Sequence record: MK327934.1
Source of the DNA: Escherichia phage vB_EcoM_G2469
Length of the DNA: 64,000 nt
Strand: one strand, 5' to 3'
Shown here: in pieces, positions 1 to 64,000 of the stretch
How positions within the stretch are numbered: the first letter of the stretch is position 1
How the letters are laid out: every line of letters starts with the position of its first letter
Notes under the pieces: generated by a model
Database searches by the model: none
Told to the model about the DNA's origin: nothing
What the model saw: only the letters and a program-made list of their open reading frames with translations
Made by a program: the position numbers and the translations under genes

Positions 1-299
1 GAATTATTGAAGGCGACCATGGTCCCGGTGATAAATTAGCTGCTAATATACGAGCTGGTTGGATTCCAGGTGTTTCCTCTCGTGGTCTTGGTTCTTTAAC
101 CGACACCAATAAAGGGTACCGTATCGTGAACGAAGGATTTAAATTAACCGTCGGCGTAGATGCCGTATGGGGACCTTCTGCTCCAGATGCTTGGGTTACT
201 CCTAAACAAATATCAGAATCAGAAAATTCGGTGGAAATCACCAAAAACAGTGCTGATGAAGCATTTAAAGCTCTCGCAGAGAGTTTAAAAGCATTATAA
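1..299 (+). CDS. 21: prohead core protease gp21, C-terminal fragment (start upstream of window)
   Basis: open frame enters window in phase with nt 3 and stops at TAA 297-299 immediately upstream of gene 22; T4 order 21-22-23. Confidence 0.5.
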   Translation, partial: IIEGDHGPGDKLAANIRAGWIPGVSSRGLGSLTDTNKGYRIVNEGFKLTVGVDAVWGPSAPDAWVTPKQISESENSVEITKNSADEAFKALAESLKAL

Positions 300-302
300 A
301 TA
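295..302 (+). promoter_or_regulatory. late promoter (TATAAATA) for gene 22
   Basis: exact TATAAATA about 30 nt upstream of gene 22 ATG. Confidence 0.5.
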
Positions 303-332
303 ATAATGTAATCTAAACCACAGGACACTAAA

Positions 333-1145
333 ATGATCAAAGAACAACTTTTGAAAGAAGCTCAGAATATCGAGACTTCAGTTGCTCTTAATAGTGTTTT
401 CGAATCAGTAGAACTGTCTCCGGACGTTAAAGCTAATTTCAGCACTGTATTCGAAGCCACCGTTAAGCAGGAAGCAGTCAAACTAGCTGAATCTCATATC
501 AAAGCTATCGCCGAAAAAGCCGAAGAAGAAGTTGAAAAGGCTAAAGAAGATGCTGAAGAGAAAGCTGATAAAAAATTGGCTGAACAAGCTTCTAAATTCC
601 TAGACCATCTTGCAAAAGAATGGCTCGCAGAAAACCAAATCGCAGTTGATAAAGGCATTAAAGCTGATTTGTTCGAATCCATGCTTGGTGGTCTGAAAGA
701 ACTGTTTGTTGAACATAACGTTGTTGTTCCAGAAGAATCTGTAGATGTTGTAGCAGAAATGGAAGAAGAGCTGGCCGAACATAAAGAAGAAACCGCTCGT
801 TTGTTCGAAGAAGTTACCAAACGTGATGCATATATCAATTACGTTCAGCGTGAAACCGCTATTAATGAAAGCGTAAAAGACCTGACTGAATCTCAGAAAG
901 AAAAAGTTATTGGCCTGGTTGAAGGTATGGATTATTCTGACGCATTTGGTACTAAGTTAACTGCTATTGTAGAAATGGTTAAAGGTTCTACTAAAGAAGA
1001 AGCCGCTATTACCGAAAGTATAAATACAGTTGACAATGACGCTGCCGGTCTTAATTTTGTTGCCGAAGCAGTTGACACTACCACAACTCAGGTAGAACAG
1101 AATTCTAATGTAAGTTTATATGCGAAAGTCGCATCTCGTTTCTAA
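333..1145 (+). CDS. 22: prohead core scaffold protein gp22
   Basis: 270 aa, acidic/Lys-rich coiled-coil scaffold, C-terminus ...VYAKVASRF as T4 gp22; position upstream of 23. Confidence 0.85.
   Translation: MIKEQLLKEAQNIETSVALNSVFESVELSPDVKANFSTVFEATVKQEAVKLAESHIKAIAEKAEEEVEKAKEDAEEKADKKLAEQASKFLDHLAKEWLAENQIAVDKGIKADLFESMLGGLKELFVEHNVVVPEESVDVVAEMEEELAEHKEETARLFEEVTKRDAYINYVQRETAINESVKDLTESQKEKVIGLVEGMDYSDAFGTKLTAIVEMVKGSTKEEAAITESINTVDNDAAGLNFVAEAVDTTTTQVEQNSNVSLYAKVASRF
1019..1026 (+). promoter_or_regulatory. candidate late promoter inside gene 22 for gene 23
   Basis: TATAAATA within 3' part of gene 22, about 140 nt upstream of gene 23. Confidence 0.35.
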
Positions 1146-1162
1146 TTTAAAGGTTAACACAA

Positions 1163-2731
1163 ATGACTACTATCAAAACTAAAGCTCAGCTCGTAGACAA
1201 ATGGAAAGAACTGCTGGAAGGTGAAGGCCTGCCGGAAATCGCTAATAGCAAGCAGGCTATTATCGCTAAAATCTTCGAAAACCAGGAAAAAGATTTCGAA
1301 GTATCCCCTGAATATAAAGACGAGAAAATCGCTCAGGCATTTGGTTCTTTCTTGACCGAAGCTGAAATTGGTGGTGACCATGGTTATAATGCTCAGAACA
1401 TCGCAGCAGGTCAAACCTCTGGTGCAGTAACCCAAATTGGGCCGGCAGTTATGGGTATGGTTCGTCGTGCTATTCCTAATCTGATCGCTTTTGATATTTG
1501 TGGTGTTCAGCCTATGAACAGCCCGACCGGCCAGGTATTTGCTCTCCGTGCAGTATATGGTAAAGACCCTATCGCTGCTGGCGCTAAAGAAGCTTTCCAT
1601 CCGATGTATGCCCCAGACGCGATGTTCTCTGGTCAGGGTGCTGCTAAGAAATTCCCAGCTCTGGCTGCTGACACTACTACTGTTGTAGGTGATATCTATA
1701 CTCACTTCTTCCAAGAAACTGGTACTGTATATCTGCAAGCTTCTGCTGTCGTAACACTTGATTCTGGTGCAACTGATGCAGCTAAATTAGATGCAGAAGT
1801 TAAGAAACAAATGGAAGCTGGTGCACTGGTAGAAATCGCTGAAGGTATGGCTACTTCTATCGCTGAACTTCAGGAAGGTTTCAACGGTTCTACCGATAAC
1901 CCATGGAATGAAATGGGCTTCCGTATCGATAAACAAGTTATCGAAGCTAAATCTCGCCAGCTGAAAGCTGCTTACTCTATCGAATTAGCACAAGACCTCC
2001 GTGCAGTACACGGTATGGATGCTGATGCTGAACTGAGCGGTATTCTGGCTACAGAAATTATGCTAGAAATCAACCGTGAAGTTGTTGATTGGATTAACTA
2101 CTCAGCACAGGTTGGTAAATCTGGTATGACCCTGACTCCGGGTTCTAAAGCTGGCGTATTTGACTTCCAAGACCCGATTGATATCCGTGGTGCTCGTTGG
2201 GCCGGTGAAAGCTTTAAATCTCTGTTGTTCCAGATTGATAAAGAAGCAGTTGAAATTGCTCGTCAAACCGGTCGTGGTGAAGGTAACTTCATTATCGCTT
2301 CCCGTAACGTAGTTAACGTACTGGCTTCAGTTGATACTGGTATTTCTTACGCTGCACAGGGTCTGGCTTCTGGTTTTAATACCGACACTACTAAGTCTGT
2401 ATTTGCCGGTGTACTTGGTGGTAAATACCGCGTATACATCGACCAGTATGCTAAACAGGATTACTTCACCGTTGGTTACAAAGGCGCTAACGAAATGGAT
2501 GCAGGTATTTACTATGCTCCTTACGTTGCACTTACCCCGCTGCGTGGTTCCGATCCTAAGAACTTCCAGCCGGTAATGGGCTTTAAAACTCGTTACGGTA
2601 TCGGTGTTAACCCGTTTGCTGAAAGTTCCCTGCAGGCTCCAGGTGCTCGCATCCAGTCCGGTATGCCATCTATCCTGAACAGCCTTGGTAAGAACGCTTA
2701 CTTCCGCCGTGTATATGTAAAAGGCATCTAA
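1163..2731 (+). CDS. 23: major capsid protein gp23
   Basis: 522 aa; N-terminus MTTIKTKAQLVDKWKELLEGEGLPEIANSKQAIIAKIFENQEKDFE and overall sequence match T4 gp23. Confidence 0.97.
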   Translation: MTTIKTKAQLVDKWKELLEGEGLPEIANSKQAIIAKIFENQEKDFEVSPEYKDEKIAQAFGSFLTEAEIGGDHGYNAQNIAAGQTSGAVTQIGPAVMGMVRRAIPNLIAFDICGVQPMNSPTGQVFALRAVYGKDPIAAGAKEAFHPMYAPDAMFSGQGAAKKFPALAADTTTVVGDIYTHFFQETGTVYLQASAVVTLDSGATDAAKLDAEVKKQMEAGALVEIAEGMATSIAELQEGFNGSTDNPWNEMGFRIDKQVIEAKSRQLKAAYSIELAQDLRAVHGMDADAELSGILATEIMLEINREVVDWINYSAQVGKSGMTLTPGSKAGVFDFQDPIDIRGARWAGESFKSLLFQIDKEAVEIARQTGRGEGNFIIASRNVVNVLASVDTGISYAAQGLASGFNTDTTKSVFAGVLGGKYRVYIDQYAKQDYFTVGYKGANEMDAGIYYAPYVALTPLRGSDPKNFQPVMGFKTRYGIGVNPFAESSLQAPGARIQSGMPSILNSLGKNAYFRRVYVKGI

Positions 2732-2755
2732 TCTTAATTGATTAAATCTTATTTT

Positions 2756-2780
2756 GGGAGACTTCGGTCTCCCATTTTTG
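2756..2780 (+). terminator. intrinsic terminator after gene 23
   Basis: GGGAGAC-TTCG-GTCTCCC hairpin followed by ATTTTTG. Confidence 0.6.
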
Positions 2781-2783
2781 GTT

Positions 2784-3053
2784 TTATTTCTGTGCAATTT
2801 CGATGTAAGTTTTCAAAATATTTTGCCAATTAGGCATACCTTCTTGGACATATGCCGGAGAACCATCTTTGTTTTTGAATGATGCAAGTTTATCAGTGGC
2901 CCAATAACCTTTAGCTCGAGCTTCAGAACCAACTTTCATCCATACTTTGTTGAAGGCATTACCATTAACTTTTGCACCATATTTTTCTACTAACTTAATT
3001 GCTTCAGCTTCCAGAACTTTTAAAGTATCTCGTAAGAAACGTGCTTTAGTCAT
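2784..3053 (-). CDS. hypothetical protein (89 aa) at the position occupied by segD in T4
   Basis: ORF with upstream early-promoter-like motif; no recognisable domain. Confidence 0.5.
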   Translation of the reverse strand: MTKARFLRDTLKVLEAEAIKLVEKYGAKVNGNAFNKVWMKVGSEARAKGYWATDKLASFKNKDGSPAYVQEGMPNWQNILKTYIEIAQK

Positions 3054-3081
3054 TTTGTTTACTCCTCTGTAGTTGATAAGT

Positions 3082-3113
3082 CTATAGTATCACATACCAA
3101 ATACGTTGTAAAC
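3082..3113 (-). promoter_or_regulatory. T4 early-type promoter (minus strand)
   Basis: plus-strand CTATAGTA ... about 18 nt ... GTAAAC = reverse complement of GTTTAC -35 / TACTATAG extended -10. Confidence 0.45.
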
Positions 3114-3119
3114 AATCTT

Positions 3120-3127
3120 TATAAATA
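3120..3127 (+). promoter_or_regulatory. late promoter for gene 24
   Basis: TATAAATA about 28 nt upstream of gene 24 ATG. Confidence 0.5.
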
Positions 3128-3154
3128 ATCTATATCACATAAGGAAAAAATGCA

Positions 3155-4438
3155 ATGAGTAAAATCCAAAAATTATTGCGTGAATCTACAACGTCTACTA
3201 GCAACTCAATTGGTCGCCCAAATCTCGTTGCTTTGACTCGCGCTACGACTAAATTAATATATTCTGACATTGTAGCAACACAAAGAACTAATCAACCTGT
3301 TGCTGCTTTTTATGGTATCAAATATCTTAACCCGGATAACGAATTCACATTTAAAACTGGTGCTACTTATGCTGGCGAAGTTGGATATGTAGACCGAGAA
3401 AAAATTACTGAACTCACAGAAGAATCAAAAGTCACACTAAATAAAGGTGATTTTTTCAAATATAATAATATCGTCTATAAAGTGTTAGAAGATACACCAT
3501 TTGCAGATATTCAAGAAAGTGATCTAGAATTAGCTCTTCAGATTGCAGTCGTTCATTTAAAGGTACGGTTATTTTCAGATGCAGCGGTAACAAGCAAATT
3601 TGAAAGCTCTGATAGCGAAATTTCTGATGCAAGATTCCAGATTAATAAATGGCAAACTTCAGTCAAATCTCGCAAACTTAAAACTGGTCTCACGGTTGAA
3701 TTAGCGCAAGATTTGGAAGCGAATGGATTTGATGCCCCTAACTTCTTAGAGGATTTGCTTGCTACTGAAATGGCTGATGAAATTAATAAAGATATTCTTC
3801 AGTCTTTAATTACTGTATCGAAACGTTATAAAGTTACTGGAATTACTGACACCGGATTTATTGACTTGAGCTATGCATCCGCTCCAGAAGCAGGTCGTTC
3901 ATTATATCGAATGGTGTGTGAAATGGTATCACACATTCAAAAAGAGACAACTTATACTGCAACGTTTTGTGTAGCCTCAGCTCGTGCAGCTGCTATTCTT
4001 GCTGCTTCCGGTTGGTTAAAACATAAGCCAGAAGATGACAAGTATCTTTCACAAAATGCTTATGGATTCTTGGCAAATGGATTACCTCTTTACTGCGATA
4101 CCAACAGTCCGTTAGATTATGTTATTGTTGGTGTTGTAGAAAATATCGGCGAAAAAGAAATTGTAGGGTCCATCTTTTATGCTCCATACACTGAAGGAGT
4201 AGATTTAGATGACCCGGAACATGTTGGTGCATTTAAAGTTGTAGTTGATCCAGAAAGCTTGCAACCGTCTATCGGATTATTGGTTAGATATGCTTTATCA
4301 GCAAATCCTTACACAGTAGCAAAAGACGAAAAAGAAGCGAGAATAATTGATGGTGGGGACATGGATAAAATGGCAGGACGTTCAGACTTGTCTGTTTTAC
4401 TCGGTGTTAAATTGCCTAAAATTATTATAGATGAATAA
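3155..4438 (+). CDS. 24: capsid vertex protein gp24
   Basis: 427 aa, gp23 paralogue, T4 synteny. Confidence 0.93.
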   Translation: MSKIQKLLRESTTSTSNSIGRPNLVALTRATTKLIYSDIVATQRTNQPVAAFYGIKYLNPDNEFTFKTGATYAGEVGYVDREKITELTEESKVTLNKGDFFKYNNIVYKVLEDTPFADIQESDLELALQIAVVHLKVRLFSDAAVTSKFESSDSEISDARFQINKWQTSVKSRKLKTGLTVELAQDLEANGFDAPNFLEDLLATEMADEINKDILQSLITVSKRYKVTGITDTGFIDLSYASAPEAGRSLYRMVCEMVSHIQKETTYTATFCVASARAAAILAASGWLKHKPEDDKYLSQNAYGFLANGLPLYCDTNSPLDYVIVGVVENIGEKEIVGSIFYAPYTEGVDLDDPEHVGAFKVVVDPESLQPSIGLLVRYALSANPYTVAKDEKEARIIDGGDMDKMAGRSDLSVLLGVKLPKIIIDE

Positions 4439-4440
4439 AC

Positions 4441-4471
4441 AAAAAAAAAAGGGACCGTAAGGTCCCTTTTT
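4441..4471. terminator. bidirectional intrinsic terminator between 24 and rnlB
   Basis: A10-GGGACC-GTAA-GGTCCC-T5; A-tract and T-tract flank a GNRA-loop hairpin. Confidence 0.6.
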
Positions 4472-4473
4472 CG

Positions 4474-5472
4474 TTATGATACTAATTCAATCCATGCAGG
4501 ACGCAGAACATCTTGCACCATTCGGACTAATTCTTTCTTAACAAGATTCGGATTATCGGATGATGTTAATACAATACCTTCACGAGAAGTTTCTTCCAGA
4601 ATATCTTGAACAGTCAATCCCATCACTTTGCCAAAATCTTTTGGCGTTACAGACCCAATCTTAGAAATCACATTATTAACACGGTTTAATGTAACATAAC
4701 AAGCTAGGACATCAAGCAAGTTTTTGTCAATTTCGGTTAATGGAACCTGAGTTTTAATAGGCTTATCAGACTTTTTCTTTTCACTGAATTTAGAGTTCTT
4801 ACACTTAATAGCTACACGAGTACCGTTTGGCAGCCATTTAGGGAAACAAGGCTTCAGAACATAACCTTCTGCCGTATTATCGCCAATAACATTAGCATCA
4901 AATACACAATTATTTGCTTCTACAAGGTCTTCTGACGCAGTAGCATTATAAGCGGCTAAAACGGAATCAAGGTCATTTGGAATCATGATAAGAGAATCAA
5001 ATGTTCCACGACCAAGCATTGGTGCCATTTTAAAACCGAATTCATTACAGAAATCTTGCATTTCGTAATCGGTCAAATACGTATTATCACCACTTTCTGT
5101 ATTGATAAGGATATCGAACACATAAAAATCTTTTTCACCGTAGTCAACACCTTTCTGGATTCCACCACCAGCGAATTCACCAAAGACCTGATATGATACA
5201 GCTCGAGAACTACCCATTACTTCTTGAACGTTTTTAATAGCCTTATCATACTTCTTGAGTACAATTTCATAACCATAAAAATCTTCTGCTGGAAGAATAG
5301 GGCCTGTGCGCTTGGCGCATGTGACGTTGTCACGTTCAATTATTAACGAGAAGTTAGTCCCATGGATTTTCTCACGTGCTACCCAAACACCAGTAGTCAA
5401 ACCATTAGTGTAGAGTTTTTCAATAAACTTAGAGTTGTAGTGGTTTTCAAGACTGCTGTATTTCTTAAACAT
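4474..5472 (-). CDS. rnlB: RNA ligase 2 (Rnl2)
   Basis: 332 aa; N-terminal [12 protein letters not shown]...EKIHGTNFS with KxHGxN nucleotidyltransferase motif I; T4 position after 24. Confidence 0.9.
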
Positions 5473-5591
5473 AAATCACCATTATAAATAATAATATCAA
5501 AATAATTAGCAGAGACTCTATCTCTGACCGGATGTTTAATTTGAATGGATAGAACCTAGATTCATTATACCATCAAAAATTGTAAAGCATA

Positions 5592-5843
5592 TTAGAACTT
5601 GATTTCTATCCAATGACCATCACGCTGGTCGTGATTAATTTTGTACTGAAAGCCATTATCACGAAGCCATTGACCGACTTGTTCAGTTATAGTTAAATCG
5701 TTCTTTGACGGGTAGTACGTGAATTGTGTCTGGCCTTTATCAGCGGCTTTCTCTGCCATCACAGAGAAGTTAGTAATAAAATCACTCAACAAATTAGCTT
5801 TAGTGGCCAGTGCCCTTTCTCTTAATTCCTGTGCAAAACTCAT
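5592..5843 (-). CDS. hypothetical protein (T4 24.2-like)
   Basis: 83-aa ORF, synteny. Confidence 0.5.
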   Translation of the reverse strand: MSFAQELRERALATKANLLSDFITNFSVMAEKAADKGQTQFTYYPSKNDLTITEQVGQWLRDNGFQYKINHDQRDGHWIEIKF

Positions 5844-6040
5844 TTCTTCACCTTTTTGTTAATCAAACGTTTACGGTATACAACTTTTTCTTTTGCTTTA
5901 AACTTTGACCGAGCTGTCTCGGCTTTAGTCCATAGTAATCCAACTTCTTTAGGTTGTAAACCAATTTTTTGAGCAATTTCTACGAATGAAAATCCCGCCT
6001 CATGTAATGTATAAACTTCAACTTCAGCTCTCATAATCAA
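5840..6040 (-). CDS. hypothetical small basic protein with HTH-like segment (T4 24.3-like)
   Basis: 66-aa ORF, ATGA overlap with downstream gene, Lys-rich C-terminus. Confidence 0.5.
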   Translation of the reverse strand: MIMRAEVEVYTLHEAGFSFVEIAQKIGLQPKEVGLLWTKAETARSKFKAKEKVVYRKRLINKKVKK

Positions 6041-6105
6041 TCCCGTATTATTTGGTTTGTGCCATTATATACATCAATCTCAAGTTGTGTTTTTGTATGC
6101 TTTAA

Positions 6106-6130
6106 AAACGAAGAAAGGGGCCGAAGCCCC
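6106..6130 (-). terminator. intrinsic terminator after hoc
   Basis: GGGGC-TTCG-GCCCC hairpin followed by U-rich tract on minus strand. Confidence 0.5.
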
Positions 6131-6136
6131 TTACGA

Positions 6137-7267
6137 TTATGGATATGTATAGATGATACCAGTTTCCAAAGCAGTTTTATGGATGATGTATCCATTACGT
6201 GATTCTTGAACATCAACTTCCGGATAGTCTTTCATCATTTTCTGAAGAGTGTAACGATGCAGGTAGTATTTACTATCTGGATCTTCAGTTTTCCAATCTT
6301 TACCTTCTTCAGTCATTTTTTGGATTTCATCCATAACCCACCAACCGCACCAGATGTAAGCTGAAGTACGATGTGGAAGAGGATGAACATAAGGTAATTC
6401 ACCTTCTGGTTCCGGAGCAACTTTATCAGTTACCTGAACTTGACCTTCTGCTGTAATAGTTTTGCTATCGTAATCAGTTGCAGTAATAGTTGCAGTAACT
6501 TCAATAGTTTGACTTCCAATAGACGAGGTATCAACGGTATATACATTAGTTGACCCTTCTACAGGAGAAGAATCTTTCTTCCATGAATACGCAATTTGCG
6601 CTTCTTCTGGAGCATCCGTAACATTAGCCGTAAATGTAGCCGAAGCATCTTGTTGAACATTAATAGAAGGAGGAGTCAATGTAACCTGTGGATTCATTGT
6701 CTTCTTATTAACCGTTAATGATACTTCATTCGAAGTAACTTCCTTTGCATCATAATCTGTCGCAGTTACTTGGGCTACACATTTAATTCTTTTTACTCCA
6801 CTTGTAGTTGGAGTATAGCTAAATGTAGAGTTAGTTTCTCCACCAACCTGTGAATCATCTACATACCACTGATACGTAGCAGACGCTCCAGCTGGTTGAG
6901 AAGCTAAGGCAGCAGTAAATTGAACTGGGGTTCCAATTACTCCAGCTGAAGGACTATTGGGAGTTACAGCTAAGGTAGTCGTTTGTGTCTTGTTTTGAAC
7001 TGTGATGGTTGTAGAAGCTTCTGCTGTTTCAGCTTCAGCTTCTGGAACTGTATTTGTTGCAACTACTTTAATAGTCTTTTGACCGGCAGGTCCTTTTAGT
7101 ACATAACTAAAAGTTGCTTCAGCTCCATCTTGCGGAACATCATCTACAGTCCAAGCATATGTAATAGTTCCGCCTCCAGTTTCACCACTGGGTGTAGCAG
7201 TAAACTGCTGAGTCTGATCTATAACTCCAGTAGGTGTTTTAGGAGTTATATCAACTGTAAAAGCCAT
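6137..7267 (-). CDS. hoc: Hoc, highly immunogenic outer capsid protein
   Basis: 376 aa, Thr/Val-rich Ig-like repeats, C-terminal capsid-binding region ...GIIYTYP as T4 Hoc. Confidence 0.9.
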   Translation of the reverse strand: MAFTVDITPKTPTGVIDQTQQFTATPSGETGGGTITYAWTVDDVPQDGAEATFSYVLKGPAGQKTIKVVATNTVPEAEAETAEASTTITVQNKTQTTTLAVTPNSPSAGVIGTPVQFTAALASQPAGASATYQWYVDDSQVGGETNSTFSYTPTTSGVKRIKCVAQVTATDYDAKEVTSNEVSLTVNKKTMNPQVTLTPPSINVQQDASATFTANVTDAPEEAQIAYSWKKDSSPVEGSTNVYTVDTSSIGSQTIEVTATITATDYDSKTITAEGQVQVTDKVAPEPEGELPYVHPLPHRTSAYIWCGWWVMDEIQKMTEEGKDWKTEDPDSKYYLHRYTLQKMMKDYPEVDVQESRNGYIIHKTALETGIIYTYP

Positions 7268-7276
7268 AAGTTATCC

Positions 7277-7945
7277 TTATTTTAATGTTACGAAAGAAGA
7301 ATTACGAGTTTCACGAATTAGAACTGATCCATCGCGGTTAATATAATAAATTAAGCTAAATAATGTTTGGTGAGCAGAAGCATGCACAAAACTAGTTGGG
7401 CGAGATTTCCAATCTGGGGTTTCGGCTATCCATTGATAAATCCACCAAGGAACAGTAACATATCCTGGACCTTTGCCTAATTTAATGAGTGTAGGACTAA
7501 AATTTTCAGGCAGAACAAATTTTACTTCTTTATTTACCTCTGCCTCAGGCTCTTTTTCAGATTCAACAACCTGAGTAATTGCTTCTTCGAATTTATCATG
7601 GTCGAATTCTTTTTCTTGTTCGACAACTTCTAATACTTCAACTTGTTCTGTTGGAGAATCAAACAACAGAATAGCTTCTTCTTTAACTTCTTCGTTGGTG
7701 AAATTAACACCGTCCACATCATCTGCGGCAGTAATTAAATCGGTGATAGATAATCCATCAGTTTCAGGTAATGGTTCATCAGCCAGTGCGTTAAGAGCTT
7801 CTTCGATATCAATAACAATATTATCGAATGATTTTGTTTTCTTAACACTAATGCCAAATTGTTCTGCATATTCAAACAGTTTAGCTTTGGCTTCCTTTTT
7901 ATCAGAAAGAGCACGTAACTCTTCAATATAGTCTTTATCGATCAT
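7277..7945 (-). CDS. inh: Inh-like protein (inhibitor of prohead protease)
   Basis: 222 aa, position between hoc and uvsW as in T4. Confidence 0.55.
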   Translation of the reverse strand: MIDKDYIEELRALSDKKEAKAKLFEYAEQFGISVKKTKSFDNIVIDIEEALNALADEPLPETDGLSITDLITAADDVDGVNFTNEEVKEEAILLFDSPTEQVEVLEVVEQEKEFDHDKFEEAITQVVESEKEPEAEVNKEVKFVLPENFSPTLIKLGKGPGYVTVPWWIYQWIAETPDWKSRPTSFVHASAHQTLFSLIYYINRDGSVLIRETRNSSFVTLK

Positions 7946-7958
7946 GATATTTCCTCAT

Positions 7959-7966
7959 TATAAATA
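7959..7966 (+). promoter_or_regulatory. late promoter for uvsW
   Basis: TATAAATA about 30 nt upstream of uvsW ATG. Confidence 0.45.
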
Positions 7967-7995
7967 TAACTATATTTATTACATGGTAATTTGAC

Positions 7996-9510
7996 ATGAC
8001 TGACATTAAAGTACATTTTTATGATTTTAGTCACGTGCGCATTGAATGCGACGAAAGTACGTTTTACGAACTTCGTGACTTTTTTAGCTTTGAAGCTGAC
8101 GGGTATAAATTTAACCCAAAATATCGCTATGGGAACTGGGATGGTAGAATTCGACTTTTAGATTACAATCGTTTGTTACCATATGGACTTGTAGGACAAA
8201 TAAAAAAGTTCTGTAACAATATGAGTTATTCTGTATGGATTGACCCTAAAATCTTTGAGACCGAAGACCTTACCAGGGAAGATTTTGACGCGTGGCTTTC
8301 TAAACAAGAAATTTATTCAGGCAACGCCAAAATCGAACCACATTGGTATCAAAAAGATGCAGTATATGAAGGTCTGGTTAATCGTCGTCGAATTTTAAAC
8401 CTTCCGACATCAGCAGGTAAATCACTAATCCAAGCACTTTTAGCTCGATATTATCTAGAGAACTATGAAGGTAAAATTCTCATTATCGTCCCTACAACAG
8501 CATTGACAACCCAAATGGCTAATGATTTTGTTGATTATCGCTTGTTTAGTCATTCGATGATTAAGAAAATTGGCGGTGGTGCTGATAAAGCGGACAAATC
8601 TAAAAACGACGCTCCAATTATTGTTGGCACATGGCAAACGGTAGTTAAGCAGCCTAAAGAATGGTTCTCTCAGTTCGGTATGATGATGAACGATGAATGC
8701 CACTTAGCAACAGGCAAAAGTATTTCTTCAATCATCTCAGGATTAAATAATTGCATGTTTAAATTCGGTTTATCTGGCTCATTAAGAGACGGAAAAGCCA
8801 ATGTAATGCAGTACGTAGGTATGTTCGGCGAAATCTTCCGTCCTGTTAGCACGTCTAAATTAATGGAAGACGGACAGGTAACTGAGCTTAAGATTAATAG
8901 TATTTTCCTTCGTTATCCGGACGAATTCGCCATTAAATTAAAAGGTAAAACATACCAAGAAGAAGTTAAAATTATTACCGGACTAAAACGACGTACAAAG
9001 TGGATTGCTCAACTTTCGGTCAAATTGGCTAAGAAAGACGAGAACGCCTTTGTAATGTTTAAACACGTTACACACGGTAAAGAAATATTTGAAGCTATTA
9101 AAGAGCTTGGATACGAAAAAGTTTATTACGTATCAGGTGAAGTTGATACTGAAACACGTAACGCGCTTAAAGTCATGGCAGAAAATGGTAAAGGCATTAT
9201 TATTGTTGCATCATATGGAGTATTCTCTACTGGTATTTCAGTCAAGAATCTTCATCATGTTATTTTTGCCCATGGTGTTAAATCAAAAATTATCGTACTT
9301 CAAACCGTAGGTCGCGTGCTTCGTAAGCATGGTTCTAAAGCTGTTGCTACAGTTTGGGATCTCATCGATGACGCAGGTGTAAAACCTAAATCATTAAATA
9401 CTAAAAAGAAGTATACTCATCTTAATTACTTGTTAAAACACGGTATTGATCGTATCCAACGTTACGCTGATGAGAAATTTAACTATGTAATGAAAACAAT
9501 TAATTTATAA
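7996..9510 (+). CDS. uvsW: UvsW SF2 DNA helicase
   Basis: 504 aa, DExH helicase motifs (MMNDECH), T4 synteny. Confidence 0.9.
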   Translation: MTDIKVHFYDFSHVRIECDESTFYELRDFFSFEADGYKFNPKYRYGNWDGRIRLLDYNRLLPYGLVGQIKKFCNNMSYSVWIDPKIFETEDLTREDFDAWLSKQEIYSGNAKIEPHWYQKDAVYEGLVNRRRILNLPTSAGKSLIQALLARYYLENYEGKILIIVPTTALTTQMANDFVDYRLFSHSMIKKIGGGADKADKSKNDAPIIVGTWQTVVKQPKEWFSQFGMMMNDECHLATGKSISSIISGLNNCMFKFGLSGSLRDGKANVMQYVGMFGEIFRPVSTSKLMEDGQVTELKINSIFLRYPDEFAIKLKGKTYQEEVKIITGLKRRTKWIAQLSVKLAKKDENAFVMFKHVTHGKEIFEAIKELGYEKVYYVSGEVDTETRNALKVMAENGKGIIIVASYGVFSTGISVKNLHHVIFAHGVKSKIIVLQTVGRVLRKHGSKAVATVWDLIDDAGVKPKSLNTKKKYTHLNYLLKHGIDRIQRYADEKFNYVMKTINL

Positions 9511-9535
9511 GGGCTGAAGCCCTTAGGAGATAAAA

Positions 9536-9769
9536 ATGGTACTTGAATTTAAACAATTTTTATACGAAGCATCTATTGACGAATTCATGGGTAAAATTGC
9601 TAGTTGTCATACCTTAGAAGGGCTTGAAGAATTGGAAGCTTATTATAAGAAACGTATAAAAGAAACGGAATTAAAAGATACAGATGATATTTCTGTCAGG
9701 GATGCCTTAGCAGGTAAGCGTGCCGAACTTGAAGGCGACGATGATGAGGATGTGGAAGAAGACTTCTAA
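9536..9769 (+). CDS. uvsW.1: UvsW.1 small acidic protein
   Basis: 77 aa immediately after uvsW, acidic C-terminus. Confidence 0.65.
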   Translation: MVLEFKQFLYEASIDEFMGKIASCHTLEGLEELEAYYKKRIKETELKDTDDISVRDALAGKRAELEGDDDEDVEEDF

Positions 9770-9826
9770 TTAAAAAAGGCCCGACCTTTTTGGAAGGGCC
9801 AAAAACCATAGGCAAAAAAGGTAACA

Positions 9827-9994
9827 CTATAGTAAAAGTTGGGTTTCGTTCAATTGCTCTTCTGAACTTTCTGAAACCGGCAATTGTTGGACATAATTAT
9901 AACAAGGACCAGGATGTGCTGGACCTTTGTCTGTTTCAACAACCAATGCAGAATCGATTGGAGTTTTACAGACAACACAAATCTTATCTGACAT
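9827..9994 (-). CDS. small Cys-containing protein (T4 uvsY.-2-like), 55 aa
   Basis: hand-translated minus-strand ORF MSDKICVVCKTPIDSALVVETDKGPAHPGPCYNY... with GGAGG RBS; below the ORF-track size cut-off. Confidence 0.5.
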   Translation of the reverse strand: MSDKICVVCKTPIDSALVVETDKGPAHPGPCYNYVQQLPVSESSEEQLNETQLLL

Positions 9995-10026
9995 GATTGC
10001 CTCCTAAGTTGAAATTACATATCTAT

Positions 10027-10251
10027 TTATACAACTCTCATATGCATATCAATGCCCATATCTTTAGAATAAAAATATTCATCAAGATATCCGGCAAATT
10101 TTCCTTTAATATAAAGGACATCTTCACCACACGGGTGGTCTGCCAGGATACGAATATCCTGACGACGTAGACGATACTTTTCCATTAAGAATTTAATTTC
10201 AGTTTCAAATTCTTCATCATTATTAAAGGCATCTTCAATTGAATAACGCAT
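10027..10251 (-). CDS. hypothetical protein (T4 uvsY.-1-like)
   Basis: 74-aa ORF, ATGA overlap with uvsY stop. Confidence 0.5.
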   Translation of the reverse strand: MRYSIEDAFNNDEEFETEIKFLMEKYRLRRQDIRILADHPCGEDVLYIKGKFAGYLDEYFYSKDMGIDMHMRVV

Positions 10252-10664
10252 TATTGCCCCGCTTCAAATTCTCGCATATCCTGGATATGTTTAAGTGCAA
10301 AACTACGAGACTTAACTGCGTCAAGTGCACCACTACAGAACTCAAGTAAAATTCCCCAGTATTGTAAAGTAGTCTCTATTTTAAGCACATCTTTATCTGC
10401 AGCCAAGACAGTTTTCATTTCAGATTTCTCATATCGGTCCATACTGAATTCATCACCGTCACCTCGTCCCGAGTAGTAGTCTAATCTTGCTTTTAGAGCA
10501 GTTTTCTTCTTAGTCTCTATACGCAACATTTCTTTACGAATAAATGAGTGCTTACGTAGCCATTTGCTGTATAACTTAACATTATTCGCCGTCTCATATT
10601 GCAACTTTGTCATATCAATAGCTAAGTCTGCGTCTAACTCTTCCTGTAAATCTTCCAGCTTCAT
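10251..10664 (-). CDS. uvsY: UvsY recombination mediator
   Basis: 137 aa from internal ATG (MKLEDLQEEL...), matches T4 UvsY length and sequence; track ORF extends upstream from a non-ATG start. Confidence 0.88.
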   Translation of the reverse strand: MKLEDLQEELDADLAIDMTKLQYETANNVKLYSKWLRKHSFIRKEMLRIETKKKTALKARLDYYSGRGDGDEFSMDRYEKSEMKTVLAADKDVLKIETTLQYWGILLEFCSGALDAVKSRSFALKHIQDMREFEAGQ

Positions 10665-10744
10665 AATGTTCTCTCTTTTAACTAATAATCTCCCGGCTGT
10701 ATCGGAAGGACCTAAAACCATTATACATATGTTGCCTTGAAGCA

Positions 10745-11143
10745 TTACACTCTATTGCTTGACGCTAACTGAAGTTTAATTTGTTCAATATCGTCAGGGT
10801 TGTCTATGACCGAAAATCTAATCTCTACTATAACCGTATAGTCGTCATATACTGGCGTTACACTTACAGAAAGTTTGTCGATGCGTGGCTCATAGTTACG
10901 AACAGCTGCCTGGATATTACGCTCAATCGTATCGGCTGTAAGTGGTGTCATGTTCTCGAAAAGTTCATCAACCAAATCGCATCCAAATTCAGGGTCGAAG
11001 GGGCGCGAGCCTTTTCTAGTTGTCACTATGCCAAGAAGACTATTTTTAATAGAACGAAGTCCTACAGAACGAGCAACGTCCTTGTTCCAATCCATACGCA
11101 TTTCTGGGTCGATATCTGAATAAAGTTTATTGATATTAGACAT
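10745..11143 (-). CDS. 25: baseplate wedge protein gp25
   Basis: 132 aa, matches T4 gp25. Confidence 0.9.
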   Translation of the reverse strand: MSNINKLYSDIDPEMRMDWNKDVARSVGLRSIKNSLLGIVTTRKGSRPFDPEFGCDLVDELFENMTPLTADTIERNIQAAVRNYEPRIDKLSVSVTPVYDDYTVIVEIRFSVIDNPDDIEQIKLQLASSNRV

Positions 11144-11769
11144 TATAGTAACTCAAAGAATTCTTTGAGGCCTCGTATTGTGTGAACGTGTGACGCCCCA
11201 CATTTGGGACATTTAATAGGGGTTGCCAGATAAATTGATGGCGACACCAAAAGATTTTTAATATTGATTATGTCATCTTCTGTTATAAGGCCATAAAGGT
11301 CGTTTATTTCTGCTTCAGTTAAATCTTCAACAGGGATGGACTCTCCATTGACAAAAACAGCCTCAATACATGAAGCAATCATTAATGCGATATTTTTATC
11401 ATCAAATAATTTAGGTTGACGGAACTTAATTTTAATACCACTAAACGAATACCAGGGATCGGCCTGTTCATCTAATTGAGTGTGCAATAAATTCATATAG
11501 ACTTGAAATGAATGCCCACAGGAACAATTCCAGGTGTGTTCTTGATTCACTTCACCTAATGAATGTGCCCAAAGATTTACCAACAATAACTCGGCTTCTT
11601 GTTTAGTCAAGTTTTTAGCATTAGAGCAATTAGTGATAATATTGTTCACTGCGGATTCAATAGTACCGGTAGCCCGCGCACCTATGAGTCCTAAATATTC
11701 TTTTAAAGTAAAGGCTCTACAATTCACTTCTTTATCGCCTAAACGTACTGTAAACGTATATTTGTACAT
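11143..11769 (-). CDS. 26: baseplate hub protein gp26
   Basis: 208 aa, synteny 26-25. Confidence 0.85.
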   Translation of the reverse strand: MYKYTFTVRLGDKEVNCRAFTLKEYLGLIGARATGTIESAVNNIITNCSNAKNLTKQEAELLLVNLWAHSLGEVNQEHTWNCSCGHSFQVYMNLLHTQLDEQADPWYSFSGIKIKFRQPKLFDDKNIALMIASCIEAVFVNGESIPVEDLTEAEINDLYGLITEDDIINIKNLLVSPSIYLATPIKCPKCGASHVHTIRGLKEFFELL

Positions 11770-11787
11770 GTTAACTCCTTTATTGTG

Positions 11788-11799
11788 TATTTATAAATA
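11788..11799. promoter_or_regulatory. divergent overlapping late promoters (TATTTATAAATA) for genes 26 (minus) and 51 (plus)
   Basis: palindromic 12-mer containing TATAAATA on both strands between divergent late genes. Confidence 0.55.
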
Positions 11800-11816
11800 A
11801 TAGAAAAGGAGTAATT

Positions 11817-12569
11817 ATGGCTAATATAATTCGTTGTAAATTACCGGATGGTGTTCATCGTTTCAAGCCGTTCACCGTAGCGGATTATAGAGACTTTTTA
11901 CTAGTTAGAAATGATATCGAACATCGTTCGCCACAAGAACAAAAAGAAATAATTGCCGATCTGATTGATGATTATTTTAACGAATACCCTAAAACATGGC
12001 AACCATTTATATTCCTGCAAGTTTTTGCAGGCTCTATAGGCAAAACAAAAGTTCCCGTTATTTTCACTTGCCCTAAATGCTCTAAAGAAAAAACTACACC
12101 ATTTGAGATATATCAAAAAGAACTAGTCGAACCTGAACTTGATGTTGCTGGTATAAAAATACGTTTTTCTTTCCCTGAAAAGTTTTATGACAACAAAGCA
12201 TTAATGATAAGTGAAAACATAAAAGAAATATATTATAATGACGAATGGTACCCATGGAATGATTTGACTGAAGAGAACCAAATCCAAGTAATAGAAGCAA
12301 TAGACATTGACTCGCTCGAGAAGGTTATTGCTTCTATGAATCCTATTAATTTGACCCTTAGATTAGGATGTTGTGAACGACATGTTAAAACATATACTGA
12401 TATCTTAGAGGTTTTTAAATTGTTAGTTAACCCTGATGAGATTTTTACATTCTATCAGATAAACCATTCACTGGTAAAGAGTCAATACACATTGGATTCT
12501 ATTATGCAAATGATTCCTGTTGAACGTGGTATTGCTTTAACATTAGTAGAAAAGGACCATAAAAAATGA
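11817..12569 (+). CDS. 51: baseplate hub assembly protein gp51
   Basis: 250 aa, synteny. Confidence 0.85.
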
Positions 12570-13738
12570 AAGTATTCCAACGTCCAGGATATCCTAACTT
12601 AAGCGTTAAATTATACCAAGATTATTCGGCTTGGCAAGAAAATAGATACGTTGAACTCGCGGCAACAATAACAACTTTAACCATGCGAGATTCGCTATAT
12701 GGAAGAAATGAAGGGATTCTTCAATTTTATGACACTAAAAACATCCACACTAAAATGGACGGTAGACAGATAGTTCAAATCTCTGTTTCAAATTCAAACA
12801 CACCTCTCCAAGTTAGAACTCGAATTTATGGATGTAGACATTATTCTGTGTCTGTGGACTCAAAAGGTGACAATATTATTGCAATTGAGCTTGGAACAAT
12901 ACATTCTATAGAGAACCTTAAATTTGGGCGTCCATTCTTCCCGGACGCAGGCGAATCTATACGTGAAATGTTAGGTGTCATATACAAAGACCGTGCGTTA
13001 ATTACTCCGCCAATAAACACTATTAATGCTTATGTTCCTGATATCCCTTGGACAAGCACATTTGATGATTATTTGGCATATGTCAGAGAATTAGGACTTG
13101 CTACAGCGAGTGATAAGTTCGTATTCGTATGGCAAGATATTTTAGGCGTAAACATGATTGACTACGATACTCTTATTGGTCAGGAAGGCATTAAGATGGT
13201 TGTAGGTGAGCCAAATACTGTAGGTCAGTATATTCAAGAGCTTGAGTATCCATTAGTATGGGATTTTACCTGGATGACTAAAGCCAACCAATTTACAAGA
13301 GACCCTATTAAAAACGCCACAATATTCGCCCATTCATTTTTAGATACATCTATTCCGGTTATTGTTACAGGCGACGGTGATAATGCTATTGTTGTGTCAA
13401 GATCCGGTGGATATTCCGAAATGACCTATCGTAATGGATTTGAAGAAGCAAGTCGTCTTCAGACAATGGCTCAATATGACGGATATGCTAAATGCACTAC
13501 TACAGGCAATTTTAACATAACTCCTGCTACTAAAATTATATTTGTTGACCAAAAGAACCAATTCAAATCCGAATTTTACGTGGATGAAGTTATTCATGAG
13601 TTATCAAATAACAACTCACAAACTCATCTGTACATGTTTACCAACTCAATGGTGTTAGAACCTGTTAACCCAGTTAAGGTTAAAAATGAACTTAAATCTG
13701 ATTCTACCTCTAAAGAAAATAATTCTACCACAGTCTAA
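12566..13738 (+). CDS. 27: baseplate hub protein gp27
   Basis: 390 aa, ATGA overlap with 51. Confidence 0.9.
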
Positions 13739-14219
13739 TAAAAAGGTAATGATTCCTAAATTAGGGCTCAAACATTATAATCTTTTAAAGGACGTTAAAG
13801 GTCCTGATGAAAATATGAAAATCTTAGCTGATTCTATTTGTAAAAATATGAGTCCCGCAGATTTTGATTTTGCATGTCTACACATATTGGAATTTAATAA
13901 CAAACTTAAGTCTGAAGTTGAAAAAGACGGATTCACGTATAAACTAGATGACGTCTATGTATGCCAACGAACAGAATTCCAATTCCAAGGCAATACTTTT
14001 TATTTTAGACCTCCAGGCAAATTTGAGCAATTCGCTACAATCAGTGAAATGCTATCAAATTGCTTAATAAAAGTTAATGACGAAGAGAAAGAAATTTCTT
14101 TCCTTGAGATGCCTGCTTTTGTAATCAAATGGGCAGAAGACCTTTCGACAACTATTGCTATTCCAGGCCCCAATGGTCCTATTAAGGGTATAGCAGAAAT
14201 TATTGGATTGCTTGAATGA
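13686..14219 (+). CDS. 28: baseplate hub distal protein gp28
   Basis: 177 aa, overlaps 3' end of 27. Confidence 0.8.
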
Positions 14220-15988
14220 AACCTGAAGAAATGAAATCCATGCGTAGAAATAAGGTCATTGCCGATAATAAACCACAAAAAGTAGCTGCTGATGCAGCTA
14301 CCGATTCATTAGAAGCATTGAATAACATTTCATCAAAACTAGACGATGTCCAAGCCGCGTCTGAACTCACATCACAAAGTGTAGAAGATAAAGGCAATGG
14401 AATTATTGAATCAATTGGAGACTTAAAGAATTCGACAGATAATACTGCTGAAGGCACAGAGCTTATCGCAGAAGTTATTGAAAAACAAACTGAAGTCACT
14501 AAAAGTATAAACGAAGTTTCTAGTGCAATAAGCTCTAAGTTAGACCGATTAGCTACATTATTAGAGCAAAAATTACAAACATCTACCGCTATTCAAAATA
14601 CAGGAGGCACCTCTCTTGAAGTAATTGAGAACGCAATACCTGTTAAAGTGGTTGAGAATGAAACTTCTGATGAGCTGTTTAAAGCATTCCCTACACCTGA
14701 AAAGATTGATAATAAGCCAGACGAAGATTTCTTCCCGGCTCCGGTTCAAGAAAGTGCTAATTCTACTTCCGATTCTAAAGGTGGAATTAGCTTTAAATTG
14801 AGCGATAAAATTGCAATGCTCACCAAAACAGTTCAAACCGGGTTTAATAAATCAATATCAATTTCAGACAGAATTGCTGGAATGCTTTTCAAATACACTA
14901 TAACGGCTGCTATTGAAGCAGCAAAAATGGCCGCACTTATTCTTGGTATTGTTATCGGTATTGATTTATTGATAGTCCATTTCAAATATTGGACAGACAA
15001 GTTCACTTCTGCCTGGGATTTATTTGATGAAAACTTTACTAAATTCTCCGATGAAGCTAAAGAGTGGGGTAAATTCTTAAGTGATATATTCACTTCTATT
15101 GACTCGATAAAACAATTGTGGGAAGCTGGAGACTGGGGTGGTTTAACCGTTGCTATTGTCAAAGGTGTAGGAACAGCATTAATGAACTTAGGTGAACTAA
15201 TTCAATTAGGAATGGCTAAACTCTCTGCGTCTATATTGCGTGCTATAGGTTTTGGCGATACCGCGGACGAAATAGAAGGACGTGCTTTGGAAGGATTCCA
15301 AGAAACTACTGGGAACAAATTAAAGAAAGAAGACCAAGAGAAAGTCGCTAAATATCAAATGAAGCGTGACGATGGGGAATTAGGAACCGTTTCTAAAGGT
15401 CTTGATATGCTACAACGCGGCAAAACATTCGTTACTAACTGGGTTCGTGGTAATGACAATAAAGAAGAGTTTAGTACAAGTGATGAGCGTGCTGCGGAAT
15501 CGGCAAAATTAAAAGAGTTACCTGAAGAGGAGCGTAAAGAGGCATATATAAAAGCTAATGAAACTCGTGCGGCACTGGTTAGATTTGAGGATTATATCGA
15601 TAAAATCGATATGACTAATCCGGAAAATGCTAAAAACGTCGAGAAGTCTTATGCTGATTTAAGTAAACTTATTAAAGACCCTGAACTTAATAAAACTCCT
15701 GTTGTTAAAAAGGAATTAGATGCTAGATTTGAAAAGCTAAATAATAAAATGGCTGAAGCCAAAAAGGCTCAGACAACAGTTAAGCCTGAATCTTCGTCTA
15801 AATCTCCGGAAGCAAAACAAGTTCAGTCAATAGAGAAAGGACGTGCTTCTGAATCTAAACAACAGCAACCGGTAGCGGCGATTAGTAACACAAATAATGT
15901 CGTCAAAAAGAATACCGTAGTCCAGAATATGACCCCTGTAACAAGTACAACGGCTCCTGGAATTTTCCATGCCACCGGTGTTAATTAA
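14216..15988 (+). CDS. 29: baseplate hub / tail length protein gp29
   Basis: 590 aa, synteny. Confidence 0.9.
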   Translation: MKPEEMKSMRRNKVIADNKPQKVAADAATDSLEALNNISSKLDDVQAASELTSQSVEDKGNGIIESIGDLKNSTDNTAEGTELIAEVIEKQTEVTKSINEVSSAISSKLDRLATLLEQKLQTSTAIQNTGGTSLEVIENAIPVKVVENETSDELFKAFPTPEKIDNKPDEDFFPAPVQESANSTSDSKGGISFKLSDKIAMLTKTVQTGFNKSISISDRIAGMLFKYTITAAIEAAKMAALILGIVIGIDLLIVHFKYWTDKFTSAWDLFDENFTKFSDEAKEWGKFLSDIFTSIDSIKQLWEAGDWGGLTVAIVKGVGTALMNLGELIQLGMAKLSASILRAIGFGDTADEIEGRALEGFQETTGNKLKKEDQEKVAKYQMKRDDGELGTVSKGLDMLQRGKTFVTNWVRGNDNKEEFSTSDERAAESAKLKELPEEERKEAYIKANETRAALVRFEDYIDKIDMTNPENAKNVEKSYADLSKLIKDPELNKTPVVKKELDARFEKLNNKMAEAKKAQTTVKPESSSKSPEAKQVQSIEKGRASESKQQQPVAAISNTNNVVKKNTVVQNMTPVTSTTAPGIFHATGVN

Positions 15989-15996
15989 GGATTATT

Positions 15997-17106
15997 ATGA
16001 TTAGTGTAAAAGAAATAGTAGTAGATGCAAAGGATTTAAATAAAGCAATCCCAGTCTCAGAAAGTGCCGGGCAAAGCACTAAAACCGAAACAACTACTAA
16101 AACTTATGTTGCTCAATTTCCTACAGGAAGAGCAGCCGGAAATGACTCCACAGGAGACTTCCAGGTAACAGACCTTTATAAGAATGGATTATTATTTACC
16201 GCGTACAATATGTCTGCACGCGATTCAGGATCCCTCAGGAATTTACGTCCGGCATATGCCGGTACTTCATCTAATGGTATCATATCAGATTTAACTGATA
16301 ATGTTAAAGATGCAGTGACTAAATTCTCTAATGGATTGCTTCCTGCCGGGGCTAATAAATCTACTATAAATAAAACTCCTGTTGCTAATATACTTTTGCC
16401 ACGTTCCAAATCTGACGTCGATACAACTTCACATCGTTTTAATGATATCGGTGATAGCCTTATTACTAAAGGTGGAGGTACTGCTACGGGTGTTTTAAGT
16501 AACATTGCTTCTACTGCAGTCTTTGGTGCATTAGATTCTATTACTCAAGGGCTTATGGCTGATAATAACGAACAGATTTATACGACTTCTCGTAGTATGT
16601 ACGGTGGTGCTGAGAACCGTACCAAAGTCTTTACATGGGATTTAACTCCGCGTTCAACTGAAGACCTTATGGCTATTATAAACATTTACCAGTATTTTAA
16701 CTATTTCTCATATGGTGAGACCGGTAAATCACAGTACGCCCAAGAGATTAAAAGTTATTTAGACGAATGGTACCGTTCAACGTTTATTGAGCCTATGACA
16801 CCTGACGATGCAGTAAAAAATAAGACATTGTTTGAAAAGATTACTGCGTCATTAACAAATGTATTAGTTGTAAGCAACCCTACAATTTGGATGGTTAAAA
16901 ACTTTGGTTATACGTCTAAATTTGATGGATTAACTGACGTATTTGGTCCATGTCAAATTCAAAGCGTACGTTTTGATAAAACTCCAAATGGACAATTTAA
17001 TGGTCTCGCTGTTGCTCCTAACTTACCATCAACATTTACGTTAGAGATAACAATGCGAGAAATTATTACATTAAACCGTTCTTCACTTTATGCGGGGACT
17101 TTCTAA
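15997..17106 (+). CDS. 48: baseplate tail-tube junction protein gp48
   Basis: 369 aa, synteny. Confidence 0.88.
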   Translation: MISVKEIVVDAKDLNKAIPVSESAGQSTKTETTTKTYVAQFPTGRAAGNDSTGDFQVTDLYKNGLLFTAYNMSARDSGSLRNLRPAYAGTSSNGIISDLTDNVKDAVTKFSNGLLPAGANKSTINKTPVANILLPRSKSDVDTTSHRFNDIGDSLITKGGGTATGVLSNIASTAVFGALDSITQGLMADNNEQIYTTSRSMYGGAENRTKVFTWDLTPRSTEDLMAIINIYQYFNYFSYGETGKSQYAQEIKSYLDEWYRSTFIEPMTPDDAVKNKTLFEKITASLTNVLVVSNPTIWMVKNFGYTSKFDGLTDVFGPCQIQSVRFDKTPNGQFNGLAVAPNLPSTFTLEITMREIITLNRSSLYAGTF

Positions 17107-18068
17107 TGTACTCTTTAGAAGAATTTAATAACCAAGCTATAAATGCAGATTTCCAACGAAACAATATGTTTAGTTGTGTATTTGCTACTACACCATCGAC
17201 TAAATCATCTTCACTAATTTCGTCAATTGGTAGTTTTGCTTATAGTAACTTAGGGTTGGATTCCGATTGGCTAGGATTGTCTCAAGGTGATATCAATCAG
17301 GGCGTAACAACCCTGATTACAGCAGGAACACAGAAATTAATTCGAAAATCAGGTGTAAGTAAATATCTGATTGGAGCAATGAGTCAACGTACGGTACAAA
17401 GCTTGTTAGGTGAGTTCACAGTAGGAACTTATCTGATAGACTTCTTCAATATGGCATATAATAATACAGGTTTAATGATTTATTCTGTAAAAATGCCTGA
17501 GAACCGATTATCTTATGAAACGGATTTCAACTATAACTCCCCGAACATCCGAATTACCGGCCGTGAAATGGACCCGTTAGTAATAAGCTTTAGAATGGAT
17601 TCTGAAGCATCTAACTTTAGAGCAATGCAAGACTGGGTAAACTCAGTCCAAGACCCTGTAACAGGTCTTCGTGCTTTACCACAAGACGTCGAAGCAGATA
17701 TTCAGGTTAATTTACATGCACGAAATGGTTTACCACATACCGCTGTTATGTTCACCGGATGTATTCCTGTTAGCGTCTCTTCTCCTGAGTTAACGTATGA
17801 TGGTGATAATCAGATAACAGTTTTTGATGTAACATTTGCTTATCGTGTTATGCAATCAGGTGCTGTAAATAGACAGGCTGCTTTAGAATGGCTGGAATCA
17901 GGACTTATTAGTAGTGTTTCAGGAATGTTTGGAAATAATCAGAATGATTCTGGACTAGGAAGTGCAGTATCAAGACTTTCTAGATTAGGTGGGACTGCTG
18001 GTGGTGTGTCTAATATAAACACATTGACAGGTGTGGTGAATTCTGCGTCAAGAGTTTTAGGACTATAA
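17106..18068 (+). CDS. 54: baseplate tail-tube initiator gp54
   Basis: 320 aa, TAATG overlap with 48. Confidence 0.88.
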   Translation: MYSLEEFNNQAINADFQRNNMFSCVFATTPSTKSSSLISSIGSFAYSNLGLDSDWLGLSQGDINQGVTTLITAGTQKLIRKSGVSKYLIGAMSQRTVQSLLGEFTVGTYLIDFFNMAYNNTGLMIYSVKMPENRLSYETDFNYNSPNIRITGREMDPLVISFRMDSEASNFRAMQDWVNSVQDPVTGLRALPQDVEADIQVNLHARNGLPHTAVMFTGCIPVSVSSPELTYDGDNQITVFDVTFAYRVMQSGAVNRQAALEWLESGLISSVSGMFGNNQNDSGLGSAVSRLSRLGGTAGGVSNINTLTGVVNSASRVLGL

Positions 18069-18074
18069 GAAAAA

Positions 18075-18096
18075 GGGAGACGTTGTCTCCCTTTAG
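18075..18096. terminator. bidirectional terminator hairpin
   Basis: A5-GGGAGAC-GTT-GTCTCCC-TTT. Confidence 0.55.
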
Positions 18097-18100
18097 GGGT

Positions 18101-18394
18101 TTATTTACGGAATGAAAGGAATGCTGGTGCTCGGAATGGAGTATCATCTTTAGAGTATTTAACTAATACGACCATTGGTACCTCTGTTTCTAAATGACCT
18201 GTCACTACACCGATAAAAATTTGATCAGTGTGCTCAGGGTCACGAAAGTTTTTAAGAGGTTCCATAGCAATATGGAATGCACCTGGGAATACTCGATTCA
18301 ATTCGTCAATCACAGCTTCGTTAAAAACATCATCCGCTGGGATAGCATCTTCAACTACTAGTTCTTGACCATTAAAGCGAAGCATAGATTTCAT
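18101..18394 (-). CDS. hypothetical protein (alt upstream-region ORF)
   Basis: 97 aa from ATG with GAGGAAA RBS; track ORF extends further upstream. Confidence 0.45.
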   Translation of the reverse strand: MKSMLRFNGQELVVEDAIPADDVFNEAVIDELNRVFPGAFHIAMEPLKNFRDPEHTDQIFIGVVTGHLETEVPMVVLVKYSKDDTPFRAPAFLSFRK

Positions 18395-18422
18395 AACGTT
18401 TTCCTCATGTTGTTGATGGGAC

Positions 18423-18453
18423 AATAGTATCACACATCCATGTGTTTGTAAAC
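18423..18453 (-). promoter_or_regulatory. early-type promoter inside 3' end of alt
   Basis: AATAGTAT ... GTAAAC on plus strand (reverse complement of -35/-10). Confidence 0.4.
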
Positions 18454-20540
18454 TATCCTTGGACAAATTTAAACGGAACTGATTCTAAATCCATTAAAGA
18501 TGCTAACAATTTCAAACCTTTAGGTGCACTAGTTTTTTCTACAAATGAGGAGAACGATACCGGCTCAACTGATTCGATTTCACCCGTCATAGCAACCACC
18601 TCGCCTGTTTCCATGAGAACATCACCATCGTAAATGACAGCTTCATCTAACTGGTCTGAGGACATGACTTCAGCTTGAATAAATTTAAGGTTGGATTCTA
18701 AACCTGCACCAGTGTCAGATGACGCATCTGTAATTTTATTTATCTGCAAGAGAATGCCTCTAGGCAAAATAATTTCTTGCTCATTAGGGTGATTACTCAA
18801 CTGTCCCGGATAAATCACGTTAACTTTATGGGCGCCATCAATAGCCCATCCAACGTTAACACGGATTTGTTCTGGTGCATGCATAGCTGTTCTTACTTGA
18901 CTAGGAGAAATAGTAACACCTTCGTCATTATTGTCAATGTTAAGCTCTTTGCGAACTTCTTCAGGAGCAAGTCCAAGGGCAACGTTCTCTTTAAACCCAC
19001 CGAAAATAATAGGAGCTAGTGAAGTGGAAACATAGTTTCTGAAATAGAATACCTTATTTTTAACCATTGCTTCGTAAATAGGCATTCTGATAGACTGAGC
19101 TCTATATAACGTTAGTCCTTCAGGTAAACGGTCTCCATTTAAAAACGCCGAATCAAGACCATCAATAGCGCGTTTAACTTCATCTTCATCTGCAACATCG
19201 TAAAAATCTGGTTTATAACGACCTAACAACATATTATTGATATCGGTATACGCAGAAGAGGCATATTCACGAATAGCTCGTTTTTCAGCAACAGAGTATT
19301 GTTTAGGGTCCCGATTCATTGTTATATTAAAGGTGCCTCTAGCCGATTCTCGTGCATAAGTATACATCACATTAGACAAGAACGCTGATTTACGTTGTTT
19401 CCAAGTTTTTTCAGATACTTCAGCTAAAACATCGTCGGCCAGTTGGAAATTATCACGTCTAAAATCTTCAAACCATTCGTCTTTAATAGAGTCTGCAATT
19501 TCATTTGCAGCTTCAACAAAAGCAGCTAATGCTTTAACAGATGTTGTTTTTTCAGTTTTAATTTTCTTAGCAAACTTTTCTAAAGTTGGCTTAATAACAC
19601 TACCATAAGAAACTTCATCAGCAAATCTAAAGGATTCATCAATACGATTATAAATCTTATTTTCGATATCAGCAACTAAAGTGCCTTTTGCTGTGGATGA
19701 TGCTTGGGCCAGTACGATTTCATATGCTTCAGGAAGTAATTCGGCTGTAGCTGGGCCACTAACTTCTTTAGCAGAATTTTCGTATTTCTGGAATAACTCA
19801 CCTTCTTGTCGGTCAGCTTCTAAAGATTGACTTGCTGCAATAGCACGACGAGAAATTTTAGTACGAGCAATAACAGGCTTATCTTTACGTTTTTCTTCTA
19901 CAGCAGCAATAGAACCAGCGATAGCCGTTTCTTTGGTGACCTTTTCGCCGGTCTTTTTACTCACATAAACTTCGCCAACATCAGAATCTACTTTCGTGTA
20001 CAACTCTGTGTTAATGTTAGGGATGCCTTTAATATCTTCAATGTTGGCATTTTTACGAACCATCATCACATAGGTGTGTTTACCTGTGAATTGATACATT
20101 GCCGACAATACTTTAAAACGACCACCGGTTTTAGTAGAAACTAAACGAGCAAGAAGAGTTTGAAGCTGCTGACCACGTCCTTTCAATTTCTTGGTAGGGA
20201 ATCGGAACAGAACTGCATCCATACGAAGAGCTTTAACCTGTTCATATACTGTATTGAAAATGGTGTTGATTGCATCAATAGGAGCAGGACCAAGGCCATT
20301 TTTCAATTCAGCGAGATTACCCTTTTCAGACAGACTCATAATAACAACATGAGCGTATTTGTCGCCAAGTTTAACTTGTTTTACGGCGTCGCCTTCGGAA
20401 AGGTAAGAGAATAAACGAACTACGATGTTTGTATCGATATCACCAATTTTCCAGACTTGTGGAACTTTAGCTTTAGGGTTCAAATTGACGACAGGAAGAC
20501 TGCCTTCAGATTCAAACACTTCATTTAATTGTTCAGACAT
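18453..20540 (-). CDS. alt: Alt ADP-ribosyltransferase (virion-injected, modifies host RNA polymerase)
   Basis: 695 aa, position between 54 and 30, similarity to T4 Alt. Confidence 0.85.
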   Translation of the reverse strand: MSEQLNEVFESEGSLPVVNLNPKAKVPQVWKIGDIDTNIVVRLFSYLSEGDAVKQVKLGDKYAHVVIMSLSEKGNLAELKNGLGPAPIDAINTIFNTVYEQVKALRMDAVLFRFPTKKLKGRGQQLQTLLARLVSTKTGGRFKVLSAMYQFTGKHTYVMMVRKNANIEDIKGIPNINTELYTKVDSDVGEVYVSKKTGEKVTKETAIAGSIAAVEEKRKDKPVIARTKISRRAIAASQSLEADRQEGELFQKYENSAKEVSGPATAELLPEAYEIVLAQASSTAKGTLVADIENKIYNRIDESFRFADEVSYGSVIKPTLEKFAKKIKTEKTTSVKALAAFVEAANEIADSIKDEWFEDFRRDNFQLADDVLAEVSEKTWKQRKSAFLSNVMYTYARESARGTFNITMNRDPKQYSVAEKRAIREYASSAYTDINNMLLGRYKPDFYDVADEDEVKRAIDGLDSAFLNGDRLPEGLTLYRAQSIRMPIYEAMVKNKVFYFRNYVSTSLAPIIFGGFKENVALGLAPEEVRKELNIDNNDEGVTISPSQVRTAMHAPEQIRVNVGWAIDGAHKVNVIYPGQLSNHPNEQEIILPRGILLQINKITDASSDTGAGLESNLKFIQAEVMSSDQLDEAVIYDGDVLMETGEVVAMTGEIESVEPVSFSSFVEKTSAPKGLKLLASLMDLESVPFKFVQG

Positions 20541-20576
20541 AGAGTTTTCCTTTTAGTAATAATTTATATTTATGCC

Positions 20577-20596
20577 AAAAAGAGCCCGAAGGCTCT
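20577..20596 (-). terminator. terminator hairpin
   Basis: AGAGCC-CGAA-GGCTCT followed by U-tract on minus strand. Confidence 0.5.
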
Positions 20597-20784
20597 TAAT
20601 CCACAATCGGGAGCAAAGTACGATAAACTTCAAAATTAGGGCCTTTTTCGTACTTATCAAAATTGTCCATAAAAATATGATAGGAATCGTTATTAGGAAA
20701 ATCTAATATAATCTGAGAGCAAGAGGTGGAAACATCTCCACCATCCTTCTTAGCTACAATAACTGTTTCTAAATAAGCTTTCAT
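20596..20784 (-). CDS. hypothetical protein (62 aa)
   Basis: ORF starting MKAYLE..., ATGA overlap with ligase stop. Confidence 0.4.
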   Translation of the reverse strand: MKAYLETVIVAKKDGGDVSTSCSQIILDFPNNDSYHIFMDNFDKYEKGPNFEVYRTLLPIVD

Positions 20785-22277
20785 TATAAACCTGTCTGGG
20801 ACCACGGTCCAAATACGTCTTCAAACGAATCCGCTTCTGTTTTATCAAAACGGAACCCTTTAATAATTGGGAGGAAAATACCCACAGTACCTTCACGGCC
20901 TTTAGAATGAACCCAACCATTACATTCACAATCAGCGATACGTCCAATTAATTTACCTTCACGAGCTTCAGCCATTAATCGTTCACGGTCTAAATCATGA
21001 CGCTCGTCTAAAGGAATAAGAACCTTTACACCGTCAACTGTTTTATGAGTTGTATCTTTAAAACCTGAACCACAATCGGTTGTAATACGACGACAACGTG
21101 ATACGAGTTCGACACCACCTAATTTGTTAGGGTCTTTAGAGTGTTCATAGTATCCTACAACTTCTAAAGCGATATCAATAACTTCTTTAAATTTAATTAG
21201 ATTCTTAGAGCGTTTGTTTTCCCAATATGAATCACGGTTTTTAAGGATAATACCTTCAAGACCTTGGTCAACATATTTTTTATAAACCACTTTAGCTTCG
21301 TCAAGATTACGAACTAACTGATTTTCAATTGGCTCAATTCGCTTAAAGCCTTCAGCCATATTTTCAAGAGCAGCAAAACGAACATCGTATTTCTGACCTT
21401 TAATTTTGCCATCAGAATAGACTTCATCTAAAGGAACATAGTCCCAGGCTTGAAGAACCATACCTTCCGCTTCTTTAGGAGAAATAGTCCCTTGAAGAGA
21501 TTTATTTGCTAAACCATTTGAAGTGCTACGGTCTGCAACTTGTACTTCTTCGGATTCTTCATTACCACCAAATAAGAACGACAGGTCATTTCCTGAGCTC
21601 ACAGCCTTTTTAATATCGAATGAATGATAAACTAATTCACCGTCGATTAAAACCCCATTAGGGTGTCTTTCACGAGCTTCTTTAGTCATTTCCATTAGTT
21701 CATCTGCTAATAGGGTAAGACCATGGTATTCATTACCAGCACGAGAAAAGAATTGAACACCATCATCGCGAACTTCAGCGAAACAACGAGCACCATCGGC
21801 TTTTAATTGAGCAAATGCAGGCCATTTAATATTTTTAGTAATCAATTTCTCATCATATGCAGATGCTAACATCTGTGGTTGCAATTGAATAAGTCCAGGC
21901 CACACCTTATTCGCGATAGACACTGAAGCACCTACTTCAAGGTCGCGCATCATTACACGACGAAGGACTTCTACATCATCAGGTTTACCGTCAGCGATAT
22001 AACCCATGAGCTCTTTAATTGCAGCATTACCAGTGAGTTTACGAGTGGCTAATGTGAACTCAATAAAATCCAACATGTCATCTAATTCAAGAAGACCATA
22101 CGCTTGAGACCTTTCACCCGGTCCTGGCCATTTCTTAATATAATACTGGATGCCACGTGCATATGTTAAACGATACACACGTTCAAGTAATTTGTTGTCC
22201 TTATTTTTCTTAAGGATTTCCTGTTTTGTTTTAGTAGAACCGATCGCAGCTATTTGGTTTAAAATATCTAAAATCAT
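20784..22277 (-). CDS. 30: ATP-dependent DNA ligase gp30
   Basis: 497 aa; N-terminus MILDILNQIAAIGSTKTKQEILKKNKDNKLLERVYRLTY and adenylation Lys motif (AQLKADGARCF) as in T4 DNA ligase. Confidence 0.93.
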   Translation of the reverse strand: MILDILNQIAAIGSTKTKQEILKKNKDNKLLERVYRLTYARGIQYYIKKWPGPGERSQAYGLLELDDMLDFIEFTLATRKLTGNAAIKELMGYIADGKPDDVEVLRRVMMRDLEVGASVSIANKVWPGLIQLQPQMLASAYDEKLITKNIKWPAFAQLKADGARCFAEVRDDGVQFFSRAGNEYHGLTLLADELMEMTKEARERHPNGVLIDGELVYHSFDIKKAVSSGNDLSFLFGGNEESEEVQVADRSTSNGLANKSLQGTISPKEAEGMVLQAWDYVPLDEVYSDGKIKGQKYDVRFAALENMAEGFKRIEPIENQLVRNLDEAKVVYKKYVDQGLEGIILKNRDSYWENKRSKNLIKFKEVIDIALEVVGYYEHSKDPNKLGGVELVSRCRRITTDCGSGFKDTTHKTVDGVKVLIPLDERHDLDRERLMAEAREGKLIGRIADCECNGWVHSKGREGTVGIFLPIIKGFRFDKTEADSFEDVFGPWSQTGL

Positions 22278-22543
22278 TTGATGTCCTCGATTTTGGTTAC
22301 GGTTCTATTATAAGCCACTTCATCTAGAAGCGATTTCAGCGTTTTCTGATAAGTGGTAATCCATTTACCGAGACCTTCAACATAGTATTCTGAAATGTAG
22401 ATGAACCCTTGTTCAACACACTCTTTAAATATTTCTGCGTCTTTTACTGAACGAAACAACGGCCAGTCTCGAAAGAACATGTTAACGTGACCGTAGTCAC
22501 GCGTTGTGTTTTTGCCATCTGTAATATCATGAACTACAAACAT
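22274..22543 (-). CDS. hypothetical protein (T4 30.1-like)
   Basis: 89-aa ORF, overlap with ligase start. Confidence 0.5.
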   Translation of the reverse strand: MFVVHDITDGKNTTRDYGHVNMFFRDWPLFRSVKDAEIFKECVEQGFIYISEYYVEGLGKWITTYQKTLKSLLDEVAYNRTVTKIEDIK

Positions 22544-22552
22544 AATTAACCC

Positions 22553-23368
22553 TTAACAATTTATAGACCAAGTCCATTTGGACGAATCTAAAGGAAAGTT
22601 TTGAATCGTCCACCATGGCTGCATATCGGTTGGTCCTGGAGTTCGCCAGGTATACGGATTCGACGGAGCGCCGATTTGATTAGGCCATGCGCCTGGACTT
22701 GTTGCACCAGATTCTTTAAGCAAATCCGCCAATCGTTTTAAAAGGTCTTCACGATCTGAATCTGAATTATGCTCAGGTGGAACCAAACGAGATTCAATAT
22801 CATCCCACGTGTGTACACGTTGTGCAGTACGAGGAATGGCATCACGTTCACCACGAGCCAACCAATAAATCGGTACATTAAGAATTTCTGCTGCATGGTC
22901 ACAGTGATGAGCTAAATCGTCAACGTAACAAATCACGTTATATTTTGTTTTAGCTAGTTCAAATAATTGTTCCTTTGAAGAAACATGACCACACATCATT
23001 ACTTCAGAGAAAGCGCCTGGGAACAAAGCATTCAAATTAAATTGTCTATTCAATCGAGCATCAATTGAATCACCTAGCGCCGTCACGGCTACAAAATTAT
23101 AGTCTTCTTTTAGTTTATTGATAACTCTAAGAGCATCCGAATAAGGCGCTAAGTAACGAATAAAATCAGAGCGATTATATTTTTCTATTAATTGTTTACC
23201 GAGGTTATCGTCGGTATTGAATAGTTTACCAGGAGAAATAAATTTTTCATCCTGAATCATTTTTAAAATATGTTCTAATGGAAGATTATATTTTTGGGCA
23301 AAATAAGGAAGTCCAGATTGCCAGCTTAAACATACACCATCAATATCAGTCAAAATAGTAGGCTTCAT
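22553..23368 (-). CDS. HAD-superfamily hydrolase-like protein (T4 30.2-like)
   Basis: 271 aa; N-terminal DIDGV motif I and YVDD motif IV; Trp/Pro-rich C-terminal tail. Confidence 0.6.
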   Translation of the reverse strand: MKPTILTDIDGVCLSWQSGLPYFAQKYNLPLEHILKMIQDEKFISPGKLFNTDDNLGKQLIEKYNRSDFIRYLAPYSDALRVINKLKEDYNFVAVTALGDSIDARLNRQFNLNALFPGAFSEVMMCGHVSSKEQLFELAKTKYNVICYVDDLAHHCDHAAEILNVPIYWLARGERDAIPRTAQRVHTWDDIESRLVPPEHNSDSDREDLLKRLADLLKESGATSPGAWPNQIGAPSNPYTWRTPGPTDMQPWWTIQNFPLDSSKWTWSINC

Positions 23369-23832
23369 AAAGAGTCTCTTAATAGGTTTAACACATCAAT
23401 AAATTCAGCTTCGGTTAGTATTGTATCATCTTTTGTTAGGTGGCTAGCCATGCTGTGCTTCAAAATTTTTCCTTTAGAGGCTTGTAAGGCATCACGAAAC
23501 CCCTTGTTTTGGATCGCGGCTTCAAAATATGCATTTGTGTATAATTCTTTCCACGCTTCGGAGTATCTTGAAAATGGAACTCCTAGCCAGAAGAGAGTCC
23601 CACGGTCCTGAGCTCTTGCATAAGACCTTCCAGCTTGCTGTGCAGCCAATCCAGACAACCCAAATATACGTCTTTGTTGTTCAATATTTTTCACCTTACA
23701 TCCTTGGAGAAATCCTTCAAGACCTCCGAATTGAATACCATCCATAACAAAAGGCCATTGAGCAAAGTTACTTAATGCACATGACGGCCATTTGAAATTA
23801 CTTCTTATTTCTAATTCAGACATCTTTAACAC
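23365..23832 (-). CDS. NADAR (YbiA/DUF1768)-like domain protein (T4 30.3-like)
   Basis: 155 aa; SNFAQWPF..DG....E.F.Q..K pattern resembling the NADAR signature. Confidence 0.5.
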   Translation of the reverse strand: MLKMSELEIRSNFKWPSCALSNFAQWPFVMDGIQFGGLEGFLQGCKVKNIEQQRRIFGLSGLAAQQAGRSYARAQDRGTLFWLGVPFSRYSEAWKELYTNAYFEAAIQNKGFRDALQASKGKILKHSMASHLTKDDTILTEAEFIDVLNLLRDSL

Positions 23833-24034
23833 TTATAATTTCAACATCAGCCCAATGTCCGTATCCAGGTATACGGTCTTCGATAGATAAATTTCTGTCA
23901 TTTTTAGGCATTTTAATTGACGTAACGTATGGTTCTAAACGGTTTTCCGCGTAATATGGAAAAACGTCGGTTACACGATAAGTAACTTCAATCATTTCCG
24001 TACCAAACAATTTCTGGATTAATTTATTCAACAT
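23816..24034 (-). CDS. hypothetical protein
   Basis: 72-aa ORF. Confidence 0.4.
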   Translation of the reverse strand: MLNKLIQKLFGTEMIEVTYRVTDVFPYYAENRLEPYVTSIKMPKNDRNLSIEDRIPGYGHWADVEIISVKDV

Positions 24035-24221
24035 GTTTCAACCCTTTAATAGGAGATAACTCTTTACCCATACGTATGTCAGAAGTCCCATCAACCCATT
24101 GAACAGCATACGCTTCATTGATAATTCCAGCGGCAGTTTTAAATTCGTTGAGAACTTTAAAAATCATCCCAGGGATTCCAACACCTTTTAATTGGACTGT
24201 TTGTGCTATTAAAAATTTCAT
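24024..24221 (-). CDS. hypothetical protein
   Basis: 65-aa ORF. Confidence 0.4.
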   Translation of the reverse strand: MKFLIAQTVQLKGVGIPGMIFKVLNEFKTAAGIINEAYAVQWVDGTSDIRMGKELSPIKGLKHVE

Positions 24222-24278
24222 ATTTTTCCACTTACTAAAGAAATCATTATACTCTAATCCGTCCTTGGATGTACACTA

Positions 24279-24557
24279 CTTAATGAAATTAATTTCTACC
24301 GGATGAACAACAGGTTGAGCAGTGATATATTGAGTAATTGCTTTCATGACTAGAGCTTCAGAACCAGGATTTTTCTCAACGAATTCACGTGCTAGGTTAT
24401 GAGCTTCGAGTTCACTCAATAAACCGGAACGCTGGCATCCACGGTCTTGAGTACCCTGTTCAGATAAAAGGACTACTACATATTTTTCATCGTCGTAGGG
24501 CTTAGCCAGTTGAGCAAATGTTCCTTTACTTCCAAAAGGAGAGTTATGTCGCCACTT
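24279..24557 (-). other. ATG-less 93-codon open frame, possible frameshifted continuation of upstream gene or non-canonical start
   Basis: stop-free frame from TGA (about 24558) to TAG (24276-24278); only internal ATG gives 23 aa; overlaps 3' end of 24544-24891 in a different frame. Confidence 0.3.
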
Positions 24558-24891
24558 TCACGCCGTGAGGAGTTTCAACCTTCGTATATTCGTGCGGTCC
24601 ATTTTTCTTAGTTTCTTGATGTGGAACTTCATAGACCTTAGGGTTAGGACATTCAATAAAATGCTCATCTAAATCGGTCGAGAATATTAAAGTAAAACAA
24701 TTACTGAATTTACCAACACCGGCCTGATAAATTTTACCTTCAGAAGTTCTAATTTCACAAACCGAGCCGGCATCAGTAACTTCTAAAACTTCAAAAGGCT
24801 CGATAAGGTCATATGAGAACATGTTTTTAAGGCGTGGAGTAATATCCCCATTTTTAAAATTCATTTTATAAAAAGTATTAACTTTAAACAT
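24544..24891 (-). CDS. hypothetical protein (115 aa)
   Basis: ORF from ATG (MFKVNTFYK...) preceded by GAGGAA RBS. Confidence 0.5.
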   Translation of the reverse strand: MFKVNTFYKMNFKNGDITPRLKNMFSYDLIEPFEVLEVTDAGSVCEIRTSEGKIYQAGVGKFSNCFTLIFSTDLDEHFIECPNPKVYEVPHQETKKNGPHEYTKVETPHGVKVAT

Positions 24892-24926
24892 AATTTCCTC
24901 AATGGGAGCCGAAGCTCCCAATTAAT

Positions 24927-25292
24927 TTAGATATCAAATTCGTTAAGAACTACATCAAAGATTGCTTCGAGATGTTCAGGTTTAGCTCGGTTGCTCAGGA
25001 TATGACGAATCCAAGTTTTAACCAGAAGTTTACGATTAACACCATTCCAGCAAGGATGAGTACCTAAATCACGCTGACGGAAATCATCATCTAATGCAAT
25101 TTTAAAATTTGAACCTTCCATCGTGATTGAAACCGTGATACCATTTTCAAATCGCATATAAACGTAATTAGGAGTCATGCACTGTTCGATTTCACAAACT
25201 GTACCGTTTTCGTGTTTCCATAAGCAAATAACTTCAGAAGAACCAGCAATACCATTAGAAACATATTTACGTTCGAAGTTGGTGTAGTTCAT
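24927..25292 (-). CDS. hypothetical protein (121 aa)
   Basis: ORF with upstream early promoter. Confidence 0.5.
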   Translation of the reverse strand: MNYTNFERKYVSNGIAGSSEVICLWKHENGTVCEIEQCMTPNYVYMRFENGITVSITMEGSNFKIALDDDFRQRDLGTHPCWNGVNRKLLVKTWIRHILSNRAKPEHLEAIFDVVLNEFDI

Positions 25293-25331
25293 TTTATTCT
25301 CCAGATGTTTAAGTTGTTTGTTGGTACAGGT

Positions 25332-25362
25332 CTATAATAACATAACCTGTACCAAAGTAAAC
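25332..25362 (-). promoter_or_regulatory. early-type promoter with 9-bp inverted repeat bracketing the -10
   Basis: TGGTACAGG-tctataataacataa-CCTGTACCA then GTAAAC. Confidence 0.45.
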
Positions 25363-25366
25363 TGTT

Positions 25367-25735
25367 TTATGCAACTTTAATCCAATTGTCTAAATTTAAA
25401 ACACCTTTGGCTTTCATTTTTTCGATCAGGTTATCTGCTGTAATGCGTCCATTTTGATACCATGTAACATCTTCAGAGTAACCAGTTTCTTCGTCAACAT
25501 ATGTTTCTGAACGAATTTTACCGGTAATAATAGTTTTTAATTCATATGTGTCACCTGTGAAAAAGTTTGCTAACACAATTTTCCAAGAGAAATCATCTGA
25601 AGGACCTTCAGGGGTCATACAACCTACGAACTCAAATTGCTCTTTGTATAACATCCACTGGAATTCTTTAATTTCGATAGCTTTATAACCGTCGTGGTCT
25701 TTACATTTGATGTATGAGTTCAGATTGATTTTCAT
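25367..25735 (-). CDS. hypothetical protein (122 aa)
   Basis: ORF with upstream early promoter. Confidence 0.5.
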   Translation of the reverse strand: MKINLNSYIKCKDHDGYKAIEIKEFQWMLYKEQFEFVGCMTPEGPSDDFSWKIVLANFFTGDTYELKTIITGKIRSETYVDEETGYSEDVTWYQNGRITADNLIEKMKAKGVLNLDNWIKVA

Positions 25736-25775
25736 TTTGTTCTCCGGTTTGTTTTATCGATTAGGTGGTACAAGT

Positions 25776-25806
25776 CTATAGTAACACATCCTACAGGAGA
25801 GTAAAC
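25776..25806 (-). promoter_or_regulatory. early-type promoter
   Basis: CTATAGTA ... GTAAAC motif. Confidence 0.45.
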
Positions 25807-25835
25807 ATCTTTTTTTAAACTTTTTCTGCCCTAAA

Positions 25836-25853
25836 CGCACAAAAGGGAGACCG
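25836..25853 (-). terminator. terminator hairpin
   Basis: GGGAGAC-CGAA-GTCTCCC followed by UUUUG on minus strand. Confidence 0.55.
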
Positions 25854-25867
25854 AAGTCTCCCTAAAA

Positions 25868-26047
25868 TTATGCAACAACCTTTCCAAAACGAGAAGCATC
25901 ATCTCGAAGAACTGCACGTGCTCTGCGCATGATCTTCTCAACTGTTTGATTAATACGAGAGTTCGACCCACGCTTGTATCCAGCGCGTTTAGAGGTACCA
26001 TCAACTTTCTTTTCAACTGCTTTCTTTGCTTTAGCTTGTTTTGCCAT
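25868..26047 (-). CDS. small lysine-rich basic protein (59 aa)
   Basis: hand-translated MAKQAKAKKAVEKKVDGTSKRAGYKRGSNSRINQTVEKIMRRARAVLRDDASRFGKVVA; preferred over overlapping TTG-initiated track ORF 25831-26016. Confidence 0.5.
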   Translation of the reverse strand: MAKQAKAKKAVEKKVDGTSKRAGYKRGSNSRINQTVEKIMRRARAVLRDDASRFGKVVA

Positions 26048-26310
26048 TATAAATTCTCTTTAAATGAAAATGCAGGACTTATTGACATTGCCTGCGCAAG
26101 CCCTCAAGGGGAACATAGGTTTTGGATATTTAACGACAGGATAACCATAAACCCGTCATCATACCAACCACGACTTAGACAGATAACCTTTTTCTGACGC
26201 GTGATAGTACAAAATACATTCAAGAGGTACACCGTAAAACTGCCGGGGACTTAAAACTATAATGATTCGCAAATCATTAATCAGACAGTTCGACGGCTCC
26301 TCGATTTAAC

Positions 26311-26559
26311 TTACTTTAGGGTAATAACAAAATGACGTACTGCTTTACGAGCTGCAGAAGCCAAAGGCTTAGCATATTTCAGTTCATCTTTTGCTTCCAG
26401 TTCAGAGGCCAAAGCTGCCTGGACCGGGTTCAGATGTTTGAAATATCGCAGGATTTCAAGAGCTTCGGCTTCAACATCGATAGATGCGCCATAGTTTTCG
26501 TGACCATTATTCCATGCGTTACGTTGCAGTTCAAGAGCGTGTTGTAATTGTTTAATCAT
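26311..26559 (-). CDS. rIII: rIII lysis-inhibition accessory protein
   Basis: 82 aa, same length as T4 rIII, position adjacent to gene 31. Confidence 0.7.
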   Translation of the reverse strand: MIKQLQHALELQRNAWNNGHENYGASIDVEAEALEILRYFKHLNPVQAALASELEAKDELKYAKPLASAARKAVRHFVITLK

Positions 26560-26683
26560 TTTAAATTCTCAATTCGAGATAATATTTAGTAGCCACGTTC
26601 GTCTGAATTTCACCTTCTTTCGACAAGTCTCTCAGTTGTAGGCTACCGCTTAGAAGAGTGTTCTCTTCATATAGTTATTTATA

Positions 26684-27016
26684 TCACTTATAAAGACACG
26701 GAATAGCTTTATAATGGCATGTTACGAATTTCTGTTTAATTTCTTTAGGTTGTTTAAGTCCCAAAGCCACAAATGGATGTGGAACATTTCGAATTTGTCC
26801 AACTGGTAGTGGAGTCAAATCACCGACTTCAACAAAACCTTCAGGAACATCAGGACCTACAGAATGAACTACACATAGTTCAGGAACTTCACCTTGAACA
26901 CGTTTACCAATCACAAGTCCTGATTCGGTAACTTCTTCATCACCTGCTTGAGCGGGTTCAGAAACCAGAATGACATATTCACCAACAGCACGAATTGGGA
27001 GTTGTACTTCAGACAT
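26684..27016 (-). CDS. 31: gp31 co-chaperonin (GroES analogue)
   Basis: 110 aa, size and position as T4 gp31. Confidence 0.85.
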
Positions 27017-27073
27017 CTTATTTCCTTGTTGTTTGACGATAGATTAATAATACCATACTATTCGTAAAGCATA

Positions 27074-27382
27074 TTACATAAGAAGCAAACGTTCTACCGG
27101 AGTACCATCAACCGAAATTACTTTATCAAGGCGGAAAGAACGCCACTGACCTAACTTGGTATCGAATGCTCGAACTGATTCACGAGGTTCAGAACGAACT
27201 TCTGTTGCCGGATTGTTATTTTCATATTTGACTTCAAGTTCATCGCGAGAAGCAAACATAGTGCGTACCTCACCGTTAGCCTTTTCAAATACAACACAAT
27301 GAACGCCTACAGACAGAATAGTTTTAATACGTTCACGAAGAACCATAGTTTCTTGTTCAGTTAAAATCATATTATTCACCAC
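27074..27382 (-). CDS. hypothetical protein (102 aa)
   Basis: ORF overlapping cd stop. Confidence 0.5.
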   Translation of the reverse strand: MVNNMILTEQETMVLRERIKTILSVGVHCVVFEKANGEVRTMFASRDELEVKYENNNPATEVRSEPRESVRAFDTKLGQWRSFRLDKVISVDGTPVERLLLM

Positions 27383-27953
27383 AAAAGTTTCGGATTTGTT
27401 CCCAATTCAGAGAACGAAGATTATTACGAGAGTACTGAATTACTTCAATGCCGGCTTGTTTTAGAATGTCTGCCCAATTTTCAGGAGATCTGTCATATAA
27501 TTCTGCGTATACAACCTTTTTAATACCTGACTGCGTAATAGCTTTAGTGCAATCAGGACATGGAGAAAGCGTCGTATACAACGTAGCACCTTCAATAGAA
27601 TTACCTTTACGAGCTGCAAACAAAATTGCATTCAATTCAGCATGGATTTCGTTATTAGCAGACCATGCACTATGAGCGGCCCGATGTTCTTTAGCCAAAA
27701 CAAAATTATCCACCCGTCCAAATGCTGTAGTGCCTTCTTTATGCCCAGCAACGATGACCGGGCTTGGTTTATTCTTCAACCAACCGTTTTCGGATGCATG
27801 TTCGCAACAGTTTGTACCACCTGAAGGAGAGCCATTATACCCTGTAGAAATAATGCGTCCATCTTTTTCAATGACGGCGCCAACTTTCCATGAACAACAT
27901 TTTGATTCTTGAGAAATCAGATAAGCAATCTGAAGATATGTGCTAGCTTTCAT
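27372..27953 (-). CDS. cd: dCMP deaminase
   Basis: 193 aa; zinc-binding HAELNA and PCPDC motifs. Confidence 0.9.
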   Translation of the reverse strand: MKASTYLQIAYLISQESKCCSWKVGAVIEKDGRIISTGYNGSPSGGTNCCEHASENGWLKNKPSPVIVAGHKEGTTAFGRVDNFVLAKEHRAAHSAWSANNEIHAELNAILFAARKGNSIEGATLYTTLSPCPDCTKAITQSGIKKVVYAELYDRSPENWADILKQAGIEVIQYSRNNLRSLNWEQIRNFCGE

Positions 27954-28945
27954 TATTGAACCTTATTAATATAAGTTAACAGCTCTTTAGTTTGTTCCCA
28001 ACTGATGCACGCATCGGTAATGGAAACGCCATAGGACATATTATCAGAAATTTTTTGATTTCCTTCATGTAGGAATGATTCTATCATAATTCCTTTGACC
28101 AAATCATTAGCTGCTAAATTTTTACCAATACCAATTTGATTGCTATAATGCCCAGCAGCGTTTGCATGGCTACAGTCAACCATTACATAATGATTCATAC
28201 CTACTGCACTTGCTTTGTTAGAAGCTTCTTGAATATCAGAAGAATGATAGTTCGGGCCGTTGGTCCCGCCACGCAATACGATATGCGTATTCTGATTACC
28301 TTCAGCTTCAACAATGCCTACAGTACCATCGACGTCCATACCCATATACCGATGAGGCCTGGCGGCACTATACATCGCGTCTGTAGCTACTTTAATAGAA
28401 CCATTGGTTGCGTTCTTGAAGCCTACGCACATCGGTAGACCTGAAGCAATTTCACGATGTGTCTGACTTTCAGTCGTACGGGCGCCAATAGCAACCCATG
28501 AGAAAATACCAGAAAGATACTTAATCGTGAATGGGTCTAATACTTCAGTTGCTAATGGAAGTCCCATACGTAGAAGTTTACGACACAATGTTCGTGCAAC
28601 TATAAGACCGTGGTTCATATCAAAACTTCCGTCAAGATATGGATCATTTACAAGACCTTTCCAACCTACGGTAGTTCGAGGCTTTTCAAAATAAACGCGC
28701 ATCACTAACAGAACATTAGGAAGACGAGTTTGAAGTTCAGCCAGACGTTTGCCGTATTCAACAGCAGCAATAGGGTCATGAATTGAACAAGGACCTACAA
28801 CAATAAGTTTGCGTGGGTCTTCACCGTTCATAATCGAATTAACTTGTTCGCGATGAGAAGCCACTTGTGATGCGTAAGCTTCCGACAAAGGAATAATCTC
28901 AGCCAGTTCTTTTGGAGAAATAAGTTTTCTGACGACAGGTAACAT
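27953..28945 (-). CDS. 3-deoxy-D-arabino-heptulosonate-7-phosphate (DAHP) synthase, class I (AroG/AroF/AroH-like)
   Basis: 330 aa; motifs GPCSIHD, KPRTTVGWKG, GARTTESQTHRE, DCSHANA, IESFLHEGNQ, SITDACI align with E. coli AroG. Confidence 0.85.
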   Translation of the reverse strand: MLPVVRKLISPKELAEIIPLSEAYASQVASHREQVNSIMNGEDPRKLIVVGPCSIHDPIAAVEYGKRLAELQTRLPNVLLVMRVYFEKPRTTVGWKGLVNDPYLDGSFDMNHGLIVARTLCRKLLRMGLPLATEVLDPFTIKYLSGIFSWVAIGARTTESQTHREIASGLPMCVGFKNATNGSIKVATDAMYSAARPHRYMGMDVDGTVGIVEAEGNQNTHIVLRGGTNGPNYHSSDIQEASNKASAVGMNHYVMVDCSHANAAGHYSNQIGIGKNLAANDLVKGIMIESFLHEGNQKISDNMSYGVSITDACISWEQTKELLTYINKVQ

Positions 28946-29065
28946 AACAATCCTTAGGAGATATAAACAGATTCTGATTCAACAATACCTTTAACCGGAT
29001 TAGACAGGCTAAGTTGGTAGTGCTCAGACTTATGACCATTCTCGATAGTAATGAGATAGCTCTCA

Positions 29066-29302
29066 TTATAGTGTTCCATATACTCGAGTTGCTTCAACAA
29101 GACCATCACTGCCTAATTTAAGATTAGTAATTTGGTCACCATCTTTAGGATTAACGATTATGAGAAAAGAACGTGGAGATTCTTGAATAACTCGTAATGT
29201 TGCATCTTGGAAACGTTCAGACACTTTATTGATGAGTGCTTGAGCAAATTCTTTTACTTTAATCTGAAATTCGTGTACTGTAATTGGGTTTTCACTTAGC
29301 AT
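29066..29302 (-). CDS. hypothetical protein (78 aa)
   Basis: ORF. Confidence 0.45.
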   Translation of the reverse strand: MLSENPITVHEFQIKVKEFAQALINKVSERFQDATLRVIQESPRSFLIIVNPKDGDQITNLKLGSDGLVEATRVYGTL

Positions 29303-29329
29303 TTCTATTTCCTCATTTGTTGGTAGAGT

Positions 29330-29360
29330 TATAGTATCACAACTCCACCATGTTGTAAAC
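29330..29360 (-). promoter_or_regulatory. early-type promoter
   Basis: TATAGTA ... GTAAAC. Confidence 0.45.
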
Positions 29361-29362
29361 CA

Positions 29363-29638
29363 TTAAATTGCTTTGCATTCAATTTTTTGTGTACCGAAAT
29401 TGATATCACATTGGATAACTAAATCGCCGTCAAGATCAAATACCACGATGACGTGTGCAGATCCAGGGAGAAGAGTAATAGCAATAGAATCTACTTGGTC
29501 TGGGAGCAAAGCATTAAGTACATGAGTTACTTGAGCATGAACTCTGAGTTCGGCTGCATTATCAAGCACTTCAAACATATTATTAGCAATAATCTGACTG
29601 AAGACTACCTTTACAATTTCAGAATAAGTTGGGAACAT
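29363..29638 (-). CDS. hypothetical protein (91 aa)
   Basis: ORF. Confidence 0.45.
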   Translation of the reverse strand: MFPTYSEIVKVVFSQIIANNMFEVLDNAAELRVHAQVTHVLNALLPDQVDSIAITLLPGSAHVIVVFDLDGDLVIQCDINFGTQKIECKAI

Positions 29639-29645
29639 AATTACC

Positions 29646-29870
29646 TCAGTGCACAGTATTTACTTTAACTCGAACAACAAATCGCTCGGTTGGTTCACCT
29701 ACAGGAACAAACTCTACATGATATTCACCTTTGTAACGAGTATTCAGATCATTACGAATTCCTGCTAGTTTGTTGATTAATGTAGGACTCATATTAAGTC
29801 CCACTAGTTTACGAAGCATTTTGTATGCTTCATCTTCGATTTCATGATGTTTATCGTACATAGTTTTCAT
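29646..29870 (-). CDS. hypothetical protein (74 aa)
   Basis: ORF. Confidence 0.45.
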   Translation of the reverse strand: MKTMYDKHHEIEDEAYKMLRKLVGLNMSPTLINKLAGIRNDLNTRYKGEYHVEFVPVGEPTERFVVRVKVNTVH

Positions 29871-30041
29871 TTAACCATTCAATTGCCTGGTCGACGTTAT
29901 CAAATATACCACCGTCCAAACGTTCTTCATGCTCATAGTCCAGCACATCAATACCGAACTGTCCATTTACTAAAGGCCAGGCTACAAACAAATATTCTTT
30001 ATGCTGTTCGATGGCCTCAATAACTTCATATAATCGTTTCA

Positions 30042-30042
<1 letters not shown>
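29851..30042 (-). CDS. hypothetical protein (63 aa)
   Basis: ORF, overlap with pseT stop. Confidence 0.4.
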
Positions 30043-31128
<1,086 letters not shown>

Positions 31129-31129
<1 letters not shown>

Positions 31130-31428
31130 TATTTTATTCCTAAGAAAGTTTCAAGAATACGAATGTTATGCTCGCGCCGGTCTTTATTAATTTCAGCAAC
31201 GTTTTTATTAATTGACGTACTTCTAACGTTTGAAGAAATAAATTTAATCATATGACTTTTGAGTTGTTGCAAATCCAACCCTTTTTCTTTAGCAGCTTTA
31301 CGAAGAGCTTTACCTGCTTCATCTAGTGCCTTTGCTGTATCTTTGTCATAATTGACAAGTGTCATTCCACGACAGATATCAATATACTCATCAGACCGTT
31401 TGATGTAATTCTCTAGTAATGTTTTCAT
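31129..31428 (-). CDS. hypothetical protein (99 aa)
   Basis: ORF with upstream early promoter. Confidence 0.45.
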
Positions 31429-31485
31429 TTAGATTTCCTCAATTATCCATAGGAGCATTATACTCTGCTCCCACGAGTTTGTAAA

Positions 31486-31710
31486 CTATTTTACTAAAGA
31501 TTCAATATACTCATGAAGAGCTTTAGTCGCTACTGCCCACTTATTCTGATATTCATTTTTCAGATTAGCACGAGACTGAACTAACAAGCGGTCATTAGTT
31601 GGAGGCAAAGATTCTAATCGTTGAATCTGGCGCCCATAAATCATAGCCGCCATTTCAGATTCATAGATAAGCCCTTTAAGGTATTCATGTTGTTCTTTAG
31701 TCATTGACAT
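31486..31710 (-). CDS. hypothetical protein (74 aa)
   Basis: ORF. Confidence 0.45.
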   Translation of the reverse strand: MSMTKEQHEYLKGLIYESEMAAMIYGRQIQRLESLPPTNDRLLVQSRANLKNEYQNKWAVATKALHEYIESLVK

Positions 31711-31991
31711 TTTTCCTCTTTTAAACCACTACGATAATAACATAACATAGTCTTCTGGTCATGTACATATCTTTTTACGTCGTTTAACCAGATACGAAAT
31801 TCTTGAGAGTCTTCAAATGGCATTCCAACCCACGGATTACCATCAATAACCTTTACTTGCCATTTCTGGTTATATTCAGCAATAGATTCAGGCCATGGCG
31901 GATGTAAAGTTTCTTTAGGGCTTAATGGTACATCCTGGGCACATCCAGCCAAAATGCCAATAGATAATACAACTGCGGTTAATTTAATCAT
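31701..31991 (-). CDS. o-spanin (outer-membrane lipoprotein, Rz1-like; T4 pseT.2 equivalent)
   Basis: signal peptide with lipobox LAGC (MIKLTAVVLSIGILAGC), Pro-rich mature region, C-terminal Cys. Confidence 0.7.
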   Translation of the reverse strand: MIKLTAVVLSIGILAGCAQDVPLSPKETLHPPWPESIAEYNQKWQVKVIDGNPWVGMPFEDSQEFRIWLNDVKRYVHDQKTMLCYYRSGLKEEKCQ

Positions 31992-32344
31992 TCTGAGAGC
32001 TTCCTGAGGTCTTCTGCAAAGGAATCGAAGGACCTGTTGATTTGTTTTTCGACCAATCCCGGTTTACTCGCCACCACGTTCTTCTTCTTCGAATCCTTAC
32101 GGAGCTTTTCATTTTCGGCCTTAAGTTGGTCAACTAAAACACGGTTCTTATAAGTCATTTCTTCGATTGACTGATATTGAACCTTGAAGTCGTCTAATAC
32201 TTTAGCATTGTTTTTAGCAGTCTCTTTGACAGAAGCTAATTCAGTATTCAACGAATCAACTTTGTTGTTTAAGACAACTATTGTTACCGTAGAAACTAGA
32301 GCAAAAGCTGCTACTATAGCGTAAATAGGATTTACTTTAAGCAT
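31988..32344 (-). CDS. i-spanin (inner-membrane, Rz-like; T4 pseT.3 equivalent)
   Basis: N-terminal TM helix then coiled-coil; 4-nt overlap with o-spanin gene. Confidence 0.65.
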   Translation of the reverse strand: MLKVNPIYAIVAAFALVSTVTIVVLNNKVDSLNTELASVKETAKNNAKVLDDFKVQYQSIEEMTYKNRVLVDQLKAENEKLRKDSKKKNVVASKPGLVEKQINRSFDSFAEDLRKLSE

Positions 32345-32832
32345 GTTTTAATAATCTCAATGATTTCATCTCGGGATAATCCATTGATAAGAACTGTTTT
32401 AGGCCCGTCAGTTTGGATTTTGTACGATTCAAACAATACACACAACTCTTCTGCTGTATGATACGGACTTGAAATTCCGAGGCGGTTGAATTTGTCAGTA
32501 AGAGGGTCGCAAATAATGTAGAATTTTATACCTGCGATATGTACGTTTGGTTGACTAATATTAATGAACACATTAGCGTCATATTTAGTCAAATTGTTTT
32601 GAAGAAATTCTACCATGGCATTAACTGCTTCCGGCATCGCTTCGCGTTTCTCTTCAGCGTATCGGGTGGAATACTCTTTTTGTTTTACTTTCTTTTTAAG
32701 ATTTTTGGCCAGTGTAACACGTAGGTCAGTAAGATAACCAACTGGACGTCCTTTCTTAAAGACCCGGATTCCGTCAGTTGTGTCTCCAAAAGCTGTTACG
32801 ACCATATCGTTAGTAATCAATTGCATATTCAT
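32332..32832 (-). CDS. alc: Alc-like transcription termination factor (host transcription shutoff)
   Basis: 166 aa from ATG with GAGGAG RBS; size and position between spanins and rnlA as T4 alc. Confidence 0.55.
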   Translation of the reverse strand: MNMQLITNDMVVTAFGDTTDGIRVFKKGRPVGYLTDLRVTLAKNLKKKVKQKEYSTRYAEEKREAMPEAVNAMVEFLQNNLTKYDANVFINISQPNVHIAGIKFYIICDPLTDKFNRLGISSPYHTAEELCVLFESYKIQTDGPKTVLINGLSRDEIIEIIKTCLK

Positions 32833-32861
32833 AATTTTCTCCTCGTGTTGTTGATAAAAGC

Positions 32862-32892
32862 CATAGTAACACCTTCCTTGGTGTTTGTAAAC
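32862..32892 (-). promoter_or_regulatory. early-type promoter
   Basis: CATAGTAA ... GTAAAC with AACACC/GGTGTT inverted repeat. Confidence 0.45.
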
Positions 32893-32894
32893 CA

Positions 32895-34028
<1,134 letters not shown>

Positions 34029-34075
34029 TCAGTTAGTTTTTTTTAAATTGTACCACAATCCTTGTGGTATGTAAA

Positions 34076-34486
34076 CTACTTTTTCTTATGTTGGATATTC
34101 CAAGGCGGGTTGAACTTTTTGATAAAAAGCGGTTCTTCAAGGTCCATTGTTGCGATGGTCATTGAACCAAGTTCGTTGGTGACTGAAAGGTCAAAACATT
34201 GGCGGGCCCAGAATTCAACCTTTTTGCCTTGCATTAAGGCATCCAAAATCATAAGTGATTTTCTTGAATCTGAAGTCTGGTCTTTTCGATTTATGGCTGT
34301 TCGATAATAGTTAATGCGTTTCTTTAAATTCTTGGTTTTACCAATATACACAAGTTCGTCATCTATAGCAATAGCGTATATGACATTTTTCTTATTAGGG
34401 ACATCGACTGTTTTAATTGTTGCATCTTCTAATAGCTCCAATTCTGTATATTTAATAAAGGAATATTCGGCGGCGATATCTTTCAT
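34076..34486 (-). CDS. denA: endonuclease II
   Basis: 136 aa, GIY-YIG-like YAIAIDDELVYIGKT, T4 synteny. Confidence 0.8.
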   Translation of the reverse strand: MKDIAAEYSFIKYTELELLEDATIKTVDVPNKKNVIYAIAIDDELVYIGKTKNLKKRINYYRTAINRKDQTSDSRKSLMILDALMQGKKVEFWARQCFDLSVTNELGSMTIATMDLEEPLFIKKFNPPWNIQHKKK

Positions 34487-34512
34487 AATAAAGTGGGACC
34501 GAAGTCCCGTCC

Positions 34513-35015
34513 TTAGAAATATTTTTTGTATGAATTGATTACATTTTGGTCTACATCATTATCAATTTGTGCGACAAGATAAGAACTGATTTCAACTTCT
34601 TGTGGGGCTGCTTGAACCAAATCAGAGTTCAAATACTCACGAATCCATGGAATAGGATGACGAGTTGATACGTCTTTAAGAGGACATGGCAGACCACAAC
34701 TACGCATACGAGACACGGTAAGATAATCCACAAATTCACTTAGGATTTTAACATTTAGACCTGGAAGAGCACCATCTTTAAACAAGTGTTCAGCCCATTC
34801 TTTTTCTTGAGCGTTAACTTCCATGAAAATATCAACTGCTTCTTGTTCACACTCTTGAGCAATTTTGACCCATTCATCACCGTCTTCGCCATCTTGTAAA
34901 GCACGAATAATATATTGAGTGCCCTTGAGGTGGAGCTGTTCATCACGAGCAATGAACTTCATAATCTTGGCATTACCTTCCATGATTTCCATATTCTTGT
35001 GGAAGTTAAAGGTAC
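34513..35015 (-). CDS. nrdB: ribonucleotide reductase small subunit NrdB, exon 2
   Basis: encodes ...TFNFHKNMEIMEGNAKIMKFIARDEQLH... to C-terminus; second E..H iron motif. Confidence 0.8.
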
Positions 35016-36106
35016 CGTTATGTTCGATTGAGCTCGCTAATTCTCAACCCGTTCTCTTATGAACTGCTACATATTACTATGCAGACCAGACTATATCACA
35101 ATCCCAGAGGGATTCTCCCCATTTCGAGTCGCTTGACCCTACGTCCGAAGACTAGTCGTTGAACCTTGCTTTGCAATTGTCGCCGTGCCATCGTTTATAT
35201 GTTGATGGTGATAAATCTTTCTTATCACAATATGGACAATTCAATTGAATTCTATTTGGATTTAATTTACATCTGTCATTATGTTTTAGATAAAATCCAG
35301 GACCTTTACCAATGTGACCGCAGAAATCACATGTGATTTCTTTTTGTGCAGGATGGGTCCCGTTCTTAACCATTTCTAATGTTTTTGCTGATGTTCTTTT
35401 CTTATGGTCTTCTGACAAGAAATGATGTGAACCGTCATTTACCCGTTTTGATTGAGTTTCTGACTGCATTTTACCACCGCAAAATACATGAGTACCTTCT
35501 TTTATAGCTGCAATATTGCGTTCTTTAACTTTTGCAATATGCTCAGCTTGTTGAAAATTATGTATACCTAATGCAACTCTATTTAAATTAGATTTACGCT
35601 GTATTTCACCGTCTAAAAGATGAAATGTACCATTTTCTATCTTAGATTTAATAGAGGCAATATTTTTAGCTCGTACTTCAGGGATATTAAAAATCTGGAT
35701 TTCTCTAGATTTTGCGGCTTTAGAAGCTAATTCAGAAATTTCTTCAGGAGAATATTTCATTCTAAGCTTTATAGCATGACAAGCCTGGTAATCTTTTTGA
35801 GCTAAATGTATATCATAATGTTCCTGTATAGAAAGGCACATCAAATTATCTAAATCATTATTTTCACGGTTACCGTCTTTATGATGGATTTCGTATGTTC
35901 TTCCATCAGAATCTTTAGGTATAGGTCCGTTAGCATCTATCCAAATTTTTCTATAGTTCAATTGTGCATCCTCTTAAAAGTATAATCATATTTATATTAT
36001 ACTAATTAAAGGTGCAAGCAAAACCTTGGCTGCTAGTTTTCCTATAAAGGACTTTCCAGCAATTAAAGGAGTTTTCGATAAACGTTACCGTTTAAAGGCG
36101 CATTTT
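35016..36106 (-). mobile_element. group I intron in nrdB (about 1091 nt) carrying I-TevIII
   Basis: exon 1 frame stops immediately after ...RFYVSFA; 3' region shares core (TCGAGTCACTTGACCCTAC...GAACATAA(C/T)G) with the td intron; proposed junctions follow 5'-exon U and terminal G rules. Confidence 0.75.
35152..35961 (-). CDS. I-TevIII: I-TevIII HNH homing endonuclease, full length (269 aa)
   Basis: HNH motif EIHHKDGNRENNDLDNL, C-terminal Cys-rich zinc finger; apparent TTG start after AAGAGGA RBS. Confidence 0.85.
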   Translation of the reverse strand: MNYRKIWIDANGPIPKDSDGRTYEIHHKDGNRENNDLDNLMCLSIQEHYDIHLAQKDYQACHAIKLRMKYSPEEISELASKAAKSREIQIFNIPEVRAKNIASIKSKIENGTFHLLDGEIQRKSNLNRVALGIHNFQQAEHIAKVKERNIAAIKEGTHVFCGGKMQSETQSKRVNDGSHHFLSEDHKKRTSAKTLEMVKNGTHPAQKEITCDFCGHIGKGPGFYLKHNDRCKLNPNRIQLNCPYCDKKDLSPSTYKRWHGDNCKARFND

Positions 36107-36782
36107 ACGCAAAAGATACATAAAAACGAATAGCTTCTAAGGCATTAATAACGTGCAAACAGAGGTAAAGAGATTTCATTAGCTCACGCTTCCAATATGT
36201 CTCATGCTCAATAGCATCTTCAATAACGTCTTCGTCTGCATTAATTTCTTTTTGGTATTCGATATCAGCTTTAGCGTTTTCCCAATAACGAGCTTTAACC
36301 AGAACATCATCATAATATCGTCCGATAGATTCGGCACGCTTCATAATAGCTTCATCTAATACAATCTCATCAAACACCTTCGATGGATCTGTATAAAGAT
36401 TTCGCATAATATGAGTATATGAACGAGAGTGAATAGTTTCACTGAAAGTCCATGTAGCAACCCATGTATCTAATGAAGGGTCTGAAAGCAATGACATAAG
36501 TACCGCAGATGGTGCTCTACCTTGGATAGAATCTAATAATGATTGATACTTAAGGTTGTTGGTAAAGATGTCCTGTTGGAACTGTGGAAGCTTATTAAAC
36601 TGGGCCGAATCCAACATCAAGTTTACTTCCTCGGGACGCCAAAAGAACGAGAGCTGCTTTTCGATAAGCTCTTCAAAAACTTTATGACGCTGAATATCAT
36701 ACCGTGCGAGGCCAAGACCAGAACCAAAGAACATCGGTTCATTCAAAACATCGACTTGTTGTGTGTTAAAAACTGTACTCAT
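36107..36782 (-). CDS. nrdB: ribonucleotide reductase small subunit NrdB, exon 1
   Basis: MSTVFNTQQVDVLNEPMFFG...EAIRFYVSFA; class Ia R2 motifs. Confidence 0.85.
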
Positions 36783-36836
36783 TATATTTCTCACTTAGTT
36801 ATTAACTCATCCATGAGTAAATTATAATAAAAAGTC

Positions 36837-39092
36837 TTAAAGCTTACAAGCAGAACAATCTTCTGCTTTAGGTGTTTCTAATTCATAGTCGTCTGTACCA
36901 GACCCATCACGAGTGTTATGATAGTAGAGGTTTTTTCCGCCAAAGTACCAGAAGTAAAGCAGATCGTCAAGCATTACTGACATTGGCACTTTACCTTTCT
37001 CAAATACTGCAGGGTCATAGTAAGTATTAGCAGAAGCAGATTGGCACACCCATTTCAACATGATAGCAACTTGGGTCAAATAAGGTTTATTACCTTTCTT
37101 AGCAAGTTTCCACGCGTAGTCGTAAAGACTCATGTTATGTTCGATATTAGGAACAACCTGTCGGAAGTTGCCTTCTTTAGATTCTTTAATACTTACTGGA
37201 CCACGTGGGGGCTCAATCCCGTTTGTAGAGTTCGATACTTGACTGCTTGACTCACAAGGCATGAGTGCAGACAACGTTGAGTTACGAATTCCATGTTCTT
37301 TGAGTTCAGCTCGAAGTTCTTCCCAGTCACAGACGTAGTTCGGGGCTGCGATTTGGTCAATCTTTTTATTGTACCAGTCGATAGGTAATTCGCCTCTAGA
37401 CCATTTAGTGTCTGAATAATACTCACAACATCCTTTTTCTTTGGCGAGTTTGATTGATGCTTTGATAAGGCCATATTGCAATCTCTCAAACAATTCATGA
37501 GTCAAATCGTTAGCATCTTCATATGACGCAAAGTTAGAAGCTAACCATGCAGCATAGTTCGTAACACCAACACCAAGATTACGACGCTTTTTAGCTTTTA
37601 AAGCTTCTGGAACCGGATAATCTTGATAGTCTAACAAGTTATCAAGTGCACGTACTTGTACTTCAGCAAGTTCATTAATTTTATCTTGGTCTTGCCAATC
37701 AAATTTATCTAATACAAAAGCAGATAATGTGCATAAACCAATTTCAGCATCAGGCCCATTCACATCATTAGTTGGAATAGCGATTTCACAACATAAGTTA
37801 CTCTGACGAATTGGAGCTTTTTCACGAATAAACGGAGTGTAGTTATTCGTGTTATCAACAAACTGTGGATAAATTCGAGCAGTACCAGAGCGTTCAGTCA
37901 TGAACAATTCAAAGAGTTCTAGTGCTTTGATTCTTTTCTTTCTGATTGTTGGGTCTTTTTCAGCTTTCTCATAAAGCTCACGGAATTTATCTTGATCTTC
38001 AAAGAACGAGTAGTATAGTTCGCCTGACATTTCGTGAGGGCTAAATAAAGTAATATAATCATTTTTACCAAGGCGTTCCATCATAAGGTCATTAATCTGA
38101 ATTCCGTAGTCCATATGTCGAATACGGTTTTCATCCACGCCTTTGTTATTTTTCAGAACTAATAGGTTCTCTACTTCTAAGTGCCACATCGGATAATACG
38201 CTGTAGCAGCACCACCACGAATACCACCTTGAGAACAAGATTTTACTGCAGTTTGGAAATGTTTCCAGAATGGAATAACACCCGTATGTCGAACTTCACC
38301 CATACCGATCTTAGAACCTTCTGCACGAAGCATACCAACGTTGATACCGATACCAGCTCGTTTAGAAATATATTCAATAATTGATGCTGAAGTTTTGTTA
38401 ATAGATTTTAACGAATCACCGGCTTCAATAACTACACAACTAGAGAACTGGCGAGTCGGAGTACGAGCACCTGCCATAATTGGGGTTGGCAATGAAACTT
38501 GATGAGTAGAAACGGCATCATAAAAACGAATAATATGTTTCAAACGGTCATGAGTTTCGTCTTGATGTAAGGCCATACCAATAGCCATGATAGCAAACTG
38601 TGGAGTTTCATAAATCTTCCCAGTTGTTTTATCTTTAACTAGATATTTTTCTTTAAGCTGCATAGCACCAGCATAAGTCAGGTCAAAGTCTCGTTCATGT
38701 TTAATCTGTGAATCGAGATAAATGATTTCTTCTGCTGAATATTGAGACAACAGCTCAGGGTCATATTTGCCTTCATTAACACAATAAGAAATATGGTCGA
38801 TAAAAGCAGGCGGTTCAAACTGCCCATATACATCTTTACGAAGTGCAAACATTAGCCCTTTGGCGGCGACATACTGATAATCAGGTTCTTCGACAGAAAT
38901 CGAGTTAGCTGCAACTTTAATACAAATCTTCTGGATATCTTTGGTGCTCATCCCGTCGACAAGATGGGTCTTAATTTCTTCGTACAATTCATATGGATCA
39001 ATTTGTGTTCCTTCACATTGCCAAGTTAAGACTTGAATAATTTTCTGTGCATCAAAATTTTGGGATACACCACTGCTCTTAGTTACTTGCAT
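36837..39092 (-). CDS. nrdA: ribonucleotide reductase large subunit NrdA
   Basis: 751 aa, C-terminal CxxC...KL tail, T4 synteny. Confidence 0.95.
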   Translation of the reverse strand: MQVTKSSGVSQNFDAQKIIQVLTWQCEGTQIDPYELYEEIKTHLVDGMSTKDIQKICIKVAANSISVEEPDYQYVAAKGLMFALRKDVYGQFEPPAFIDHISYCVNEGKYDPELLSQYSAEEIIYLDSQIKHERDFDLTYAGAMQLKEKYLVKDKTTGKIYETPQFAIMAIGMALHQDETHDRLKHIIRFYDAVSTHQVSLPTPIMAGARTPTRQFSSCVVIEAGDSLKSINKTSASIIEYISKRAGIGINVGMLRAEGSKIGMGEVRHTGVIPFWKHFQTAVKSCSQGGIRGGAATAYYPMWHLEVENLLVLKNNKGVDENRIRHMDYGIQINDLMMERLGKNDYITLFSPHEMSGELYYSFFEDQDKFRELYEKAEKDPTIRKKRIKALELFELFMTERSGTARIYPQFVDNTNNYTPFIREKAPIRQSNLCCEIAIPTNDVNGPDAEIGLCTLSAFVLDKFDWQDQDKINELAEVQVRALDNLLDYQDYPVPEALKAKKRRNLGVGVTNYAAWLASNFASYEDANDLTHELFERLQYGLIKASIKLAKEKGCCEYYSDTKWSRGELPIDWYNKKIDQIAAPNYVCDWEELRAELKEHGIRNSTLSALMPCESSSQVSNSTNGIEPPRGPVSIKESKEGNFRQVVPNIEHNMSLYDYAWKLAKKGNKPYLTQVAIMLKWVCQSASANTYYDPAVFEKGKVPMSVMLDDLLYFWYFGGKNLYYHNTRDGSGTDDYELETPKAEDCSACKL

Positions 39093-39179
39093 ATATTCCT
39101 CAGTATAGGTTGATAGACATTACTCCAAACGGGATAGTATTTATCCCGTTAATTTATTATACACTTTTAAACTGAAGCG

Positions 39180-39434
39180 TTAATTATCCTCAGCAATAAT
39201 TTCTTCGTATTCTTTAGGTGTCAAGACCGTGATATCGAAATAAACCAATGGTTCTTTTTCCATACCGTAACCACCACAAAATTCACGATATTCATAAATT
39301 CGTTCATGTGAATAACAAATGAATCGTTCACCTTTAACTGTGATTTCACTATTCGGTGAAGGGATATCCAGTTCGGTAGGATTTTTCATTTCAAAAATTG
39401 TGGTGCCATATGAATTAATAAAACGTAAAATCAT
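39180..39434 (-). CDS. hypothetical protein (84 aa)
   Basis: ORF between td and nrdA. Confidence 0.45.
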   Translation of the reverse strand: MILRFINSYGTTIFEMKNPTELDIPSPNSEITVKGERFICYSHERIYEYREFCGGYGMEKEPLVYFDITVLTPKEYEEIIAEDN

Positions 39435-39435
39435 T

Positions 39436-39747
39436 TTATACCGCCATTTTAGCTTTGATAGCTGGATGTGATTCGTAATTTTTAAGAACGAAATCAGAAT
39501 GTGTCATTGTTCCAGTAACCCAGTCCATTTGGATTTTTGTAGGCCAATTCTCAAAATTACTAGGCCAATTAATTTCAAGAGAACATAACTCTTTAGGTTC
39601 ACGACGAAGAACTTCTTTGCATTGTTCTACATGATTGCGGTAGATATGCGTGTTGCCGCCTGAGAACACTAAATCACCTGGGATAAGGTTACACATCTTC
39701 GCTACAATATGCGTCAAGGCAGCGTAAGAGGCAATGTTGAACGGTAG
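39436..39747 (-). CDS. td: thymidylate synthase, exon 2
   Basis: begins CTACCGTTCAAC (LPFNIASY...) immediately after intron terminal ...CATAATG. Confidence 0.9.
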   Translation of the reverse strand, partial: LPFNIASYAALTHIVAKMCNLIPGDLVFSGGNTHIYRNHVEQCKEVLRREPKELCSLEINWPSNFENWPTKIQMDWVTGTMTHSDFVLKNYESHPAIKAKMAV

Positions 39748-40763
39748 CATTATGTTCAGATAAGGTCGTTAATCTTATCCCGGAATTATATCCAGCTGCA
39801 TGTCACCATGCAGAGCAGACTATATCTCCAACTTGTTAAAGCAAGTTGTCTATCGTTTCGAGTCACTTGACCCTACTCCCTAAAGGGATAGTCGTTAGGC
39901 ATTTATGTAGAACCAATTCCACTTATCAGATTTTACACGGTAAGTAACTAATCCTGATGAAATTTCAAAATGTCTAGCCGCATCGGCTGCACATTCAAAA
40001 ATAATCCCATCGCATGAAATCTTTTTGATGTTAGCTGGCTTTTTGCCTTTCATCTTTTCAGATAGTTTAGTTTTAGTTTTTTCTGAATGTTTGTGATTAA
40101 AGAACGGGTTATTTTCACCTGAACGTTTTCGGCACTTTCCACAAGTATCGGCCGAAGATGGTATGCGAACACCGCATTTACAAAACTTGTGGTTTTCTGG
40201 ATTCCATCGGCCATTTTTACTTCCGTGTTTACCATAAAGAGCTTTCCGACCATCAGGACCAAGCTTAAGCATCTTAACTTTAACAGTTTCAGCTCGTTTC
40301 TTAGCAATTTCTTCTTTTAATGGATGATTTGAAAGCACATCGCCAAAAGACGCATCAGCAATATTATATCCATTAATTTTAGAATTTAGCTCTTTAATCC
40401 AAAAATTTTCTCGTTCAATAATCAAATCTTTCTCATACGGAATTTCTTCCAGTACAGAGCATTCAAAAACATTACCATGTTTATTAAAAGACCTTTGAAA
40501 TTTTATAGAAGAGTGAACACCGTTTTCAAGGTCTTTAAAATGTCTCTTCCATCTTTTCTCAAAATCTTTAGCACTTCCAACATACACTTTACCGTTTAAA
40601 GTGTTTTTAATCTGATAAATTCCGCTTTTCATAAACACCTCTTTTTATATAGAAGTATTTATTAAAGGGTAGTCCTACAATTTAGCACGGGATTGTCTAC
40701 TAGAGAGGTCCCCCGTTTAGATAGATTACAAGTATAAGTCACCTTATACCTAGGCCTAAATTA
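39748..40763 (-). mobile_element. group I intron in td (1016 nt) carrying I-TevI
   Basis: 5' end TAATTTAGGCCTAGGTATAAGGTGACTTATACTTGTAATCTATCTAAACGGGG and 3' end ...CTGAACATAATG match the T4 td intron; same length as T4. Confidence 0.9.
39895..40632 (-). CDS. I-TevI: I-TevI GIY-YIG homing endonuclease
   Basis: 245 aa MKSGIYQIKNTLNGKVYVGSAKDFEKRWKRHF..., near-identical to T4 I-TevI. Confidence 0.92.
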   Translation of the reverse strand: MKSGIYQIKNTLNGKVYVGSAKDFEKRWKRHFKDLENGVHSSIKFQRSFNKHGNVFECSVLEEIPYEKDLIIERENFWIKELNSKINGYNIADASFGDVLSNHPLKEEIAKKRAETVKVKMLKLGPDGRKALYGKHGSKNGRWNPENHKFCKCGVRIPSSADTCGKCRKRSGENNPFFNHKHSEKTKTKLSEKMKGKKPANIKKISCDGIIFECAADAARHFEISSGLVTYRVKSDKWNWFYINA

Positions 40764-41312
40764 ACCTAAGAAAACATCTACACTGCGTTGATACCATTGT
40801 AAATCAAGATGTCCATTACGCACATTAAATTGATAGAACATATGACAAGGAGGAAGAGCCATTTGGTCAATTTCGGCTGGGTTCCATGCAGAAACTATTT
40901 GACGACGATCATTAGGAAGAGCTTTAATGCGGTCGATAGTTTTGACCAATTGGTCTACACCACCAAAATCACGCCATTGCTTACCATAAATAGGACCAAG
41001 TTCGCCGCTATGATATCCAAGGTCTTTTGCCTGATTTTCATAGTTGTCGTCCCAAATAGTTTTACCTTGAATAAGACTACCATGAGTACGAATACGCAAA
41101 TCATTAACATTGGTAGAACCAGACATGAACCACAGTAACTCGGCAATACAAGCTTTCCATGCTAATTTCTTAGTTGTTACTGCAGGAAATCCTTTAGTAA
41201 GGTCCCAACGTAATTTAGTTCCGAACAGGGCAATAGTGCCGGTACCTGTACGGTCGTCTGTTTCGTAGCCATTTTCTAAGATATCTTTAATCAGGTATTG
41301 GTATTGTTTCAT
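40764..41312 (-). CDS. td: thymidylate synthase, exon 1
   Basis: MKQYQYLIKDILENG...QRSVDVFLG followed directly by intron. Confidence 0.92.
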
Positions 41313-41896
41313 TTATATACGCTCTCAGTAATTTCGGTGAGTTCATCGATTCTGTAGTAATGAGATTCTACCATAGAACGTTGAAGCATAATATCTTGGA
41401 CGAAATCTTTATCAAGTTGAACATCGGAATTAACACGACATTTCTTAATGATTTTAGTCATCACGATTTCATCGGCATAAGGCAGTGCTTGTTTAAGTAG
41501 AGCAGGACCGCCGATAACAGATACATTAACATGTTCAGTAGAAAGTTTAAACGGTACATCAGTTGCAGGGCTAAACAGGTTAATTTCATCACCTGTTACC
41601 AAGGTAATAAATTCTGCTTGGGTGATATAGAACCGTGCAAGTTCATCAGTTTTAGTCCTAGGCAGTTTTCTGGCCATATCAGTGACAACCACATGAGTAC
41701 GATCTGGGAGTAGACGAGGTAATGATTCAAAAGTCTTAGCACCCATAACCATTACAGTGTTTTTAGTGCGAGCAACAAAGTTACTCATATCTTGTTTGAT
41801 ATGCTTCCATGGAAGTCCATCACCTAATCCAAAAGCATATTCCAGTTTATCATCAACCGTTTTAGATGGTGCGCATGCGAATACTAATTTAAGCAT
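41309..41896 (-). CDS. frd: dihydrofolate reductase
   Basis: 195 aa from ATG (MLKLVFACAPSK...), ATGA overlap with td start. Confidence 0.9.
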   Translation of the reverse strand: MLKLVFACAPSKTVDDKLEYAFGLGDGLPWKHIKQDMSNFVARTKNTVMVMGAKTFESLPRLLPDRTHVVVTDMARKLPRTKTDELARFYITQAEFITLVTGDEINLFSPATDVPFKLSTEHVNVSVIGGPALLKQALPYADEIVMTKIIKKCRVNSDVQLDKDFVQDIMLQRSMVESHYYRIDELTEITESVYK

Positions 41897-42137
41897 TTTT
41901 AAGTCCTTTAATAACTTTTTGGATTTGTGATTTAGAAGAAACCAAATCAGTCTGGATTTGACAACCGTCGGTAGAGTCAAATACTATAACACAAACACGA
42001 GGTTTTGTTGTGTATCGCCCAGACAAATCAAATGCGTCGCCAATGAATTCGGCCAAATCCGGATGGTCTAAATTAACTGAAGTATAAACTTCATATCCGA
42101 CATCAGCGCCTTGAGAGTATTCAACAACAACATTCAT
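41889..42137 (-). CDS. hypothetical protein (82 aa, frd.1-like)
   Basis: ORF. Confidence 0.45.
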   Translation of the reverse strand: MNVVVEYSQGADVGYEVYTSVNLDHPDLAEFIGDAFDLSGRYTTKPRVCVIVFDSTDGCQIQTDLVSSKSQIQKVIKGLKNA

Positions 42138-42139
42138 AA

Positions 42140-42388
42140 TTATTTCCTCAGATTTTTCTTAACAACTTTCCAATCAACTTTAAACGATTCAACATCAGAG
42201 TGGTGAATCCAGAATCCTGCACTTTCACCATCTTCGTAGAGTGGACATCCATCGCATTCTTCGTTCCAACCCATTTCACGTAAAGCTTCTTCAGCTTGTT
42301 CAAGGAGTTCAGCGTCTTTACCAACGATGTTGAAGTACCATTTACCTCTAACTTCTGAATCTTTGATGCTCTGGCGTTGCAATCTCAT
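42140..42388 (-). CDS. hypothetical protein (82 aa, frd.2-like)
   Basis: ORF. Confidence 0.45.
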   Translation of the reverse strand: MRLQRQSIKDSEVRGKWYFNIVGKDAELLEQAEEALREMGWNEECDGCPLYEDGESAGFWIHHSDVESFKVDWKVVKKNLRK

Positions 42389-42414
42389 TTTATTCTCCGC
42401 TTCACTTTTGATTT

Positions 42415-42452
42415 GATAGGGCTACTATAACATAGCCCTATCTTGTTATAAA
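42415..42452 (-). promoter_or_regulatory. early-type promoter whose -10 lies in the loop of a perfect 10-bp inverted repeat
   Basis: GATAGGGCTA-ctataaca-TAGCCCTATC then TTGTTATAAAC. Confidence 0.4.
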
Positions 42453-42845
42453 CTACTTTTTAAAAGTTTTTTGCAAAAGTTTGATGATTTCGTCGACGTT
42501 AGTTTCATCTACGATACAATGGATTTTTGTTACACCTAAAGTTATACCTTCGTTAGTAGGTTGAGGCTTTACTAAATCTACCTCAGTAAAGTATTTGAAC
42601 TCGTCAGGATAAATCTCAAAATAAGTTTCAATTTCACCACCGGCAGAACATACAGTACCATCTTCCATAGTTACACTTACTACGTTTGACGTATCGCTAT
42701 CATAATCAGGTTCCATTCCGTTTACAACAAAACTAGGCCCGTGGAGTTCAATCAATTTTAACATCTTAGCGTTATTATGTGGTGCTTCTTGAACAAAGTC
42801 GTCTTTAAATAAAGGGTTAATGATATAAGATTTTCCGATTTCCAT
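42453..42845 (-). CDS. hypothetical protein (130 aa, frd.3-like)
   Basis: ORF with upstream early promoter. Confidence 0.45.
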   Translation of the reverse strand: MEIGKSYIINPLFKDDFVQEAPHNNAKMLKLIELHGPSFVVNGMEPDYDSDTSNVVSVTMEDGTVCSAGGEIETYFEIYPDEFKYFTEVDLVKPQPTNEGITLGVTKIHCIVDETNVDEIIKLLQKTFKK

Positions 42846-42934
42846 TTTGATTTCCTCATGTTGTTGATAGGTCTATACTAACACATCCAGGGAAGAAGTA
42901 AACAACTTTTTCGGCAATTTACAGATACTCAAAA

Positions 42935-42952
42935 GGGAGACCGAAGTCTCCC
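42935..42952 (-). terminator. terminator hairpin after gene 32
   Basis: GGGAGAC-CGAA-GTCTCCC followed by UUUUGAG on minus strand. Confidence 0.55.
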
Positions 42953-42958
42953 AATTTA

Positions 42959-43858
42959 TTATAGACCAGCTAACAGGTCATCGAGGTCGCCATCGTCAGA
43001 AGACGAGGAACTCATGAAGTCATCTTCAGTTTTTGCAGAACCAAAGGCTTCCATGTCTTTATCAAAATCATCAAGGTCAGAAGCAACTTTATCTGCAACA
43101 GAAGCTGCTGCGGCTGCTGCACCACCAAGAGCGGCAGTACCAAGAACTTGATTAAATTTAGTATTCAATTCTTCAAACGATTTGAACTTATCTTTAGAAG
43201 TCATTTCAGAAAGGTCAACCATTTGTTCGAACAATTCTTTCTGGAAAGATTCATCATCAATGTTTGGAATCGCAGATTGATTCAGGAATTTAGATTCATC
43301 GTAGTTACTGAAACCAGAAACCTGTTTAACTTTCAGCACAAAGTTAGCACCTTCCCATGGGCAAGTTACATCAACAGGAGTTTCACCCATTTCAGTATCG
43401 ACTGCAATCATTGCATTGATTTTGTCCCAAATCTTTTTACCGAAACGATATTTGAATACTTTACCTTCATTATCTGGAGCTTGTGGGTCTTTAACAACCA
43501 GAATATTAGCCCAATAAGAAGTTTTACGTTTCAGTTGAGAATATTCAGTTTTGTTGGTATTGTACAGGTCATTTTTACTAATGTACTGACATACAGGACA
43601 AGAGTCATAATCGCCGTGTGTAGATGAACAGGTTTCAATATACCATTTACCATTTTTCTTGAACCCGTGGTTAACAAGAATTGTAAACGGAAGTGCGTCA
43701 TCTGTTTTTGCCGGCAGGAAACGAATTACCGCTTGACCATTACCGGATGCATCGAGTTTCAGCTTCCATTCACCTTTATCTTCTGAAGAGAAACCTTTGT
43801 TACCATTCAGTTTAGCCATCTGAGCTGCGAGGTCTGCGGTACTTTTACGTTTAAACAT
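42959..43858 (-). CDS. 32: single-stranded DNA-binding protein gp32
   Basis: 299 aa, [36 protein letters not shown]..., zinc ligands, acidic C-terminus. Confidence 0.95.
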
Positions 43859-43946
43859 TTTATTTGCCTTTATTTAGATTATTAATTAAATTTTACAGTT
43901 GGTTGCTACGACACTTATACCTCGTAGCTGGTATGATTTATTTATA
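43859..43946 (-). promoter_or_regulatory. gene 32 leader: late promoter, stem-loop and AU-rich translational operator
   Basis: minus-strand TATAAATA about 43939-43946; hairpin GCTACGA-n10-TCGTAGC; unstructured UUAAU/UAAAU-rich tract before ATG. Confidence 0.5.
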
Positions 43947-43975
43947 AAGTAATTTTAACACACAAGAAATAAAGC

Positions 43976-44629
43976 TTAATACTTACATGATTTGATTGTT
44001 TCTATGAACAATTTCTTAGCAGCATTTCCATCGATTTGAAGTATTTTTCGATATGCCTTTAATTTGGTAGAATAATTTTGCCAGACTAAGTTATCGGTGA
44101 GTTCGTCGTGCTTATCTATAATATTCAAAAATGAGTCCAACAATAAGAAAGTTTCAAATGAAATTATATTGCTTTGTAGCAATTTAAATATGTAGCTCGA
44201 CTGAACTTTATTATTATAATCAAATATCTCTTGAAGCGCACTAACTTCAACTTTCTTACTGAAATAGTAGATGTTACGTACGTCTTCAGCAAACGTCTCC
44301 TTGGCTTGTTTGAGACGTCCAATATATTCCCTATAGAAAACTAATGCATCAGCGTCTGATATCTCACCAATCCATGCGTCTTGGTTAGCAACTAAGTTGC
44401 TTATGAATATCAAGGTGAGTTCCTTCAATTTATATTTCTCTGCTAGTTTTTCAAAGAAATATTTATCTCGGCGTTTTTGATACGCATTATCCGAAACACG
44501 CATGCACCAGTTATATTTGATTACGTCATACCGACCATTAAAATGTTGTTTGCACATCAAGTATAGTTTGTATACCGATTTTCCGTTAATATAACGTTCT
44601 CCATCAGGAGGCATGCGTATTTTAATCAT
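43976..44629 (-). CDS. 59: gp59 helicase loader
   Basis: 217 aa, synteny. Confidence 0.85.
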   Translation of the reverse strand: MIKIRMPPDGERYINGKSVYKLYLMCKQHFNGRYDVIKYNWCMRVSDNAYQKRRDKYFFEKLAEKYKLKELTLIFISNLVANQDAWIGEISDADALVFYREYIGRLKQAKETFAEDVRNIYYFSKKVEVSALQEIFDYNNKVQSSYIFKLLQSNIISFETFLLLDSFLNIIDKHDELTDNLVWQNYSTKLKAYRKILQIDGNAAKKLFIETIKSCKY

Positions 44630-44964
44630 AATAAGAAATCTAACGTATTAGTTTTTTCACCACGAGCAACTGATGGGCGAAGCATGTTTTCGTCAATTGC
44701 TTCGCTTGTAATTTTTTCAACAATTCCTGTAGGAATAAATTTAGCAAATTGTGTTTCTGGAATAGAATTTTCTTCCAAGAAAGCAGTTGTTGCTTCTAAA
44801 TAAGACATACCAAATTGTTCAACCATGGATTCGATAATGAATCCGTTTTCTTGTCGGTCAAGCAATTTAGCGATATCATCTTTATCGTGTTTTACTGCTA
44901 ATTCTTGTTCAGATAAACCGGCCTCATCAACCGGTTTAATATCACTTAGTGAAAACTGTGTCAT
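44626..44964 (-). CDS. 33: gp33 late transcription co-activator
   Basis: 112 aa, synteny. Confidence 0.8.
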   Translation of the reverse strand: MTQFSLSDIKPVDEAGLSEQELAVKHDKDDIAKLLDRQENGFIIESMVEQFGMSYLEATTAFLEENSIPETQFAKFIPTGIVEKITSEAIDENMLRPSVARGEKTNTLDFLL

Positions 44965-45211
44965 AAAGCTCGACTACCTCTTCGTTTTCAGCTTCAAATT
45001 GATCACGAGCGTCTTTATGATAAAGAGCTAACAAACGATTAAACATTTTTCCATCGACACCAAGCTCTTCTTTAGCACGAGTACGAATGTCTTTAATCAG
45101 TTCATTATAACCAGAAATTTTAAGTTTGTTATCGGAAGCTTCCTTGACTAGTTTAGCCAGTTCTTCACCATGCACATCTTGATTAAATTCGACTGCTTCT
45201 TTCTTAGCCAT
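44942..45211 (-). CDS. dsbA: DsbA dsDNA-binding protein
   Basis: 89 aa from ATG MAKKEAVEF...; track ORF extended 6 codons upstream. Confidence 0.7.
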   Translation of the reverse strand: MAKKEAVEFNQDVHGEELAKLVKEASDNKLKISGYNELIKDIRTRAKEELGVDGKMFNRLLALYHKDARDQFEAENEEVVELYDTVFTK

Positions 45212-45218
45212 GTTTACC

Positions 45219-46136
45219 TCAGAATTCATTAATTACACTTGTTAATTTAGAAAGACCAGATTTTACAAAGTATGAATAAATCTTGCCTTTAGGTTGTTGT
45301 TTATATGAGTTATAATACTCTATAATGGTTGAAGCAATATTATCAGGGATATAATCAAAATCAATGAGAACCAAATTTTCTTGATACCGTTTATATTCTT
45401 CAGCACTTAATAATACTTCAGCTTGAGAACGGTCGTTAGCAATTGCTTCAATAATTGATGTTTTCATGCTTGGAGTTCGTTCACCATCAACTCTGGTAAA
45501 CCAGAAGTCGCCACGAACTCGAACAGATGCAACACCATCCTTACGGTCACCTTTAAGAATTTTAGTCATGCAATCAATTTCAGCAGAACCGTTCTTAATT
45601 TTAACCCATTTTTTCTGTGGTGGCGACCACTGTTTAACGTTAGGATATTTGTGTAATTGTGTAAAGTCACCATCTGATGCAACAATACATACTTTATGTC
45701 CGGCTAATGACAAATATTTAGTTAATACACCAATATGGTCATCCGCTTCATACTTGTCAATATCCATTACAACGTATGGCATGTATTTCTTAATCTCATC
45801 AACAACTTGATGGAGTGCAGTAAAATATCCTTCCCAATCCCACTTTGAAGCTTCACGATCGGTTTTACGATTTTTCTTGTAATAGTAAGCAAAGTCACGA
45901 CGCCAATAACCCGAAGTAGCATTATCCATACACAATACAAATTTTGTATAGCCTTGCTTACGGAACATCACTACGTTTTTACGAATTGAATTCAAGATTA
46001 CATGGCGAACCATTGGAACCGTAATTTTATCGCCGTCTTCAAAGTTGTTTAATGCGGCTGCCAATGCAATGTTACTAAAGTCGGCAAGTGCAATACCTTC
46101 TTTGTAATCTTCATCCAACATCATTTCTAAATCCAT
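45219..46136 (-). CDS. rnh: RNase H (5'-3' exonuclease/flap endonuclease)
   Basis: 305 aa MDLEMMLDEDYKEG..., matches T4 RNase H. Confidence 0.92.
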   Translation of the reverse strand: MDLEMMLDEDYKEGIALADFSNIALAAALNNFEDGDKITVPMVRHVILNSIRKNVVMFRKQGYTKFVLCMDNATSGYWRRDFAYYYKKNRKTDREASKWDWEGYFTALHQVVDEIKKYMPYVVMDIDKYEADDHIGVLTKYLSLAGHKVCIVASDGDFTQLHKYPNVKQWSPPQKKWVKIKNGSAEIDCMTKILKGDRKDGVASVRVRGDFWFTRVDGERTPSMKTSIIEAIANDRSQAEVLLSAEEYKRYQENLVLIDFDYIPDNIASTIIEYYNSYKQQPKGKIYSYFVKSGLSKLTSVINEF

Positions 46137-46166
46137 ATGAACCTCTTGTTCAGTTAGTCAACTTGT

Positions 46167-46198
46167 CTATAGTAACACACTCATTTGAAAGCGTAAAC
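46167..46198 (-). promoter_or_regulatory. early-type promoter for rnh
   Basis: CTATAGTA ... GTAAAC. Confidence 0.45.
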
Positions 46199-46201
46199 TG
46201 G

Positions 46202-46209
46202 TATAAATA
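46202..46209 (+). promoter_or_regulatory. late promoter for gene 34
   Basis: TATAAATA about 31 nt upstream of gene 34 ATG. Confidence 0.6.
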
Positions 46210-46239
46210 AGTATTATTGAAACAATAAAGGAAAAACGA

Positions 46240-49200
46240 ATGGCCGACATCAAACGTAAGTTCAGAGCCGAAGACGGTCTGGACGCCGGTGGCGACAAGA
46301 TTGTTAACGTAGCATTAGCCGACCGTACAGTAGGTACTGATGGCGTAAACGTTGACTTCCTGGTACAAGAAAACACCGTTCAAGTATATGATTCTACACG
46401 TGGATATAACAAAGGATTTGTTGTTCTTTATGACAACCGTTTATATCAAGCAATAAATGATATCGTGTCTCCTTCCGGGGCATTTAACCTTTTACAATGG
46501 CGTGCAGTTCGTACCGACGCGCAATGGATAACTGTCGCTTCTGGGACTTATCAACTTTCTTCAGGTGAATCGATTTCGGTTAACACTGGTGCCGGCAATG
46601 ATATGGTTTTCACGTTGCCGAATACGCCGGTTGATGGCGATACTGTTGTTTTGGCTGATATTGGTGGAAGAACCGGGACAGTTAAAGTACAGATTAACGC
46701 GTCTGTACAGAGTATTTTAAACTTTAGAGGTGAACAAGTTCGTACGGTTTTAATGACGCGTCCGCGTTCACAACTATTGTTTGTGTTTAGTAATCGTTTG
46801 TGGCAGATGTATATTACCGATTATGGTAAAGAATCAATCACTGTTACACCTGCGACACCATATCAAGCACAAGCAAATGATTTTATCGTTCGTCGTTTTA
46901 CTAGTGCAGCACCAATCAACATTACACTTCCACGTAATGCTAACAATGGTGATATAATCCACCTAGTTGATTTAGATAAATTAAACCCACTGTATCATAC
47001 AATTGTTAAAACATTTGATGATACAACGTCTATTGGTGAAGTCGGGACTCATATTGCCGAAGGCAGAAATGACTCTGACGCGTTTTTTGTTTTTGATGCT
47101 GCAAATAGTTTATGGCGTATATGGGAAGGCGACCAGAAATCGCGTCTTCGTATTATCCGTGCGGATTCAAATATTCGTCCAAATGAAGAAGTTCTTATTT
47201 TTGGCACAAATAACGCTACAACCGGAACTATTAATCTTACGCTGCCTTCCGGAATTTTGTGTGGTGACACTGTTAAAATTTCAATGAACTACATGCGTAA
47301 AGGCCAAACAGTAAAAATTAAAGCTGCCGAAGGTGATACAATTGCTTCTTCTGTTGCATTGCTTCAGTTCCCTAAACGTTCTGAATATCCACCTGATGCT
47401 CAATGGGTCTCTGTTACTGAACTAGAATTCAATGGCACTACTTCATATGTTCCTGTATTAGAATTAGCGTATATCGAAGACACCGTTGCTGGTACACGTT
47501 ATTGGGTTGTTCAACAAAACGTCCCAACTGTAGAACGTGTTGATGCTGGAACTGATGCTACACGAGCTCGTTTAGGTGTTATTGCTCTTGCTACTCAAGC
47601 GCAAGCAAATGTTGATTTAGAGAATACTCCAGCTAAAGAAGTGGCTATTACTCCTGAAACGTTGGCAAATCGTACAGCAACTGAAGCTCGACGTGGTATC
47701 GCTAAAATTGCTACAACAGCACAAGTTAACCAGAATTCCACAGCATCATTTGTGGACGATACTATTGTTACGCCTAAAAAACTAAATGAGCGTACAGCAA
47801 CTGAAACTCGTCGCGGTCTTGCAGAAATTGCTACTCAGGCCGAAACCGATGCTGGTCTTGATGACACAACGATTATTACACCTAAGAAATTGCAGGCACG
47901 TCAGGGTTCTGAAACACTATCGGGTATAGTTAAATATGTATCAACTACTTCTGCTACTCCTGCTGAAACTCGTGGGGCTGCAGGCACTAACGTTTATAAT
48001 AAAACCGTAAATAATTTAACTATTTCTCCTAAAGCCCTTGACCAATATAAAGCAACTTATGCTCAACAAGGTGCAGTAATTTTAGCTGTTGAAAGTGAAG
48101 TAATTGCTGGTCAATCCCAAGCAGGTTATTCTCACGCTGTAGTAACTCCTGAAACACTACATAAGAAAACTTCTACTGATGGACGTATTGGTTTAATTGA
48201 AATTGCTACGCAAGCAGAAACTAATGCTGGGACTGATTATACACGTGCAGTAACGCCTAAGACGTTAAATGATAGGAGAGCGACGGAAGGATTATCCGGC
48301 ATAGCCGAACTTGCTACGCAAGTTGAATTTGATACTGGAACTGATGATACTCGTATCTCGACTCCACTGAAAATTAAAACTCATTTTGATTCTTCTGACC
48401 GTACCAGTGTTAATTCTGATTCCGGACTTATTGAAGAAGGAACCTTGTGGAACCATTATACTCTTGATATTTCTAAAGCAAATGAAACACAACGTGGTAC
48501 ACTTCGCGTAGCGACCCAGGCAGAATCTAATGCAGGAACTTTAGATGATGTTCTTATTACTCCTAAAAAGCTTTTAGGGACTAAGTCCACTGAAACGTCT
48601 GAAGGCGTAATTAAGGTTGCTACTCAGGCTGAAACTGTAACAGGAACTTCTGCTAATACTGCTGTATCTCCTAAGAATTTAAAATGGATTGTCCAAAATG
48701 AACCAACATGGGCTGCTACTACGGCGATTCGCGGATTCGTTAAAACTTCATCCGGTTCTATTACATTCGTTGGTAATGATACAGTTGGTTCAACACAACC
48801 TTTAGAATCATATGAGAAAAATAGCTATGCAGTATCACCATATGAATTAAACCGTGTATTAGCAAATTATTTGCCGTTAAAAGCAAAAGCTGTAGATAGT
48901 AATTTATTGGATGGTCTAGATTCATCTCAGTTCATTCGTAGGGATATTGCACAGACGGTTAATGGTTCACTAACCTTAACCCAACAAACGAATCTGAGTG
49001 CCCCTCTTGTATCATCTAGTACTGCTACGTTTGGTGGTTCGGTATCTGCTAATAGTACACTGACTATTTCTAATACGGGAACAGCTACTCGTCTAATTTT
49101 TGAGAAAGGACCTCAGACTGGAACTAACCCAGCACAGACGATGACTATCAGAGTTTGGGGAAATGAATTTGGTGGTTCAGATACAACACGTTCTACTGTA

Positions 49201-50112
49201 TTCGAAGTCGGTGATGAAACATCTAATCACTTTTATTCTCAACGTAATAAAGCTGGGAATATAACGTTTAGCATTAATGGTACTGTGATGCCAATAAATG
49301 TTAACGCTTCAGGCACGTTAAATGCGAATGGTGTAGCAACATTTGGTAGTTCAGTTACAGCCAATGGTGAATTCATTAGCAAGTCTGCAAATGCTTTCAG
49401 AGCAATTAGTGGTGATTACGGATTCCTTATTCGCAATGATGGCTCTAATACCTATTTTTTGCTAACCCATCCAGGAGGCCAGACTGGCGGATTTAGTGGA
49501 TTGCGTCCTTTAGCTATTAATAATACATCCGGCCAGGTTACAATTGCCGAAGGGCTTGTTATTGCTAAAGGTGCTACTATAAATTCAGGTGGTTTAACAG
49601 TTAACTCGAGAATTCGTTCTCAGGGCACTAAAACATCTGACTTATATACCCTTGCGCCAACATCTGATACTGTAGGATTCTGGTCAATCGATATTAACGA
49701 TTCAGCTACTTATAACCAGTTCCCAGGTTATTTTAAAATGGTTGAAAAAACTAATGAAGTGACTGGGCTTCCGTACTTAGAACGTGGCGAAGAAGTTAAA
49801 TCTCCTGGTACATTGACTCAGTTTGGTAATACACTTGATTCACTTTACCAAGATTGGATTACTTATCCAACAACTCCAGAAGCACGTACAACCCGTTGGA
49901 CTCGTACATGGCAGAAAACTAAAAATTCTTGGTCAAGTTTTGTTCAGGTATTTGATGGTGGAAACCCTCCTCAACCTTCTGATATTGGTGCTTTACCTTC
50001 TGATAATGCAACAATCGGAAACTTGACAATAAGGGATTTCTTAAGGATTGGTAATGTCCGCATTATTCCAGACCCTGTGAATAAATCTGTTAAATTCGAG
50101 TGGATTGAATAA
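46240..50112 (+). CDS. 34: long tail fibre proximal subunit gp34
   Basis: 1290 aa, synteny. Confidence 0.95.
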   Translation: MADIKRKFRAEDGLDAGGDKIVNVALADRTVGTDGVNVDFLVQENTVQVYDSTRGYNKGFVVLYDNRLYQAINDIVSPSGAFNLLQWRAVRTDAQWITVASGTYQLSSGESISVNTGAGNDMVFTLPNTPVDGDTVVLADIGGRTGTVKVQINASVQSILNFRGEQVRTVLMTRPRSQLLFVFSNRLWQMYITDYGKESITVTPATPYQAQANDFIVRRFTSAAPINITLPRNANNGDIIHLVDLDKLNPLYHTIVKTFDDTTSIGEVGTHIAEGRNDSDAFFVFDAANSLWRIWEGDQKSRLRIIRADSNIRPNEEVLIFGTNNATTGTINLTLPSGILCGDTVKISMNYMRKGQTVKIKAAEGDTIASSVALLQFPKRSEYPPDAQWVSVTELEFNGTTSYVPVLELAYIEDTVAGTRYWVVQQNVPTVERVDAGTDATRARLGVIALATQAQANVDLENTPAKEVAITPETLANRTATEARRGIAKIATTAQVNQNSTASFVDDTIVTPKKLNERTATETRRGLAEIATQAETDAGLDDTTIITPKKLQARQGSETLSGIVKYVSTTSATPAETRGAAGTNVYNKTVNNLTISPKALDQYKATYAQQGAVILAVESEVIAGQSQAGYSHAVVTPETLHKKTSTDGRIGLIEIATQAETNAGTDYTRAVTPKTLNDRRATEGLSGIAELATQVEFDTGTDDTRISTPLKIKTHFDSSDRTSVNSDSGLIEEGTLWNHYTLDISKANETQRGTLRVATQAESNAGTLDDVLITPKKLLGTKSTETSEGVIKVATQAETVTGTSANTAVSPKNLKWIVQNEPTWAATTAIRGFVKTSSGSITFVGNDTVGSTQPLESYEKNSYAVSPYELNRVLANYLPLKAKAVDSNLLDGLDSSQFIRRDIAQTVNGSLTLTQQTNLSAPLVSSSTATFGGSVSANSTLTISNTGTATRLIFEKGPQTGTNPAQTMTIRVWGNEFGGSDTTRSTVFEVGDETSNHFYSQRNKAGNITFSINGTVMPINVNASGTLNANGVATFGSSVTANGEFISKSANAFRAISGDYGFLIRNDGSNTYFLLTHPGGQTGGFSGLRPLAINNTSGQVTIAEGLVIAKGATINSGGLTVNSRIRSQGTKTSDLYTLAPTSDTVGFWSIDINDSATYNQFPGYFKMVEKTNEVTGLPYLERGEEVKSPGTLTQFGNTLDSLYQDWITYPTTPEARTTRWTRTWQKTKNSWSSFVQVFDGGNPPQPSDIGALPSDNATIGNLTIRDFLRIGNVRIIPDPVNKSVKFEWIE

Positions 50113-50120
50113 GAGGTATT

Positions 50121-51248
50121 ATGGAAAAATTTATGGCTAAGTTTGGACAAGGATACGTCCAAACGCCATTTTTATCGGAAAGCAATTCAGTACGATTTAA
50201 ATTAAGCATAGCGGGCTCTTGTCCGCTATCAACATCTCCTGCTTATATTAAGTTCCAGGATAATCCACTTGGGTCCCAGGTTTTTTCCGTTGGATTAAAC
50301 GTTCGTGTAATAAATCCTACAACAGGTGCAGTAGTTGAATCTAAGACATATAATTTCTCTACTGAAAACGACGCCACGTCAAGTGCATTTGTTACTTTCA
50401 TGGACACACATGCTTCAAATTTTATATTTGCTCTTGTTACTAACGCTAAAACAAACTTTCCTCCTGAAGTTCTCGCATGGTTTACCAAAGCTGGGAGTTC
50501 TGCTATTCCATTAGCTCAACAAGTTTTAAATATAGTGGACATTTCTTATTCGGCATTTTATATTTCTGGTAAGAATGCTATAGCACTAGAACATATTAAG
50601 TATAGTAATAAGAAAACTTCAACCGACTATAGTACACCACTTGATGTTGTGTACGACACTATCGATGATATTGGTGCTACCGGCTTCCCTAGTCGTACGT
50701 ATGAATCGCCAGACACATTTTTATCTGCTGTTGGAGGTACTAATAATGAAATTAAAAGGATGCCTACAACGTCCATTATTACACCTCTCGCTGGGTATAA
50801 ATTGAAGCCTGGAGATTTCCTTTATATGAAATTCCAACTAATGGCCGATGCCGATTTGTTAGCACAAGGGACGACACGACTTTCTATTCGTTTCTTTAAA
50901 TCTCCTTCTACTTCACCTATTTCATTTAAGGATATAAACTTTGACGGGGGTGCAGGTGAATGGAAGATATATGAAGACTACATAGAAATTCCTGCTGGTG
51001 CTGACGGGTTCACGATTTATTGTTATCGTACAGCTCCAGTCGGGCAAGGTGGATTAAGAAACGTTATATTCACTGAAGTATCATGTAATGGAAGCGTTTC
51101 AAAACCTGCTGAGTTTGGTATAAATGGTATTCGTGTAAATTATGTTTCAGAATCTTTAAGTGCTCCAGACATAATGACATTACCTACTCAATCTTCAACT
51201 GATACTGGTAAGGTGTTTGGACAAGAATTTAAAGAAGCATCAGAATAA
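50121..51248 (+). CDS. 35: long tail fibre hinge protein gp35
   Basis: 375 aa, synteny. Confidence 0.85.
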   Translation: MEKFMAKFGQGYVQTPFLSESNSVRFKLSIAGSCPLSTSPAYIKFQDNPLGSQVFSVGLNVRVINPTTGAVVESKTYNFSTENDATSSAFVTFMDTHASNFIFALVTNAKTNFPPEVLAWFTKAGSSAIPLAQQVLNIVDISYSAFYISGKNAIALEHIKYSNKKTSTDYSTPLDVVYDTIDDIGATGFPSRTYESPDTFLSAVGGTNNEIKRMPTTSIITPLAGYKLKPGDFLYMKFQLMADADLLAQGTTRLSIRFFKSPSTSPISFKDINFDGGAGEWKIYEDYIEIPAGADGFTIYCYRTAPVGQGGLRNVIFTEVSCNGSVSKPAEFGINGIRVNYVSESLSAPDIMTLPTQSSTDTGKVFGQEFKEASE

Positions 51249-51253
51249 ATTTA

Positions 51254-51277
51254 GGGAGACTTCGGTCTCCCATTTTT
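51254..51277 (+). terminator. intrinsic terminator after gene 35
   Basis: GGGAGAC-TTCG-GTCTCCC followed by ATTTTTG. Confidence 0.6.
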
Positions 51278-51278
51278 G

Positions 51279-51286
51279 TATAAATA
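51279..51286 (+). promoter_or_regulatory. late promoter for gene 36
   Basis: TATAAATA about 25 nt upstream of gene 36 ATG. Confidence 0.55.
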
Positions 51287-51310
51287 TGGTATACATATAA
51301 GGAGACAACT

Positions 51311-51976
51311 ATGGCCGATTTAAAAGCTGGTAGTACAACTGGCGGTGCTGTCATATGGCATCAAGGTAATTTCCCTTTAATGCCAGCAGGTGATGACGTC
51401 CTGTATAAAACGTTTAAACTCTATTCAGAATATAATAAACCACAAGCTGCTGATAACGATTTCGTTTCTAAAGCTAATGGTGGTACTTATGCATCAAAGG
51501 TAACATTTAACGGCGGTGTTCAAATACCATATGCTATAAACAATACAAATCAATCTGGTATTTATCCAGGTAATGGTGATGCAGCTACTTTTGTTACAGC
51601 AAATATTGATATTGTTTCATGGTATGGTATTGGTTTTAAATCATCACAAGGAACAGCGGGTAGAACTGTAGTAATCAATACACGTAATGGTGATATTAAT
51701 ACAAAAGGCGTTGTATCTGCTTCAGGACAAGTAAGAAGCGATATGACTGCTCCTATAGCAGCGAATGATCTCACAAGAAAAGATTATGTTGATGGACGAA
51801 TAAATATTGTTACGGATAACGCAAATTCCCGTGTATTGCGTAAAGGCGATACCATGACTGGTACTTTAACAGCACCAAACTTTTTCTCACAGAATCCGGC
51901 GTCTGAGGCTAATCATGTTCCTCGTTTCGACCAGATTGTAATTAAAGATTCTGTTCAAGATTTCGGCTATTATTAA
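51311..51976 (+). CDS. 36: long tail fibre distal connector gp36
   Basis: 221 aa, synteny. Confidence 0.9.
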
Positions 51977-51984
51977 GAGGACTT

Positions 51985-54900
51985 ATGGCTACTTTAAAAC
52001 AAATACAATTTAAAAGAAGCAAAACCGCAGGTGCACGTCCTGCTGCTTCAGTATTAGCCGAAGGTGAATTGGCTATAAACTTAAAAGATAGAACACTTTT
52101 TACTAAAGATGATTCAGGAAATATCATTGATTTAAGCATTTCTGCTGGTGGTAATATCAGTGGAAACGTGACTATTGATGGAACTTTACGCGTCAATGGA
52201 CCAATAAACAATTTTGGAAATTTTTCCACAAGTGGCCAGATTACCGCTGGTAGTAGTATTTCAGCTCAAGTTTTTAGAGCATTGCAAGGTTCGTTTTATT
52301 CAAGAGCTTCAACCGGTGAAACAGCAAATGCCCATCTTTGGTTTGAAAATGCCGATGGCACTGAACGAGGCGTTATATATGCTCGTCCTCAAACTACAAC
52401 TGATGGTGAAATACGTCTTAGAGTTAGACAAGGAACAGGAAGCACCGTTAATAGCGAATTCTATTTCCGTTCTATAAACGGCGGTGAATTTCAAGCCAAC
52501 CGTATTTTAGCATCAGATTCGTTAGTAACTAAACGCATTGCAGCTGATACAGTTATCCACGGTGGCAAAGCCTTTGGTGTATATGATACAGATTCATTAG
52601 TTAATTATGTATATCCAGGCACCGGCGAAACGAATGGTGTAAACTATCTTCGTAAAGTGCGAGCTAAATCCGGTGGTACAATGTATCATGAAATTGTTAC
52701 TGCACAAACAGACCAGGCTGATGAAGTTTCTTGGTGGTCTGGTAATACACCATCATTTAAATTATATGGTATTCGTAATGACGGCCGAATGATCGTCCGC
52801 AATAGCGTAGCCATCGGGACCGTGACTGCAGGATACCCGTCAAGCGACTATGGTAATGGTGCCGCTTTAGGATTCGGTGTTTATTTAGCTCTAGGCGATA
52901 ACGGGACGGGGCTATCATACAAAAAAGCCGGTGTTTATGATTTAGTTGGTTCAGGGAATTCTGTCGCATCTATTACTCCTGATAGTTTCCGTAGTACCCG
53001 TAAAGCGATTTTTGGTCGTTCCGAGGACCAAGGTACAACATGGATTATGCCTGGAACCAACGCCGCGTTTTTAACGGTTCAAACACAAGCTGATGAAAAC
53101 ACTGCTGGAGACGGTCAAACCCACATTGGATATAATTCTGGCGGTAAAATGTCCCACTATTTTCGTGGTAAGGGCCAAACCAACATTAATACTCAAGAAG
53201 GCATGGAAGTTAACCCTGGTATTTTGAAATTGGTAACTGGTTCTAATAACGTACAGTTTTATGCCGACGGAACAGTATCTTCAATACAAAGAATTAAATT
53301 TGATAACGGATTAGTTCTTACTGGTGCTAGACCTGACGGTATTCAACTTGACGCTCCTACAGCGACAGATGGCACTAAAACTATACTGTGGGCTGGTGGT
53401 ACTCGTGCTGGTCAGAATAAAAGCTATGTAACTGTTAAAGCATGGGGTAATTCATTTAACGCATCTGGCGATCGTAATCGTGAAACGGTTTTTGAAGTAT
53501 CAGACGGGCAAGGATATTATTTTTATTCACAGCGTGTGGCTCCAAGTGGCTCTGAAACTACTGGGCCTATTGTAACCCAGTTCAATGGACAAGTTAATGC
53601 TAGAGGAAGCTTAATAACCGACGGAAGTCTTAGAGTTAACGGATTAAGCACTCTAGTTGGCAAAGTTACAATGAATAATGGATTGTTTGTCCAAGGTGGT
53701 TCTTCTATTACTGGACAAGTTAAAATCGGCGGAACTGCTGATGCATTAAGAATTTGGAATGCTGAATACGGTGCTATTTTCCGCCGCTCAGAAGCATCAT
53801 TATATATTATTCCGACTCCTAAAGATGCTGGTGAAAGCGGTGGAATAAGTAATCTTAGACCATTGACAATAGAACTGAACACCGGCACAGTTAAAATGTC
53901 GCATGATGTTCATTTAGGAGATTCTGGATCTGGTACAGGATTATTACAAGTAAGTAATAGTCTTAAAACTATTAAAATGATATGCCCAGTAACTATTAAT
54001 GAACGTAATGCAGCGCTTACTCTAGATTCTCCTTCATCTTCTTCTGCTAATTATTTACAGGGTTCTAAAGCTGGAACTAGATCGTGGTATGTTGGTCTTG
54101 GTGGCTCTGGAAATGATTTATCACTTTATAGTCAATCTTATGGACATGGCCTTGTTATAAGCGATAATTTCGTGACAATCAGTAAACCTCTTAAAGTTGG
54201 AACTGCACAACTAGGTACTGATGGTAATATCACCGGTGGTTCTGGTAATTTTGCTAACTTGAATACCACAATAAATAACCTTAAGACGGATATTGTCTCA
54301 AGTTATCCAATTGGTGCTCCGATTCCTTGGCCTACTGATACACCTCCTGAAGGTTATGCCATAATGGAAGGTCAGACTTTTGATAAGTCTGCATACCCAA
54401 AATTGGCTATGGCTTACCCATCTGGCGTAATTCCTGATATGCGTGGTCAAACTATCAAGGGTAAACCATCTGGGCGTGCTGTATTAAGTACAGAAGCAGA
54501 TGGTGTTAAGTCACATAGCCATAGTGCAAGTGCATCAAGCACAGATTTGGGTACTAAAAACACATCAAGTTTTGATTATGGTACTAAAACCTCTTCAAGC
54601 TTTGATTATGGTACGAAGACTAGCAATACAACAGGTAACCATAACCATACAGTAAGCGGTACCACTGGCGCGGCAGGTAACCACCAGCACTCACAGACCG
54701 GTCCAAGGGGTCCTAATAATCAACCAACAGGAATATTTCCTAATGGAGCTACTCTAATTAGCGGAACCCAGGTTGTTGGTTTTGGCCTAAGCAACGGTGT
54801 CGTGCCTGGTTCAAGCCAATATATTGCAAAGTCGTCAACAGAAGGTAACCATACGCACTCTTGGTCTGGTACTACTAGCTCTACGGGTAACCATGCCCAC

Positions 54901-55062
54901 ACCGTTGGTATTGGTGCCCATACACATACTGTAGGTATTGGTGCCCACTCTCATTCGGTAGCGATTGGTTCTCATGGTCATACAATAACTGTAAATGCCA
55001 CAGGAAATACAGAAAACACTGTTAAAAACGTTGCTTTTAACTATATCGTTCGTTTAGCATAA
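51985..55062 (+). CDS. 37: long tail fibre distal subunit gp37 (receptor-binding tip)
   Basis: 1025 aa; C-terminal His-x-His boxes ([42 protein letters not shown]) and ...NYIVRLA ending. Confidence 0.95.
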
Positions 55063-55068
55063 GGAGAA

Positions 55069-55089
55069 GGGACTTCGGTCCCTTTTTAT
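55069..55089 (+). terminator. hairpin between 37 and 38 (possible partial terminator)
   Basis: GGGAC-TTCG-GTCCC followed by TTTTTAT; overlaps RBS region of gene 38. Confidence 0.4.
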
Positions 55090-55092
55090 AAT

Positions 55093-55644
55093 ATGAAACT
55101 CTATCATTATTATTTTGACACTAAAGAATTTTACAAAGAAGAAAATTATAAACCATTAAAAGGCGTAGGATTTCCGGCTCATTCGACACCAAAAAAACCT
55201 TTAGACCCTAAAGAAGGCTATGCTGTTGTATTTGATGAACGTGAACAAGAATGGGTATATGTTGAAGACCATCGTGGAAAAACAGTATGGACTTATGATA
55301 AGCAAAAAATTGTTATTGACACTCCAGGTGCTCTTCAAAATGTTACTACAGAAGAACCTGGTGAATTTGACATTTGGACCGACGACGGGTGGAAGGAAGA
55401 TGAAGCATATAAACGCGTAGTTCAACGTGATAAGAAAATTCATGAACTCTATAAATTATTCAGTGTTTTAAGTTCTCTTATTGACGCAGAGGTTGCTAAT
55501 AGAGAAGAAAAACGAAAATTTAAAGAGCTCAAAAAATTCTTTGCCCTTTTAGAAAAACATGAACATCTTGGCGGCGAATTCCCTAAATTCCCTGACCTTG
55601 AAAACAAATCTATTATCAAAGCGATTATAAATATCTTTAAGTAA
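55093..55644 (+). CDS. 38: gp38 tail fibre assembly chaperone (T4-type)
   Basis: 183 aa, MKLYHYYFDTKEFYKEENYKP... Confidence 0.85.
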   Translation: MKLYHYYFDTKEFYKEENYKPLKGVGFPAHSTPKKPLDPKEGYAVVFDEREQEWVYVEDHRGKTVWTYDKQKIVIDTPGALQNVTTEEPGEFDIWTDDGWKEDEAYKRVVQRDKKIHELYKLFSVLSSLIDAEVANREEKRKFKELKKFFALLEKHEHLGGEFPKFPDLENKSIIKAIINIFK

Positions 55645-55653
55645 GGAGGTATT

Positions 55654-56313
55654 ATGGCAACACCAAAAGTATCATTTTCGCCTAGTGATATTCTATTTGG
55701 GTTGCTAGATCGTATTTTCAAAGATAACGCTACTGGAAAGGTTTTAATGTCCAGAGTAGCGGTAATTATTCTTTTGTTCCTAATGGCACTAATATGGTAC
55801 AAAGGAAGTATTTTGCTGGATTATTATGTAAGAGCTAAGTATGATACTTATACTGAAATAATCCAAAAAGAACGAGCTTTACGTTTTGAATCTGCGGCTC
55901 TAGAACAACTGCAAATAGTTCATATCTCATCTGGTGCAGATTTTAGTGCTGTGTATTCTTTCAGACCTAAAAACTTAAATTATTTTGTCGACCTTATAGC
56001 TTATGAAGGCAAACTACCTAGCACAATTTCTGAAAAGTCCCTTGGCGGATTCCCGGTGGATAAAACAGCCAATGAATATATAATTCATTTAAGTGGCCGT
56101 CATTTCTCATCTAAATCAGAATTTGCATTTTTGCCTACAAAATCTAAGACTGCCGAACTTTCTTATATGTATAGTTGTCCATACTTTAATTTGGATAACA
56201 TCTATGCTGGAACTGTGACGATGTATTGGTATAAGGGGAGTAATATACTTGAGGAAGATCGCTTAGCGGCTATATGCAACCAAGCGATCCGAATACTAGG
56301 AAGGGCTAAATAA
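55654..56313 (+). CDS. t: holin T
   Basis: 219 aa, single N-terminal TM helix, large periplasmic domain, matches T4 T. Confidence 0.9.
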   Translation: MATPKVSFSPSDILFGLLDRIFKDNATGKVLMSRVAVIILLFLMALIWYKGSILLDYYVRAKYDTYTEIIQKERALRFESAALEQLQIVHISSGADFSAVYSFRPKNLNYFVDLIAYEGKLPSTISEKSLGGFPVDKTANEYIIHLSGRHFSSKSEFAFLPTKSKTAELSYMYSCPYFNLDNIYAGTVTMYWYKGSNILEEDRLAAICNQAIRILGRAK

Positions 56314-56586
56314 TTAGTTGTTAGAATACATCGCTAAATGACGATAAATATTTTCAAAACCTTCATTGAATTCACTAATCAGTGTTTTCTTTTCTTCGGC
56401 AGTTAAATTTGTAATTAGTTTTCTGAACGAATTCTGATTTAGCTGCCGACCATCTTTTTTAATTCCAATCTCATTCAAGAATCCGATGAAACTTGCTCGG
56501 TCTTCAACAATATCTTCCCTAGAGAATTTAATCAAAATAGAAGCAATAGTAATAATTTCACGTACGATTTCAATGTCTTTATTCAT
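56314..56586 (-). CDS. asiA: AsiA anti-sigma70 factor
   Basis: 90 aa MNKDIEIVREIITIASILIKFSREDIVE..., near-identical to T4 AsiA. Confidence 0.9.
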   Translation of the reverse strand: MNKDIEIVREIITIASILIKFSREDIVEDRASFIGFLNEIGIKKDGRQLNQNSFRKLITNLTAEEKKTLISEFNEGFENIYRHLAMYSNN

Positions 56587-56632
56587 AACGTTTTATTCAT
56601 TCCACTTAGTTGATATGGATATAGTACCATTA

Positions 56633-56848
56633 TCAGTGTTGATTGTAAACGGCTTTTTCTACGCTTTTAACATAATCAATGTAGTCTTCCTGTTCGTACG
56701 AGTTTAAGGCTAAGAACAAAGCTAATAGTTCATTATAGACTAAAGCCTCACGCTCACGTTCGGCTTCTACTACGTTCTGAAGATTATGACTCATATTGTT
56801 CCTTATAACTATCAATGTAGTCCTGTATGTCGAAGAACGATATTTCAT
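56633..56848 (-). CDS. hypothetical protein (71 aa)
   Basis: ORF in asiA-motA interval. Confidence 0.4.
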   Translation of the reverse strand: MKYRSSTYRTTLIVIRNNMSHNLQNVVEAEREREALVYNELLALFLALNSYEQEDYIDYVKSVEKAVYNQH

Positions 56849-56851
56849 ATT

Positions 56852-57085
56852 CTAGGACATTAAGAGCGCCTGTTCTTCGGTGTAGTCAGAACCAAATACA
56901 ATAGTGATTTCACCGGGTTTAGAATGACTGAAATCAACACTAAACTCAATTCGAGAACAGACTTCATCTTCCATATCTACGATAACACTACGACACACTT
57001 CTCGGTTAACCTGATAAAGCTCTGCAAGTTCTTCACATCGAATAACAAGTTCAGTGGCAGGATTTTCTTTGATTTTAGTAAGCAT
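56852..57085 (-). CDS. hypothetical protein (77 aa)
   Basis: ORF. Confidence 0.4.
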   Translation of the reverse strand: MLTKIKENPATELVIRCEELAELYQVNREVCRSVIVDMEDEVCSRIEFSVDFSHSKPGEITIVFGSDYTEEQALLMS

Positions 57086-57159
57086 AGTCTTTACCCTTAT
57101 GTTTTTGTTTACGTTTAGATTGAAGTTCTGATTTCTTCTTGTCCTTATGGACGGAAGCC

Positions 57160-57387
57160 TTATTGAAATCGTGTTTTGCTACAAGATTGTTCATAATGAT
57201 TTATAACCTCATTTAAACATTTGTCTGTGAAAGAAAACTTTTTAGCCACAGAACATTCGATAATGTGCTCTTTCAAATCTTTAGAGTCAGTATAACCCAT
57301 CTCAGTAATAAAGTGGCGAATTAAAGCTTTATTCTTATCATTAACAGAATTAAAATAATCTGCTTTAGAATCAATTATTCTCATCAT
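57160..57387 (-). CDS. hypothetical protein (75 aa)
   Basis: ORF. Confidence 0.4.
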   Translation of the reverse strand: MMRIIDSKADYFNSVNDKNKALIRHFITEMGYTDSKDLKEHIIECSVAKKFSFTDKCLNEVINHYEQSCSKTRFQ

Positions 57388-57652
57388 CTAATTTCCTTAA
57401 TTGATATTGCAACGAGCCAATAATTTCTTCGTTCATTTTAATATACATGTCGCGCAAGAAAGGTTTTAACCCATCACGAATAATTGCTAACGTATCACCT
57501 TTACATAAATTAACCAAATAAGGATGGTCTAAAGCGTCCCAACCAGGCTGATTAGCATACATACCATAGTTTTCTTCCATCATATGATTAAGACGTTTGA
57601 TATCTTGGATACGTGATTCAATAGCATCTTTCTGGAGTTGTTTAATATTCAT
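57371..57652 (-). CDS. hypothetical protein (93 aa)
   Basis: ORF. Confidence 0.45.
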   Translation of the reverse strand: MNIKQLQKDAIESRIQDIKRLNHMMEENYGMYANQPGWDALDHPYLVNLCKGDTLAIIRDGLKPFLRDMYIKMNEEIIGSLQYQLRKLDDENN

Positions 57653-58113
57653 TAATAAAGGTCCTCTGAATAAAGTTCTTTCTCACTTCCACCACGTTCA
57701 ATACGTACCTGTCCAGCATACGTTGCAATAATCATTGCTTCTTCACGCGTCCAGTAATTAGAGTATTGGTCGATAAAGCCTTGGTCGTCGCCACAAACTT
57801 GTTGCGAGACTAATTGAGGACCAACTATATCAAGTACTTCAGCCATATCTTTAGAGTAATGACGAACTCCAGGAATAACCAGAGTTCCACCGCTCTTCAA
57901 TTTAAACCTATTAGCTGCACATACTATAACACGTTGAACTTTTTGGTCATTATTCCAATAGCACGTTTGCCAACAGATTTCAGGAACTTCATTCATTACA
58001 TCATCAGCAGAATAATTATAACCGTAGGACTGGAATTTTTCTGCTAGACTTTCAGGAGTCTCACGAGACAAGGCCAAATCTAATAGCTCTAAACGTTCTT
58101 TAAATGATTTCAT
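57652..58113 (-). CDS. hypothetical protein (153 aa)
   Basis: ORF. Confidence 0.45.
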
Positions 58114-58439
58114 TTAAACCATTCCTTAATACGTTGCCAAATAGATTTTTGTGCTTGTTTATTTACACCAATCGAACGAATAACCTGTTGTGACTGCTGG
58201 TATTCTTTATAATCTTCTTTATAGATTTCGTAAGCTGCATCAACAAATGAACTGATCGCTGCCATGTAGTTTTTACGAAGGCCAAATGGCGCGTCATTAT
58301 TTTCACGAATAACCATATATTGGCCTGCTTTAATCTTTACAATTGTCCCTAAATAAGCCCCGTGGTACCAAATATCCCATCCTTCCTGAGTAGGTTCTGC
58401 ACATTTACGAAGTTCGTTAATAATATTCAGCTTATTCAT
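58110..58439 (-). CDS. hypothetical protein (109 aa, motA.1-like)
   Basis: ORF. Confidence 0.45.
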
Positions 58440-58449
58440 TATGTATTCC

Positions 58450-59082
58450 TCACAGTACGTTAGTTACAAGGGTAATGATTTCTTTGGACACATTAGGGAA
58501 GTCAATGTAAGTATATTTACCACCGATCTTAATCTTAACATCATTTTCAAGAGAAGTAAACAGCTTTGATTCAGTTTCTGACATGTTGTATGCAAAAATT
58601 CTAAGAGAACCATCTCGACGAATTTCGATCTGACGAATACCTAGAACTCGTTTTGCAAATCGAACTTCCAAGTTACTACGGTTTTCACCAATTTCTTTAA
58701 CTTCAACTTTATCTTTAATATTTTCAAAAACAAAGTTTGCTAATTCATGCATTTCAGGAGTAACTCCACGTGCTTTTCTAGTGTTACGTTTCTGAAGAAG
58801 TTCTGGAGCATTTTCTTGGGCAAAGAGGTCTGCAGCTTTTTGGATAATATCCATTGCTTCGCCTGTTGCTACAAGTCCATCACCGGATTTTTCAACTAGA
58901 CCTTTCTTAATCAATACACCAATGTTAGAGTTAACAACCGATGCATTGTATTCCGCTTCCAGAGCTTCACGGACATTGGCAGCAGTTGTGAAGTTGTTCT
59001 TAATGATATAAACCATTATTGCAGCAGTTTTTTCATTCAGAGCGTTTTCAGAAGCTTTGATGATGTAAGTAACTTTAGACAT
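58450..59082 (-). CDS. motA: MotA middle-transcription activator
   Basis: 210 aa MSKVTYIIKAS..., matches T4 MotA. Confidence 0.85.
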   Translation of the reverse strand: MSKVTYIIKASENALNEKTAAIMVYIIKNNFTTAANVREALEAEYNASVVNSNIGVLIKKGLVEKSGDGLVATGEAMDIIQKAADLFAQENAPELLQKRNTRKARGVTPEMHELANFVFENIKDKVEVKEIGENRSNLEVRFAKRVLGIRQIEIRRDGSLRIFAYNMSETESKLFTSLENDVKIKIGGKYTYIDFPNVSKEIITLVTNVL

Positions 59083-59119
59083 TTTATTTCTCCAATTTGG
59101 TTGTTTTGTTTTGATAGGT

Positions 59120-59150
59120 CTATAATATCATGTTTGAAGCACATGTAAAC
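59120..59150 (-). promoter_or_regulatory. early-type promoter for motA
   Basis: CTATAATA ... GTAAAC. Confidence 0.45.
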
Positions 59151-59176
59151 TGTTTTGTGAGGAAAAATGCACAAAC

Positions 59177-59192
59177 GGGAGCCGAAGCTCCC
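59177..59192 (-). terminator. terminator hairpin after gene 52
   Basis: GGGAGC-CGAA-GCTCCC followed by U-rich tract on minus strand. Confidence 0.5.
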
Positions 59193-59268
59193 TAATCATG
59201 TTTGTCCAACCAATATAGCCAAATCACTAGTGCAGCTATTGCACCGAGAAATCCTAAGGCTAGGGCAC

Positions 59269-60594
59269 TCAAAGTGCCTCCAAGTCTTTAGTGTACTCTG
59301 TCACAACATCAGTAGACTTCCAATACTCATTTTCTTCTTTCTTAGCTTTAGCTTCTTCTGCTAATTTACGTGCTTCATCGGAAGTGATATGGAAGATGTT
59401 AAGACCTACCAGTTTATCGACATGTTCTTTATACATTTCGATTTGTGCTAGCTCTTCAGTTAAAGCTTTACGGGTCTTGCCCTGAATCACAATTTCACCT
59501 GTAATAACTTTTTTGATGAAGTGTGCCTTAGCAAAAGCAAGTTTAAATGCTTTTTCAGATTCAAGGATTTTGTTGTCAATACGTTTCTGAACGTAAGTCT
59601 TACGGACTTCAACAAAATCTTTGATTAAGTCCACTACGTTATCGTAGACCGCTAATTTACCCTTTTCATTAATCACTGTGATGTTTTGTGAACGACGTTC
59701 GATGAGACTAAAATCTTTCATGATTTTTTCATGACGTAGCTCTTCATCATCAGGAAGCGAGTACTCTTTACGGAACTTCACCTTAAACCCAAAGCCGTGT
59801 TCACCACAATCATCTTCCCATGAGATTAGACCTTTGTCTTCCAACGGGTCAAGAACCTTACTCACATACGTTTCACGGTCGAATTTATATGGGATTTCAG
59901 TTATCTGCATTTGAGTGCGAGATGTGAACTTATATGTTCCGTGAATCTCATAACGCCCATCAACTTCATGTACTTCACCACGGAATTCCGGGAATTCAAC
60001 TTTTGGCTTAGTGACATTTTTACCTTGAAGAGCTTGTAATACAGCCTTTTTGACTGATTTAAAACTATGAGGCAGAATATTTGTTGCGTAACCTGTTGCA
60101 ATACCAGAGACGCCATTCAAAAGAACTGTCGGAATAATAGGAAGATAGAATTTTGGTGGAATATGTTCTTTATCTTCATGAGCTGGAGCATATTCAGTAT
60201 CTTTATATACGTTATAGAAATTTTTACTTACACGAGCAAAAATATAACGAGATGCTGCAGCTTTTTGGACTGTTCTAGAACCAAAGTTGCCTTGGCCATC
60301 TAACAGTGGATAGTTGTTGTTCCATGTGTTAGCCATCAATGCACCTGCATCTTGTGCAGAAGATTCACCATGGTGATAACCTAAATCTGCAACACCGCCT
60401 GCAATTGACGCAAGTTTATGAAATTTTTCTTTATTACCACGAGCCAAATCTAACGCACGATGAACCACAAAACGTTGAACCGGCTTAAATCCATCAATCA
60501 TGTTTGGGATTGCACGGTTTTCAACGGTGTACATCGCATATGCTAAGGCTTCGTTATCAATAATACTTTTTAGATTACGAGAATTCAATTGCAT
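59269..60594 (-). CDS. 52: DNA topoisomerase II medium subunit gp52
   Basis: 441 aa, synteny. Confidence 0.9.
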   Translation of the reverse strand: MQLNSRNLKSIIDNEALAYAMYTVENRAIPNMIDGFKPVQRFVVHRALDLARGNKEKFHKLASIAGGVADLGYHHGESSAQDAGALMANTWNNNYPLLDGQGNFGSRTVQKAAASRYIFARVSKNFYNVYKDTEYAPAHEDKEHIPPKFYLPIIPTVLLNGVSGIATGYATNILPHSFKSVKKAVLQALQGKNVTKPKVEFPEFRGEVHEVDGRYEIHGTYKFTSRTQMQITEIPYKFDRETYVSKVLDPLEDKGLISWEDDCGEHGFGFKVKFRKEYSLPDDEELRHEKIMKDFSLIERRSQNITVINEKGKLAVYDNVVDLIKDFVEVRKTYVQKRIDNKILESEKAFKLAFAKAHFIKKVITGEIVIQGKTRKALTEELAQIEMYKEHVDKLVGLNIFHITSDEARKLAEEAKAKKEENEYWKSTDVVTEYTKDLEAL

Positions 60595-60598
60595 ATTT

Positions 60599-60739
60599 TC
60601 ACCATATTAATGAACGAATATCCATTATAACATCTGAAATGAAAAGCACTACTTGGATTAGCCCAAACATCACACCGTAGTACAGAACCGTAAGCAACAA
60701 CAAGAGCCCGAAGGCTCCTGCTAAGATTTTCTTAATCAT
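60599..60739 (-). CDS. possible small hydrophobic membrane protein (46 aa)
   Basis: hand-translated MIKKILAGAFGLLLLLTVLYYGVMFGLIQVVLFISDVIMDIRSLIW; contains a hairpin that could instead be a terminator. Confidence 0.3.
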   Translation of the reverse strand: MIKKILAGAFGLLLLLTVLYYGVMFGLIQVVLFISDVIMDIRSLIW

Positions 60740-60885
60740 TACTCGCCTTTTAACACGTTAATAAGAGCTAAGACCGCTAAGGTACCTTGTGATACGGCCT
60801 GTTGAAATACTGTTGTTTCGCCTGTAACTAAAGTGTTAACGAATAAAAACGACCAACACAGCAATGCAATAATCCATGCTACCAT
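60739..60885 (-). CDS. small hydrophobic membrane protein (48 aa)
   Basis: hand-translated MVAWIIALLCWSFLFVNTLVTGETTVFQQAVSQGTLAVLALINVLKGE with GAGGT RBS; TAATG overlap with next ORF. Confidence 0.45.
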   Translation of the reverse strand: MVAWIIALLCWSFLFVNTLVTGETTVFQQAVSQGTLAVLALINVLKGE

Positions 60886-60937
60886 TTTAATTACCTCAAA
60901 AATAAATTAAAGGCCTAACTTAATAGGCCTATATAAA

Positions 60938-61384
60938 TTAGTAACTCTGCAGAATGAATTTGAAATTATCAGCCAGAAGACGGTTCATTTCAGTGAGTGT
61001 TTGATATTCTGATGTATGATTGCGAGTGAATGCCAGAGCCAATTGTCCTTTACCATAACCAGTAGTCAGTGGTTTCATGTTCTTAGCTGCAACAAAGATT
61101 ACATCATATTCAATATTGTTAGTGCCCATGGTACGGGCTAGTTGCGAACGGCCTTGACGAATGTGAGAAAGAATTGCATCCAACCCCTGTTTAGAACGTT
61201 GACGTCCTACAAAGAATCGTGCTGCTACTTGTCGCCAATCAGATGAACCTTTAACAAAGAAGTAAAAACCTTCGCGAGAACGAAACTCTTTAGAAACTTC
61301 AGAACCGTATTCGCCATTACGAACTACTGCAACAACTTCACCGCCAACTGCCAGAAGGTCTTTACGAGTTAAATATTTGGACAT
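60938..61384 (-). CDS. ndd: Ndd nucleoid disruption protein
   Basis: 148 aa, C-terminal ...[16 protein letters not shown] as T4 Ndd. Confidence 0.8.
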
Positions 61385-61460
61385 GCTAATTTCCTCAATT
61401 GATTAATGTTTTTGTAATCCATGAGAGCATTATACTCCGCTCTCAAGAGTTTGTACAATT

Positions 61461-61661
61461 TTATTCGGCCATATCAGAACGTTCAAAAAGCTCTTCAACA
61501 GTTAAACATTCAGTGTCATCTTCAATAAAGAATCGAGTCCAACACGTTGGGGCGATACAGTTATGAGTTTGTCCGGCGATAGAAGCTACACGAATAAGCT
61601 GCTGACCGTTATTCAGAACAAATTTTTCACCAATTTCAACATCTTTAAAAAGCTTAGCCAT
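61461..61661 (-). CDS. hypothetical protein (66 aa)
   Basis: ORF with upstream early promoter. Confidence 0.45.
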   Translation of the reverse strand: MAKLFKDVEIGEKFVLNNGQQLIRVASIAGQTHNCIAPTCWTRFFIEDDTECLTVEELFERSDMAE

Positions 61662-61721
61662 TTTGTGTTCCTCATGTTTCAGTAGGACTACTATACCATA
61701 ATCCTACCTTGTTGTAAACAA

Positions 61722-61832
61722 TTAAATTACATTAAAATATGTTAAAGCCAACCATGTTCCAGTGAACGAACATGCGATGTAAAACCACGCATCACAAATT
61801 GTTCTTAGTACAATAAGAAGTGCATTTTTCAT
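61722..61832 (-). CDS. possible small membrane peptide (36 aa)
   Basis: hand-translated MKNALLIVLRTICDAWFYIACSFTGTWLALTYFNVI with GAGGT RBS; coordinates +/-1. Confidence 0.35.
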   Translation of the reverse strand: MKNALLIVLRTICDAWFYIACSFTGTWLALTYFNVI

Positions 61833-61911
61833 AAGTACCTCAACACAATTGAAAATATTATACAAATCATTGGGATACTAAGCAACCATATTCCTATCCA
61901 CATTTTAGAGC

Positions 61912-62175
61912 TCATATCTCAACTTCCGCGAGTTCCATATATCCTTTGTTGATAACCTCTTTAAGGTCTTTAGAAAGAATAACACCAAAATGGTCGTTCA
62001 TATGTCCGTTAACTAAACGAGTTATTTCGGCTTCAGATGACATATAAGGCACGTCCGAGTCCCAGTGAGATAGGCCTAAATGGGTATAAATCATCCCTTC
62101 GTCATCTGCAGTGTTGTACATTGAAACAAATTCGCCTGTTACTTTATGTTTTGCGTAGAAAAATTTAAATTTCAT
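61912..62175 (-). CDS. hypothetical protein (87 aa)
   Basis: ORF with upstream early promoter. Confidence 0.45.
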   Translation of the reverse strand: MKFKFFYAKHKVTGEFVSMYNTADDEGMIYTHLGLSHWDSDVPYMSSEAEITRLVNGHMNDHFGVILSKDLKEVINKGYMELAEVEI

Positions 62176-62243
62176 GATGTTATCCTCTTTTAGATAGGAC
62201 TACTATATCATAGTCCTACTTAGTTGTAAACACTTTTGTGAAA

Positions 62244-62801
62244 TTAAAGATGAAGATACCACCCGTTGTAGTTGCTCTTGCGGACGATTTTCTTTAGGTC
62301 TTCATGGTCTCCCACGAACTTTATAGAATAAGAGAAGACGTCAGGTGAGGTTTCTTTGACATCTAATATAATAATGCAATCTGCGACTCGATGGTTCAAG
62401 AAGGGCCCTATATTGATTCCATTACCACCCGGATAATCACCACTGTATCCTGTGGTAACCGAAATCCATTTCGAATCCATCTGATGGGTCTTTACTTCTA
62501 CGCGTAGACCACAGTACTTAGGATGAGCTAAAACGTCCCATGCATACGTGTACGGGTCTTCTACGTCTTCATTACCTTTATTAACATATCCGTCTAGCCA
62601 ATTTGCTACTACATACTCTGCAAAGACTGCAACCTTACAACGTCGAACAACGTCTTCTTTTATTTGACCTGGATCTTGTTTCAACGAGTACCGAGCAGTA
62701 TCAGCGATCTTAACCTTCATTTCGCTAGTCAAAAACTCATTCGACAGGATAAATGTCGGAAGACTCTTCAGCCTCAACAGCCCCAAGTTCGTCTTTACCA
62801 T
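62244..62801 (-). CDS. denB: endonuclease IV (DenB)-like
   Basis: 185 aa from ATG with AGAGGT RBS; size and position before rIIB as T4 denB; start uncertain. Confidence 0.55.
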   Translation of the reverse strand: MVKTNLGLLRLKSLPTFILSNEFLTSEMKVKIADTARYSLKQDPGQIKEDVVRRCKVAVFAEYVVANWLDGYVNKGNEDVEDPYTYAWDVLAHPKYCGLRVEVKTHQMDSKWISVTTGYSGDYPGGNGINIGPFLNHRVADCIIILDVKETSPDVFSYSIKFVGDHEDLKKIVRKSNYNGWYLHL

Positions 62802-63024
62802 AGATACCTCTGATGTGTAGTTCGCCAAAATAAATGCGGTCACCTTCTTCAAGATATTCTGCATCTACCGGCGGAATTTCATTAACAACTTCGTCGCATT
62901 CTAACCAGCCGTAGTGTGCATCGCCAGGATGTTTTACCAATTTAGCACAATAAACTGATTTACACTTATGATGACCACGAAGATTAGCAATTTTGGATTC
63001 TGATACGTCAAATGGATGAATCAT
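62737..63024 (-). CDS. hypothetical protein (96 aa)
   Basis: ORF from internal ATG MIHPF...; 3' end overlaps denB start. Confidence 0.4.
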   Translation of the reverse strand: MIHPFDVSESKIANLRGHHKCKSVYCAKLVKHPGDAHYGWLECDEVVNEIPPVDAEYLEEGDRIYFGELHIRGIYGKDELGAVEAEESSDIYPVE

Positions 63025-63042
63025 AATTACCCCTAAAGAAAA

Positions 63043-63056
63043 AGGGGACCGAAGTC
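63043..63056 (-). terminator. terminator hairpin after rIIB
   Basis: GGGAC-TTCG-GTCCC followed by CUUUUUC on minus strand. Confidence 0.5.
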
Positions 63057-63064
63057 CCAAATTA

Positions 63065-63991
63065 TTATTCTGCAAATAATTCAGTAACGTCTGAAATTAC
63101 TTCATAACGACAAGTACGCATCTTAGCATCACCATAGTCAACTGGGATGGATACAACATCACGTGGATGAACTTTAACTTTCACAACTTTATCTGAGCTT
63201 GAACCAAAGTGGCGAATATAAGATTTAGCACAAACGTGGAGACCGCGAGAACAGGTTTGAGTATCATCGTCGTTAACTCGAGTACGAGGCATTGAAACAA
63301 CTTTACCTGGGGAGTTATCAAATGTACCACTATAGCAGTCTAAATAGTCCTTACGAACTACTTTCCACGCATAGAAATGACCATCTTCAGTGATTTCAAT
63401 ATCGTTTGCAACCAAGAAGTCGAATAAACGTTGTACAGCTTTTTCACTTGGGTTTTCTAACAGGTTTTCAAGGAATGGCAGATAGAATTTAAAGTCTTCA
63501 CCTTTTTCCATAGAATCAATAATACGATTAACCAGGCCAGAACGAATCTCTATACCTTGATAAAATAAACTACCACCTTCAATAACAACATTACCGTCAA
63601 CAAACTTACTAATAGCTTTCTTGATGTTAATAAGTTCGACAGCTTTACTAAGGTTTCCTGCGACCAGATTAGCTTTAATTTCTTCAAAATTTGCATGACT
63701 TGATGGAGTCGCATTGTATGCTACGCGTCCTTCAATAATTGAAATAAATTTAGATGACGCATTCCATACGATTTCAGGACGATGGCCGCCGATAATAGGT
63801 TCATCATTTTCTGGAACTTCTTCAACTTTCGAAGTCTCATCTTCGGCTTTAAAATTCTTAACAATCTTACGAAGAGTATCTGTTGAAATGTCGAAGTAAT
63901 CAGCAATTTCCCGACGGGTCCATTGACCTGATTCAACCAGTCTGTAAGCTTCTAACTGTTCTTCTTTGGACAAGCATTTAATATTGTACAT
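63065..63991 (-). CDS. rIIB: rIIB membrane-associated rapid-lysis protein
   Basis: 308 aa MYNIKCLSKEEQLEAYRL..., matches T4 rIIB. Confidence 0.9.
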   Translation of the reverse strand: MYNIKCLSKEEQLEAYRLVESGQWTRREIADYFDISTDTLRKIVKNFKAEDETSKVEEVPENDEPIIGGHRPEIVWNASSKFISIIEGRVAYNATPSSHANFEEIKANLVAGNLSKAVELINIKKAISKFVDGNVVIEGGSLFYQGIEIRSGLVNRIIDSMEKGEDFKFYLPFLENLLENPSEKAVQRLFDFLVANDIEITEDGHFYAWKVVRKDYLDCYSGTFDNSPGKVVSMPRTRVNDDDTQTCSRGLHVCAKSYIRHFGSSSDKVVKVKVHPRDVVSIPVDYGDAKMRTCRYEVISDVTELFAE

Positions 63992-64000
63992 AATGTTTCC

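Follow-up and report, generated by a model that had tools for sequence, protein, structure and literature searches.

Gene 30.3 of phage T4 had been flagged bioinformatically as a phage NADAR (ref. 17 of Johannesman et al., PMC11257639), and NADAR domains in T4-like phages were catalogued by Iyer et al. 2022. Using recombinants of RB69 with T2 or T4, Johannesman et al. mapped the gene (bioRxiv 2024, PMC11257639; Nat Commun 2025, 16:1598, PMC11825919), which they renamed adfN for 'anti-DarT factor NADAR' (PMC11257639, PMC11825919). Deletion of adfN from T4 or T2 makes the phage sensitive to DarTG1 by about 4 logs, RB69 is DarTG1-sensitive and is rescued by AdfN supplied in trans, purified AdfN takes ADP-ribose off DarT1-modified DNA, and DarTG2 is not countered by AdfN (PMC11257639, PMC11825919). 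T4 AdfN is impaired by E36A, by K43A, and by a C-terminal truncation like that of RB69 (PMC11257639, PMC11825919). In the published version, the truncated protein has reduced activity, and E36A and K43A lose rescue only in part (PMC11825919). The same work found no interaction between AdfN and DarT1 in a two-hybrid assay, and it found that AdfN is fully functional only during T-even infection; an experiment with T4-GT7 indicated that DNA modification is not the cause, and the authors propose an unknown T-even co-factor (PMC11825919). Every phage of the Tevenvirinae that was tested and had the gene at full length resisted DarTG1, among them Bas46 and Bas47, the closest relatives of RB69 (PMC11257639).

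In vitro, the T4 NADAR cleaves ADP-ribosyl-guanine and does not cleave ADP-ribosyl-thymine, and it gives uninfected cells no protection from DarT1 (Toxins 2024, PMC11125620). The Methods of that study describe the T4 construct as 'gp30.3; residues 1-208', compared with the 152 aa of T4 gp30.3; tag or vector residues may account for the longer numbering, as may a different annotation (PMC11125620).

Phage NADARs are one of four NADAR families, and the T4 enzyme hydrolyzes G-ADPr on both DNA and RNA (Toxins 2026, PMC12945103). C-ADPr is also cleaved by YbiA-type NADARs, and the summary table of that work credits no family but NADAR and YbiA with its hydrolysis, leaving this activity unlisted for phage NADARs (PMC12945103). 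YbiA-type enzymes carry Glu at a position on the last strand where DarG1-type enzymes carry Asp and phage gp30.3-type enzymes carry His, and this position separates the families (PMC11125620, PMC12945103). Escherichia coli YbiA (2b3w; PF08719, NADAR/DUF1768) has been linked to N-glycosidase activity on riboflavin intermediates and to a LexA-controlled operon (PMC11125620; Iyer et al. 2022). DarG1 is encoded in an operon with the DarT1 toxin, and DarG1-type enzymes have extra N-terminal elements (PMC12945103). The phage NADAR cannot stand in for DarG1 in uninfected cells (PMC11125620, PMC11825919).

Gene 30.3 in the window and its neighbors

The window is the whole stretch of DNA analyzed here, 64,000 nucleotides from Escherichia phage vB_EcoM_G2469 (MK327934.1). 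Its listing of open reading frames contains a 155-aa ORF with a GTG start at positions 23365-23832 on the minus strand. An earlier note on this DNA had given these coordinates and a NADAR-like motif within them; both are real, and the minus strand, which the note omitted, is added here. The motif peptide, LSNFAQWPFVMDGIQFGGLEGFLQGCK, spans residues 20-46 in the 155-aa reading and residues 17-43 when counted from an ATG at 23821-23823. This ATG is very probably the true start, giving a protein of 152 aa, because gene 30.4 upstream ends in a TGA that overlaps it (ATGTCTGA), because the gene is annotated from this ATG in phages moha, T4, and AV114, because the T4 adfN cloning primer (ATGTCTGAGTTAGAG) begins at the same ATG, and because T4 has GCA where the window has GTG, so that the GTG codon is not conserved. 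On these four grounds, the GTG start at 23832 was dropped in favor of the ATG at 23823. The in-frame codons GTG TTA AAG (23824..23832, minus strand) belong to the mechanical ORF call only, and AdfN is probably translated without them. We place adfN (gene 30.3) at 23365..23823 on the minus strand, with 152 codons and a TGA stop, as the gene of an intact phage-type NADAR that is predicted to be a DNA ADP-ribosyl-guanine glycohydrolase.

The 3-kb stretch around the gene has 98% DNA identity to Escherichia phages BEU50, pEB20, G53, and moha, and the moha record is assigned to Mosigvirus, the genus of RB69. Judged by this DNA identity, the window belongs to a T-even phage most closely related to Mosigvirus, and its background is RB69-like and not that of a Tequatrovirus. 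The gene order, all on the minus strand, is alt.-3, alt, alt.1, gp30, 30.1, 30.2, 30.3, 30.4 ... 30.7, 30.8, 30.9, rIII, with alt at 18453-20540, about 2.8 kb from gene 30.3, and the DNA ligase gene gp30 at 20784-22277, which is the canonical T-even order. As descriptions, then, the "early gene 30.x block" and "Alt nearby" of the earlier note were correct.

Genes 30.2 and 30.4 flank adfN on the same strand and are described here as context only. Gene 30.2 (22553..23368, minus strand), which encodes a putative HAD-like hydrolase of 271 aa, lies downstream and overlaps the end of adfN in an ATGA stop/start, and gene 30.4 (23816..24034, minus strand), which encodes 72 aa, overlaps the adfN start with its stop. 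Given the ATGA overlap of 30.3 with 30.2 together with the overlap of 30.4 with 30.3, we therefore regard genes 30.4, 30.3, and 30.2 as translationally coupled. Pfam and PHROGs searches found no ADP-ribosyltransferase or toxin domain in the gene's neighbors, and no riboflavin or NAD-salvage genes adjoin adfN within the window. The gp30.3 gene of the window is an orphan, with no adjacent darT.

The Pfam match of gp30.2 to the HAD-like family PF13419 is weak (E = 0.035, below cutoff), and the protein is a member of phrog_420 (function unknown); the moha copy of gp30.2 is longer than that of the window by 3 residues. At about 24556-24558 (minus strand), the window differs from moha by an extra base and a substitution (GTGAAAGTGG vs GTG-ATGTGG), and the rest of the sequence here is 100% identical. 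This indel divides moha_244, a hypothetical protein of 204 aa encoded between the small ORFs proximal to 30.4 and gene 30.7, into two window ORFs on the minus strand. The first, at 24544-24921, has 125 aa if read from a TTG and about 113 aa if read from its first ATG; the second, at 24276-24419, has 47 aa. The split may be natural variation, may mark a pseudogene produced by frameshift, or may come from an error in sequencing one of the two records.

Relationship of the window protein to NADAR enzymes

The direct Pfam scan assigns the window protein to PF08010 ("Phage_30_3") with E = 4.5e-69 over profile positions 1-138 of 138, and the score of 231 bits is well above the gathering cutoff of 36. 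The scan gives no direct match to PF08719 (NADAR) at E <= 1, and phmmer with the single window sequence finds no match among PDB sequences, even at E <= 10. In PHROGs, the protein belongs to phrog_652 (function unknown), whose profile has 296 positions, of which the window protein covers only 126-272.

We gathered 107 homologs and aligned the 65 that were full-length. The profile of this alignment matches E. coli YbiA (2b3w) with E = 0.006, exactly over the motif, where LSNFA..F..DG....mEGFLqslK is aligned with FSNFAAWPIKVDGKTWPTSEHYFQAQK (YbiA motif SNFA...DG...sEHYFQAQK). Pfam NADAR PF08719 is matched individually by 24 of the 65 homologs, with a best E of 1.5e-7, and some JGI homolog entries already carry the name 'YbiA (DUF1768 family)'. 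At the level of sequence, the link of the window protein to the NADAR superfamily is transitive, running through the family profile and the homologs, and not direct. The NADAR match that the earlier note expected of a Pfam scan was thus reached only indirectly: the direct scan gives PF08010 and not PF08719, whereas NADAR is reached through the profile of the family, its homologs, and the predicted fold described below. The reading that a protein with no PF08719 match is not a NADAR was dropped, since all three connect it to NADAR, and the resemblance that the note had drawn from a short motif proves to be far above chance.

The NADAR signature of the window protein (residues 17-43, LSNF...DG...EGFLQGCK) is encoded at 23695..23775 on the minus strand. 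Residues L17, S18, N19, F20, E36, G37, F38, Q40, K43, and H123 are invariant in the 65 aligned homologs, at least 90% of which also retain D28 and G29. E36 (23716-23718) and K43 (23695-23697) form an E-x6-K pair that aligns to the E...K of YbiA, and they correspond to the Glu/Lys pair in contact with ADP-ribose in PnNADAR (Johannesman et al., PMC11257639, PMC11825919). At the last-strand position that separates the NADAR families, the window protein has H123 (23455..23457, minus strand), placed there by both the alignment and the model, and this histidine is the mark of the phage (gp30.3) family.

We modeled the protein with AlphaFold2 from the alignment of 65 homologs, and the model has a mean pLDDT of 93.6 and a pTM of 0.89. 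It shows the alpha+beta architecture of NADARs, with a helical core and small beta-hairpins on the flanks; a strand at 120-123 holds H123, a helix at 138-151 forms the C-terminus, and the confidence falls to about 80 in the loop just after H123. When the model was compared with the PDB by Foldseek, the best match was YbiA (2b3w, E = 4.7e-5, TM 0.68), and the top three also included a Phytophthora NADAR with bound ADP-ribose (8bau) and the DarT-associated NADAR of Geobacter lovleyi (8bat). Matches below the top three are noise (E > 3, TM < 0.25). The nearest folds of the model are therefore those of YbiA and two other NADARs, which is the outcome the earlier note had anticipated for a structure prediction. 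The predicted fold of the window protein is NADAR without ambiguity, and as modeled the protein is a minimal NADAR of 152 aa, with the core domain only.

Although the fold is shared, the protein belongs to neither of the two cellular types. E. coli YbiA is about 20% identical to the window protein and has Glu at the third position of the catalytic center, whereas the phage protein has His, and H123 rules out membership in the YbiA type. DarG1 (the Geobacter/Trichlorobacter lovleyi NADAR, 8bat) is only 13% identical to the window protein, has Asp in its last strand where the phage protein has His, and is 219 aa in 8bat compared with the 152-aa core in the window. DarG1 also sits beside its toxin gene, whereas the window gene lies between gp30.2 and gp30.4. 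Membership in the DarG1 type is ruled out by the His in place of Asp, the 152-aa core alone, and the lack of a darT neighbor.

Comparison with T4 AdfN and the RB69 allele

The window protein is identical to T4 gp30.3 at 146 of 152 positions (96%) with no gaps, and in the alignment its frame continues to the same ...VLNLLRDSL* end as in T4. The six substitutions (window residue first, T4 residue second) are K11R, I47V, E89P, I120V, M125I, and H128G. None of them touches an invariant family position, and two of the six, at residues 125 and 128, lie in the loop directly after the catalytic H123. The window and T4 proteins have the same start, stop, E36, K43, H123, and C-terminal helix, and their genes have the same place between 30.2 and 30.4; they differ in the six substitutions and in their background, which in the window is Mosigvirus-like and not Tequatrovirus. 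The moha copy is closer still, with 151 of 152 residues identical.

Up to about nt 410, the RB69 gene is nearly identical in DNA to that of the window, and both have the same flanking genes. RB69 gp30.3 differs by an extra T at gene position 411, where CTAACTTGAAG stands against CTAAC-CGAAG in the window. In RB69 this insertion shifts the frame and the last helix is lost, whereas the window protein is full-length and retains the C-terminal alpha-helix (residues 138-152; 23368..23412, minus strand) that is needed for full activity. An RB69-like pseudogene had been suspected since the closest genomes are Mosigvirus, and it was ruled out because the T insertion at nt 411 is absent. From this comparison, the allele of the window is intact and presumably functional. 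Since the full-length Tevenvirinae alleles tested all go with DarTG1 resistance, we infer that this phage would resist DarTG1 as well.

Shortened copies of the gene appeared to occur elsewhere. A truncated allele in AV114, suspected from tblastn coverage of 1-144, was ruled out because the gene is annotated as a full-length 459 nt and the shortfall is C-terminal divergence; tblastn coverage in fFiEco06 is also only 1-144. In the T4-like records SV76, UGJNEcP4, vB_Eco_NR1, and RPN226, the gp30.3 ORF is shortened or fused and has 86-109 aa; some of these ORFs bear Pfam matches proper to neighboring genes. They suggest either more frameshifted adfN alleles like that of RB69 or assembly errors.

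Genes linked to gp30.3 in distant phages

We examined linkage by tblastn of the window gp30.1, gp30.2, gp30.4, ligase, and Alt against eight distant gp30.3 loci with 4-kb flanks, five from Straboviridae (LemonAid, RCIP0020, JSE, 44RR2.8t, and D527) and three from outside this family (phiM7, RSP15, and Marchewka). The gp30.2 gene adjoins gp30.3 in E. coli T-evens and, among the distant loci, in Acinetobacter LemonAid and Klebsiella RCIP0020 (two of the five distant Straboviridae loci) and was not found by tblastn in the JSE, Aeromonas 44RR2.8t, Vibrio D527, phiM7, RSP15, or Marchewka loci. Neither gp30.4 nor gp30.1 was found by tblastn in any of the eight. The idea of gp30.2, gp30.4, or alt as an obligatory partner has no strong case and was dropped, since linkage is kept only in some Straboviridae, and we claim no functional coupling.

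The gp30.3-family NADARs outside Straboviridae have about 32-39% identity to the window protein. In the coordinates of the extracted loci, they are found at 4007-4462 in Sinorhizobium phiM7, 3995-4513 in Ralstonia RSP15, and 4001-4471 in Brevundimonas Marchewka, and the phiM7 copy is mis-annotated as a 'putative homing endonuclease'. These homologs adjoin RNA ligase, CCA-adding enzyme, or tRNA clusters, and such RNA-repair and tRNA neighborhoods hint at an RNA-related role for the phiM7, RSP15, and Marchewka proteins.

Discussion

We conclude that the window gene is very likely adfN (T4 gene 30.3), encoding a NADAR enzyme that reverses the ADP-ribosylation of phage DNA guanines by DarT1. By analogy with the T4 protein, we infer that the window allele has G-ADPr N-glycohydrolase activity. 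The earlier note had proposed a NADAR-type N-glycosidase, reversal of DNA-base ADP-ribosylation, and an anti-defense role, and all of these hold up: the first in the profile and fold tests and the experiments on the T4 ortholog, the second in the stripping of DarT1-modified DNA by T4 AdfN, which is 96% identical, and the third in the DarTG1 sensitivity of T4 and T2 adfN deletions. As to the substrates it named, guanine or thymine, the first stands and the second does not, because the T4 enzyme cleaves ADP-ribosyl-guanine and leaves ADP-ribosyl-thymine uncleaved (PMC11125620).

During infection of a DarTG1 cell, DarT1 ADP-ribosylates guanines of the phage DNA and replication is blocked, a step that is established in the literature (PMC12945103). 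AdfN, which is probably expressed early with the 30.x block, as knowledge of T4 and Iyer et al. 2022 suggest, would then hydrolyze the N-glycosidic bond that joins ADP-ribose to guanine, as shown for the T4 ortholog. The catalytic center would include E36 and K43, shown for T4, and probably H123, to which conservation in the family points. Unmodified DNA would be restored, and replication could resume. AdfN would in this way be an 'orphan antitoxin' with the chemistry of DarG1, with no binding to DarT1, and with no cognate toxin. By targeting the product of the toxin and not the toxin itself, it would follow the logic of a type IV antitoxin, here carried by a phage.

Because rescue is lost only in part in E36A and K43A, and because DarT1 is not neutralized outside T-even infection, the picture in which the enzyme alone reverses the damage is incomplete. 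The T-even co-factor of AdfN could be a translationally coupled neighbor, with gp30.2 as the main candidate, and if this is true, gp30.2 could, for example, bring AdfN to DNA under replication or clear away the ADP-ribose that is released. We consider this improbable. The gp30.2-gp30.3 pairing is missing in several phages, and therefore any partnership is not obligatory.

It is also very unlikely that AdfN removes ADP-ribose placed by the phage's own Alt, ModA, or ModB, and so tunes a self-inflicted modification instead of countering a host defense. The alt gene lies ~2.8 kb off on the same strand as adfN, and an Alt-like gene is also found near gp30.3 in Acinetobacter phage LemonAid, but within 4-kb flanks this closeness is gone in JSE, 44RR2.8t, and D527 and in all three loci outside Straboviridae, and the proximity of adfN and alt is simply conserved T-even gene order. 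Alt modifies proteins. The NADAR activities that have been reported are directed at base-linked ADP-ribose, on guanine and, in some families, on cytosine (PMC11125620, PMC12945103). Moreover, loss of adfN gives a specific DarTG1-sensitivity phenotype, and AdfN has been shown to act catalytically on DNA modified by DarT1 (PMC11257639, PMC11825919). The tie to the phage's own Alt that the earlier note had suggested is unsupported, and the opponent shown by experiment is DarT1, a toxin of the host.

No more likely is a reading in which AdfN acts mainly on a soluble derivative of ADP-ribose or an immune signal, on a riboflavin intermediate as for YbiA, or on ADP-ribosylated RNA in RNA damage and repair, and on DNA only as a side activity. 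Although Iyer et al. 2022 suggested a primary role directed at small molecules or RNA, NADARs of all families remove G-ADPr from RNA in vitro (PMC12945103), the homologs outside Straboviridae have the RNA-related neighbors described above, and AdfN does not detoxify DarT1 in uninfected cells (PMC11125620, PMC11825919), the genetics of T4 and T2 tie adfN directly to DarTG1 resistance (PMC11257639, PMC11825919), the YbiA-type Glu of the last strand is replaced by His in the window protein, and adfN stands in the window without adjacent riboflavin or NAD-salvage genes. As an additional activity, action on small molecules or RNA may still occur.

We therefore keep to reversal of DarT1 guanine ADP-ribosylation as the very likely role of this gene. 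Its function is already known, as the protein is a near-identical ortholog of the characterized T4 protein published in 2024-2025. A homolog was found by tblastn in 1,510 phage records (Escherichia, Klebsiella, Shigella, Aeromonas, Acinetobacter, Vibrio, and others), and among the matches listed nearly all homolog records are annotated as 'hypothetical protein'. An annotation upgrade is possible across about 1,500 phage records, and this correction of 'hypothetical protein' is the main use of the finding. For the biology of the phage, the finding means that it carries an orphan enzyme of the host-antitoxin type to erase defensive ADP-ribosylation of its DNA. This RB69-like (Mosigvirus) genome has an intact, presumably functional allele and not the crippled one of RB69, which predicts resistance to DarTG1.

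Follow-up and report, generated by a model that had tools for sequence, protein, structure and literature searches.

The two minus-strand reading frames at positions 24544–24891 and 24279–24557 of the window (the whole stretch of 64,000 nucleotides that was analyzed) are, in our assessment with high confidence, two parts of one gene cut by a one-base lesion, and represent neither a programmed frameshift nor a separate gene. The second frame belongs to a disrupted allele of a known accessory gene, 30.6A, whose product is already annotated in the source record as a hypothetical protein of 115 aa. The same sequence, without any difference, is that of QBO62905.1 (G2469_00213), encoded by Escherichia phage vB_EcoM_G2469, a Mosigvirus of 170,452 bp from pig manure (MK327934; Korf et al. 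2019, PMC6563267). QBO62905.1 is the only database protein with this truncation.

Organization of the split locus

On the minus strand, positions 24279–24557 comprise 93 stop-free codons, flanked by a TGA at 24560–24558 and a TAG at 24278–24276. The first-pass annotation had singled out this stretch, hereafter the orphan frame, as an open frame without an initial ATG, and retranslation gives the identical 93 residues. The sole in-frame ATG is codon 71, 23 codons before the end; the TTG at codon 47, the sole ATG, GTG or TTG ahead of codon 71, opens an ORF of 47 aa (24276..24419, minus strand). The upstream ORF runs from the ATG at 24891 to the TAA at 24546–24544 and shares 14 nt with the orphan frame, which is +1 relative to it. 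The earlier account of the ATG, the TTG, the +1 frame and the overlap is thus borne out in every detail. The features of the locus, with the source of each assignment where it derives from a scan, an alignment or an annotation, are as follows:

24927..25292, minus strand: 30.7, the upstream neighbour, 121 aa (ORF list; synteny with TuIa 30.7 and moha_243)
24903..24920, no strand assigned: stem-loop TGGGAGCCGAAGCTCCCA in the 30.7/30.6A interval (terminator-like scan; a stem_loop is annotated likewise in TuIa, AJ621579)
24544..24891, minus strand: 5' part of 30.6A, residues 1–111, then KVAT out of frame and a premature TAA; 115 aa
24555..24558, minus strand: lesion, AAAG versus ATG (Met112) in relatives, T replaced by AA (alignments with APCEc01, TuIa, moha, pEB20 and SQ17)
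24544..24546, minus strand: premature TAA resulting from the frameshift; the same bases read ..CAT AAC.. in relatives
24279..24557, minus strand: stranded 3' part of 30.6A, a leading AAG and codons 113–204; natural stop TAG at 24276–24278
24246..24275, minus strand: promoter-like TGTACA-18 nt-TATAAT just past the 30.6A stop (scan, 10/12 matches)
24024..24221, minus strand: 30.5, the downstream neighbour, 65 aa (ORF list; annotation of TuIa and mar009P5)

In TuIa, -35 and -10 signals are annotated in the 30.6A/30.5 interval, and the promoter-like site at 24246–24275 accounts for part of the gap ahead of 30.5. The neighbourhood is a T4-type early block (rIII, 30.9, 30.8, 30.7, the split gene, 30.5–30.2 and DNA ligase), in which the order 30.8, 30.7, 30.6A, 30.5, 30.4, 30.3, 30.2 is the same as in TuIa, APCEc01, pEB20 and moha. 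In Mosigvirus, 30.6A is located in the variable early-gene block that extends from gene 31/rIII to DNA ligase (gene 30).

The intact gene in related phages

Megablast with the region 23800–25300 matched 713 phage records, the best of them from Mosigvirus (T4-like) coliphages (moha with 99.8% identity; pEB20, WFL6982, APCEc01 and others with at least 99%). All top matches align the 1501-nt query to 1500 nt, which reveals one extra base in the window. In the relatives 30.6A comprises 615 nt, encodes 204 aa and is flanked by 30.7 and 30.5; it is annotated in TuIa (AJ621579) as CDS "30.6A" at 550–1164 (CAF21717.1), and orthologues of 615 nt are APCEc01_090, UYE94955.1 of pEB20 and moha_244. A tblastn search with the 204-aa protein recovered 113 records at a coverage of at least 80%, and residues 1–204 lie in a single piece in 56 of the 56 full-length rows displayed, which are an even sample down the ranking of these records. 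The same search with the orphan frame aligned 92 residues, all identical to the C-terminal 92 residues of the intact 204-aa gene in APCEc01 and many Mosigvirus.

The family assignment leads to the same picture. The upstream ORF matches positions 1–111 of phrog_17531 (204 positions) with E = 9.6e-78 and the orphan frame positions 113–204 with E = 1.2e-60, a whole-profile match that is collinear across both window ORFs. Within the gene 31-to-gene 30 early block, the split gene also occupies the slot of the family, flanked by 30.7 and 30.5. In place of the single ORF of about 204 codons, the window has an ORF of 115 aa and the orphan frame; given the one-base gain at codon 112, it carries a disrupted phrog_17531 allele and not an intact member.

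The slot, the flanking stem-loop and the promoter ahead of 30.5 are common to the window, TuIa and the Mosigvirus orthologues. Full-length gp30.6A relatives are 94–100% identical to the APCEc01 orthologue; the window protein with its lesion reverted equals the moha protein, and its C-terminal 92 residues are 91–100% identical to those of the full-length relatives. Whereas the intact orthologues have 204 aa, the annotated window product has 115 aa, its frame being broken at codon 112. Among more distant relatives dN/dS is 0.10–0.36 for the N part and 0.12–0.21 for the C part, values that indicate purifying selection on both halves of the gene.

The first-pass annotation had called the composition of the orphan frame protein-like; the profile match, the low dN/dS of the C part and its conservation in relatives mark the frame as more than a chance one. 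Alignment of both peptides to homologues, which it had proposed as a check, returns a single protein in TuIa, APCEc01, pEB20, moha and the remaining full-length relatives displayed. Among its explanations, a frameshift mutation or a sequencing error splitting one longer gene is the one that agrees with the data, the relatives having a single 204-aa protein and the window an extra base at the junction. It had also named two results that would speak against this explanation, an independent, properly initiated gene and a frame that is not conserved; at the 30.6A locus of the relatives we found neither.

As a side observation, several gp30.5 proteins of 65 aa, products of the unrelated downstream gene, share a 90%-identity cluster with the 204-aa gp30.6A; their presence there is probably a clustering artefact, arising for example via a fused gene call.

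Modules of gp30.6A

Searches for the function of gp30.6A gave little. There is no Pfam match, a profile search of PDB sequences returned nothing below E of about 0.5, and HMMER against 1.84 billion representative proteins found only 7 relatives. AlphaFold2 models reached a mean pLDDT of 34.9 from the single sequence and of 48.4 from a 6-row alignment and are too poor to use.

Comparison with other T4-like phages delimits a C module at residues ~86–195, with the core KNGxHxYT..WxHNSPxG..DEKYVxV..GTQDRGCQRSGL..NPGxEA. SP18 gp30.6A, CkP1_0226 of Citrobacter phage CkP1, and the proteins P0004 and P0005 have this core (..KNGxHxYT..WxHNSPxG..DEKYVxVxLxExGTQDRGCQRSGL..EAxxxAxEFxxxNPGxEA..) in common with residues ~86–195 of gp30.6A. 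These stand-alone C-module proteins are properly initiated, are 116–152 aa in length and are devoid of the N module; the window fragment, unlike them, opens partway into this module and lacks a start. The frameshift falls within the conserved C module and not at a domain boundary. The N module is also found in P0009 (146 aa), whose gene fills the same slot, immediately behind gp30.7, on a T4-like contig from a metagenome. A relationship between the N module and SP18 gp30.6 was considered and rejected (BLASTP E = 2.2, different PHROG family).

The occupant of the slot after 30.7 varies among T4-like phages, being an unrelated gp30.6 in SP18, the two-module 30.6A in the window and P0009 in the metagenomic contig. 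In SP18 and CkP1 the C module stands alone, in the interval from rIII/30.9 to 30.8. The loci of this slot and C-module polymorphism are:

L035, 3764–4204
L003, 1066–1416
L004, 1015–1473

The lesion and its predicted product

In nucleotide alignments the junction reads GTGAAAGTGG in the window and GTGATGTGG in the relatives. In codons, the relatives have ...CAC GGC GTG ATG TGG CGA CAT AAC... and the window has ...CAC GGC GTG AAA GTG GCG ACA TAA: the T of the ATG (Met112) is replaced by AA, with a net gain of one base, a TAA stop follows five codons on, and codons 113–204 come to lie in the +1 frame. The extra base would shift the ribosome into the frame that ends at this TAA, and the phage would make a 115-aa N-terminal fragment consisting of residues 1–111 and KVAT. 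The C-terminal 92 codons, whose nearby ATG is lost to the lesion, would be left essentially untranslated, and we infer that the C-terminal part is silent. Low-level expression of this part is possible, either through tRNA-Lys slipping by +1 from AAA onto AAG at GUG-AAA-G or through a start at the CTG of codon 17 (24509–24507), the first near-cognate codon of the frame.

When AAAG is reverted to ATG, the gene displays zero synonymous and zero non-synonymous differences from moha in both halves. Taken together with the purifying selection in relatives, this shows the orphan frame to be real coding sequence, whose separation from the 5' part would be very recent.

Among the sequences searched, the variant itself turned up nowhere else. 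The 111 nt around the site matched 108 phage records, in a collection outside which MK327934 itself lies, with no case of 100% identity (best, 98.2%), and each listed row aligned 111 nt to 110 nt, that is, with a substitution and a gap. IMG/VR, the JGI metagenome contigs and the GTDB genome contigs contain no copy of the exact 27-nt variant. A gapped pattern allowing for any length variant had no match in IMG/VR; it had 14 metagenome and 7 genome matches, those in genomes lying on contigs whose titles name unrelated bacteria, and all 21 are presumed to be chance matches. In a large assembly index no genes for the 115-aa and 125-aa products are on record. Since the variant is unshared and the reverted gene agrees with moha in all its codons, the lesion is of very recent origin, unless it is an error in the consensus.

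A second frameshift allele in phage SQ17

The truncated protein shares its 90%-identity cluster with a single further protein, QVW29355.1 (158 aa), which is encoded by phage vB_EcoM_SQ17. The SQ17 genome (MW882907.1) reads CAC GGC GTG TGC GGC GTC versus CAC GGC GTG ATG TGG CGT C in TuIa; the A of ATG112 is deleted and T is changed to C in the next codon (ATG TGG to TG CGG, -1 nt). Its position is the following:

L037 (MW882907.1), ~830–845: SQ17 lesion, matching window 24552–24561

The 30.6A of SQ17 is thus, like that of the window, frameshifted at the same spot by a complex lesion (an indel with an adjacent substitution) in a natural Mosigvirus isolate. The two alleles differ in that SQ17 has lost a base and encodes a product of 158 aa with a 47-residue out-of-frame tail, whereas the window has gained a base. 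Downstream of the lesion SQ17 has the haplotype of the TuIa type, which makes the two events independent.

The site has further particularities. In a comparison of 15 distinct full-length proteins, codon 111 alone has four states (V/D/G/E), and the 15 nt around the site tie as the most variable in the gene, a rank that holds only if both frameshift alleles are counted. In relatives the site is bracketed by an 8-nt inverted repeat, CCACATCA..TGATGTGG, with a 56-nt spacer (window 24617–24624 and 24553–24560, minus strand), and its 3' arm is disrupted in both frameshift alleles. The RNA fold predicted for this region is no better than that of shuffled sequences. Within 500 nt the mutant sequence has no second copy, direct or inverted, that could serve as template, and no repeat templating either the window lesion or that of SQ17 was found.

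Genuine mutation or consensus error

We favour a true and very recent mutation, one that would have inactivated a dispensable gene. That the window instead contains a consensus error, the phage truly having the relatives' junction and an intact 204-aa 30.6A, is the less probable reading, though one that retains appreciable weight. It agrees with the lack of a matching variant in the phage, IMG/VR, metagenome and genome collections, and the zero secondary decay relative to moha is equally compatible with an artefact and with a recent mutation. According to the source paper, sequencing was performed by PacBio RSII or MiSeq, and for some of its genomes PacBio RSII reads were the only basis of the assembly (PMC6563267). 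The window moreover contains a second unshared non-triplet indel, at 56868–56871.

On the other hand, the change combines a substitution with an insertion and lies outside any homopolymer (AT to AAA), unlike the usual homopolymer-length error, the G2469 assembly has a reported coverage of 429x, and a frame break was observed in none of the large genes of the 64-kb window. SQ17, an independent genome, has a different lesion at the same place, and the surrounding 15 nt are naturally variable; both observations make a real mutation at the codon 112 site plausible.

The survey of frame integrity compared the ORFs of two relatives with the window and comprised 266 queries with matches. Two endonuclease-bearing insertions aside, the frame breaks beyond 30.6A are located at 56868–56871, in an annotated gene, and at ~34040, in a short unannotated ORF. 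The first affects the minus-strand ORF 56852–57085, which has two extra bases, at 56868 and 56871 (AAGAGCGCCTGTT versus AAGAGC-CC-GTT); this +2-nt change shortens the moha_201 orthologue, which drops from 99 to 77 aa, and 321 nt are aligned to 319 nt in 15 of the 15 listed rows of 162 matching phage records.

The two insertions lie in td and nrdB and are both absent from moha and pEB20. The td gene (thymidylate synthase) is interrupted at ~39748–40664 (minus strand) by ~0.9 kb containing an ORF for a 247-aa GIY-YIG-type protein (39895–40638, minus strand; GIYQIKN..YVGSA), and nrdB at ~35014–36107 (minus strand) by ~1.1 kb containing an ORF for a 269-aa H-N-H-type protein (35152–35961, minus strand; ..HHKDGNRENNDLDNL..). 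We take the former to resemble the T4 td/I-TevI intron and the latter the RB3 nrdB/I-TevIII intron. Rfam group I intron models, applied at the gathering threshold over 34000–41500, gave no match in either insertion.

Recoding and internal initiation

The first-pass annotation had also allowed for a programmed frameshift. Recoding could restore a full-length gp30.6A in two ways, by a +1 slip at GUG-AAA-G or by a hop from ACA-UAA (24549–24544) to the ACA at 24521–24519, and we consider it very improbable that either takes place as a programmed event. As regards the slip, the sequence permits it, an AAA followed by G allowing +1 re-pairing, and the product (..HGVKWRHN..) would be close to the normal one (..HGVMWRHN..), with ..TPHGVKWRHNSPF.. 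as the junction-spanning peptide expected. However, all relatives examined but SQ17 are single-frame, a conserved shift site is absent, and the lesion of SQ17 is its own. The relatives need no shift, so that there is nothing to be conserved, and no other searched sequence has the shift site and two-frame layout of the window. Moreover, the allele equals that of moha apart from the lesion, and a stimulatory element for the shift therefore cannot have evolved.

The A-site codon after AAA is GUG, not a stop, and GUG is not known to be a rare codon; a Shine-Dalgarno-like stimulator is not seen just upstream. The RNA of 146 nt at the site has a minimum free energy of -24.7 kcal/mol as compared with a mean of -27.8 for shuffled sequences (z = +0.87), and is thus no better folded than these. 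Three consecutive A's are too few to cause transcriptional slippage. Judged from the sequence only, +1 slippage at AAA-G is expected at background level. The resemblance to the +1 frameshifting of E. coli prfB is superficial, residing in the +1 downstream frame and the P-site AAA able to re-pair with AAG.

As regards the hop, the take-off codon at the stop has a matching ACA in the downstream frame, 25 nt past the stop, an arrangement whose chance occurrence is estimated at about 1 in 5. The relatives translate the intervening bases and no significant structure was detected, so that the conserved gap, take-off stem-loop and nascent-peptide signal of a bypassing site are all missing. The likeness to T4 gene 60, in which an ACA/ACA pair flanking the stop recalls the bypass, is again superficial, and the ACA-TAA...ACA arrangement is a coincidence in a very recent allele without gene-60 features. 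Unlike prfB and gene 60, the window has no conserved shift, no evidently slow A-site codon and no stimulatory structure, and its relatives have no coding gap.

The remaining explanation of the first-pass annotation, a non-canonical start, amounts to an independent small gene in which the CTG of codon 17, the TTG of codon 47 or the ATG of codon 71 leads to expression of the C module. The existence of this module as a stand-alone protein in other T4-like phages, namely SP18 gp30.6A (116 aa), CkP1_0226 (152 aa), P0004 and P0005, lends it some appeal, as does an AAGGA motif 12 nt upstream of the CTG. Yet the stand-alone genes have their own ATG and an N-terminal extension, and those of SP18 and CkP1 are located between rIII and 30.8-type genes and not in the slot after 30.7. 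At the 30.6A locus of the relatives the frame is read through from the upstream ORF, of which it is merely the continuation, and no conserved start with a ribosome-binding site of its own was found, the frame having no ATG, GTG or TTG ahead of codon 47. Bacterial initiation at a CTG that has a 12-nt spacer is very inefficient, and the products of TTG47 and ATG71 would be devoid of most of the conserved core (KPYDDEKYVVV..GTQDRGCQRSGL). An independent gene is therefore hardly to be expected here, and we retain the reading of one gene interrupted at codon 112.

Implications

For the annotation of the genome, the apparently empty stretch of ~280 nt is the 3' remnant of a disrupted 30.6A, and neither a new gene nor a site of recoding. 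The only element of the locus that could lead further is the coincidence of two independent lesions in a single codon. Two random frameshifts would share a codon in about 1 case in 200, a figure calculated post hoc and from two events. Sequence-directed mutational hot spots have classically been mapped in T4 rII. It is conceivable, but in our judgement unlikely, that codons 111–113 (CAC GGC GTG ATG TGG CG) are a hot spot for the repeated alteration or switch-off of 30.6A; possible causes would be sequence-directed mutation, recurrent selection for changing or losing this part of the protein, for example through escape from a host defence that senses it, or a nuclease cutting site.

As concerns the protein, two natural isolates propagate with a truncated gp30.6A, and from these two alleles, that of the window and that of SQ17, it appears that full-length gp30.6A, and notably its conserved C module, is probably dispensable on laboratory hosts, as is expected for genes of the variable early region of T4-like phages.

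What the first reader, a model, noticed from the sequence alone, without database searches (positions are those of the whole stretch)
27953..28945. Phage-encoded class I DAHP synthase inserted in the cd-pseT nucleotide-metabolism block
A 330-aa protein aligns over its full length with E. coli AroG-type DAHP synthase, the committed first step of the shikimate pathway. Visible conserved elements include GPCSIHD, KPRTTVGWKG, GARTTESQTHRE, VMVDCSHANAAG, IESFLHEGNQ and SITDACI, which contain the Cys/His/Glu/Asp metal ligands and the PEP-binding residues. In canonical T4 this interval holds only small cd.x ORFs, so this looks like an accessory metabolic gene gained on a T-even backbone. Its codon usage appears AT-rich like the surrounding phage genes, suggesting an old acquisition. 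It sits in an operon with folate and dNTP genes (frd, td, nrdAB, cd), so the phage may boost chorismate supply for folate (via PABA), aromatic amino acids or another chorismate-derived product. Whether it is feedback-insensitive is unknown. I cannot tell from memory whether homologues are already annotated in other T4-like phages.
Basis: partly seen in the sequence, partly recalled or inferred. Interest (0 to 1): 0.72.

Follow-up and report, generated by a model that had tools for sequence, protein, structure and literature searches.

The report
Phage DAHP synthase, likely feedback-deregulated
This T4-like coliphage carries an intact copy of the enzyme that commits carbon to aromatic-compound synthesis; the gene is already annotated in hundreds of related phages, but its inhibitor-binding site looks remodelled, so it probably runs unchecked during infection.

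Summary
Window 27953-28945 (-) encodes a 330-aa class I-alpha DAHP synthase (Pfam 2e-75; TIGR00034 equivalog 428 bits against a cutoff of 173; 50% identical to E. coli AroF, 47% to AroG). All metal, PEP and E4P residues are intact, codon usage is phage-like and dN/dS is about 0.17.

It is not new. The exact protein is GenBank QBO62913.1 (phage vB_EcoM_G2469). Homologues are found in 212 phage records, many of them annotated as this enzyme, PHROG 5045 covers the family, and three papers mention it without any functional test. The gene occupies the same pseT-cd slot in Mosigvirus, Kanagawavirus, Marfavirus, Winklervirus and Bragavirus. T4 lacks it, and so does RB69, which misses a 1.1-kb cassette.

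What I add: the phage proteins form one clade (94/100 bootstrap). All members lack the N-terminal segment and have replaced inhibitor-contact residues that are nearly invariant in cellular enzymes (P150I, Q151K, D155G, S180P, F209Y in AroG numbering). An unrelated Aeromonas phage lineage changed the same positions.

Best reading: an active, constitutively unregulated DAHP synthase expressed before replication. The end use of the extra chorismate is unresolved. Interest is modest.

The parts
27953..28945 (-). DAHP synthase CDS (330 aa plus stop). Metal ligands C53, H260, E289, D311. PEP/E4P residues R83, K88, R90, T91, R156, K177, R225. Remodelled inhibitor-site residues I141, K142, G146, P171, Y200, A214. 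Gly202 is the AroF (Tyr)-type residue.
28951..28955 (-). Shine-Dalgarno-like AAGGA, 5 nt upstream of the ATG at 28945
   Evidence: read directly from the sequence
27951..27955 (-). TAATG junction: the DAHPS stop (27955-27953) overlaps the cd start (27953-27951) by 1 nt, so translational coupling is plausible
27372..27953 (-). cd, dCMP deaminase, immediately downstream and co-oriented
   Evidence: PF00383, 1.7e-26
28954..29106 (-). 50-aa ORF with weak similarity to the C-terminal half of DUF7320 (cd.2-like); part of the cassette absent from RB69
27957..29056 (-). About 1.1-kb cassette (small ORF plus DAHPS) present here and absent from RB69. RB69 aligns up to 29057 and again from 27956, with a 13-bp overlap between the two alignments.
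29066..29302 (-). cd.2 homologue (DUF7320), upstream neighbour
30042..30941 (-). pseT polynucleotide kinase/phosphatase, upstream boundary of the slot
30325..30349 (-). Nearest upstream match to a T4 middle-promoter (MotA box plus -10) pattern. It is a candidate promoter only.
   Evidence: 10 matches, all on the minus strand, against 2.1 expected; no minus-strand terminator-like site between it and DAHPS

Best explanation
The gene encodes a catalytically competent class I-alpha DAHP synthase (PEP + erythrose-4-phosphate -> DAHP + Pi; Cys/His/Glu/Asp metal site). It descends from an AroF-like (Tyr-type) ancestor and was captured long ago by T4-like enterobacterial phages. It is probably transcribed with pseT and cd in the pre-replicative (early/middle) programme and translationally coupled to cd.

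The phage clade has lost the canonical aromatic-amino-acid feedback site. The first ~9 residues are deleted, and the residues that hold the inhibitor's main chain or give feedback-resistant mutants in AroG/AroF are replaced. So the enzyme most likely keeps carbon flowing into the host shikimate pathway (host AroB to AroC) whatever the Phe/Tyr/Trp levels and after host gene expression is shut off.

Shown here: family membership, intact catalytic residues, purifying selection, clade-specific remodelling of the inhibitor site, synteny and distribution.

Inferred: activity (about 0.9), insensitivity to Tyr/Phe/Trp (about 0.65), expression timing (about 0.6).

Unresolved: which chorismate-derived product matters (aromatic amino acids, PABA/folate, quinones).
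For: Family: PF00793 2.2e-75; TIGR00034 equivalog and PRK12755 both above cutoff; PHROG 5045 5e-181; AroF 6agm 1.2e-104.

Catalysis: AroG-numbered C61, R92, K97, R99, T100, R165, K186, R234, H268, E302 and D326 are invariant in all 30 phage-clade and 98 cellular sequences.

Selection: dN/dS is 0.15-0.26, and 0.17 for the least saturated pair. Codon usage is phage-like, and the gene's GC tracks each host phage's GC.

Deregulation:
- All 30 phage-clade proteins have 8-12 residues before AroG P19, against 16-53 in cellular ones, and lack the D/E/N-D/N pair at AroG positions 6/7.
- Only 13 of 329 positions are fixed clade differences. Five of them hit the 12 literature-documented feedback positions (P150, Q151, D155, S180, F209; hypergeometric p=2.8e-5).
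- AroG P150L is fully Phe-resistant and S180F and F209A/S are resistant. Q151/Q152 and S180/S181 bind the inhibitor main chain, and D155 forms a stabilising salt bridge (PMC9529685).
- Deleting AroF Ile11 gives a feedback-resistant enzyme (PMC10729320).

Convergence: an independent Aeromonas-phage lineage has A150, H/S151, P155, P180 and V209 with catalytic residues intact, while 98 of 113 of its cellular neighbours keep P-Q-D/E-S-F-T.

Rationale: DAHPS is the flux-controlling, feedback-inhibited first step of the pathway (PMC9529685 and PMC10729320).

Expression: RBS, stop/start overlap with cd, MotA-box candidate upstream, and no intervening terminator.
Against: No enzyme assay, complementation, transcript or proteome data were found or could be run.

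The remodelled pocket is more conserved within the phage clade (0.90) than the rest of the protein (0.73). That fits a pocket still doing something, whether structural or binding a different ligand, better than a simply decayed site.

The substitutions here (Q->K, S->P, P->I) are not the tested mutations, so resistance is an extrapolation.

The role of AroG Asp6/Asp7 is recalled from the AroG-Phe structure paper, not verified here.

RB69 does well without the gene, so the benefit is conditional.

The cellular comparison set is the top 98-113 hits of a capped search, not all DAHP synthases, and a few cellular enzymes also deviate at these sites.
Confidence: 0.6

Rival explanations
1. An ordinary, still feedback-regulated isozyme. 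The phage simply adds more AroF-like activity, and Tyr (or Phe/Trp) still inhibits it through a slightly different set of contacts.
For: Gly at AroG position 211 and Pro at 147 are the AroF (Tyr-type) states. The pocket region is highly conserved within the phage clade. The beta6a/6b region aligns without gaps.
Against: Q151, S180, F209 and D155 are at least 98% invariant in cellular enzymes of all three specificities and are all replaced. The N-terminal segment is missing. Mutations at these positions abolish inhibition, and so does removing AroF Ile11 in the N-terminal segment.
Confidence: 0.2
2. A carbon-flux valve rather than an aromatic-compound supplier. By irreversibly consuming erythrose-4-P (and PEP), an unregulated DAHPS pulls the transketolase/transaldolase reactions towards pentose phosphates, supporting nucleotide synthesis or the arabinose-nucleotide supply for hmC arabinosylation.
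For: The gene sits among nucleotide-metabolism genes and is coupled to cd. The genera that carry it also carry all or part of the RB69-type sugar module between gp43 and uvsX (PMC8056088).
Against: RB69, the phage in which ara-hmC was demonstrated, lacks the gene. Acinetobacter phages have the isomerase but essentially no DAHPS, and Klebsiella phage F48 has DAHPS but no isomerase, so the overlap looks phylogenetic. There is no biochemical evidence, and each turnover costs a PEP.
Confidence: 0.1
3. The remodelled pocket binds a different effector (for example a nucleotide, chorismate/prephenate or a phage-made metabolite), so the enzyme is re-wired rather than deregulated.
For: DPFTIKYL and GLPM are invariant or nearly so (at least 28 of 30 sequences) across proteins that are otherwise only 57-67% identical. 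Pocket conservation is 0.90 against 0.73 for the rest of the protein.
Against: No candidate ligand is known. The region also lies near subunit interfaces (recalled from the AroG structure), so the conservation may be structural. The second phage lineage uses different replacement residues.
Confidence: 0.08
4. An inactive remnant or pseudo-enzyme, or host DNA contaminating the assembly.
For: None beyond the absence of experimental data.
Against: All catalytic residues are conserved and dN/dS is about 0.17. 139 near-identical phage genomes carry the full pseT-DAHPS-cd interval. Codon usage is phage-like.
Confidence: 0.02

Closest known systems
E. coli AroF (Tyr-sensitive DAHP synthase, PDB 6AGM/6AGL)
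   Same: 50.5% identity over the full length. Same metal ligands and PEP/E4P residues. Pro at AroF position 148 and Gly at 212 (the Tyr-type state) are shared.
   Different: Nine N-terminal residues and about 9 C-terminal residues are missing, and there are two short internal deletions. AroF P151, Q152, D156, S181 and F210 are replaced by I, K, G, P and Y.
E. coli AroG (Phe-sensitive) and AroH (Trp-sensitive)
   Same: Same family and catalytic machinery; 47.1% and 43.3% identity.
   Different: The scores are below the AroG- and AroH-specific NCBIfam cutoffs (365 against 568, and 386 against 463). The inhibitor-site residues differ as above.
Engineered feedback-resistant DAHP synthases (AroG P150L, S180F, F209A/S, D146N; AroF delta-Ile11)
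   Same: The same positions or segment are altered in the natural phage enzyme.
   Different: The substituted residues are different, several changes are combined, and no inhibition data exist for the phage protein.
PHROG 5045 and annotated DAHP synthases of Mosigvirus, Kanagawavirus, Marfavirus, Winklervirus and Bragavirus
   Same: It is a member of this group: E=5e-181 to the PHROG, and 99.7% nucleotide identity to annotated genes. The exact protein is QBO62913.1.
   Different: Nothing. In the source record it is labelled 'hypothetical protein', while UniRef and sister genomes name it.
Aeromonas phage HJ05-type DAHP synthase
   Same: Phage-borne, catalytic residues intact, and the same inhibitor-site positions replaced.
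   Different: Only 37% identical, with a long N-terminus (387 aa), a different genomic context (79-kb phage, next to an Acb2/Tad1-like gene), and a separate origin.

Membership tests
Class I-alpha DAHP synthase (AroF/G/H family, EC 2.5.1.54) | Full-length match to the curated family models above their cutoffs | tested here: met
   PF00793 253.5 bits against 25.5. TIGR00034 equivalog 428.4 against 173.2, and NF009395 456.7 against 343.
Class I-alpha DAHP synthase (AroF/G/H family, EC 2.5.1.54) | Metal ligands Cys61, His268, Glu302, Asp326 (AroG numbering) | tested here: met
   C53, H260, E289 and D311; invariant in all 129 aligned sequences.
Class I-alpha DAHP synthase (AroF/G/H family, EC 2.5.1.54) | KPRT motif and PEP/E4P-binding Arg/Lys residues (R92, K97, R99, T100, R165, K186, R234) | tested here: met
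   All are present and invariant. The motif is KPRTT, the DAHPS form; the contrast with the KDO8P synthase motif is recalled from memory.
Class I-alpha DAHP synthase (AroF/G/H family, EC 2.5.1.54) | I-alpha decorations that build the allosteric site: the N-terminal extension and the beta6a/6b insertion | tested here: inconclusive
   The beta6a/6b region aligns without gaps, but the N-terminal extension is shortened to 8-12 residues in every phage sequence.
Class I-alpha DAHP synthase (AroF/G/H family, EC 2.5.1.54) | Catalysis of PEP + E4P -> DAHP | not testable with these tools
   Needs an enzyme assay or complementation.
Feedback-inhibited isozyme subtypes (AroG Phe, AroF Tyr, AroH Trp) | Subtype-specific model score above cutoff | tested here: not met
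   AroG model 365.3 against 568, and AroH model 385.6 against 463.
Feedback-inhibited isozyme subtypes (AroG Phe, AroF Tyr, AroH Trp) | Conserved inhibitor-contact residues (P150, Q151, D155, S180, F209) and the N-terminal acidic/Asn pair | tested here: not met
   Replaced by I, K, G, P and Y, and the N-terminal pair is deleted, in all 30 phage-clade sequences (P0022 keeps P150 and P0020 has R151). These residues are 90-100% conserved in the 98 cellular sequences.
Phage auxiliary metabolic gene | A metabolic gene of cellular type stably carried in phage genomes, with phage-like composition and under selection | tested here: met
   212 phage records; synteny in 5 genera; RSCU r=0.88 with phage genes; dN/dS about 0.17.

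The most novel reading that the evidence does not exclude
The phage enzyme is not primarily an aromatic-amino-acid supplier. Its conserved, remodelled pocket would respond to a non-aromatic effector, and its real job would be to couple central carbon flow to phage DNA chemistry. It could do this by draining erythrose-4-P to push pentose and arabinose phosphate supply for nucleotides and hmC glycosylation, or by providing DAHP as a precursor of a still-unidentified ulosonic-acid-type modification.
Probability: 0.07. Interest if true: 0.75.

Novelty: already known. Interest (0 to 1): 0.33.

Why it matters
As a gene, it adds nothing. It is deposited, named and grouped in PHROGs, and several papers list it as an auxiliary metabolic gene of unknown role.

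What remains of value is a concrete, cheap hypothesis. T4-like enterobacterial phages carry a natural feedback-deregulated DAHP synthase, and a second phage lineage reached the same solution independently. If confirmed, it would be a clear coliphage example of a virus overriding allosteric control at the committed step of a biosynthetic pathway. It would also raise the question of which chorismate product limits phage yield in the gut, and it would provide a natural feedback-resistant enzyme scaffold for aromatic-compound bioproduction.

Tried and rejected
1. Link to hmC arabinosylation. The carrier genera overlap with carriers of the RB69 sugar module, but RB69 lacks DAHPS, Acinetobacter phages have the isomerase without DAHPS, and Klebsiella phage F48 has DAHPS without the isomerase. 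I rejected this as an obligatory association.

2. Pathway partner next door. The small ORFs between DAHPS and cd in Serratia X20 and Proteus PM2, and other neighbours, have no chorismate mutase or other shikimate domain.

3. Cellular donor. No cellular protein exceeds about 55% identity, and the sister group in the NJ tree is the whole cellular sample, so the donor cannot be named.

4. P0022 as a bacterial 'intermediate'. It lies on T4-like phage contigs.

5. Generic sigma-70 promoter and terminator scan. The count equals the shuffle expectation, so it is uninformative.

6. Literature. Ten searches found annotation-level mentions only and no experiment on a phage DAHPS. The primary papers on the AroG-Phe structure and AroF N-terminal mutants are not held.

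7. Structure prediction was not run. With 50% identity over the full length to solved structures, the fold is not in doubt, and the tool returns no pocket geometry.

Full report
**1. What is there**

The window has an ORF at 27953..28945 on the minus strand, 330 aa with an ATG start. An AAGGA ribosome-binding site lies 5 nt upstream. The TAA stop shares one base with the ATG of the next gene (TAATG).

The neighbours are:
- dCMP deaminase cd (27372-27953) immediately downstream
- a 50-aa ORF, then cd.2 (DUF7320), cd.3 (DUF7355), two small ORFs and pseT (30042-30941) upstream
- further upstream on the same strand, denA, rnlA and alc by homology to phage JK45, then nrdB, nrdA, td and frd

**2. 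Family assignment**

| Model or structure | Result |
|---|---|
| Pfam DAHP_synth_1 | E=2.2e-75 |
| NCBIfam TIGR00034 (aroFGH equivalog) | 428 bits, cutoff 173 |
| NCBIfam NF009395 | 457 bits, cutoff 343 |
| NCBIfam AroG-specific model | 365 bits, cutoff 568 (fails) |
| NCBIfam AroH-specific model | 386 bits, cutoff 463 (fails) |
| PHROG 5045 (auxiliary metabolic gene category) | E=5e-181 |
| E. coli AroF structure 6agm | E=1e-104, residues 7-327 |

Identity is 50.5% to AroF, 47.1% to AroG and 43.3% to AroH.

I aligned the protein with AroG/F/H and five phage orthologues, then in a 129-sequence set. The metal ligands (AroG C61, H268, E302, D326; here C53, H260, E289, D311) are invariant. So are the PEP/E4P residues (R92, K97, R99, T100, R165, K186, R234).

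**3. It is already known**

Megablast finds the gene in 145 phage records, 110 of them at 99% identity or more. The annotations read 'phospho-2-dehydro-3-deoxyheptonate aldolase', 'DAHP synthase class 1', 'AroG' or 'aroF'. tblastn finds 212 records.

The exact protein is GenBank QBO62913.1 of Escherichia phage vB_EcoM_G2469. It is labelled hypothetical there and named by UniRef, and it sits in a 164-member 90% cluster.

Three papers mention the gene at annotation level only:
- bioRxiv 10.1101/2020.01.19.911818 lists a DAHP synthase in Mosigvirus among candidate auxiliary metabolic genes of unknown function.
- PMC8022965 notes the domain in phiC120.
- PMC11845039 notes it in a Klebsiella Kanagawavirus and suggests aromatic amino-acid supply.

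Ten literature searches found no experimental work on any phage DAHP synthase.

**4. Distribution and history**

The gene lies in the same pseT-cd slot in these phages:

| Genus | Phage |
|---|---|
| Mosigvirus-type coliphage | JK45 |
| Marfavirus | Klebsiella F48 |
| Kanagawavirus | Enterobacter Entb_45, Edwardsiella PEi26 |
| Winklervirus | Serratia X20 |
| Bragavirus | Proteus PM2 |
| (metagenomic) | T4-like contigs |

Among close relatives of the window, 139 records carry the whole pseT-DAHPS-cd interval. T4 and other Tequatrovirus records match only pseT.

RB69 lacks the gene: cd abuts cd.2. RB69 aligns with the window up to 29057 and again from 27956, with 13 bp shared by both alignments. 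The difference is therefore a ~1.1-kb cassette made of the 50-aa cd.2-like ORF plus DAHPS. Because the gene is present at this site in other genera, loss in the RB69 lineage is the more economical reading.

Codon usage is phage-like: RSCU r=0.88 with the window's other genes and 0.23 with E. coli aroFGH, with GC3 of 0.293 against a phage mean of 0.283. In each phage the gene's GC follows that phage's GC, from 0.325 in Proteus PM2 to 0.448 in Klebsiella F48. dN/dS between genera is 0.15-0.26, and 0.17 for the least saturated pair.

In a search of 5.8 billion proteins, the phage-type proteins (56-98% identity, 319-343 aa) are followed directly by cellular enzymes of 55% identity or less and 341-385 aa. 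The phage clade is monophyletic in 94 of 100 NJ bootstraps, with no identifiable donor.

**5. The new point: the inhibitor site**

Every one of the 30 phage-clade sequences has only 8-12 residues before the position of AroG Pro19. Cellular enzymes have 16-53 residues there, and the phage sequences lack the acidic/Asn pair at AroG positions 6/7.

An unbiased scan found only 13 of 329 aligned positions where the phage clade is at least 90% one residue and that residue occurs in 5% or less of cellular sequences:

| AroG position | Cellular residue (frequency) | Phage residue |
|---|---|---|
| 150 | P (0.90) | I |
| 151 | Q (1.00) | K |
| 155 | D (0.98) | G |
| 180 | S (0.99) | P |
| 209 | F (1.00) | Y |
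| 223 | T (1.00) | A |
| 39, 130, 134, 144, 156, 157, 160 | less conserved (0.31-0.74) | H, C, L, V, I, F, V |

Five of the 13 fall among the 12 feedback-relevant positions listed in PMC9529685. About 0.47 would be expected by chance (p=2.8e-5).

That paper reports the following:
- AroG P150L and D146N are fully Phe-resistant.
- S180F, L175D, L179A, F209A/S and V221A are resistant.
- Q151/Q152 and S180/S181 hold the inhibitor's main chain.
- D155 makes a stabilising salt bridge.

PMC10729320 reports that deleting AroF Ile11 gives a feedback-resistant enzyme, and that DAHPS is the rate-limiting first step of the pathway. The Gly at AroG position 211 and the Pro at 147 show the ancestor was AroF-like.

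A second, unrelated phage lineage supports the pattern. Aeromonas phage HJ05 and three metagenomic relatives are 37% identical to the window protein and 46% or less to any cellular hit. They keep all catalytic residues but have A150, H/S151, P155, P180 and V209. Of their 113 cellular neighbours, 98 keep P-Q-D/E-S-F-T.

Caveats:
- The phage substitutions are not the mutations that were tested.
- The pocket is more conserved in the phage clade than the rest of the protein (0.90 against 0.73). That could mean a structural role or a new ligand.
- The comparison sets are capped hit lists.
- My statement about AroG Asp6/Asp7 contacting bound Phe is from memory.

**6. Expression**

A generic sigma-70 scan is uninformative (16 sites against 16.0 expected). 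A MotA-box middle-promoter pattern gives 10 matches, all on the minus strand, against 2.1 expected. The nearest one upstream of DAHPS is inside pseT at 30349-30325. No terminator-like site on the minus strand intervenes. Pre-replicative expression together with cd is therefore likely, but it is inferred.

**7. Function**

The best-supported mechanism is an active DAHP synthase that ignores aromatic amino-acid feedback. It would keep the host shikimate pathway supplied during infection. One gene would suffice because this step controls flux.

I could not decide the end use:
- No other shikimate, folate or chorismate-utilising gene lies nearby.
- The folate idea rests only on loose proximity to frd and td.
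- I tested and set aside an obligatory tie to hmC arabinosylation. RB69 has ara-hmC but not the gene. Acinetobacter phages have the arabinose-5-P isomerase homologue without DAHPS. Klebsiella phage F48 has DAHPS without the isomerase.
- An E4P-sink role, or a re-purposed regulatory pocket, remains possible but is unsupported.

**8. Verdict**

The residual interest is the sequence-based prediction of a natural, convergently evolved, feedback-deregulated phage enzyme, which simple biochemistry can test. Novelty: already known. Interest: 0.33.

Noticed in passing
window 39895-41312 (-): td appears interrupted. Thymidylate synthase exon 1 (40761-41312, matching Pfam positions 1-175 of 266) is followed by a GIY-YIG / I-TevI-like homing endonuclease ORF (39895-40638). 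This is consistent with a td group I intron as in T4.
   Followed up: partly
window 34513-36794 (-): nrdB is split into two ORFs (36105-36794 and 34513-34992) with an HNH endonuclease ORF (35152-35961) between them. JK45 annotates the equivalent ORF as an intron-like endonuclease.
   Followed up: partly
window 28954-29106 (-): A 50-aa ORF just upstream of DAHPS overlaps the 3' end of cd.2 in another frame. It weakly matches the C-terminal half of DUF7320 (28.8 bits against a cutoff of 27), so it may be a diverged partial duplicate of cd.2. It belongs to the cassette missing in RB69.
   Followed up: partly
L011 (RB69) 10243-10255 versus window 27956 and 29057: The two RB69/window alignments overlap by 13 bp at the stop/start junctions. 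This suggests the cassette was lost (or gained) by recombination at short repeats at gene boundaries.
   Followed up: partly
L010 (Aeromonas phage HJ05) 5196-5543: The gene immediately downstream of the HJ05 DAHP synthase has an Acb2/Tad1 hairpin domain (E=8.5e-17), as found in anti-CBASS/anti-Thoeris nucleotide sponges. Both genes are annotated as hypothetical.
   Followed up: no
window, whole: All 10 matches to the MotA-box middle-promoter pattern are on the minus strand (2.1 expected by chance). They include sites upstream of gene 31 (27047-27071) and inside frd (41365-41388, just upstream of td). No tRNA genes were found in the 64 kb.
   Followed up: partly
L001 (Shigella phage JK45, NC_054940.1): The record's taxonomy line says Tequatrovirus. 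However, its pseT-DAHPS-cd region is 99.6% identical to Mosigvirus-type phages, and T4-type phages lack the gene, so it may be misclassified.
   Followed up: no
cluster of P0001/P0243/P0244: Several identical proteins are deposited as '[Escherichia coli]' on contigs of about 170 kb. These are probably phage genomes co-assembled in bacterial isolates and labelled as host.
   Followed up: no
L016 (Klebsiella phage F48) 39741-45408: Between DNA polymerase and uvsX, F48 carries a 554-aa hypothetical protein, a 'phosphoheptose isomerase', a thymidylate kinase-like gene, a peptidase and a thymidylate synthase-like gene. It has no SIS isomerase. This is a partial version of the RB69 putative arabinose-nucleotide module, and the DNA modification it makes is unknown.
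   Followed up: no

Follow-up and report, generated by a model that had tools for sequence, protein, structure and literature searches.

In Escherichia phage vB_EcoM_G2469, a T4-like phage (Mosigvirus), nrdB, the gene for the small subunit of aerobic ribonucleotide reductase, is in all likelihood split by a group I intron of the RB3 type with an intact copy of the homing endonuclease gene I-TevIII inside it. We put the probability of this reading at roughly 95%. The analysis covered a 64,000-nt stretch of the phage genome (MK327934.1), hereafter the window, and the coordinates of the elements that we mapped are collected in Table 1. The element itself is already known, since the RB3-type nrdB intron with full-length I-TevIII is on record, as is its TTG start codon. 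Two claims of novelty were considered and ruled out: the intron is not a new variant, being one base away from that of RB3, and the TTG start is not a new observation, being annotated in the RB3 records X59078 and KM606994.

Table 1. Positions of the nrdB exons, the intron, and the intron-encoded and regulatory elements in the window.
Feature	Coordinates	Strand	Details
nrdB exon 1	36107..36782	(-)	676 nt; ATG at 36782; colinear with intronless nrdB of JK42 and APCEc01
nrdB exon 2	34513..35015	(-)	503 nt, stop codon counted
Group I intron (T4 type, IA2-like)	35016..36106	(-)	1091 nt; self-splicing by homology; starts AAAAUGCGCC, ends ...CAUAACG; terminal G at 35016
P1	36098..36110	(-)	Exon strand GCGU (36110..36107), intron strand GCGC (36101..36098)
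Ribozyme core, 5' half	36014..36094	(-)	P2, P3 5' strand, P4, P5, P6 and P6a 5' strands
Ribozyme core, 3' half	35026..35174	(-)	P6a and P6 3' strands, P7, P7.1, P7.2, P3 3' strand, P8, P7 3' strand, P9, P9.1, P9.2
I-TevIII ORF	35152..35961	(-)	269 aa (810 nt); TTG start; in the P6a loop
HNH catalytic motif	35818..35886	(-)	H26, H27, N39, H48; all four at the published RB3 positions
Zinc finger 1	35269..35331	(-)	C211-x2-C214-x12-H227-x3-C231; pattern search
Zinc finger 2	35173..35238	(-)	C242-x2-C245-x13-H259-x3-C263; pattern search
Shine-Dalgarno sequence	35969..35975	(-)	AAGAGGA; exactly 7 nt before TTG
T4 late-promoter consensus	35989..35996	(-)	TATAAATA; in the loop of the sequestering hairpin; layout as in PMC2988022
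Hairpin sequestering the Shine-Dalgarno sequence	35965..36016	(-)	RNA, in the long pre-mRNA; GCACCUUUAA...GUAUAAU pairs with AUUAUAC...UUAAGAGGAUGC
Putative I-TevIII operator	36006..36023	(-)	TTTTGCTTGCACCTTTAA; resembles the homing site; PMC2988022
Predicted I-TevIII cut site	36120..36123	(-)	Mapped from work on RB3 I-TevIII (PMC1865063); placed by homology

A reading of the DNA made from the sequence alone had proposed that the nrdB frame ends after ...EAIRFYVSFA and resumes about 1.09 kb downstream, and all of its coordinates proved correct. Following ...EAIRFYVSFA, the frame of exon 1 meets a TAA codon that is built from the exon base T36107 and the intron bases AA. Further downstream, a 159-aa open reading frame (ORF) beginning MEIMEGNAK... 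represents the nrdB frame resumed, with its end at 34513. Excision after U36107 and after G35016 takes out 1091 nt and leaves an in-frame ORF of 1179 nt encoding 392 aa, so the predicted junction restores the NrdB frame. The last base of exon 1, U36107, forms the first position of a split Cys codon (T/GT, with the slash marking the junction), and the spliced protein reads ...VSFA-C-TFNFHKNMEIMEGNAK... at the join. At the RNA level, the predicted ligated junction is GCGU/GUACC, which gives ...UUUGCGU-GUACCUUU... in the mRNA.

Natural alleles that lack the intron were in close agreement with these splice sites. Using the predicted spliced nrdB as a megablast query, we identified intronless nrdB alleles in the sister Mosigvirus phages JK42, APCEc01, p000y, JK36, moha, and F31; these aligned to the spliced gene over the full 1179 nt in one ungapped piece with 99.7% identity. 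Intronless nrdB of JK42 and APCEc01 upheld the proposed sites base for base. Compared with exon 1 plus exon 2 of the window, JK42 has three differences and APCEc01 has four, and there is no indel in 1179 nt. Three differences are common to both phages, two of them in exon 1 (-4 and -1) and one in exon 2 (+2), and all three are synonymous; the junction sequence is TTCGCAT/GCACC in the intronless alleles versus TTTGCGT/GTACC in the window. No shifted junction fits the intronless alleles, because the first base of the intron (A) differs from the first base of exon 2 (G) and the last base of exon 1 (T) differs from the last base of the intron (G).

The spliced product has the hallmarks of a class Ia R2 protein. 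Residues 3-388 are homologous to R2 (phmmer, E = 3.6e-128 against 7ai8_A and 1rib), and both the FAC.F segment and the iron-ligand region EGNAK...RDE..H are present. It had been suggested that the join recreates a conserved Cys of class Ia R2. In an alignment with Escherichia coli R2, which ran ungapped across the join, this Cys was indeed kept (FACSFAF in the window and FACTFNF in E. coli).

The intervening sequence follows the rules for group I introns, as the initial reading had stated. P1 comprises 4 bp, in which U36107, at the 5' splice site, forms a U-G wobble pair with G36101, and the terminal intron base (omega-G, G35016) directly precedes the GUACC of exon 2. Mapped by hand, the helices P1, P2, P3, P4, P5, P6, P6a, P7, P7.1, P7.2, P8, P9, P9.1, and P9.2 are fully complementary, with a UUCG loop on P7.1 and a GUAA loop on P9. 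Pairing is also preserved by compensatory changes in related introns, namely, a change from A-U to G-C in P2 of phage S16's nrdB intron and changes from A-U to G-C and from G-U to G-C in P9 of the T4 nrdB intron. The non-ORF part of the intron that lies 5' of the TTG is approximately 97% identical to that of S16, whereas dS in the ORF is 0.57, a pattern that fits a constrained ribozyme. Being nearly identical to its T4 and RB3 counterparts, the intron of G2469 would be expected to catalyze its own splicing.

When the whole window was scanned with Rfam at gathering thresholds, no family was matched. A permissive scan returned a partial match to RF00028 (33.9 bits; E = 1.5e-6; gathering score, 50), in which the 3' core alone was correctly aligned. 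The 5' half was misaligned into the ORF and the score stayed below gathering because the 810-nt ORF insertion splits the model. Formally, the covariance model did not place the intron in the family. The td intron of the same window, which served as a positive control, likewise scored below gathering against RF00028 (36.2 bits). Other weak Rfam matches (rseX, ceN113, S15 leader, and Atu_L1), with E values of 0.7 to 7, were attributed to chance.

The I-TevIII ORF is interwoven with the ribozyme. Its stop codon, UAG (35154..35152), lies within P7/P7.1, and its final 15 or so codons share their sequence with P6a and P6 (3' strands in both) and with P7 (5' strand). The ORF had been described as an intact 269-aa HNH endonuclease with a C-terminal zinc finger; the intact HNH ORF was confirmed, but there are two fingers (at C211 and C242) rather than one. 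Pfam HNH_3 matched residues 4-48 (E = 6e-13; 48.7 bits; cutoff, 24.8), and a regular-expression search found that both fingers, at 211 and 242, fit CX2CX12-13HX3C. Changes of the kind that would inactivate the enzyme were sought in the HNH ORF, and H26, H27, N39, H48, and both fingers were all present. A Pfam match of residues 74-114 to FlgM (26.2 bits; cutoff, 25) falls in a charged helical linker and was judged spurious.

Identity to RB3 I-TevIII extends to 268 of 269 residues, with D23Y (Y in the window) as the sole difference, located three residues ahead of the catalytic HH. Tyrosine is the commoner allele at this position among phage records, and many records in the band of at least 99% identity equal the window except for the start codon. 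In a tblastn search, the ORF was covered over at least 80% of its length in at least 87 phage records, most of them at least 95% identical, from phages infecting Escherichia, Shigella, Salmonella, Yersinia, and Klebsiella. Against the S16 ortholog (89% identical), dN/dS is 0.12 and is similar in each third of the ORF; the I-TevIII ORF of the window is under purifying selection. The near-complete identity to the RB3 enzyme, the intact state of the mutationally defined residues, and the low dN/dS all favored the earlier suggestion that I-TevIII is full-length and potentially mobile. By homology, the enzyme of G2469 would be capable of cleavage and homing, for which lateral transfer of the intron and the co-converted exon flanks offer indirect support.

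The TTG codon proposed as the start of I-TevIII, after the Shine-Dalgarno sequence AAGAGGA, agreed with the annotation of X59078 and KM606994 and with published residue numbering. Counting from TTG places H26, H27, N39, H48, C211, C214, C242, and C245 at the positions that were mutated in RB3 (PMC1865063), and an in-frame TAA (35976..35974) lies five codons 5' of the TTG. A sequestering hairpin, a late promoter, and a putative autorepression operator have been described for I-TevIII (PMC2988022), and counterparts of all three were located in the window. The 101-nt stretch that holds the hairpin (36040..35940) has a folding dG of -19.1 kcal/mol (z = -2.3). Of the 18 positions of the putative operator, 16 agree with TTTTGCGT/GTACCTTTAA, the spliced junction, and a match as good was obtained in 0.1% of shuffles.

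The layout suggests how splicing, expression, and homing could proceed. The pre-mRNA would fold into the group I core, where exogenous guanosine would attack after U36107, held in the U-G pair of P1. The freed exon 1 would then attack after the terminal G35016, which would ligate the exons and yield the 392-aa NrdB with its Cys restored. On early and middle transcripts, I-TevIII would remain silent with its Shine-Dalgarno sequence buried in the hairpin; late transcripts would start at the promoter consensus in the hairpin loop, which would free the Shine-Dalgarno sequence and permit translation from UUG. The RB3 enzyme is a dimeric HNH endonuclease that spans the insertion site, cuts intronless nrdB 14 and 16 bp upstream with 2-nt 3' overhangs, and drives homing (PMC1865063). 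Its cleavage activity is abolished by H26A, H27A, N39A, and H48A (PMC1865063; Robbins et al. 2007). By homology, dimeric I-TevIII of G2469 would bind intronless nrdB across the insertion site via its two zinc fingers and cut at the same positions, leaving the same overhangs. Double-strand-break repair would then copy the intron, together with a short flanking stretch of exon, into the recipient.

Exon sequences around the insertion site offer a view of this process. An intron that is 99.9% identical to that of RB3 sits in exons that are only about 79% identical, implying lateral transfer by homing across lineages. The three junction-proximal synonymous differences from the intronless sisters mark a putative co-converted tract. 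This tract would span at least -4..+2 and must take in the cut site at -14/-16; its limits would be -75 and +17 if the donor was RB3-like. AV111, an intron-plus Mosigvirus, has donor-type bases at +17, +23, and +83 that are lacking in the window, and thus tract lengths differ among lineages. The G at -1 completes a G-C pair in P1, while the A of the intronless allele would mispair. As a tentative and on balance rather doubtful extension, the bases at -4, -1, and +2 may represent an unusually short co-conversion tract (6 to about 90 bp) that dates from recent cross-genus homing and is also functionally required (G at -1 for P1), with the intronless variant acting as a partially I-TevIII-resistant site that curbs spread in Mosigvirus. 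Sandegren and Sjoberg reportedly described, in 2004, a patchy distribution of T-even introns, which the pattern in the window fits. The intron-plus and intron-minus sister alleles provide a clean natural example of homing in which the co-converted exon stretch is very short.

Could the intron splice while its endonuclease is a vertically inherited passenger, inactive or immobile in this lineage through D23Y or through poor intronless targets in Mosigvirus? We consider this improbable. The protein does differ by one residue from the sole enzyme that has been biochemically tested, and at -4, -1, and +2 the intronless sister alleles do not match the homing site that was tested. However, Y23 is the majority allele, and the dN/dS of 0.12 holds in all thirds of the ORF. 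Recent lateral spread is also indicated by a near-identical intron in exons of about 79% identity, and the different lengths of co-converted flank in the window and AV111 point to repeated homing or recombination. Less probable again, by about half, is translation of I-TevIII from the first in-frame ATG (M41), which would produce a 229-aa DNA-binding protein with the HNH motif largely missing. In favor of this reading, TTG seldom serves as a start codon, and the closest relative, 348Ecol098PP, is annotated in this way (690-nt CDS, automated). Yet the strong Shine-Dalgarno sequence AAGAGGA stands 7 nt before the TTG and none stands before M41, while H26, H27, and N39, all of them upstream of M41, are subject to purifying selection. 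Moreover, the TTG is kept in the diverged S16 intron even though neighboring codons vary, and both the RB3 records and the numbering of the published mutants use it.

We give next to no credence to the view that nrdB is split or decayed, with a free-standing endonuclease inserted into a gene that yields two polypeptides, or is a pseudogene, and undergoes no RNA splicing. Several records do list two separate nrdB "beta subunit" CDSs, and the Rfam scan returned no match at the gathering threshold. Nonetheless, the splice sites and helices show the hallmarks of a group I intron, and the T4 nrdB intron, a self-splicing one (PMC2790892), has nearly the same sequence outside its ORF deletion. The second "CDS" would also have to start at an internal Met, thereby losing conserved residues, among them the Cys and the segment aligned to FNF of E. 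coli R2.

This gene model has practical value for annotation. In GenBank records of close relatives, nrdB is often split into two genes, and the endonuclease is often labeled "hypothetical" or started at M41. The verified junction, together with the TTG start, supplies the correct gene model for curating related records. Beyond annotation, the significance is small, as the RB3-type nrdB intron and its I-TevIII have already been characterized genetically and biochemically.

Among known systems, the nrdB intron of RB3 (X59078 and KM606994) is the closest. It occupies the same insertion site, has the same length of 1091 nt, and is identical to the intron of the window at 1090 of 1091 positions; the lone base change, G to T, results in D23Y. 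Both introns have the 269-aa ORF, the TTG, the Shine-Dalgarno sequence, the late promoter, the hairpin, the HNH residues, and both zinc fingers. The RB3 exons, in contrast, differ from the Mosigvirus exons of the window at 249 of 1179 positions (133 + 116; approximately 79% identity). A further difference concerns mobE, which lies between nrdA and nrdB in RB3 and T4 but is lacking there in the window.

T4 carries the same intron at the same insertion site, and the two copies have the ribozyme core and both ends of the ORF in common. However, at 598 nt rather than 1091 nt, the T4 intron has a 491-nt internal deletion and two 1-nt deletions, which confirmed the earlier statement that T4 I-TevIII is a truncated remnant. 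These deletions leave the T4 endonuclease inactive, and it is annotated as defective, whereas the copy in the window is intact. Elsewhere, the two introns differ by few base changes, including the compensatory ones in P9. The T4 nrdB intron is self-splicing, and its homing in trans depends on MobE (PMC2790892).

The td intron with I-TevI, located in the same window at 40763..39748, is a paralogous group I intron in which the ORF is also looped out and a late promoter is combined with a hairpin at the Shine-Dalgarno sequence. A core block had been noted as common to td and the 3' region of the nrdB intron, and the 3' cores of the two share 77% column identity, including the blocks GTAGGGTCAAG.GACTCGAAA and GATATAGTCTG.TCTGCAT. 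Long identical blocks lie in P7, P7.2, J8/7, and P9, with P7 and P7.2 being identical throughout. P1, P2, P3, P4, P7.1, and P8 of td differ from those of the nrdB intron in sequence, but pairing is kept. The two introns also differ in host gene and in the type of endonuclease that they encode (GIY-YIG in td and HNH in nrdB). Outside the T4-like phages, I-HmuI of phage SPO1 resembles I-TevIII in being encoded by a phage group I intron and in combining an HNH module with an extended DNA-binding region (PMC1865063). Unlike I-HmuI, I-TevIII is described in the literature as a dimer with two zinc fingers that cuts both DNA strands.

The intron-plus and intron-minus nrdB alleles of Mosigvirus phages are distinguished solely by three synonymous bases flanking the site of insertion (positions -4, -1, and +2), as determined by comparison with the intronless genes of JK42 and APCEc01. 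The G at -1 of the window's nrdB completes the pairing of P1, the helix formed between the end of exon 1 and the intron.

Coordinates of features in and around the nrdB and td loci
Feature	Window position	Strand	Detail
Allele-difference sites	36103..36111 and 35013..35016	-	vs JK42 and APCEc01
FlgM match, I-TevIII residues 74-114	35620..35742		26.2 bits, E=9e-6
I-TevIII repeats, residues ~110-205	~35345..35635		starts: NGTFHLL, LGIHNFQ, EGTHVFC, DGSHHFL, NGTHPAQ
nrdA	36837..39092
nrdA-nrdB spacer	36783..36836		54 nt, directly between the two genes
td (thymidylate synthase) group I intron	39748..40763	-	1016 nt, encodes I-TevI (GIY-YIG)
td exons	40764..41312 and 39436..39747	-	flank td intron
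I-TevI ORF, as listed with GTG start	39895..40638	-	inside td intron

Within I-TevIII, the central DNA-binding region carries about five tandem repeats of ~24 to 28 aa each, which begin with G-[T/S/I]-[F/H]-[H/N/V/P], usually followed by F. No Pfam family was found to match these repeats. The protein also matched the Pfam anti-sigma-28 family FlgM, with a score barely exceeding the curated cutoff of 25 bits. This match is probably spurious and caused by a charged helical linker.

I-TevIII, nrdB, or both are misannotated in 348Ecol098PP (10082..10771), in the intron-plus Mosigvirus phage AV111, and in many records of other close relatives. The endonuclease is either started at the ATG of M41, giving a 229-aa product without the HNH residues H26, H27, and N39, or labeled "hypothetical protein," and nrdB is entered as two independent CDSs and not as one spliced join. 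One relative's record names the endonuclease "NUMOD3 motif protein." In phage Bp7 (record 1496..3761), where the locus is annotated as nrdB, nrdB', and nrdB'', exon 1 is shorter by 1 nt and the intron by 3 nt, and the spliced frame is therefore broken. Either the record contains a sequencing error or this copy of the gene is in decay.

Because td is split by the I-TevI intron as well as nrdB by its own, the window contains two mobile-type introns no more than 5 kb apart. The td intron gave a sub-threshold match (36.2 bits) to the Rfam group I model RF00028. The true start of I-TevI is an ATG (MKSGIYQIKN) two codons inside the listed ORF.

The closest relatives differ in homing-endonuclease content. 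An endonuclease gene interrupts nrdA in AV111 (record 1..1445), and 348Ecol098PP has an additional "intron endonuclease" gene in the genes 59/33 interval (19566..20249); the window has neither (43976..44964 compared for the latter). The gene mobE is not present in the window's nrdA-nrdB spacer, whereas in T4 and RB3 this free-standing HNH gene sits between nrdA and nrdB, and in T4 it mobilizes the defunct nrdB intron in trans (PMC2790892).

Follow-up and report, generated by a model that had tools for sequence, protein, structure and literature searches.

The palindrome at 42415-42452 belongs to a set of PeSL (promoter-early stem-loop) cassettes of T4-like phages, elements that are real, ordinary for this group of phages and already known, and the pairing of their stems is under selection. 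We analysed a 64,000-nucleotide stretch of Escherichia phage vB_EcoM_G2469 (MK327934.1), referred to here as the window, which contains seven such cassettes on predicted early promoters. The reading that we favour, with a probability of roughly 0.7 for the whole of it, is that each cassette combines a promoter with a hairpin that forms in read-through RNA, that the cassettes make small genes into self-contained expression units and that they act as homology patches for gene swapping. The first-pass annotation of this DNA was right about the promoters, the enclosed -10 and the RNA hairpin; its operator does not agree with the data below, and the published PeSL class had gone unrecognised. PeSLs, published in 2010 and 2014, explain how dozens of tiny accessory genes can exist as self-contained units that are gained, lost or swapped without disturbing their neighbours, and the window adds to this RB69-like phages with a dense set of the -10-straddling subclass on T-even promoters, together with comparative evidence that selection maintains pairing on the sense strand.

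The focal element and its genomic setting

The window comes from an RB69-like (Mosigvirus) T-even phage and its gene order is collinear with that of RB69 from about gene 21 to rIIB. Over 3 kb around the focal site the window is 98.4% identical to Escherichia phage vB_EcoM_WFbE185 (Mosigvirus), and the locus is matched by hundreds of T-even phages, with roughly 800 matching genomes. The early genes, which include 30.x, cd, pseT, nrd, td, frd, 32, ndd and denB, are on the minus strand, so the focal site has to be read as its reverse complement; flanking genes were named by synteny and Pfam. The minus strand of the site shows G-TTTATA, then a spacer of 17 nt with TGT at its end, and then TATAGT. 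The perfect 10-bp palindrome reported for 42415-42442 is present, with arms GATAGGGCTA/TAGCCCTATC and an 8-nt loop, and the parts of the element are as follows.

42415-42452, minus strand: focal PeSL, between a frd.2-like ORF (42453-42845) and the frd.1/DUF5417 ORF (42140-42388)
42452-42447, minus strand: -35, TTTATA
42442-42432, minus strand: 5' arm, occupying the spacer
42429-42424, minus strand: TGn and -10, TATAGT
42425-42415, minus strand: 3' arm, from the last base of the -10 to about +3
about 42417, minus strand: estimated +1

The stop codon of the upstream ORF, TAG, directly adjoins the -35, the product of the downstream ORF matches Pfam DUF5417, and the RNA folds at -18.7 kcal/mol (z = -7.9 against dinucleotide shuffles). 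GenBank records of relatives annotate the same site, in one case with a putative terminator (ARNOLD) and in another with an overlapping T4-type early promoter and terminator.

Immediately after frd.1, at 41889-42137 on the minus strand, lies an extra 82-aa ORF without a counterpart in RB69. Pfam gives no match for it, and it is dissimilar to its neighbour frd.1, which has the same length; RB69ORF245c, in turn, is absent from the window at about 42843-42868. In T4-like phages (T4, phage Lutter) frd.1 is preceded by a hydrophobic mini-ORF of 23 codons (MFAPYIMAAVMLVCLYLLIKAC), placed after the frd.2|frd.1 hairpin promoter, and a second promoter is annotated at the mini-ORF region in the Lutter record; the window has neither the mini-ORF nor the second promoter.

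Hairpin promoters across the window

Promoters were scanned for without regard to hairpins, as a T4-type -35, a spacer of 16-18 nt and a -10, followed by a Shine-Dalgarno sequence (SD) and ATG. The scan of the 64-kb window gave 16 predicted early-type promoters of the G-TTTACA-N17-TAnnAT type on the minus strand, and seven of them have a bracketing stem, one arm of which is in the spacer and the other just past the -10. With a bracketing stem defined as a score of at least 7 in the bracket geometry, and the expectation derived from every window position, 0.59 such promoters would be expected (binomial P = 7.6e-7). Shuffling of the spacer and downstream bases with the hexamers fixed gave z-scores of -3.3 to -7.7, and dinucleotide shuffles of the seven elements, which fold at -13.2 to -19.7 kcal/mol, gave -2.6 to -7.9. 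The bracketing stem is absent from the other nine promoters, in line with the earlier remark that not all early promoters in this DNA have the palindromes; two of these nine (34075 and 32891) contain a short stem entirely within the spacer. The six further PeSLs of the bracket type, and the promoter at 34075 with its stem in another position, are listed below.

25316-25362, minus strand: PeSL between the 30.8 and 30.7 homologs; -35 TTTACT 25361-25356, -10 TATTAT 25339-25334
29321-29359, minus strand: PeSL between the cd.3 and cd.2 homologs, orthologous to T4 early promoter Pe133295; -35 29359-29354, 5' arm 29350-29338, -10 TACTAT 29336-29331, 3' arm 29333-29321
31447-31485, minus strand: PeSL, family B, upstream of a 99-aa ORF (31129-31428) that is an RB69ORF231c homolog; -35 31485-31480, 5' arm 31476-31466, -10 TATAAT 31462-31457, 3' arm 31457-31447
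34047-34075, minus strand: early promoter upstream of rnlA with another stem position; 8-bp stem TACCACAA/TTGTGGTA (34069-34051)
61412-61458, minus strand: PeSL, family B, between ndd.1 and ndd (60938-61384); -35 TGTACA 61457-61452, -10 TATAAT 61434-61429, core arms TGAGAGC/GCTCTCA 61445-61439 and 61428-61422
61681-61718, minus strand: PeSL, family A, upstream of ndd.1 (61461-61661); -35 61718-61713, 5' arm 61708-61698, -10 TATAGT 61695-61690, 3' arm 61691-61681
62194-62230, minus strand: PeSL, family A, between denB and the RB69ORF270c homolog (61912-62175); -35 62230-62225, 5' arm 62219-62210, -10 TATAGT 62207-62202, 3' arm 62203-62194

The first-pass annotation had listed the focal site and those at 25322-25354, 62197-62218 and 61684-61706. 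All four are real, and reading the minus strand bears out at each of them that inverted repeats enclose or overlap the -10 of an early-type promoter, although three further sites of the same kind (31447-31485, 29321-29359 and 61412-61457) had been missed. On that strand the four consist of G-TTTA(C/T)A, a spacer of 17 nt with TGn and then TATAGT or TATTAT, and in each the 3' arm extends from the final -10 base to around +3. Some arms are longer than had been given. The palindrome said to have 9 bp at 25322-25354 has perfect 11-bp arms at 25355-25345 and 25331-25321 around a 13-nt loop, folds at -19.7 kcal/mol (z = -5.0) and is identical in its stem in RB69, JS98 and T4. The palindrome AGGACTA/TAGTCCT has arms of 8 bp, not 7, at 62195-62218 and the element folds at -13.2 kcal/mol (z = -2.6), and GTAGGA/TCCTAC is found at about 61681-61708, where G.U pairs extend the 6-bp core to 11 pairs (eight Watson-Crick and three G.U). 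The folding energies are -13.7 kcal/mol (z = -3.5) at 61412-61458, -16.9 kcal/mol (z = -3.9) at 31447-31485 and -16.9 kcal/mol (z = -4.8) at 29321-29359, where the -10 is partly within the 3' arm. The stem at 34047-34075 is inside the spacer and touches the -10; this promoter belongs to another PeSL subclass and not to the bracket type.

According to the T4 record, the 14 nt at T4 133300-133313, in the stretch that separates cd.2 from cd.3, had originally been published as their inverted complement, and early promoter Pe133295 is regained once this is corrected. In the T4 ortholog of the 29359 element these bases form the loop region, with an arm on either side, and the inversion could be either an old sequencing artefact at the hairpin or a real inversion of the loop.

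The anatomy of the seven predicted promoters is uniform in several respects. They read G-T(T/G)TA(C/T)(A/T), a spacer of 16-17 nt and TA(T/C)(A/T)(A/G)T, with a strict TGn extended -10 in five of the seven and GAG in its place in the two family B elements; the 20 nt that precede them have an A+T content of 65-90%. In all seven the 5' arm lies in the spacer and the 3' arm just past the -10 or overlapping it, so that the -10 is in the loop or in the 3' arm; the main stems have 10-13 pairs and the loops range from 4 to 13 nt across the elements. All are intergenic: 0-15 nt separate the upstream stop codon from the -35, and the SD and ATG follow the -10 at a distance of 32-50 nt. The SD, some 16-20 nt past the 3' arm, is left free by the structure, and translational masking is ruled out for this reason.

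Seven copies in the 64-kb window compare with 15 in the 144.5 kb of RB69. Family A comprises the elements at 42452, 61718 and 62230 in the window and at least nine copies in RB69, and family B has three copies, two of them in the window (31485 and 61457). The same arrangement is found in JS98 and, less frequently, in T4. A search of the whole window on both strands gave no Rfam match at gathering score. At promoters that have no 5' arm (RB69 72316 and 58101, and stem-less ones in the window such as 59149) TATAGTAGTCCTA or TATTATAGACCTATCAAAACAA still follows the -10, and this conserved discriminator and initial-transcribed region is common to stem-bearing and stem-less T-even early promoters; some of the stem-less promoters may be decayed half-PeSLs.

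Conservation of pairing and preference for the sense strand

Orthologs of the focal element, that is, of the promoter upstream of the frd.1 (DUF5417) gene, were taken from relatives in a set of about 20 sequences, 16 of them distinct; the search of relatives with the frd.1 protein gave 11 loci. The sequences come from Mosigvirus, Tequatrovirus (including T4), Dhakavirus, Gelderlandvirus and a Klebsiella phage, which makes at least four genera. Conservation in related phages had been named as a check on the palindromes, and here all 16 distinct orthologs keep the hairpin, at -14.7 to -19.1 kcal/mol, though the sequence of the stem changes: it is GATAGGGCTA/TAGCCCTATC in the window, GGGTAGTAGT/ACTATTACCC in T4, AGGCTATGGTA/TACTATAGCCT in JS98 and GGAGCTATGCT/AGTATAGCTCC in the Klebsiella phage. 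The register of the stem moves by one base between lineages, and in most other genera the -10 of the ortholog is in the 3' arm and not in the loop.

Pairing is also retained between copies within a genome. Family A occurs with the variants GGGC/GCCC, GGAC/GTCC and GGAT/GTCC, and family B with GGGAGC/GCTCC and GAGAGC/GCTCTC. In an alignment of 16 same-geometry copies from the window and RB69, 91.9% of cells pair, compared with 33-53% when the partner is slid by 1-3 columns, changes on both sides occur in eight of the ten pairs, and the covariation score of 0.524 (0.249 in shuffles) was reached by none of 500 shuffles, statistics that are inflated by shared descent because the copies are related (two close genomes, with five window sequences that near-duplicate those of RB69). 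RB69 spacers joined to their own downstream region fold at a mean of -14.2 kcal/mol, whereas the same spacers joined to the downstream region of another hairpin promoter give -8.3 kcal/mol, and -6.3 kcal/mol between different arm cores (P = 8e-6). The 3' arm is near a consensus (TAGTCCTATCAA / ATAGACCTATCAA) that is also present at stem-less early promoters, and we therefore take the spacer to be fitted to the 3' arm and not vice versa.

That consensus, together with the lack of a stem at over half of the early promoters, would fit a stem that has no function and is a by-product of promoter duplication or inversion, or of chance, at a site where only the promoter matters. We regard this as extremely improbable in view of the strong excess over chance, the survival of the hairpin through sequence turnover in 16 orthologs, the compensatory changes, the match of spacers to their own arms and the strand bias that follows.

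The stem positions that are not Watson-Crick are mainly G.T on the gene-sense strand. A plain count in RB69 stems (six G.T and three A.C positions) is too small to decide, and sense and antisense folding energies, with stem-less promoters as controls, were used in its place. The sense hairpin is the more stable one in all seven window elements, for instance -13.6 vs -6.3 kcal/mol at 61681-61718 and -16.9 vs -9.1 kcal/mol at 31447-31485, with -16.9 vs -8.1 kcal/mol as one further pair. The same holds for all 16 focal orthologs and for 14 of the 15 RB69 hairpin promoters, as against 7 of the 29 stem-less controls (Fisher P = 1.4e-5).

These results bear on the candidate operator of the first-pass annotation, in which a dimeric early protein of the phage would bind the palindrome over the -10 as duplex DNA and shut the promoter off. 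The palindrome does overlap the -10 and the start site, and family A (GATAGGRCTA...TAGYCCTATC) has at least nine near-identical copies in RB69; to our knowledge, the mechanism by which T4 early promoters are shut off is not fully settled, which counts in favour of an operator. A DNA-binding protein was also speculated on by Arbiol et al. (PMC2839356). Against this, at least four unrelated stem sequences share one geometry and not a recognition sequence with dyad symmetry, the loop length varies from 4 to 13 nt, and orthologs change in sequence and register, with concerted changes in the half-sites that keep the pairing. The G.T positions break the dyad symmetry of the DNA and are consistently oriented in favour of the sense strand, and a protein site in duplex DNA has no reason to favour one strand. 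An operator is therefore very unlikely.

Terminators on the plus strand, which would put an end to late or spurious transcription that opposes the early genes, represent another possibility. The antisense tails are U-rich (UUGUUGUAAAC), with four to six U in the first 8 nt compared with one to three on the sense side, and the consensus terminator scan flags 42415-42442 as terminator-like on the plus strand only. The U-richness follows automatically from the promoter consensus, as the tail is the reverse complement of the spacer and -35, and G and A break up the tails. At seven of seven sites the antisense hairpin is the weaker one, in some cases near background (-6.3, -8.1 and -9.1 kcal/mol; z = -0.5 to -1.9), and this also applies to 14 of 15 RB69 copies and 16 of 16 orthologs; because of these weaker stems we rank antisense termination low and consider it decidedly improbable.

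On the sense strand the predicted start, 7 nt past the -10, lies within the 3' arm at all seven elements, which means that RNA from the embedded promoter cannot form the hairpin and that only read-through RNA from upstream can. Stable read-through hairpins without a U-tract had been predicted for these sites, and the folding energies given above support them: no U-tract is present on the sense strand at the seven hairpins (one to three U in the first 8 nt of the tail), and the terminator scan of the minus strand did not call them. The phage has hairpin-plus-U terminators elsewhere, as in the following example, which is an annotated terminator in a relative.

42935-42952, minus strand: canonical intrinsic terminator after gene 32, GGGAGAC-UUCG-GUCUCCC and then UUUUGAGU

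Since the seven hairpins have no such U-tract, efficient intrinsic termination at them is doubtful, and the terminator role assumed for these elements in T-even phages is putative. The G/C-rich tetraloop hairpin (A/T)GGGAGAC-UUCG/CGAA-GUCUCCC is itself a second repeated intergenic element, distinct from PeSLs, with at least four copies (2755-2774, 25844-25863, 42935-42952 and 51254-51271); of these, at least the one at 42935-42952 has runs of A and T on its two sides, which make it a canonical terminator that may work in both directions.

Processing by RNase III, for which the hairpins in polycistronic early RNA would be the sites, had also been raised, and an intercistronic hairpin without a U-tract would be compatible with it. 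RNase III requires a helix of about 20 bp (about two helical turns), and as the main helices here are just 10-13 bp, including G.U pairs, the idea is unsupported and has practically no chance of being correct. In a review of T4 mRNA decay the enzymes named are RNase E, RegB, RNase LS and 3' exonucleases, and RNase III does not appear at all (PMC3014915).

We propose instead that the cassette acts through the RNA that is read into it from upstream. In each cassette a predicted host-sigma70 early promoter, which would be a strong one, lies directly past the stop codon of a small accessory gene, about 30-50 nt before the next start, and its spacer is tuned to pair with the conserved bases that follow the -10. 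Polymerase arriving from a more distant upstream start would transcribe both arms, and its RNA would fold into a 10-13 bp hairpin after the upstream cistron; the hairpin may attenuate or pause read-through, block 3'-to-5' exonucleases, or both, and the 3' end of the upstream message would be set in this way. RNA from the embedded promoter, which is without the 5' arm, would be unstructured, and each small gene would become a self-contained expression cassette. For the T-even hairpins we infer attenuation or termination of upstream transcription, and for Term-seq, TSS and long-read transcript-boundary data on T4-like phages nothing usable was found in the literature. It is unlikely, in our view, that the bracket-type hairpin of T-even phages is other than a plain attenuator, whether as a stop or processing signal that depends on a phage or host factor and not on a U-tract, or as a site of structure-specific recombination for cassette exchange. 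If it were, the complementarity of spacer and discriminator would be selected so that the same 40 nt distinguish read-through RNA, folded and ended, from local RNA, unfolded, and the element would be a factor-dependent insulator that also marks the boundaries of mobile gene cassettes.

Relation to published PeSLs and to gene exchange

PeSLs were defined by Arbiol et al. in 2010 in RB49 and phi1, at about 50 copies per genome, as a strong early promoter with a stem-loop between an upstream stop codon and a downstream SD/ATG, mostly in hyperplastic regions before ORFans (PMC2839356). One of them promoted lacZ at about 13,000 Miller units, the stem-loop of one RB49 PeSL lowered lacZ read-through about as much as rrnB T1, and mini-circles between neighbouring PeSLs were detected in both phages (PMC2839356). 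Comeau et al. (2014) extended the class to T4/PST, and also to nt-1/KVP40, with a T4/PST promoter consensus of TTTACW-N17-TAYWAT and a stem AGNA-loop-TCNT, and used the ndd-denB hyperplastic block as a worked example of PeSL-linked gene exchange (PMC4122927). Analogous elements with T4 early promoters and stem-loops at internal-protein loci are attributed to Repoila et al. (1994) in PMC2839356.

As far as can be judged from sequence, the window elements have what defines a PeSL: a predicted sigma70-type promoter, a stem-loop, an intergenic position and multiple copies. They resemble the RB49 and phi1 PeSLs (PMC2839356) in their sigma70-type early promoter, AT-rich upstream region, stem-loop, small accessory genes downstream and many copies. 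The RB49 elements have G/C-rich stems (GGGG...CCCC) and near-perfect TTGACA/TATAAT promoters (PMC2839356), whereas those of the window have T-even promoters (G-TTTACA, TGn, TATAGT/TACTAT) and more AT-rich stems with G.U pairs; the termination assay was made solely on a G/C-rich RB49 stem and not on a T-even stem (PMC2839356). Like the T4/PST elements, they fit both the promoter and the stem consensus (AGGA...TCCT) and occur in the ndd-denB block (PMC4122927). According to the legend of Fig. 3 in that paper, the PST stems are just upstream of the promoter (PMC4122927), in contrast to the window arms, which straddle the -10. Five stem positions are described for PeSLs, the commonest being between -35 and -10 or over the -10 (PMC2839356), and the bracket geometry on T-even promoters may be without explicit mention in print. 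Neither PeSL paper mentions RB69-like phages (PMC2839356, PMC4122927). The elements of Repoila et al. (1994), as portrayed in PMC2839356, are similar in having T4-type promoters and weaker, AT-rich stem-loops that flank highly variable small genes, and RB69 has three bracket elements at ipI and neighbouring internal-protein genes.

The design is comparable to that of T4 gene e and other lysis genes, where the DNA that encodes the 5' strand of an RNA structure also contains the promoter, so that long transcripts fold and local ones do not (PMC3014915); there the promoter is late and the structure hides the ribosome-binding site (PMC3014915), unlike the unsequestered SD of the window elements. 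As stable intercistronic RNA hairpins just past a stop codon they are also like intrinsic terminators and 3' stabiliser hairpins (REP elements), and they differ from intrinsic terminators in having no U-tract on the sense strand. Hairpin promoters of the N4 type have stems of 5-7 bp and 3-nt loops and are read by a virion RNA polymerase; they were ruled out as an analogue, the window promoters being ordinary sigma70 promoters with the -10 in a loop of 8-13 nt.

All copies precede small accessory or ORFan genes, and stem-less early promoters are found in similar regions. Those of the 15 hairpin promoters in RB69 stand before ipI and further internal-protein genes, ORFans 133-136, ndd, ndd.1, ORF270c and frd.1, with further sites at sp, nrdC.8, 55.2, 30.7 and ORF231c. 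From the literature and one breakpoint in the window, it appears that the repeated cassettes of about 40 nt could serve as homology patches for swaps of accessory genes between phages. Homology between the window and T4 passes through denB and ends at 62225, within the -35/spacer of the 62230 element, beyond which the genes are unrelated (the ORF270c homolog in the window, ndd.6 to ndd.2 in T4). At the focal site of relatives the element and frd.1 are constant and the upstream gene is frd.2, frd.3 or another ORF. Indel breakpoints between the window and RB69 would be expected on the elements, but none of nine is on a bracket element and the nearest are 300-450 nt away; a recombination role is for this reason supported here by one clear junction only, and the support for the elements as recombination linkers is mixed.

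It has to be considered whether the DNA hairpin or cruciform is itself functional, as a structure-specific recombination or nicking site through which cassettes are excised and inserted as mini-circles, the RNA hairpin being incidental. The mini-circles of RB49 and phi1 and the GGGC/GCCC inverted repeats cited at T4 deletion endpoints (PMC2839356) are in agreement with this, the focal stem having GGGC...GCCC. The homology breakpoint inside the 62230 element also agrees, and single-stranded DNA hairpins tolerate G.T mismatches, so that the sense bias would be compatible with the non-template strand. Cruciform extrusion is, however, unfavourable with loops of 8-13 nt, no dedicated recombinase is known, the window-RB69 breakpoints are off the elements, and the exact identity of the neighbouring copies 61718 and 62230, direct copies at a distance of 512 bp, is just 13 nt; we judge a functional DNA structure to be improbable. 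Under the preferred reading, that of a promoter with a read-through RNA hairpin, the cassettes would enter exchange as repeated homology.

The ORF270c homolog and the 61718 element are separated by a gap of 250 nt (61722-61888), in which the sole ORF has 47 codons and a TTG start. A 63-nt stretch there is 78% identical to the T4 ndd.6/ndd.5 region and may be what is left of small membrane-protein genes, which T4 has at this position.

Insertions relative to RB69 were seen at other places in the window. The td gene (39436-41374) is split by an insertion of about 1 kb, located at 39747-40765 relative to RB69, which encodes an I-TevI-like GIY-YIG endonuclease (ORF 39895-40638; Pfam GIY-YIG, I-TevI_ZnF and I-TevI_DNA-bd). 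The region 39436-41374 aligns end to end with the intron-containing td of T4 at 83% identity, td is uninterrupted in RB69 and in the closest relative WFbE185, and a group I intron at td had no Rfam match at gathering score. On the minus strand at 27953-28945, in a 1.1-kb insertion between the cd and cd.2 homologs that is absent from RB69, a 330-aa ORF that Pfam places in the DAHP synthetase I family (E = 2e-75) looks like an auxiliary gene of sugar or aromatic metabolism. A further 1.1-kb insertion with respect to RB69, in the denA/nrdB region, holds a 269-aa ORF with an HNH_3 endonuclease domain (35152-35961, minus strand), probably a free-standing homing endonuclease, which also has a weak match to the FlgM family (E = 9e-6).
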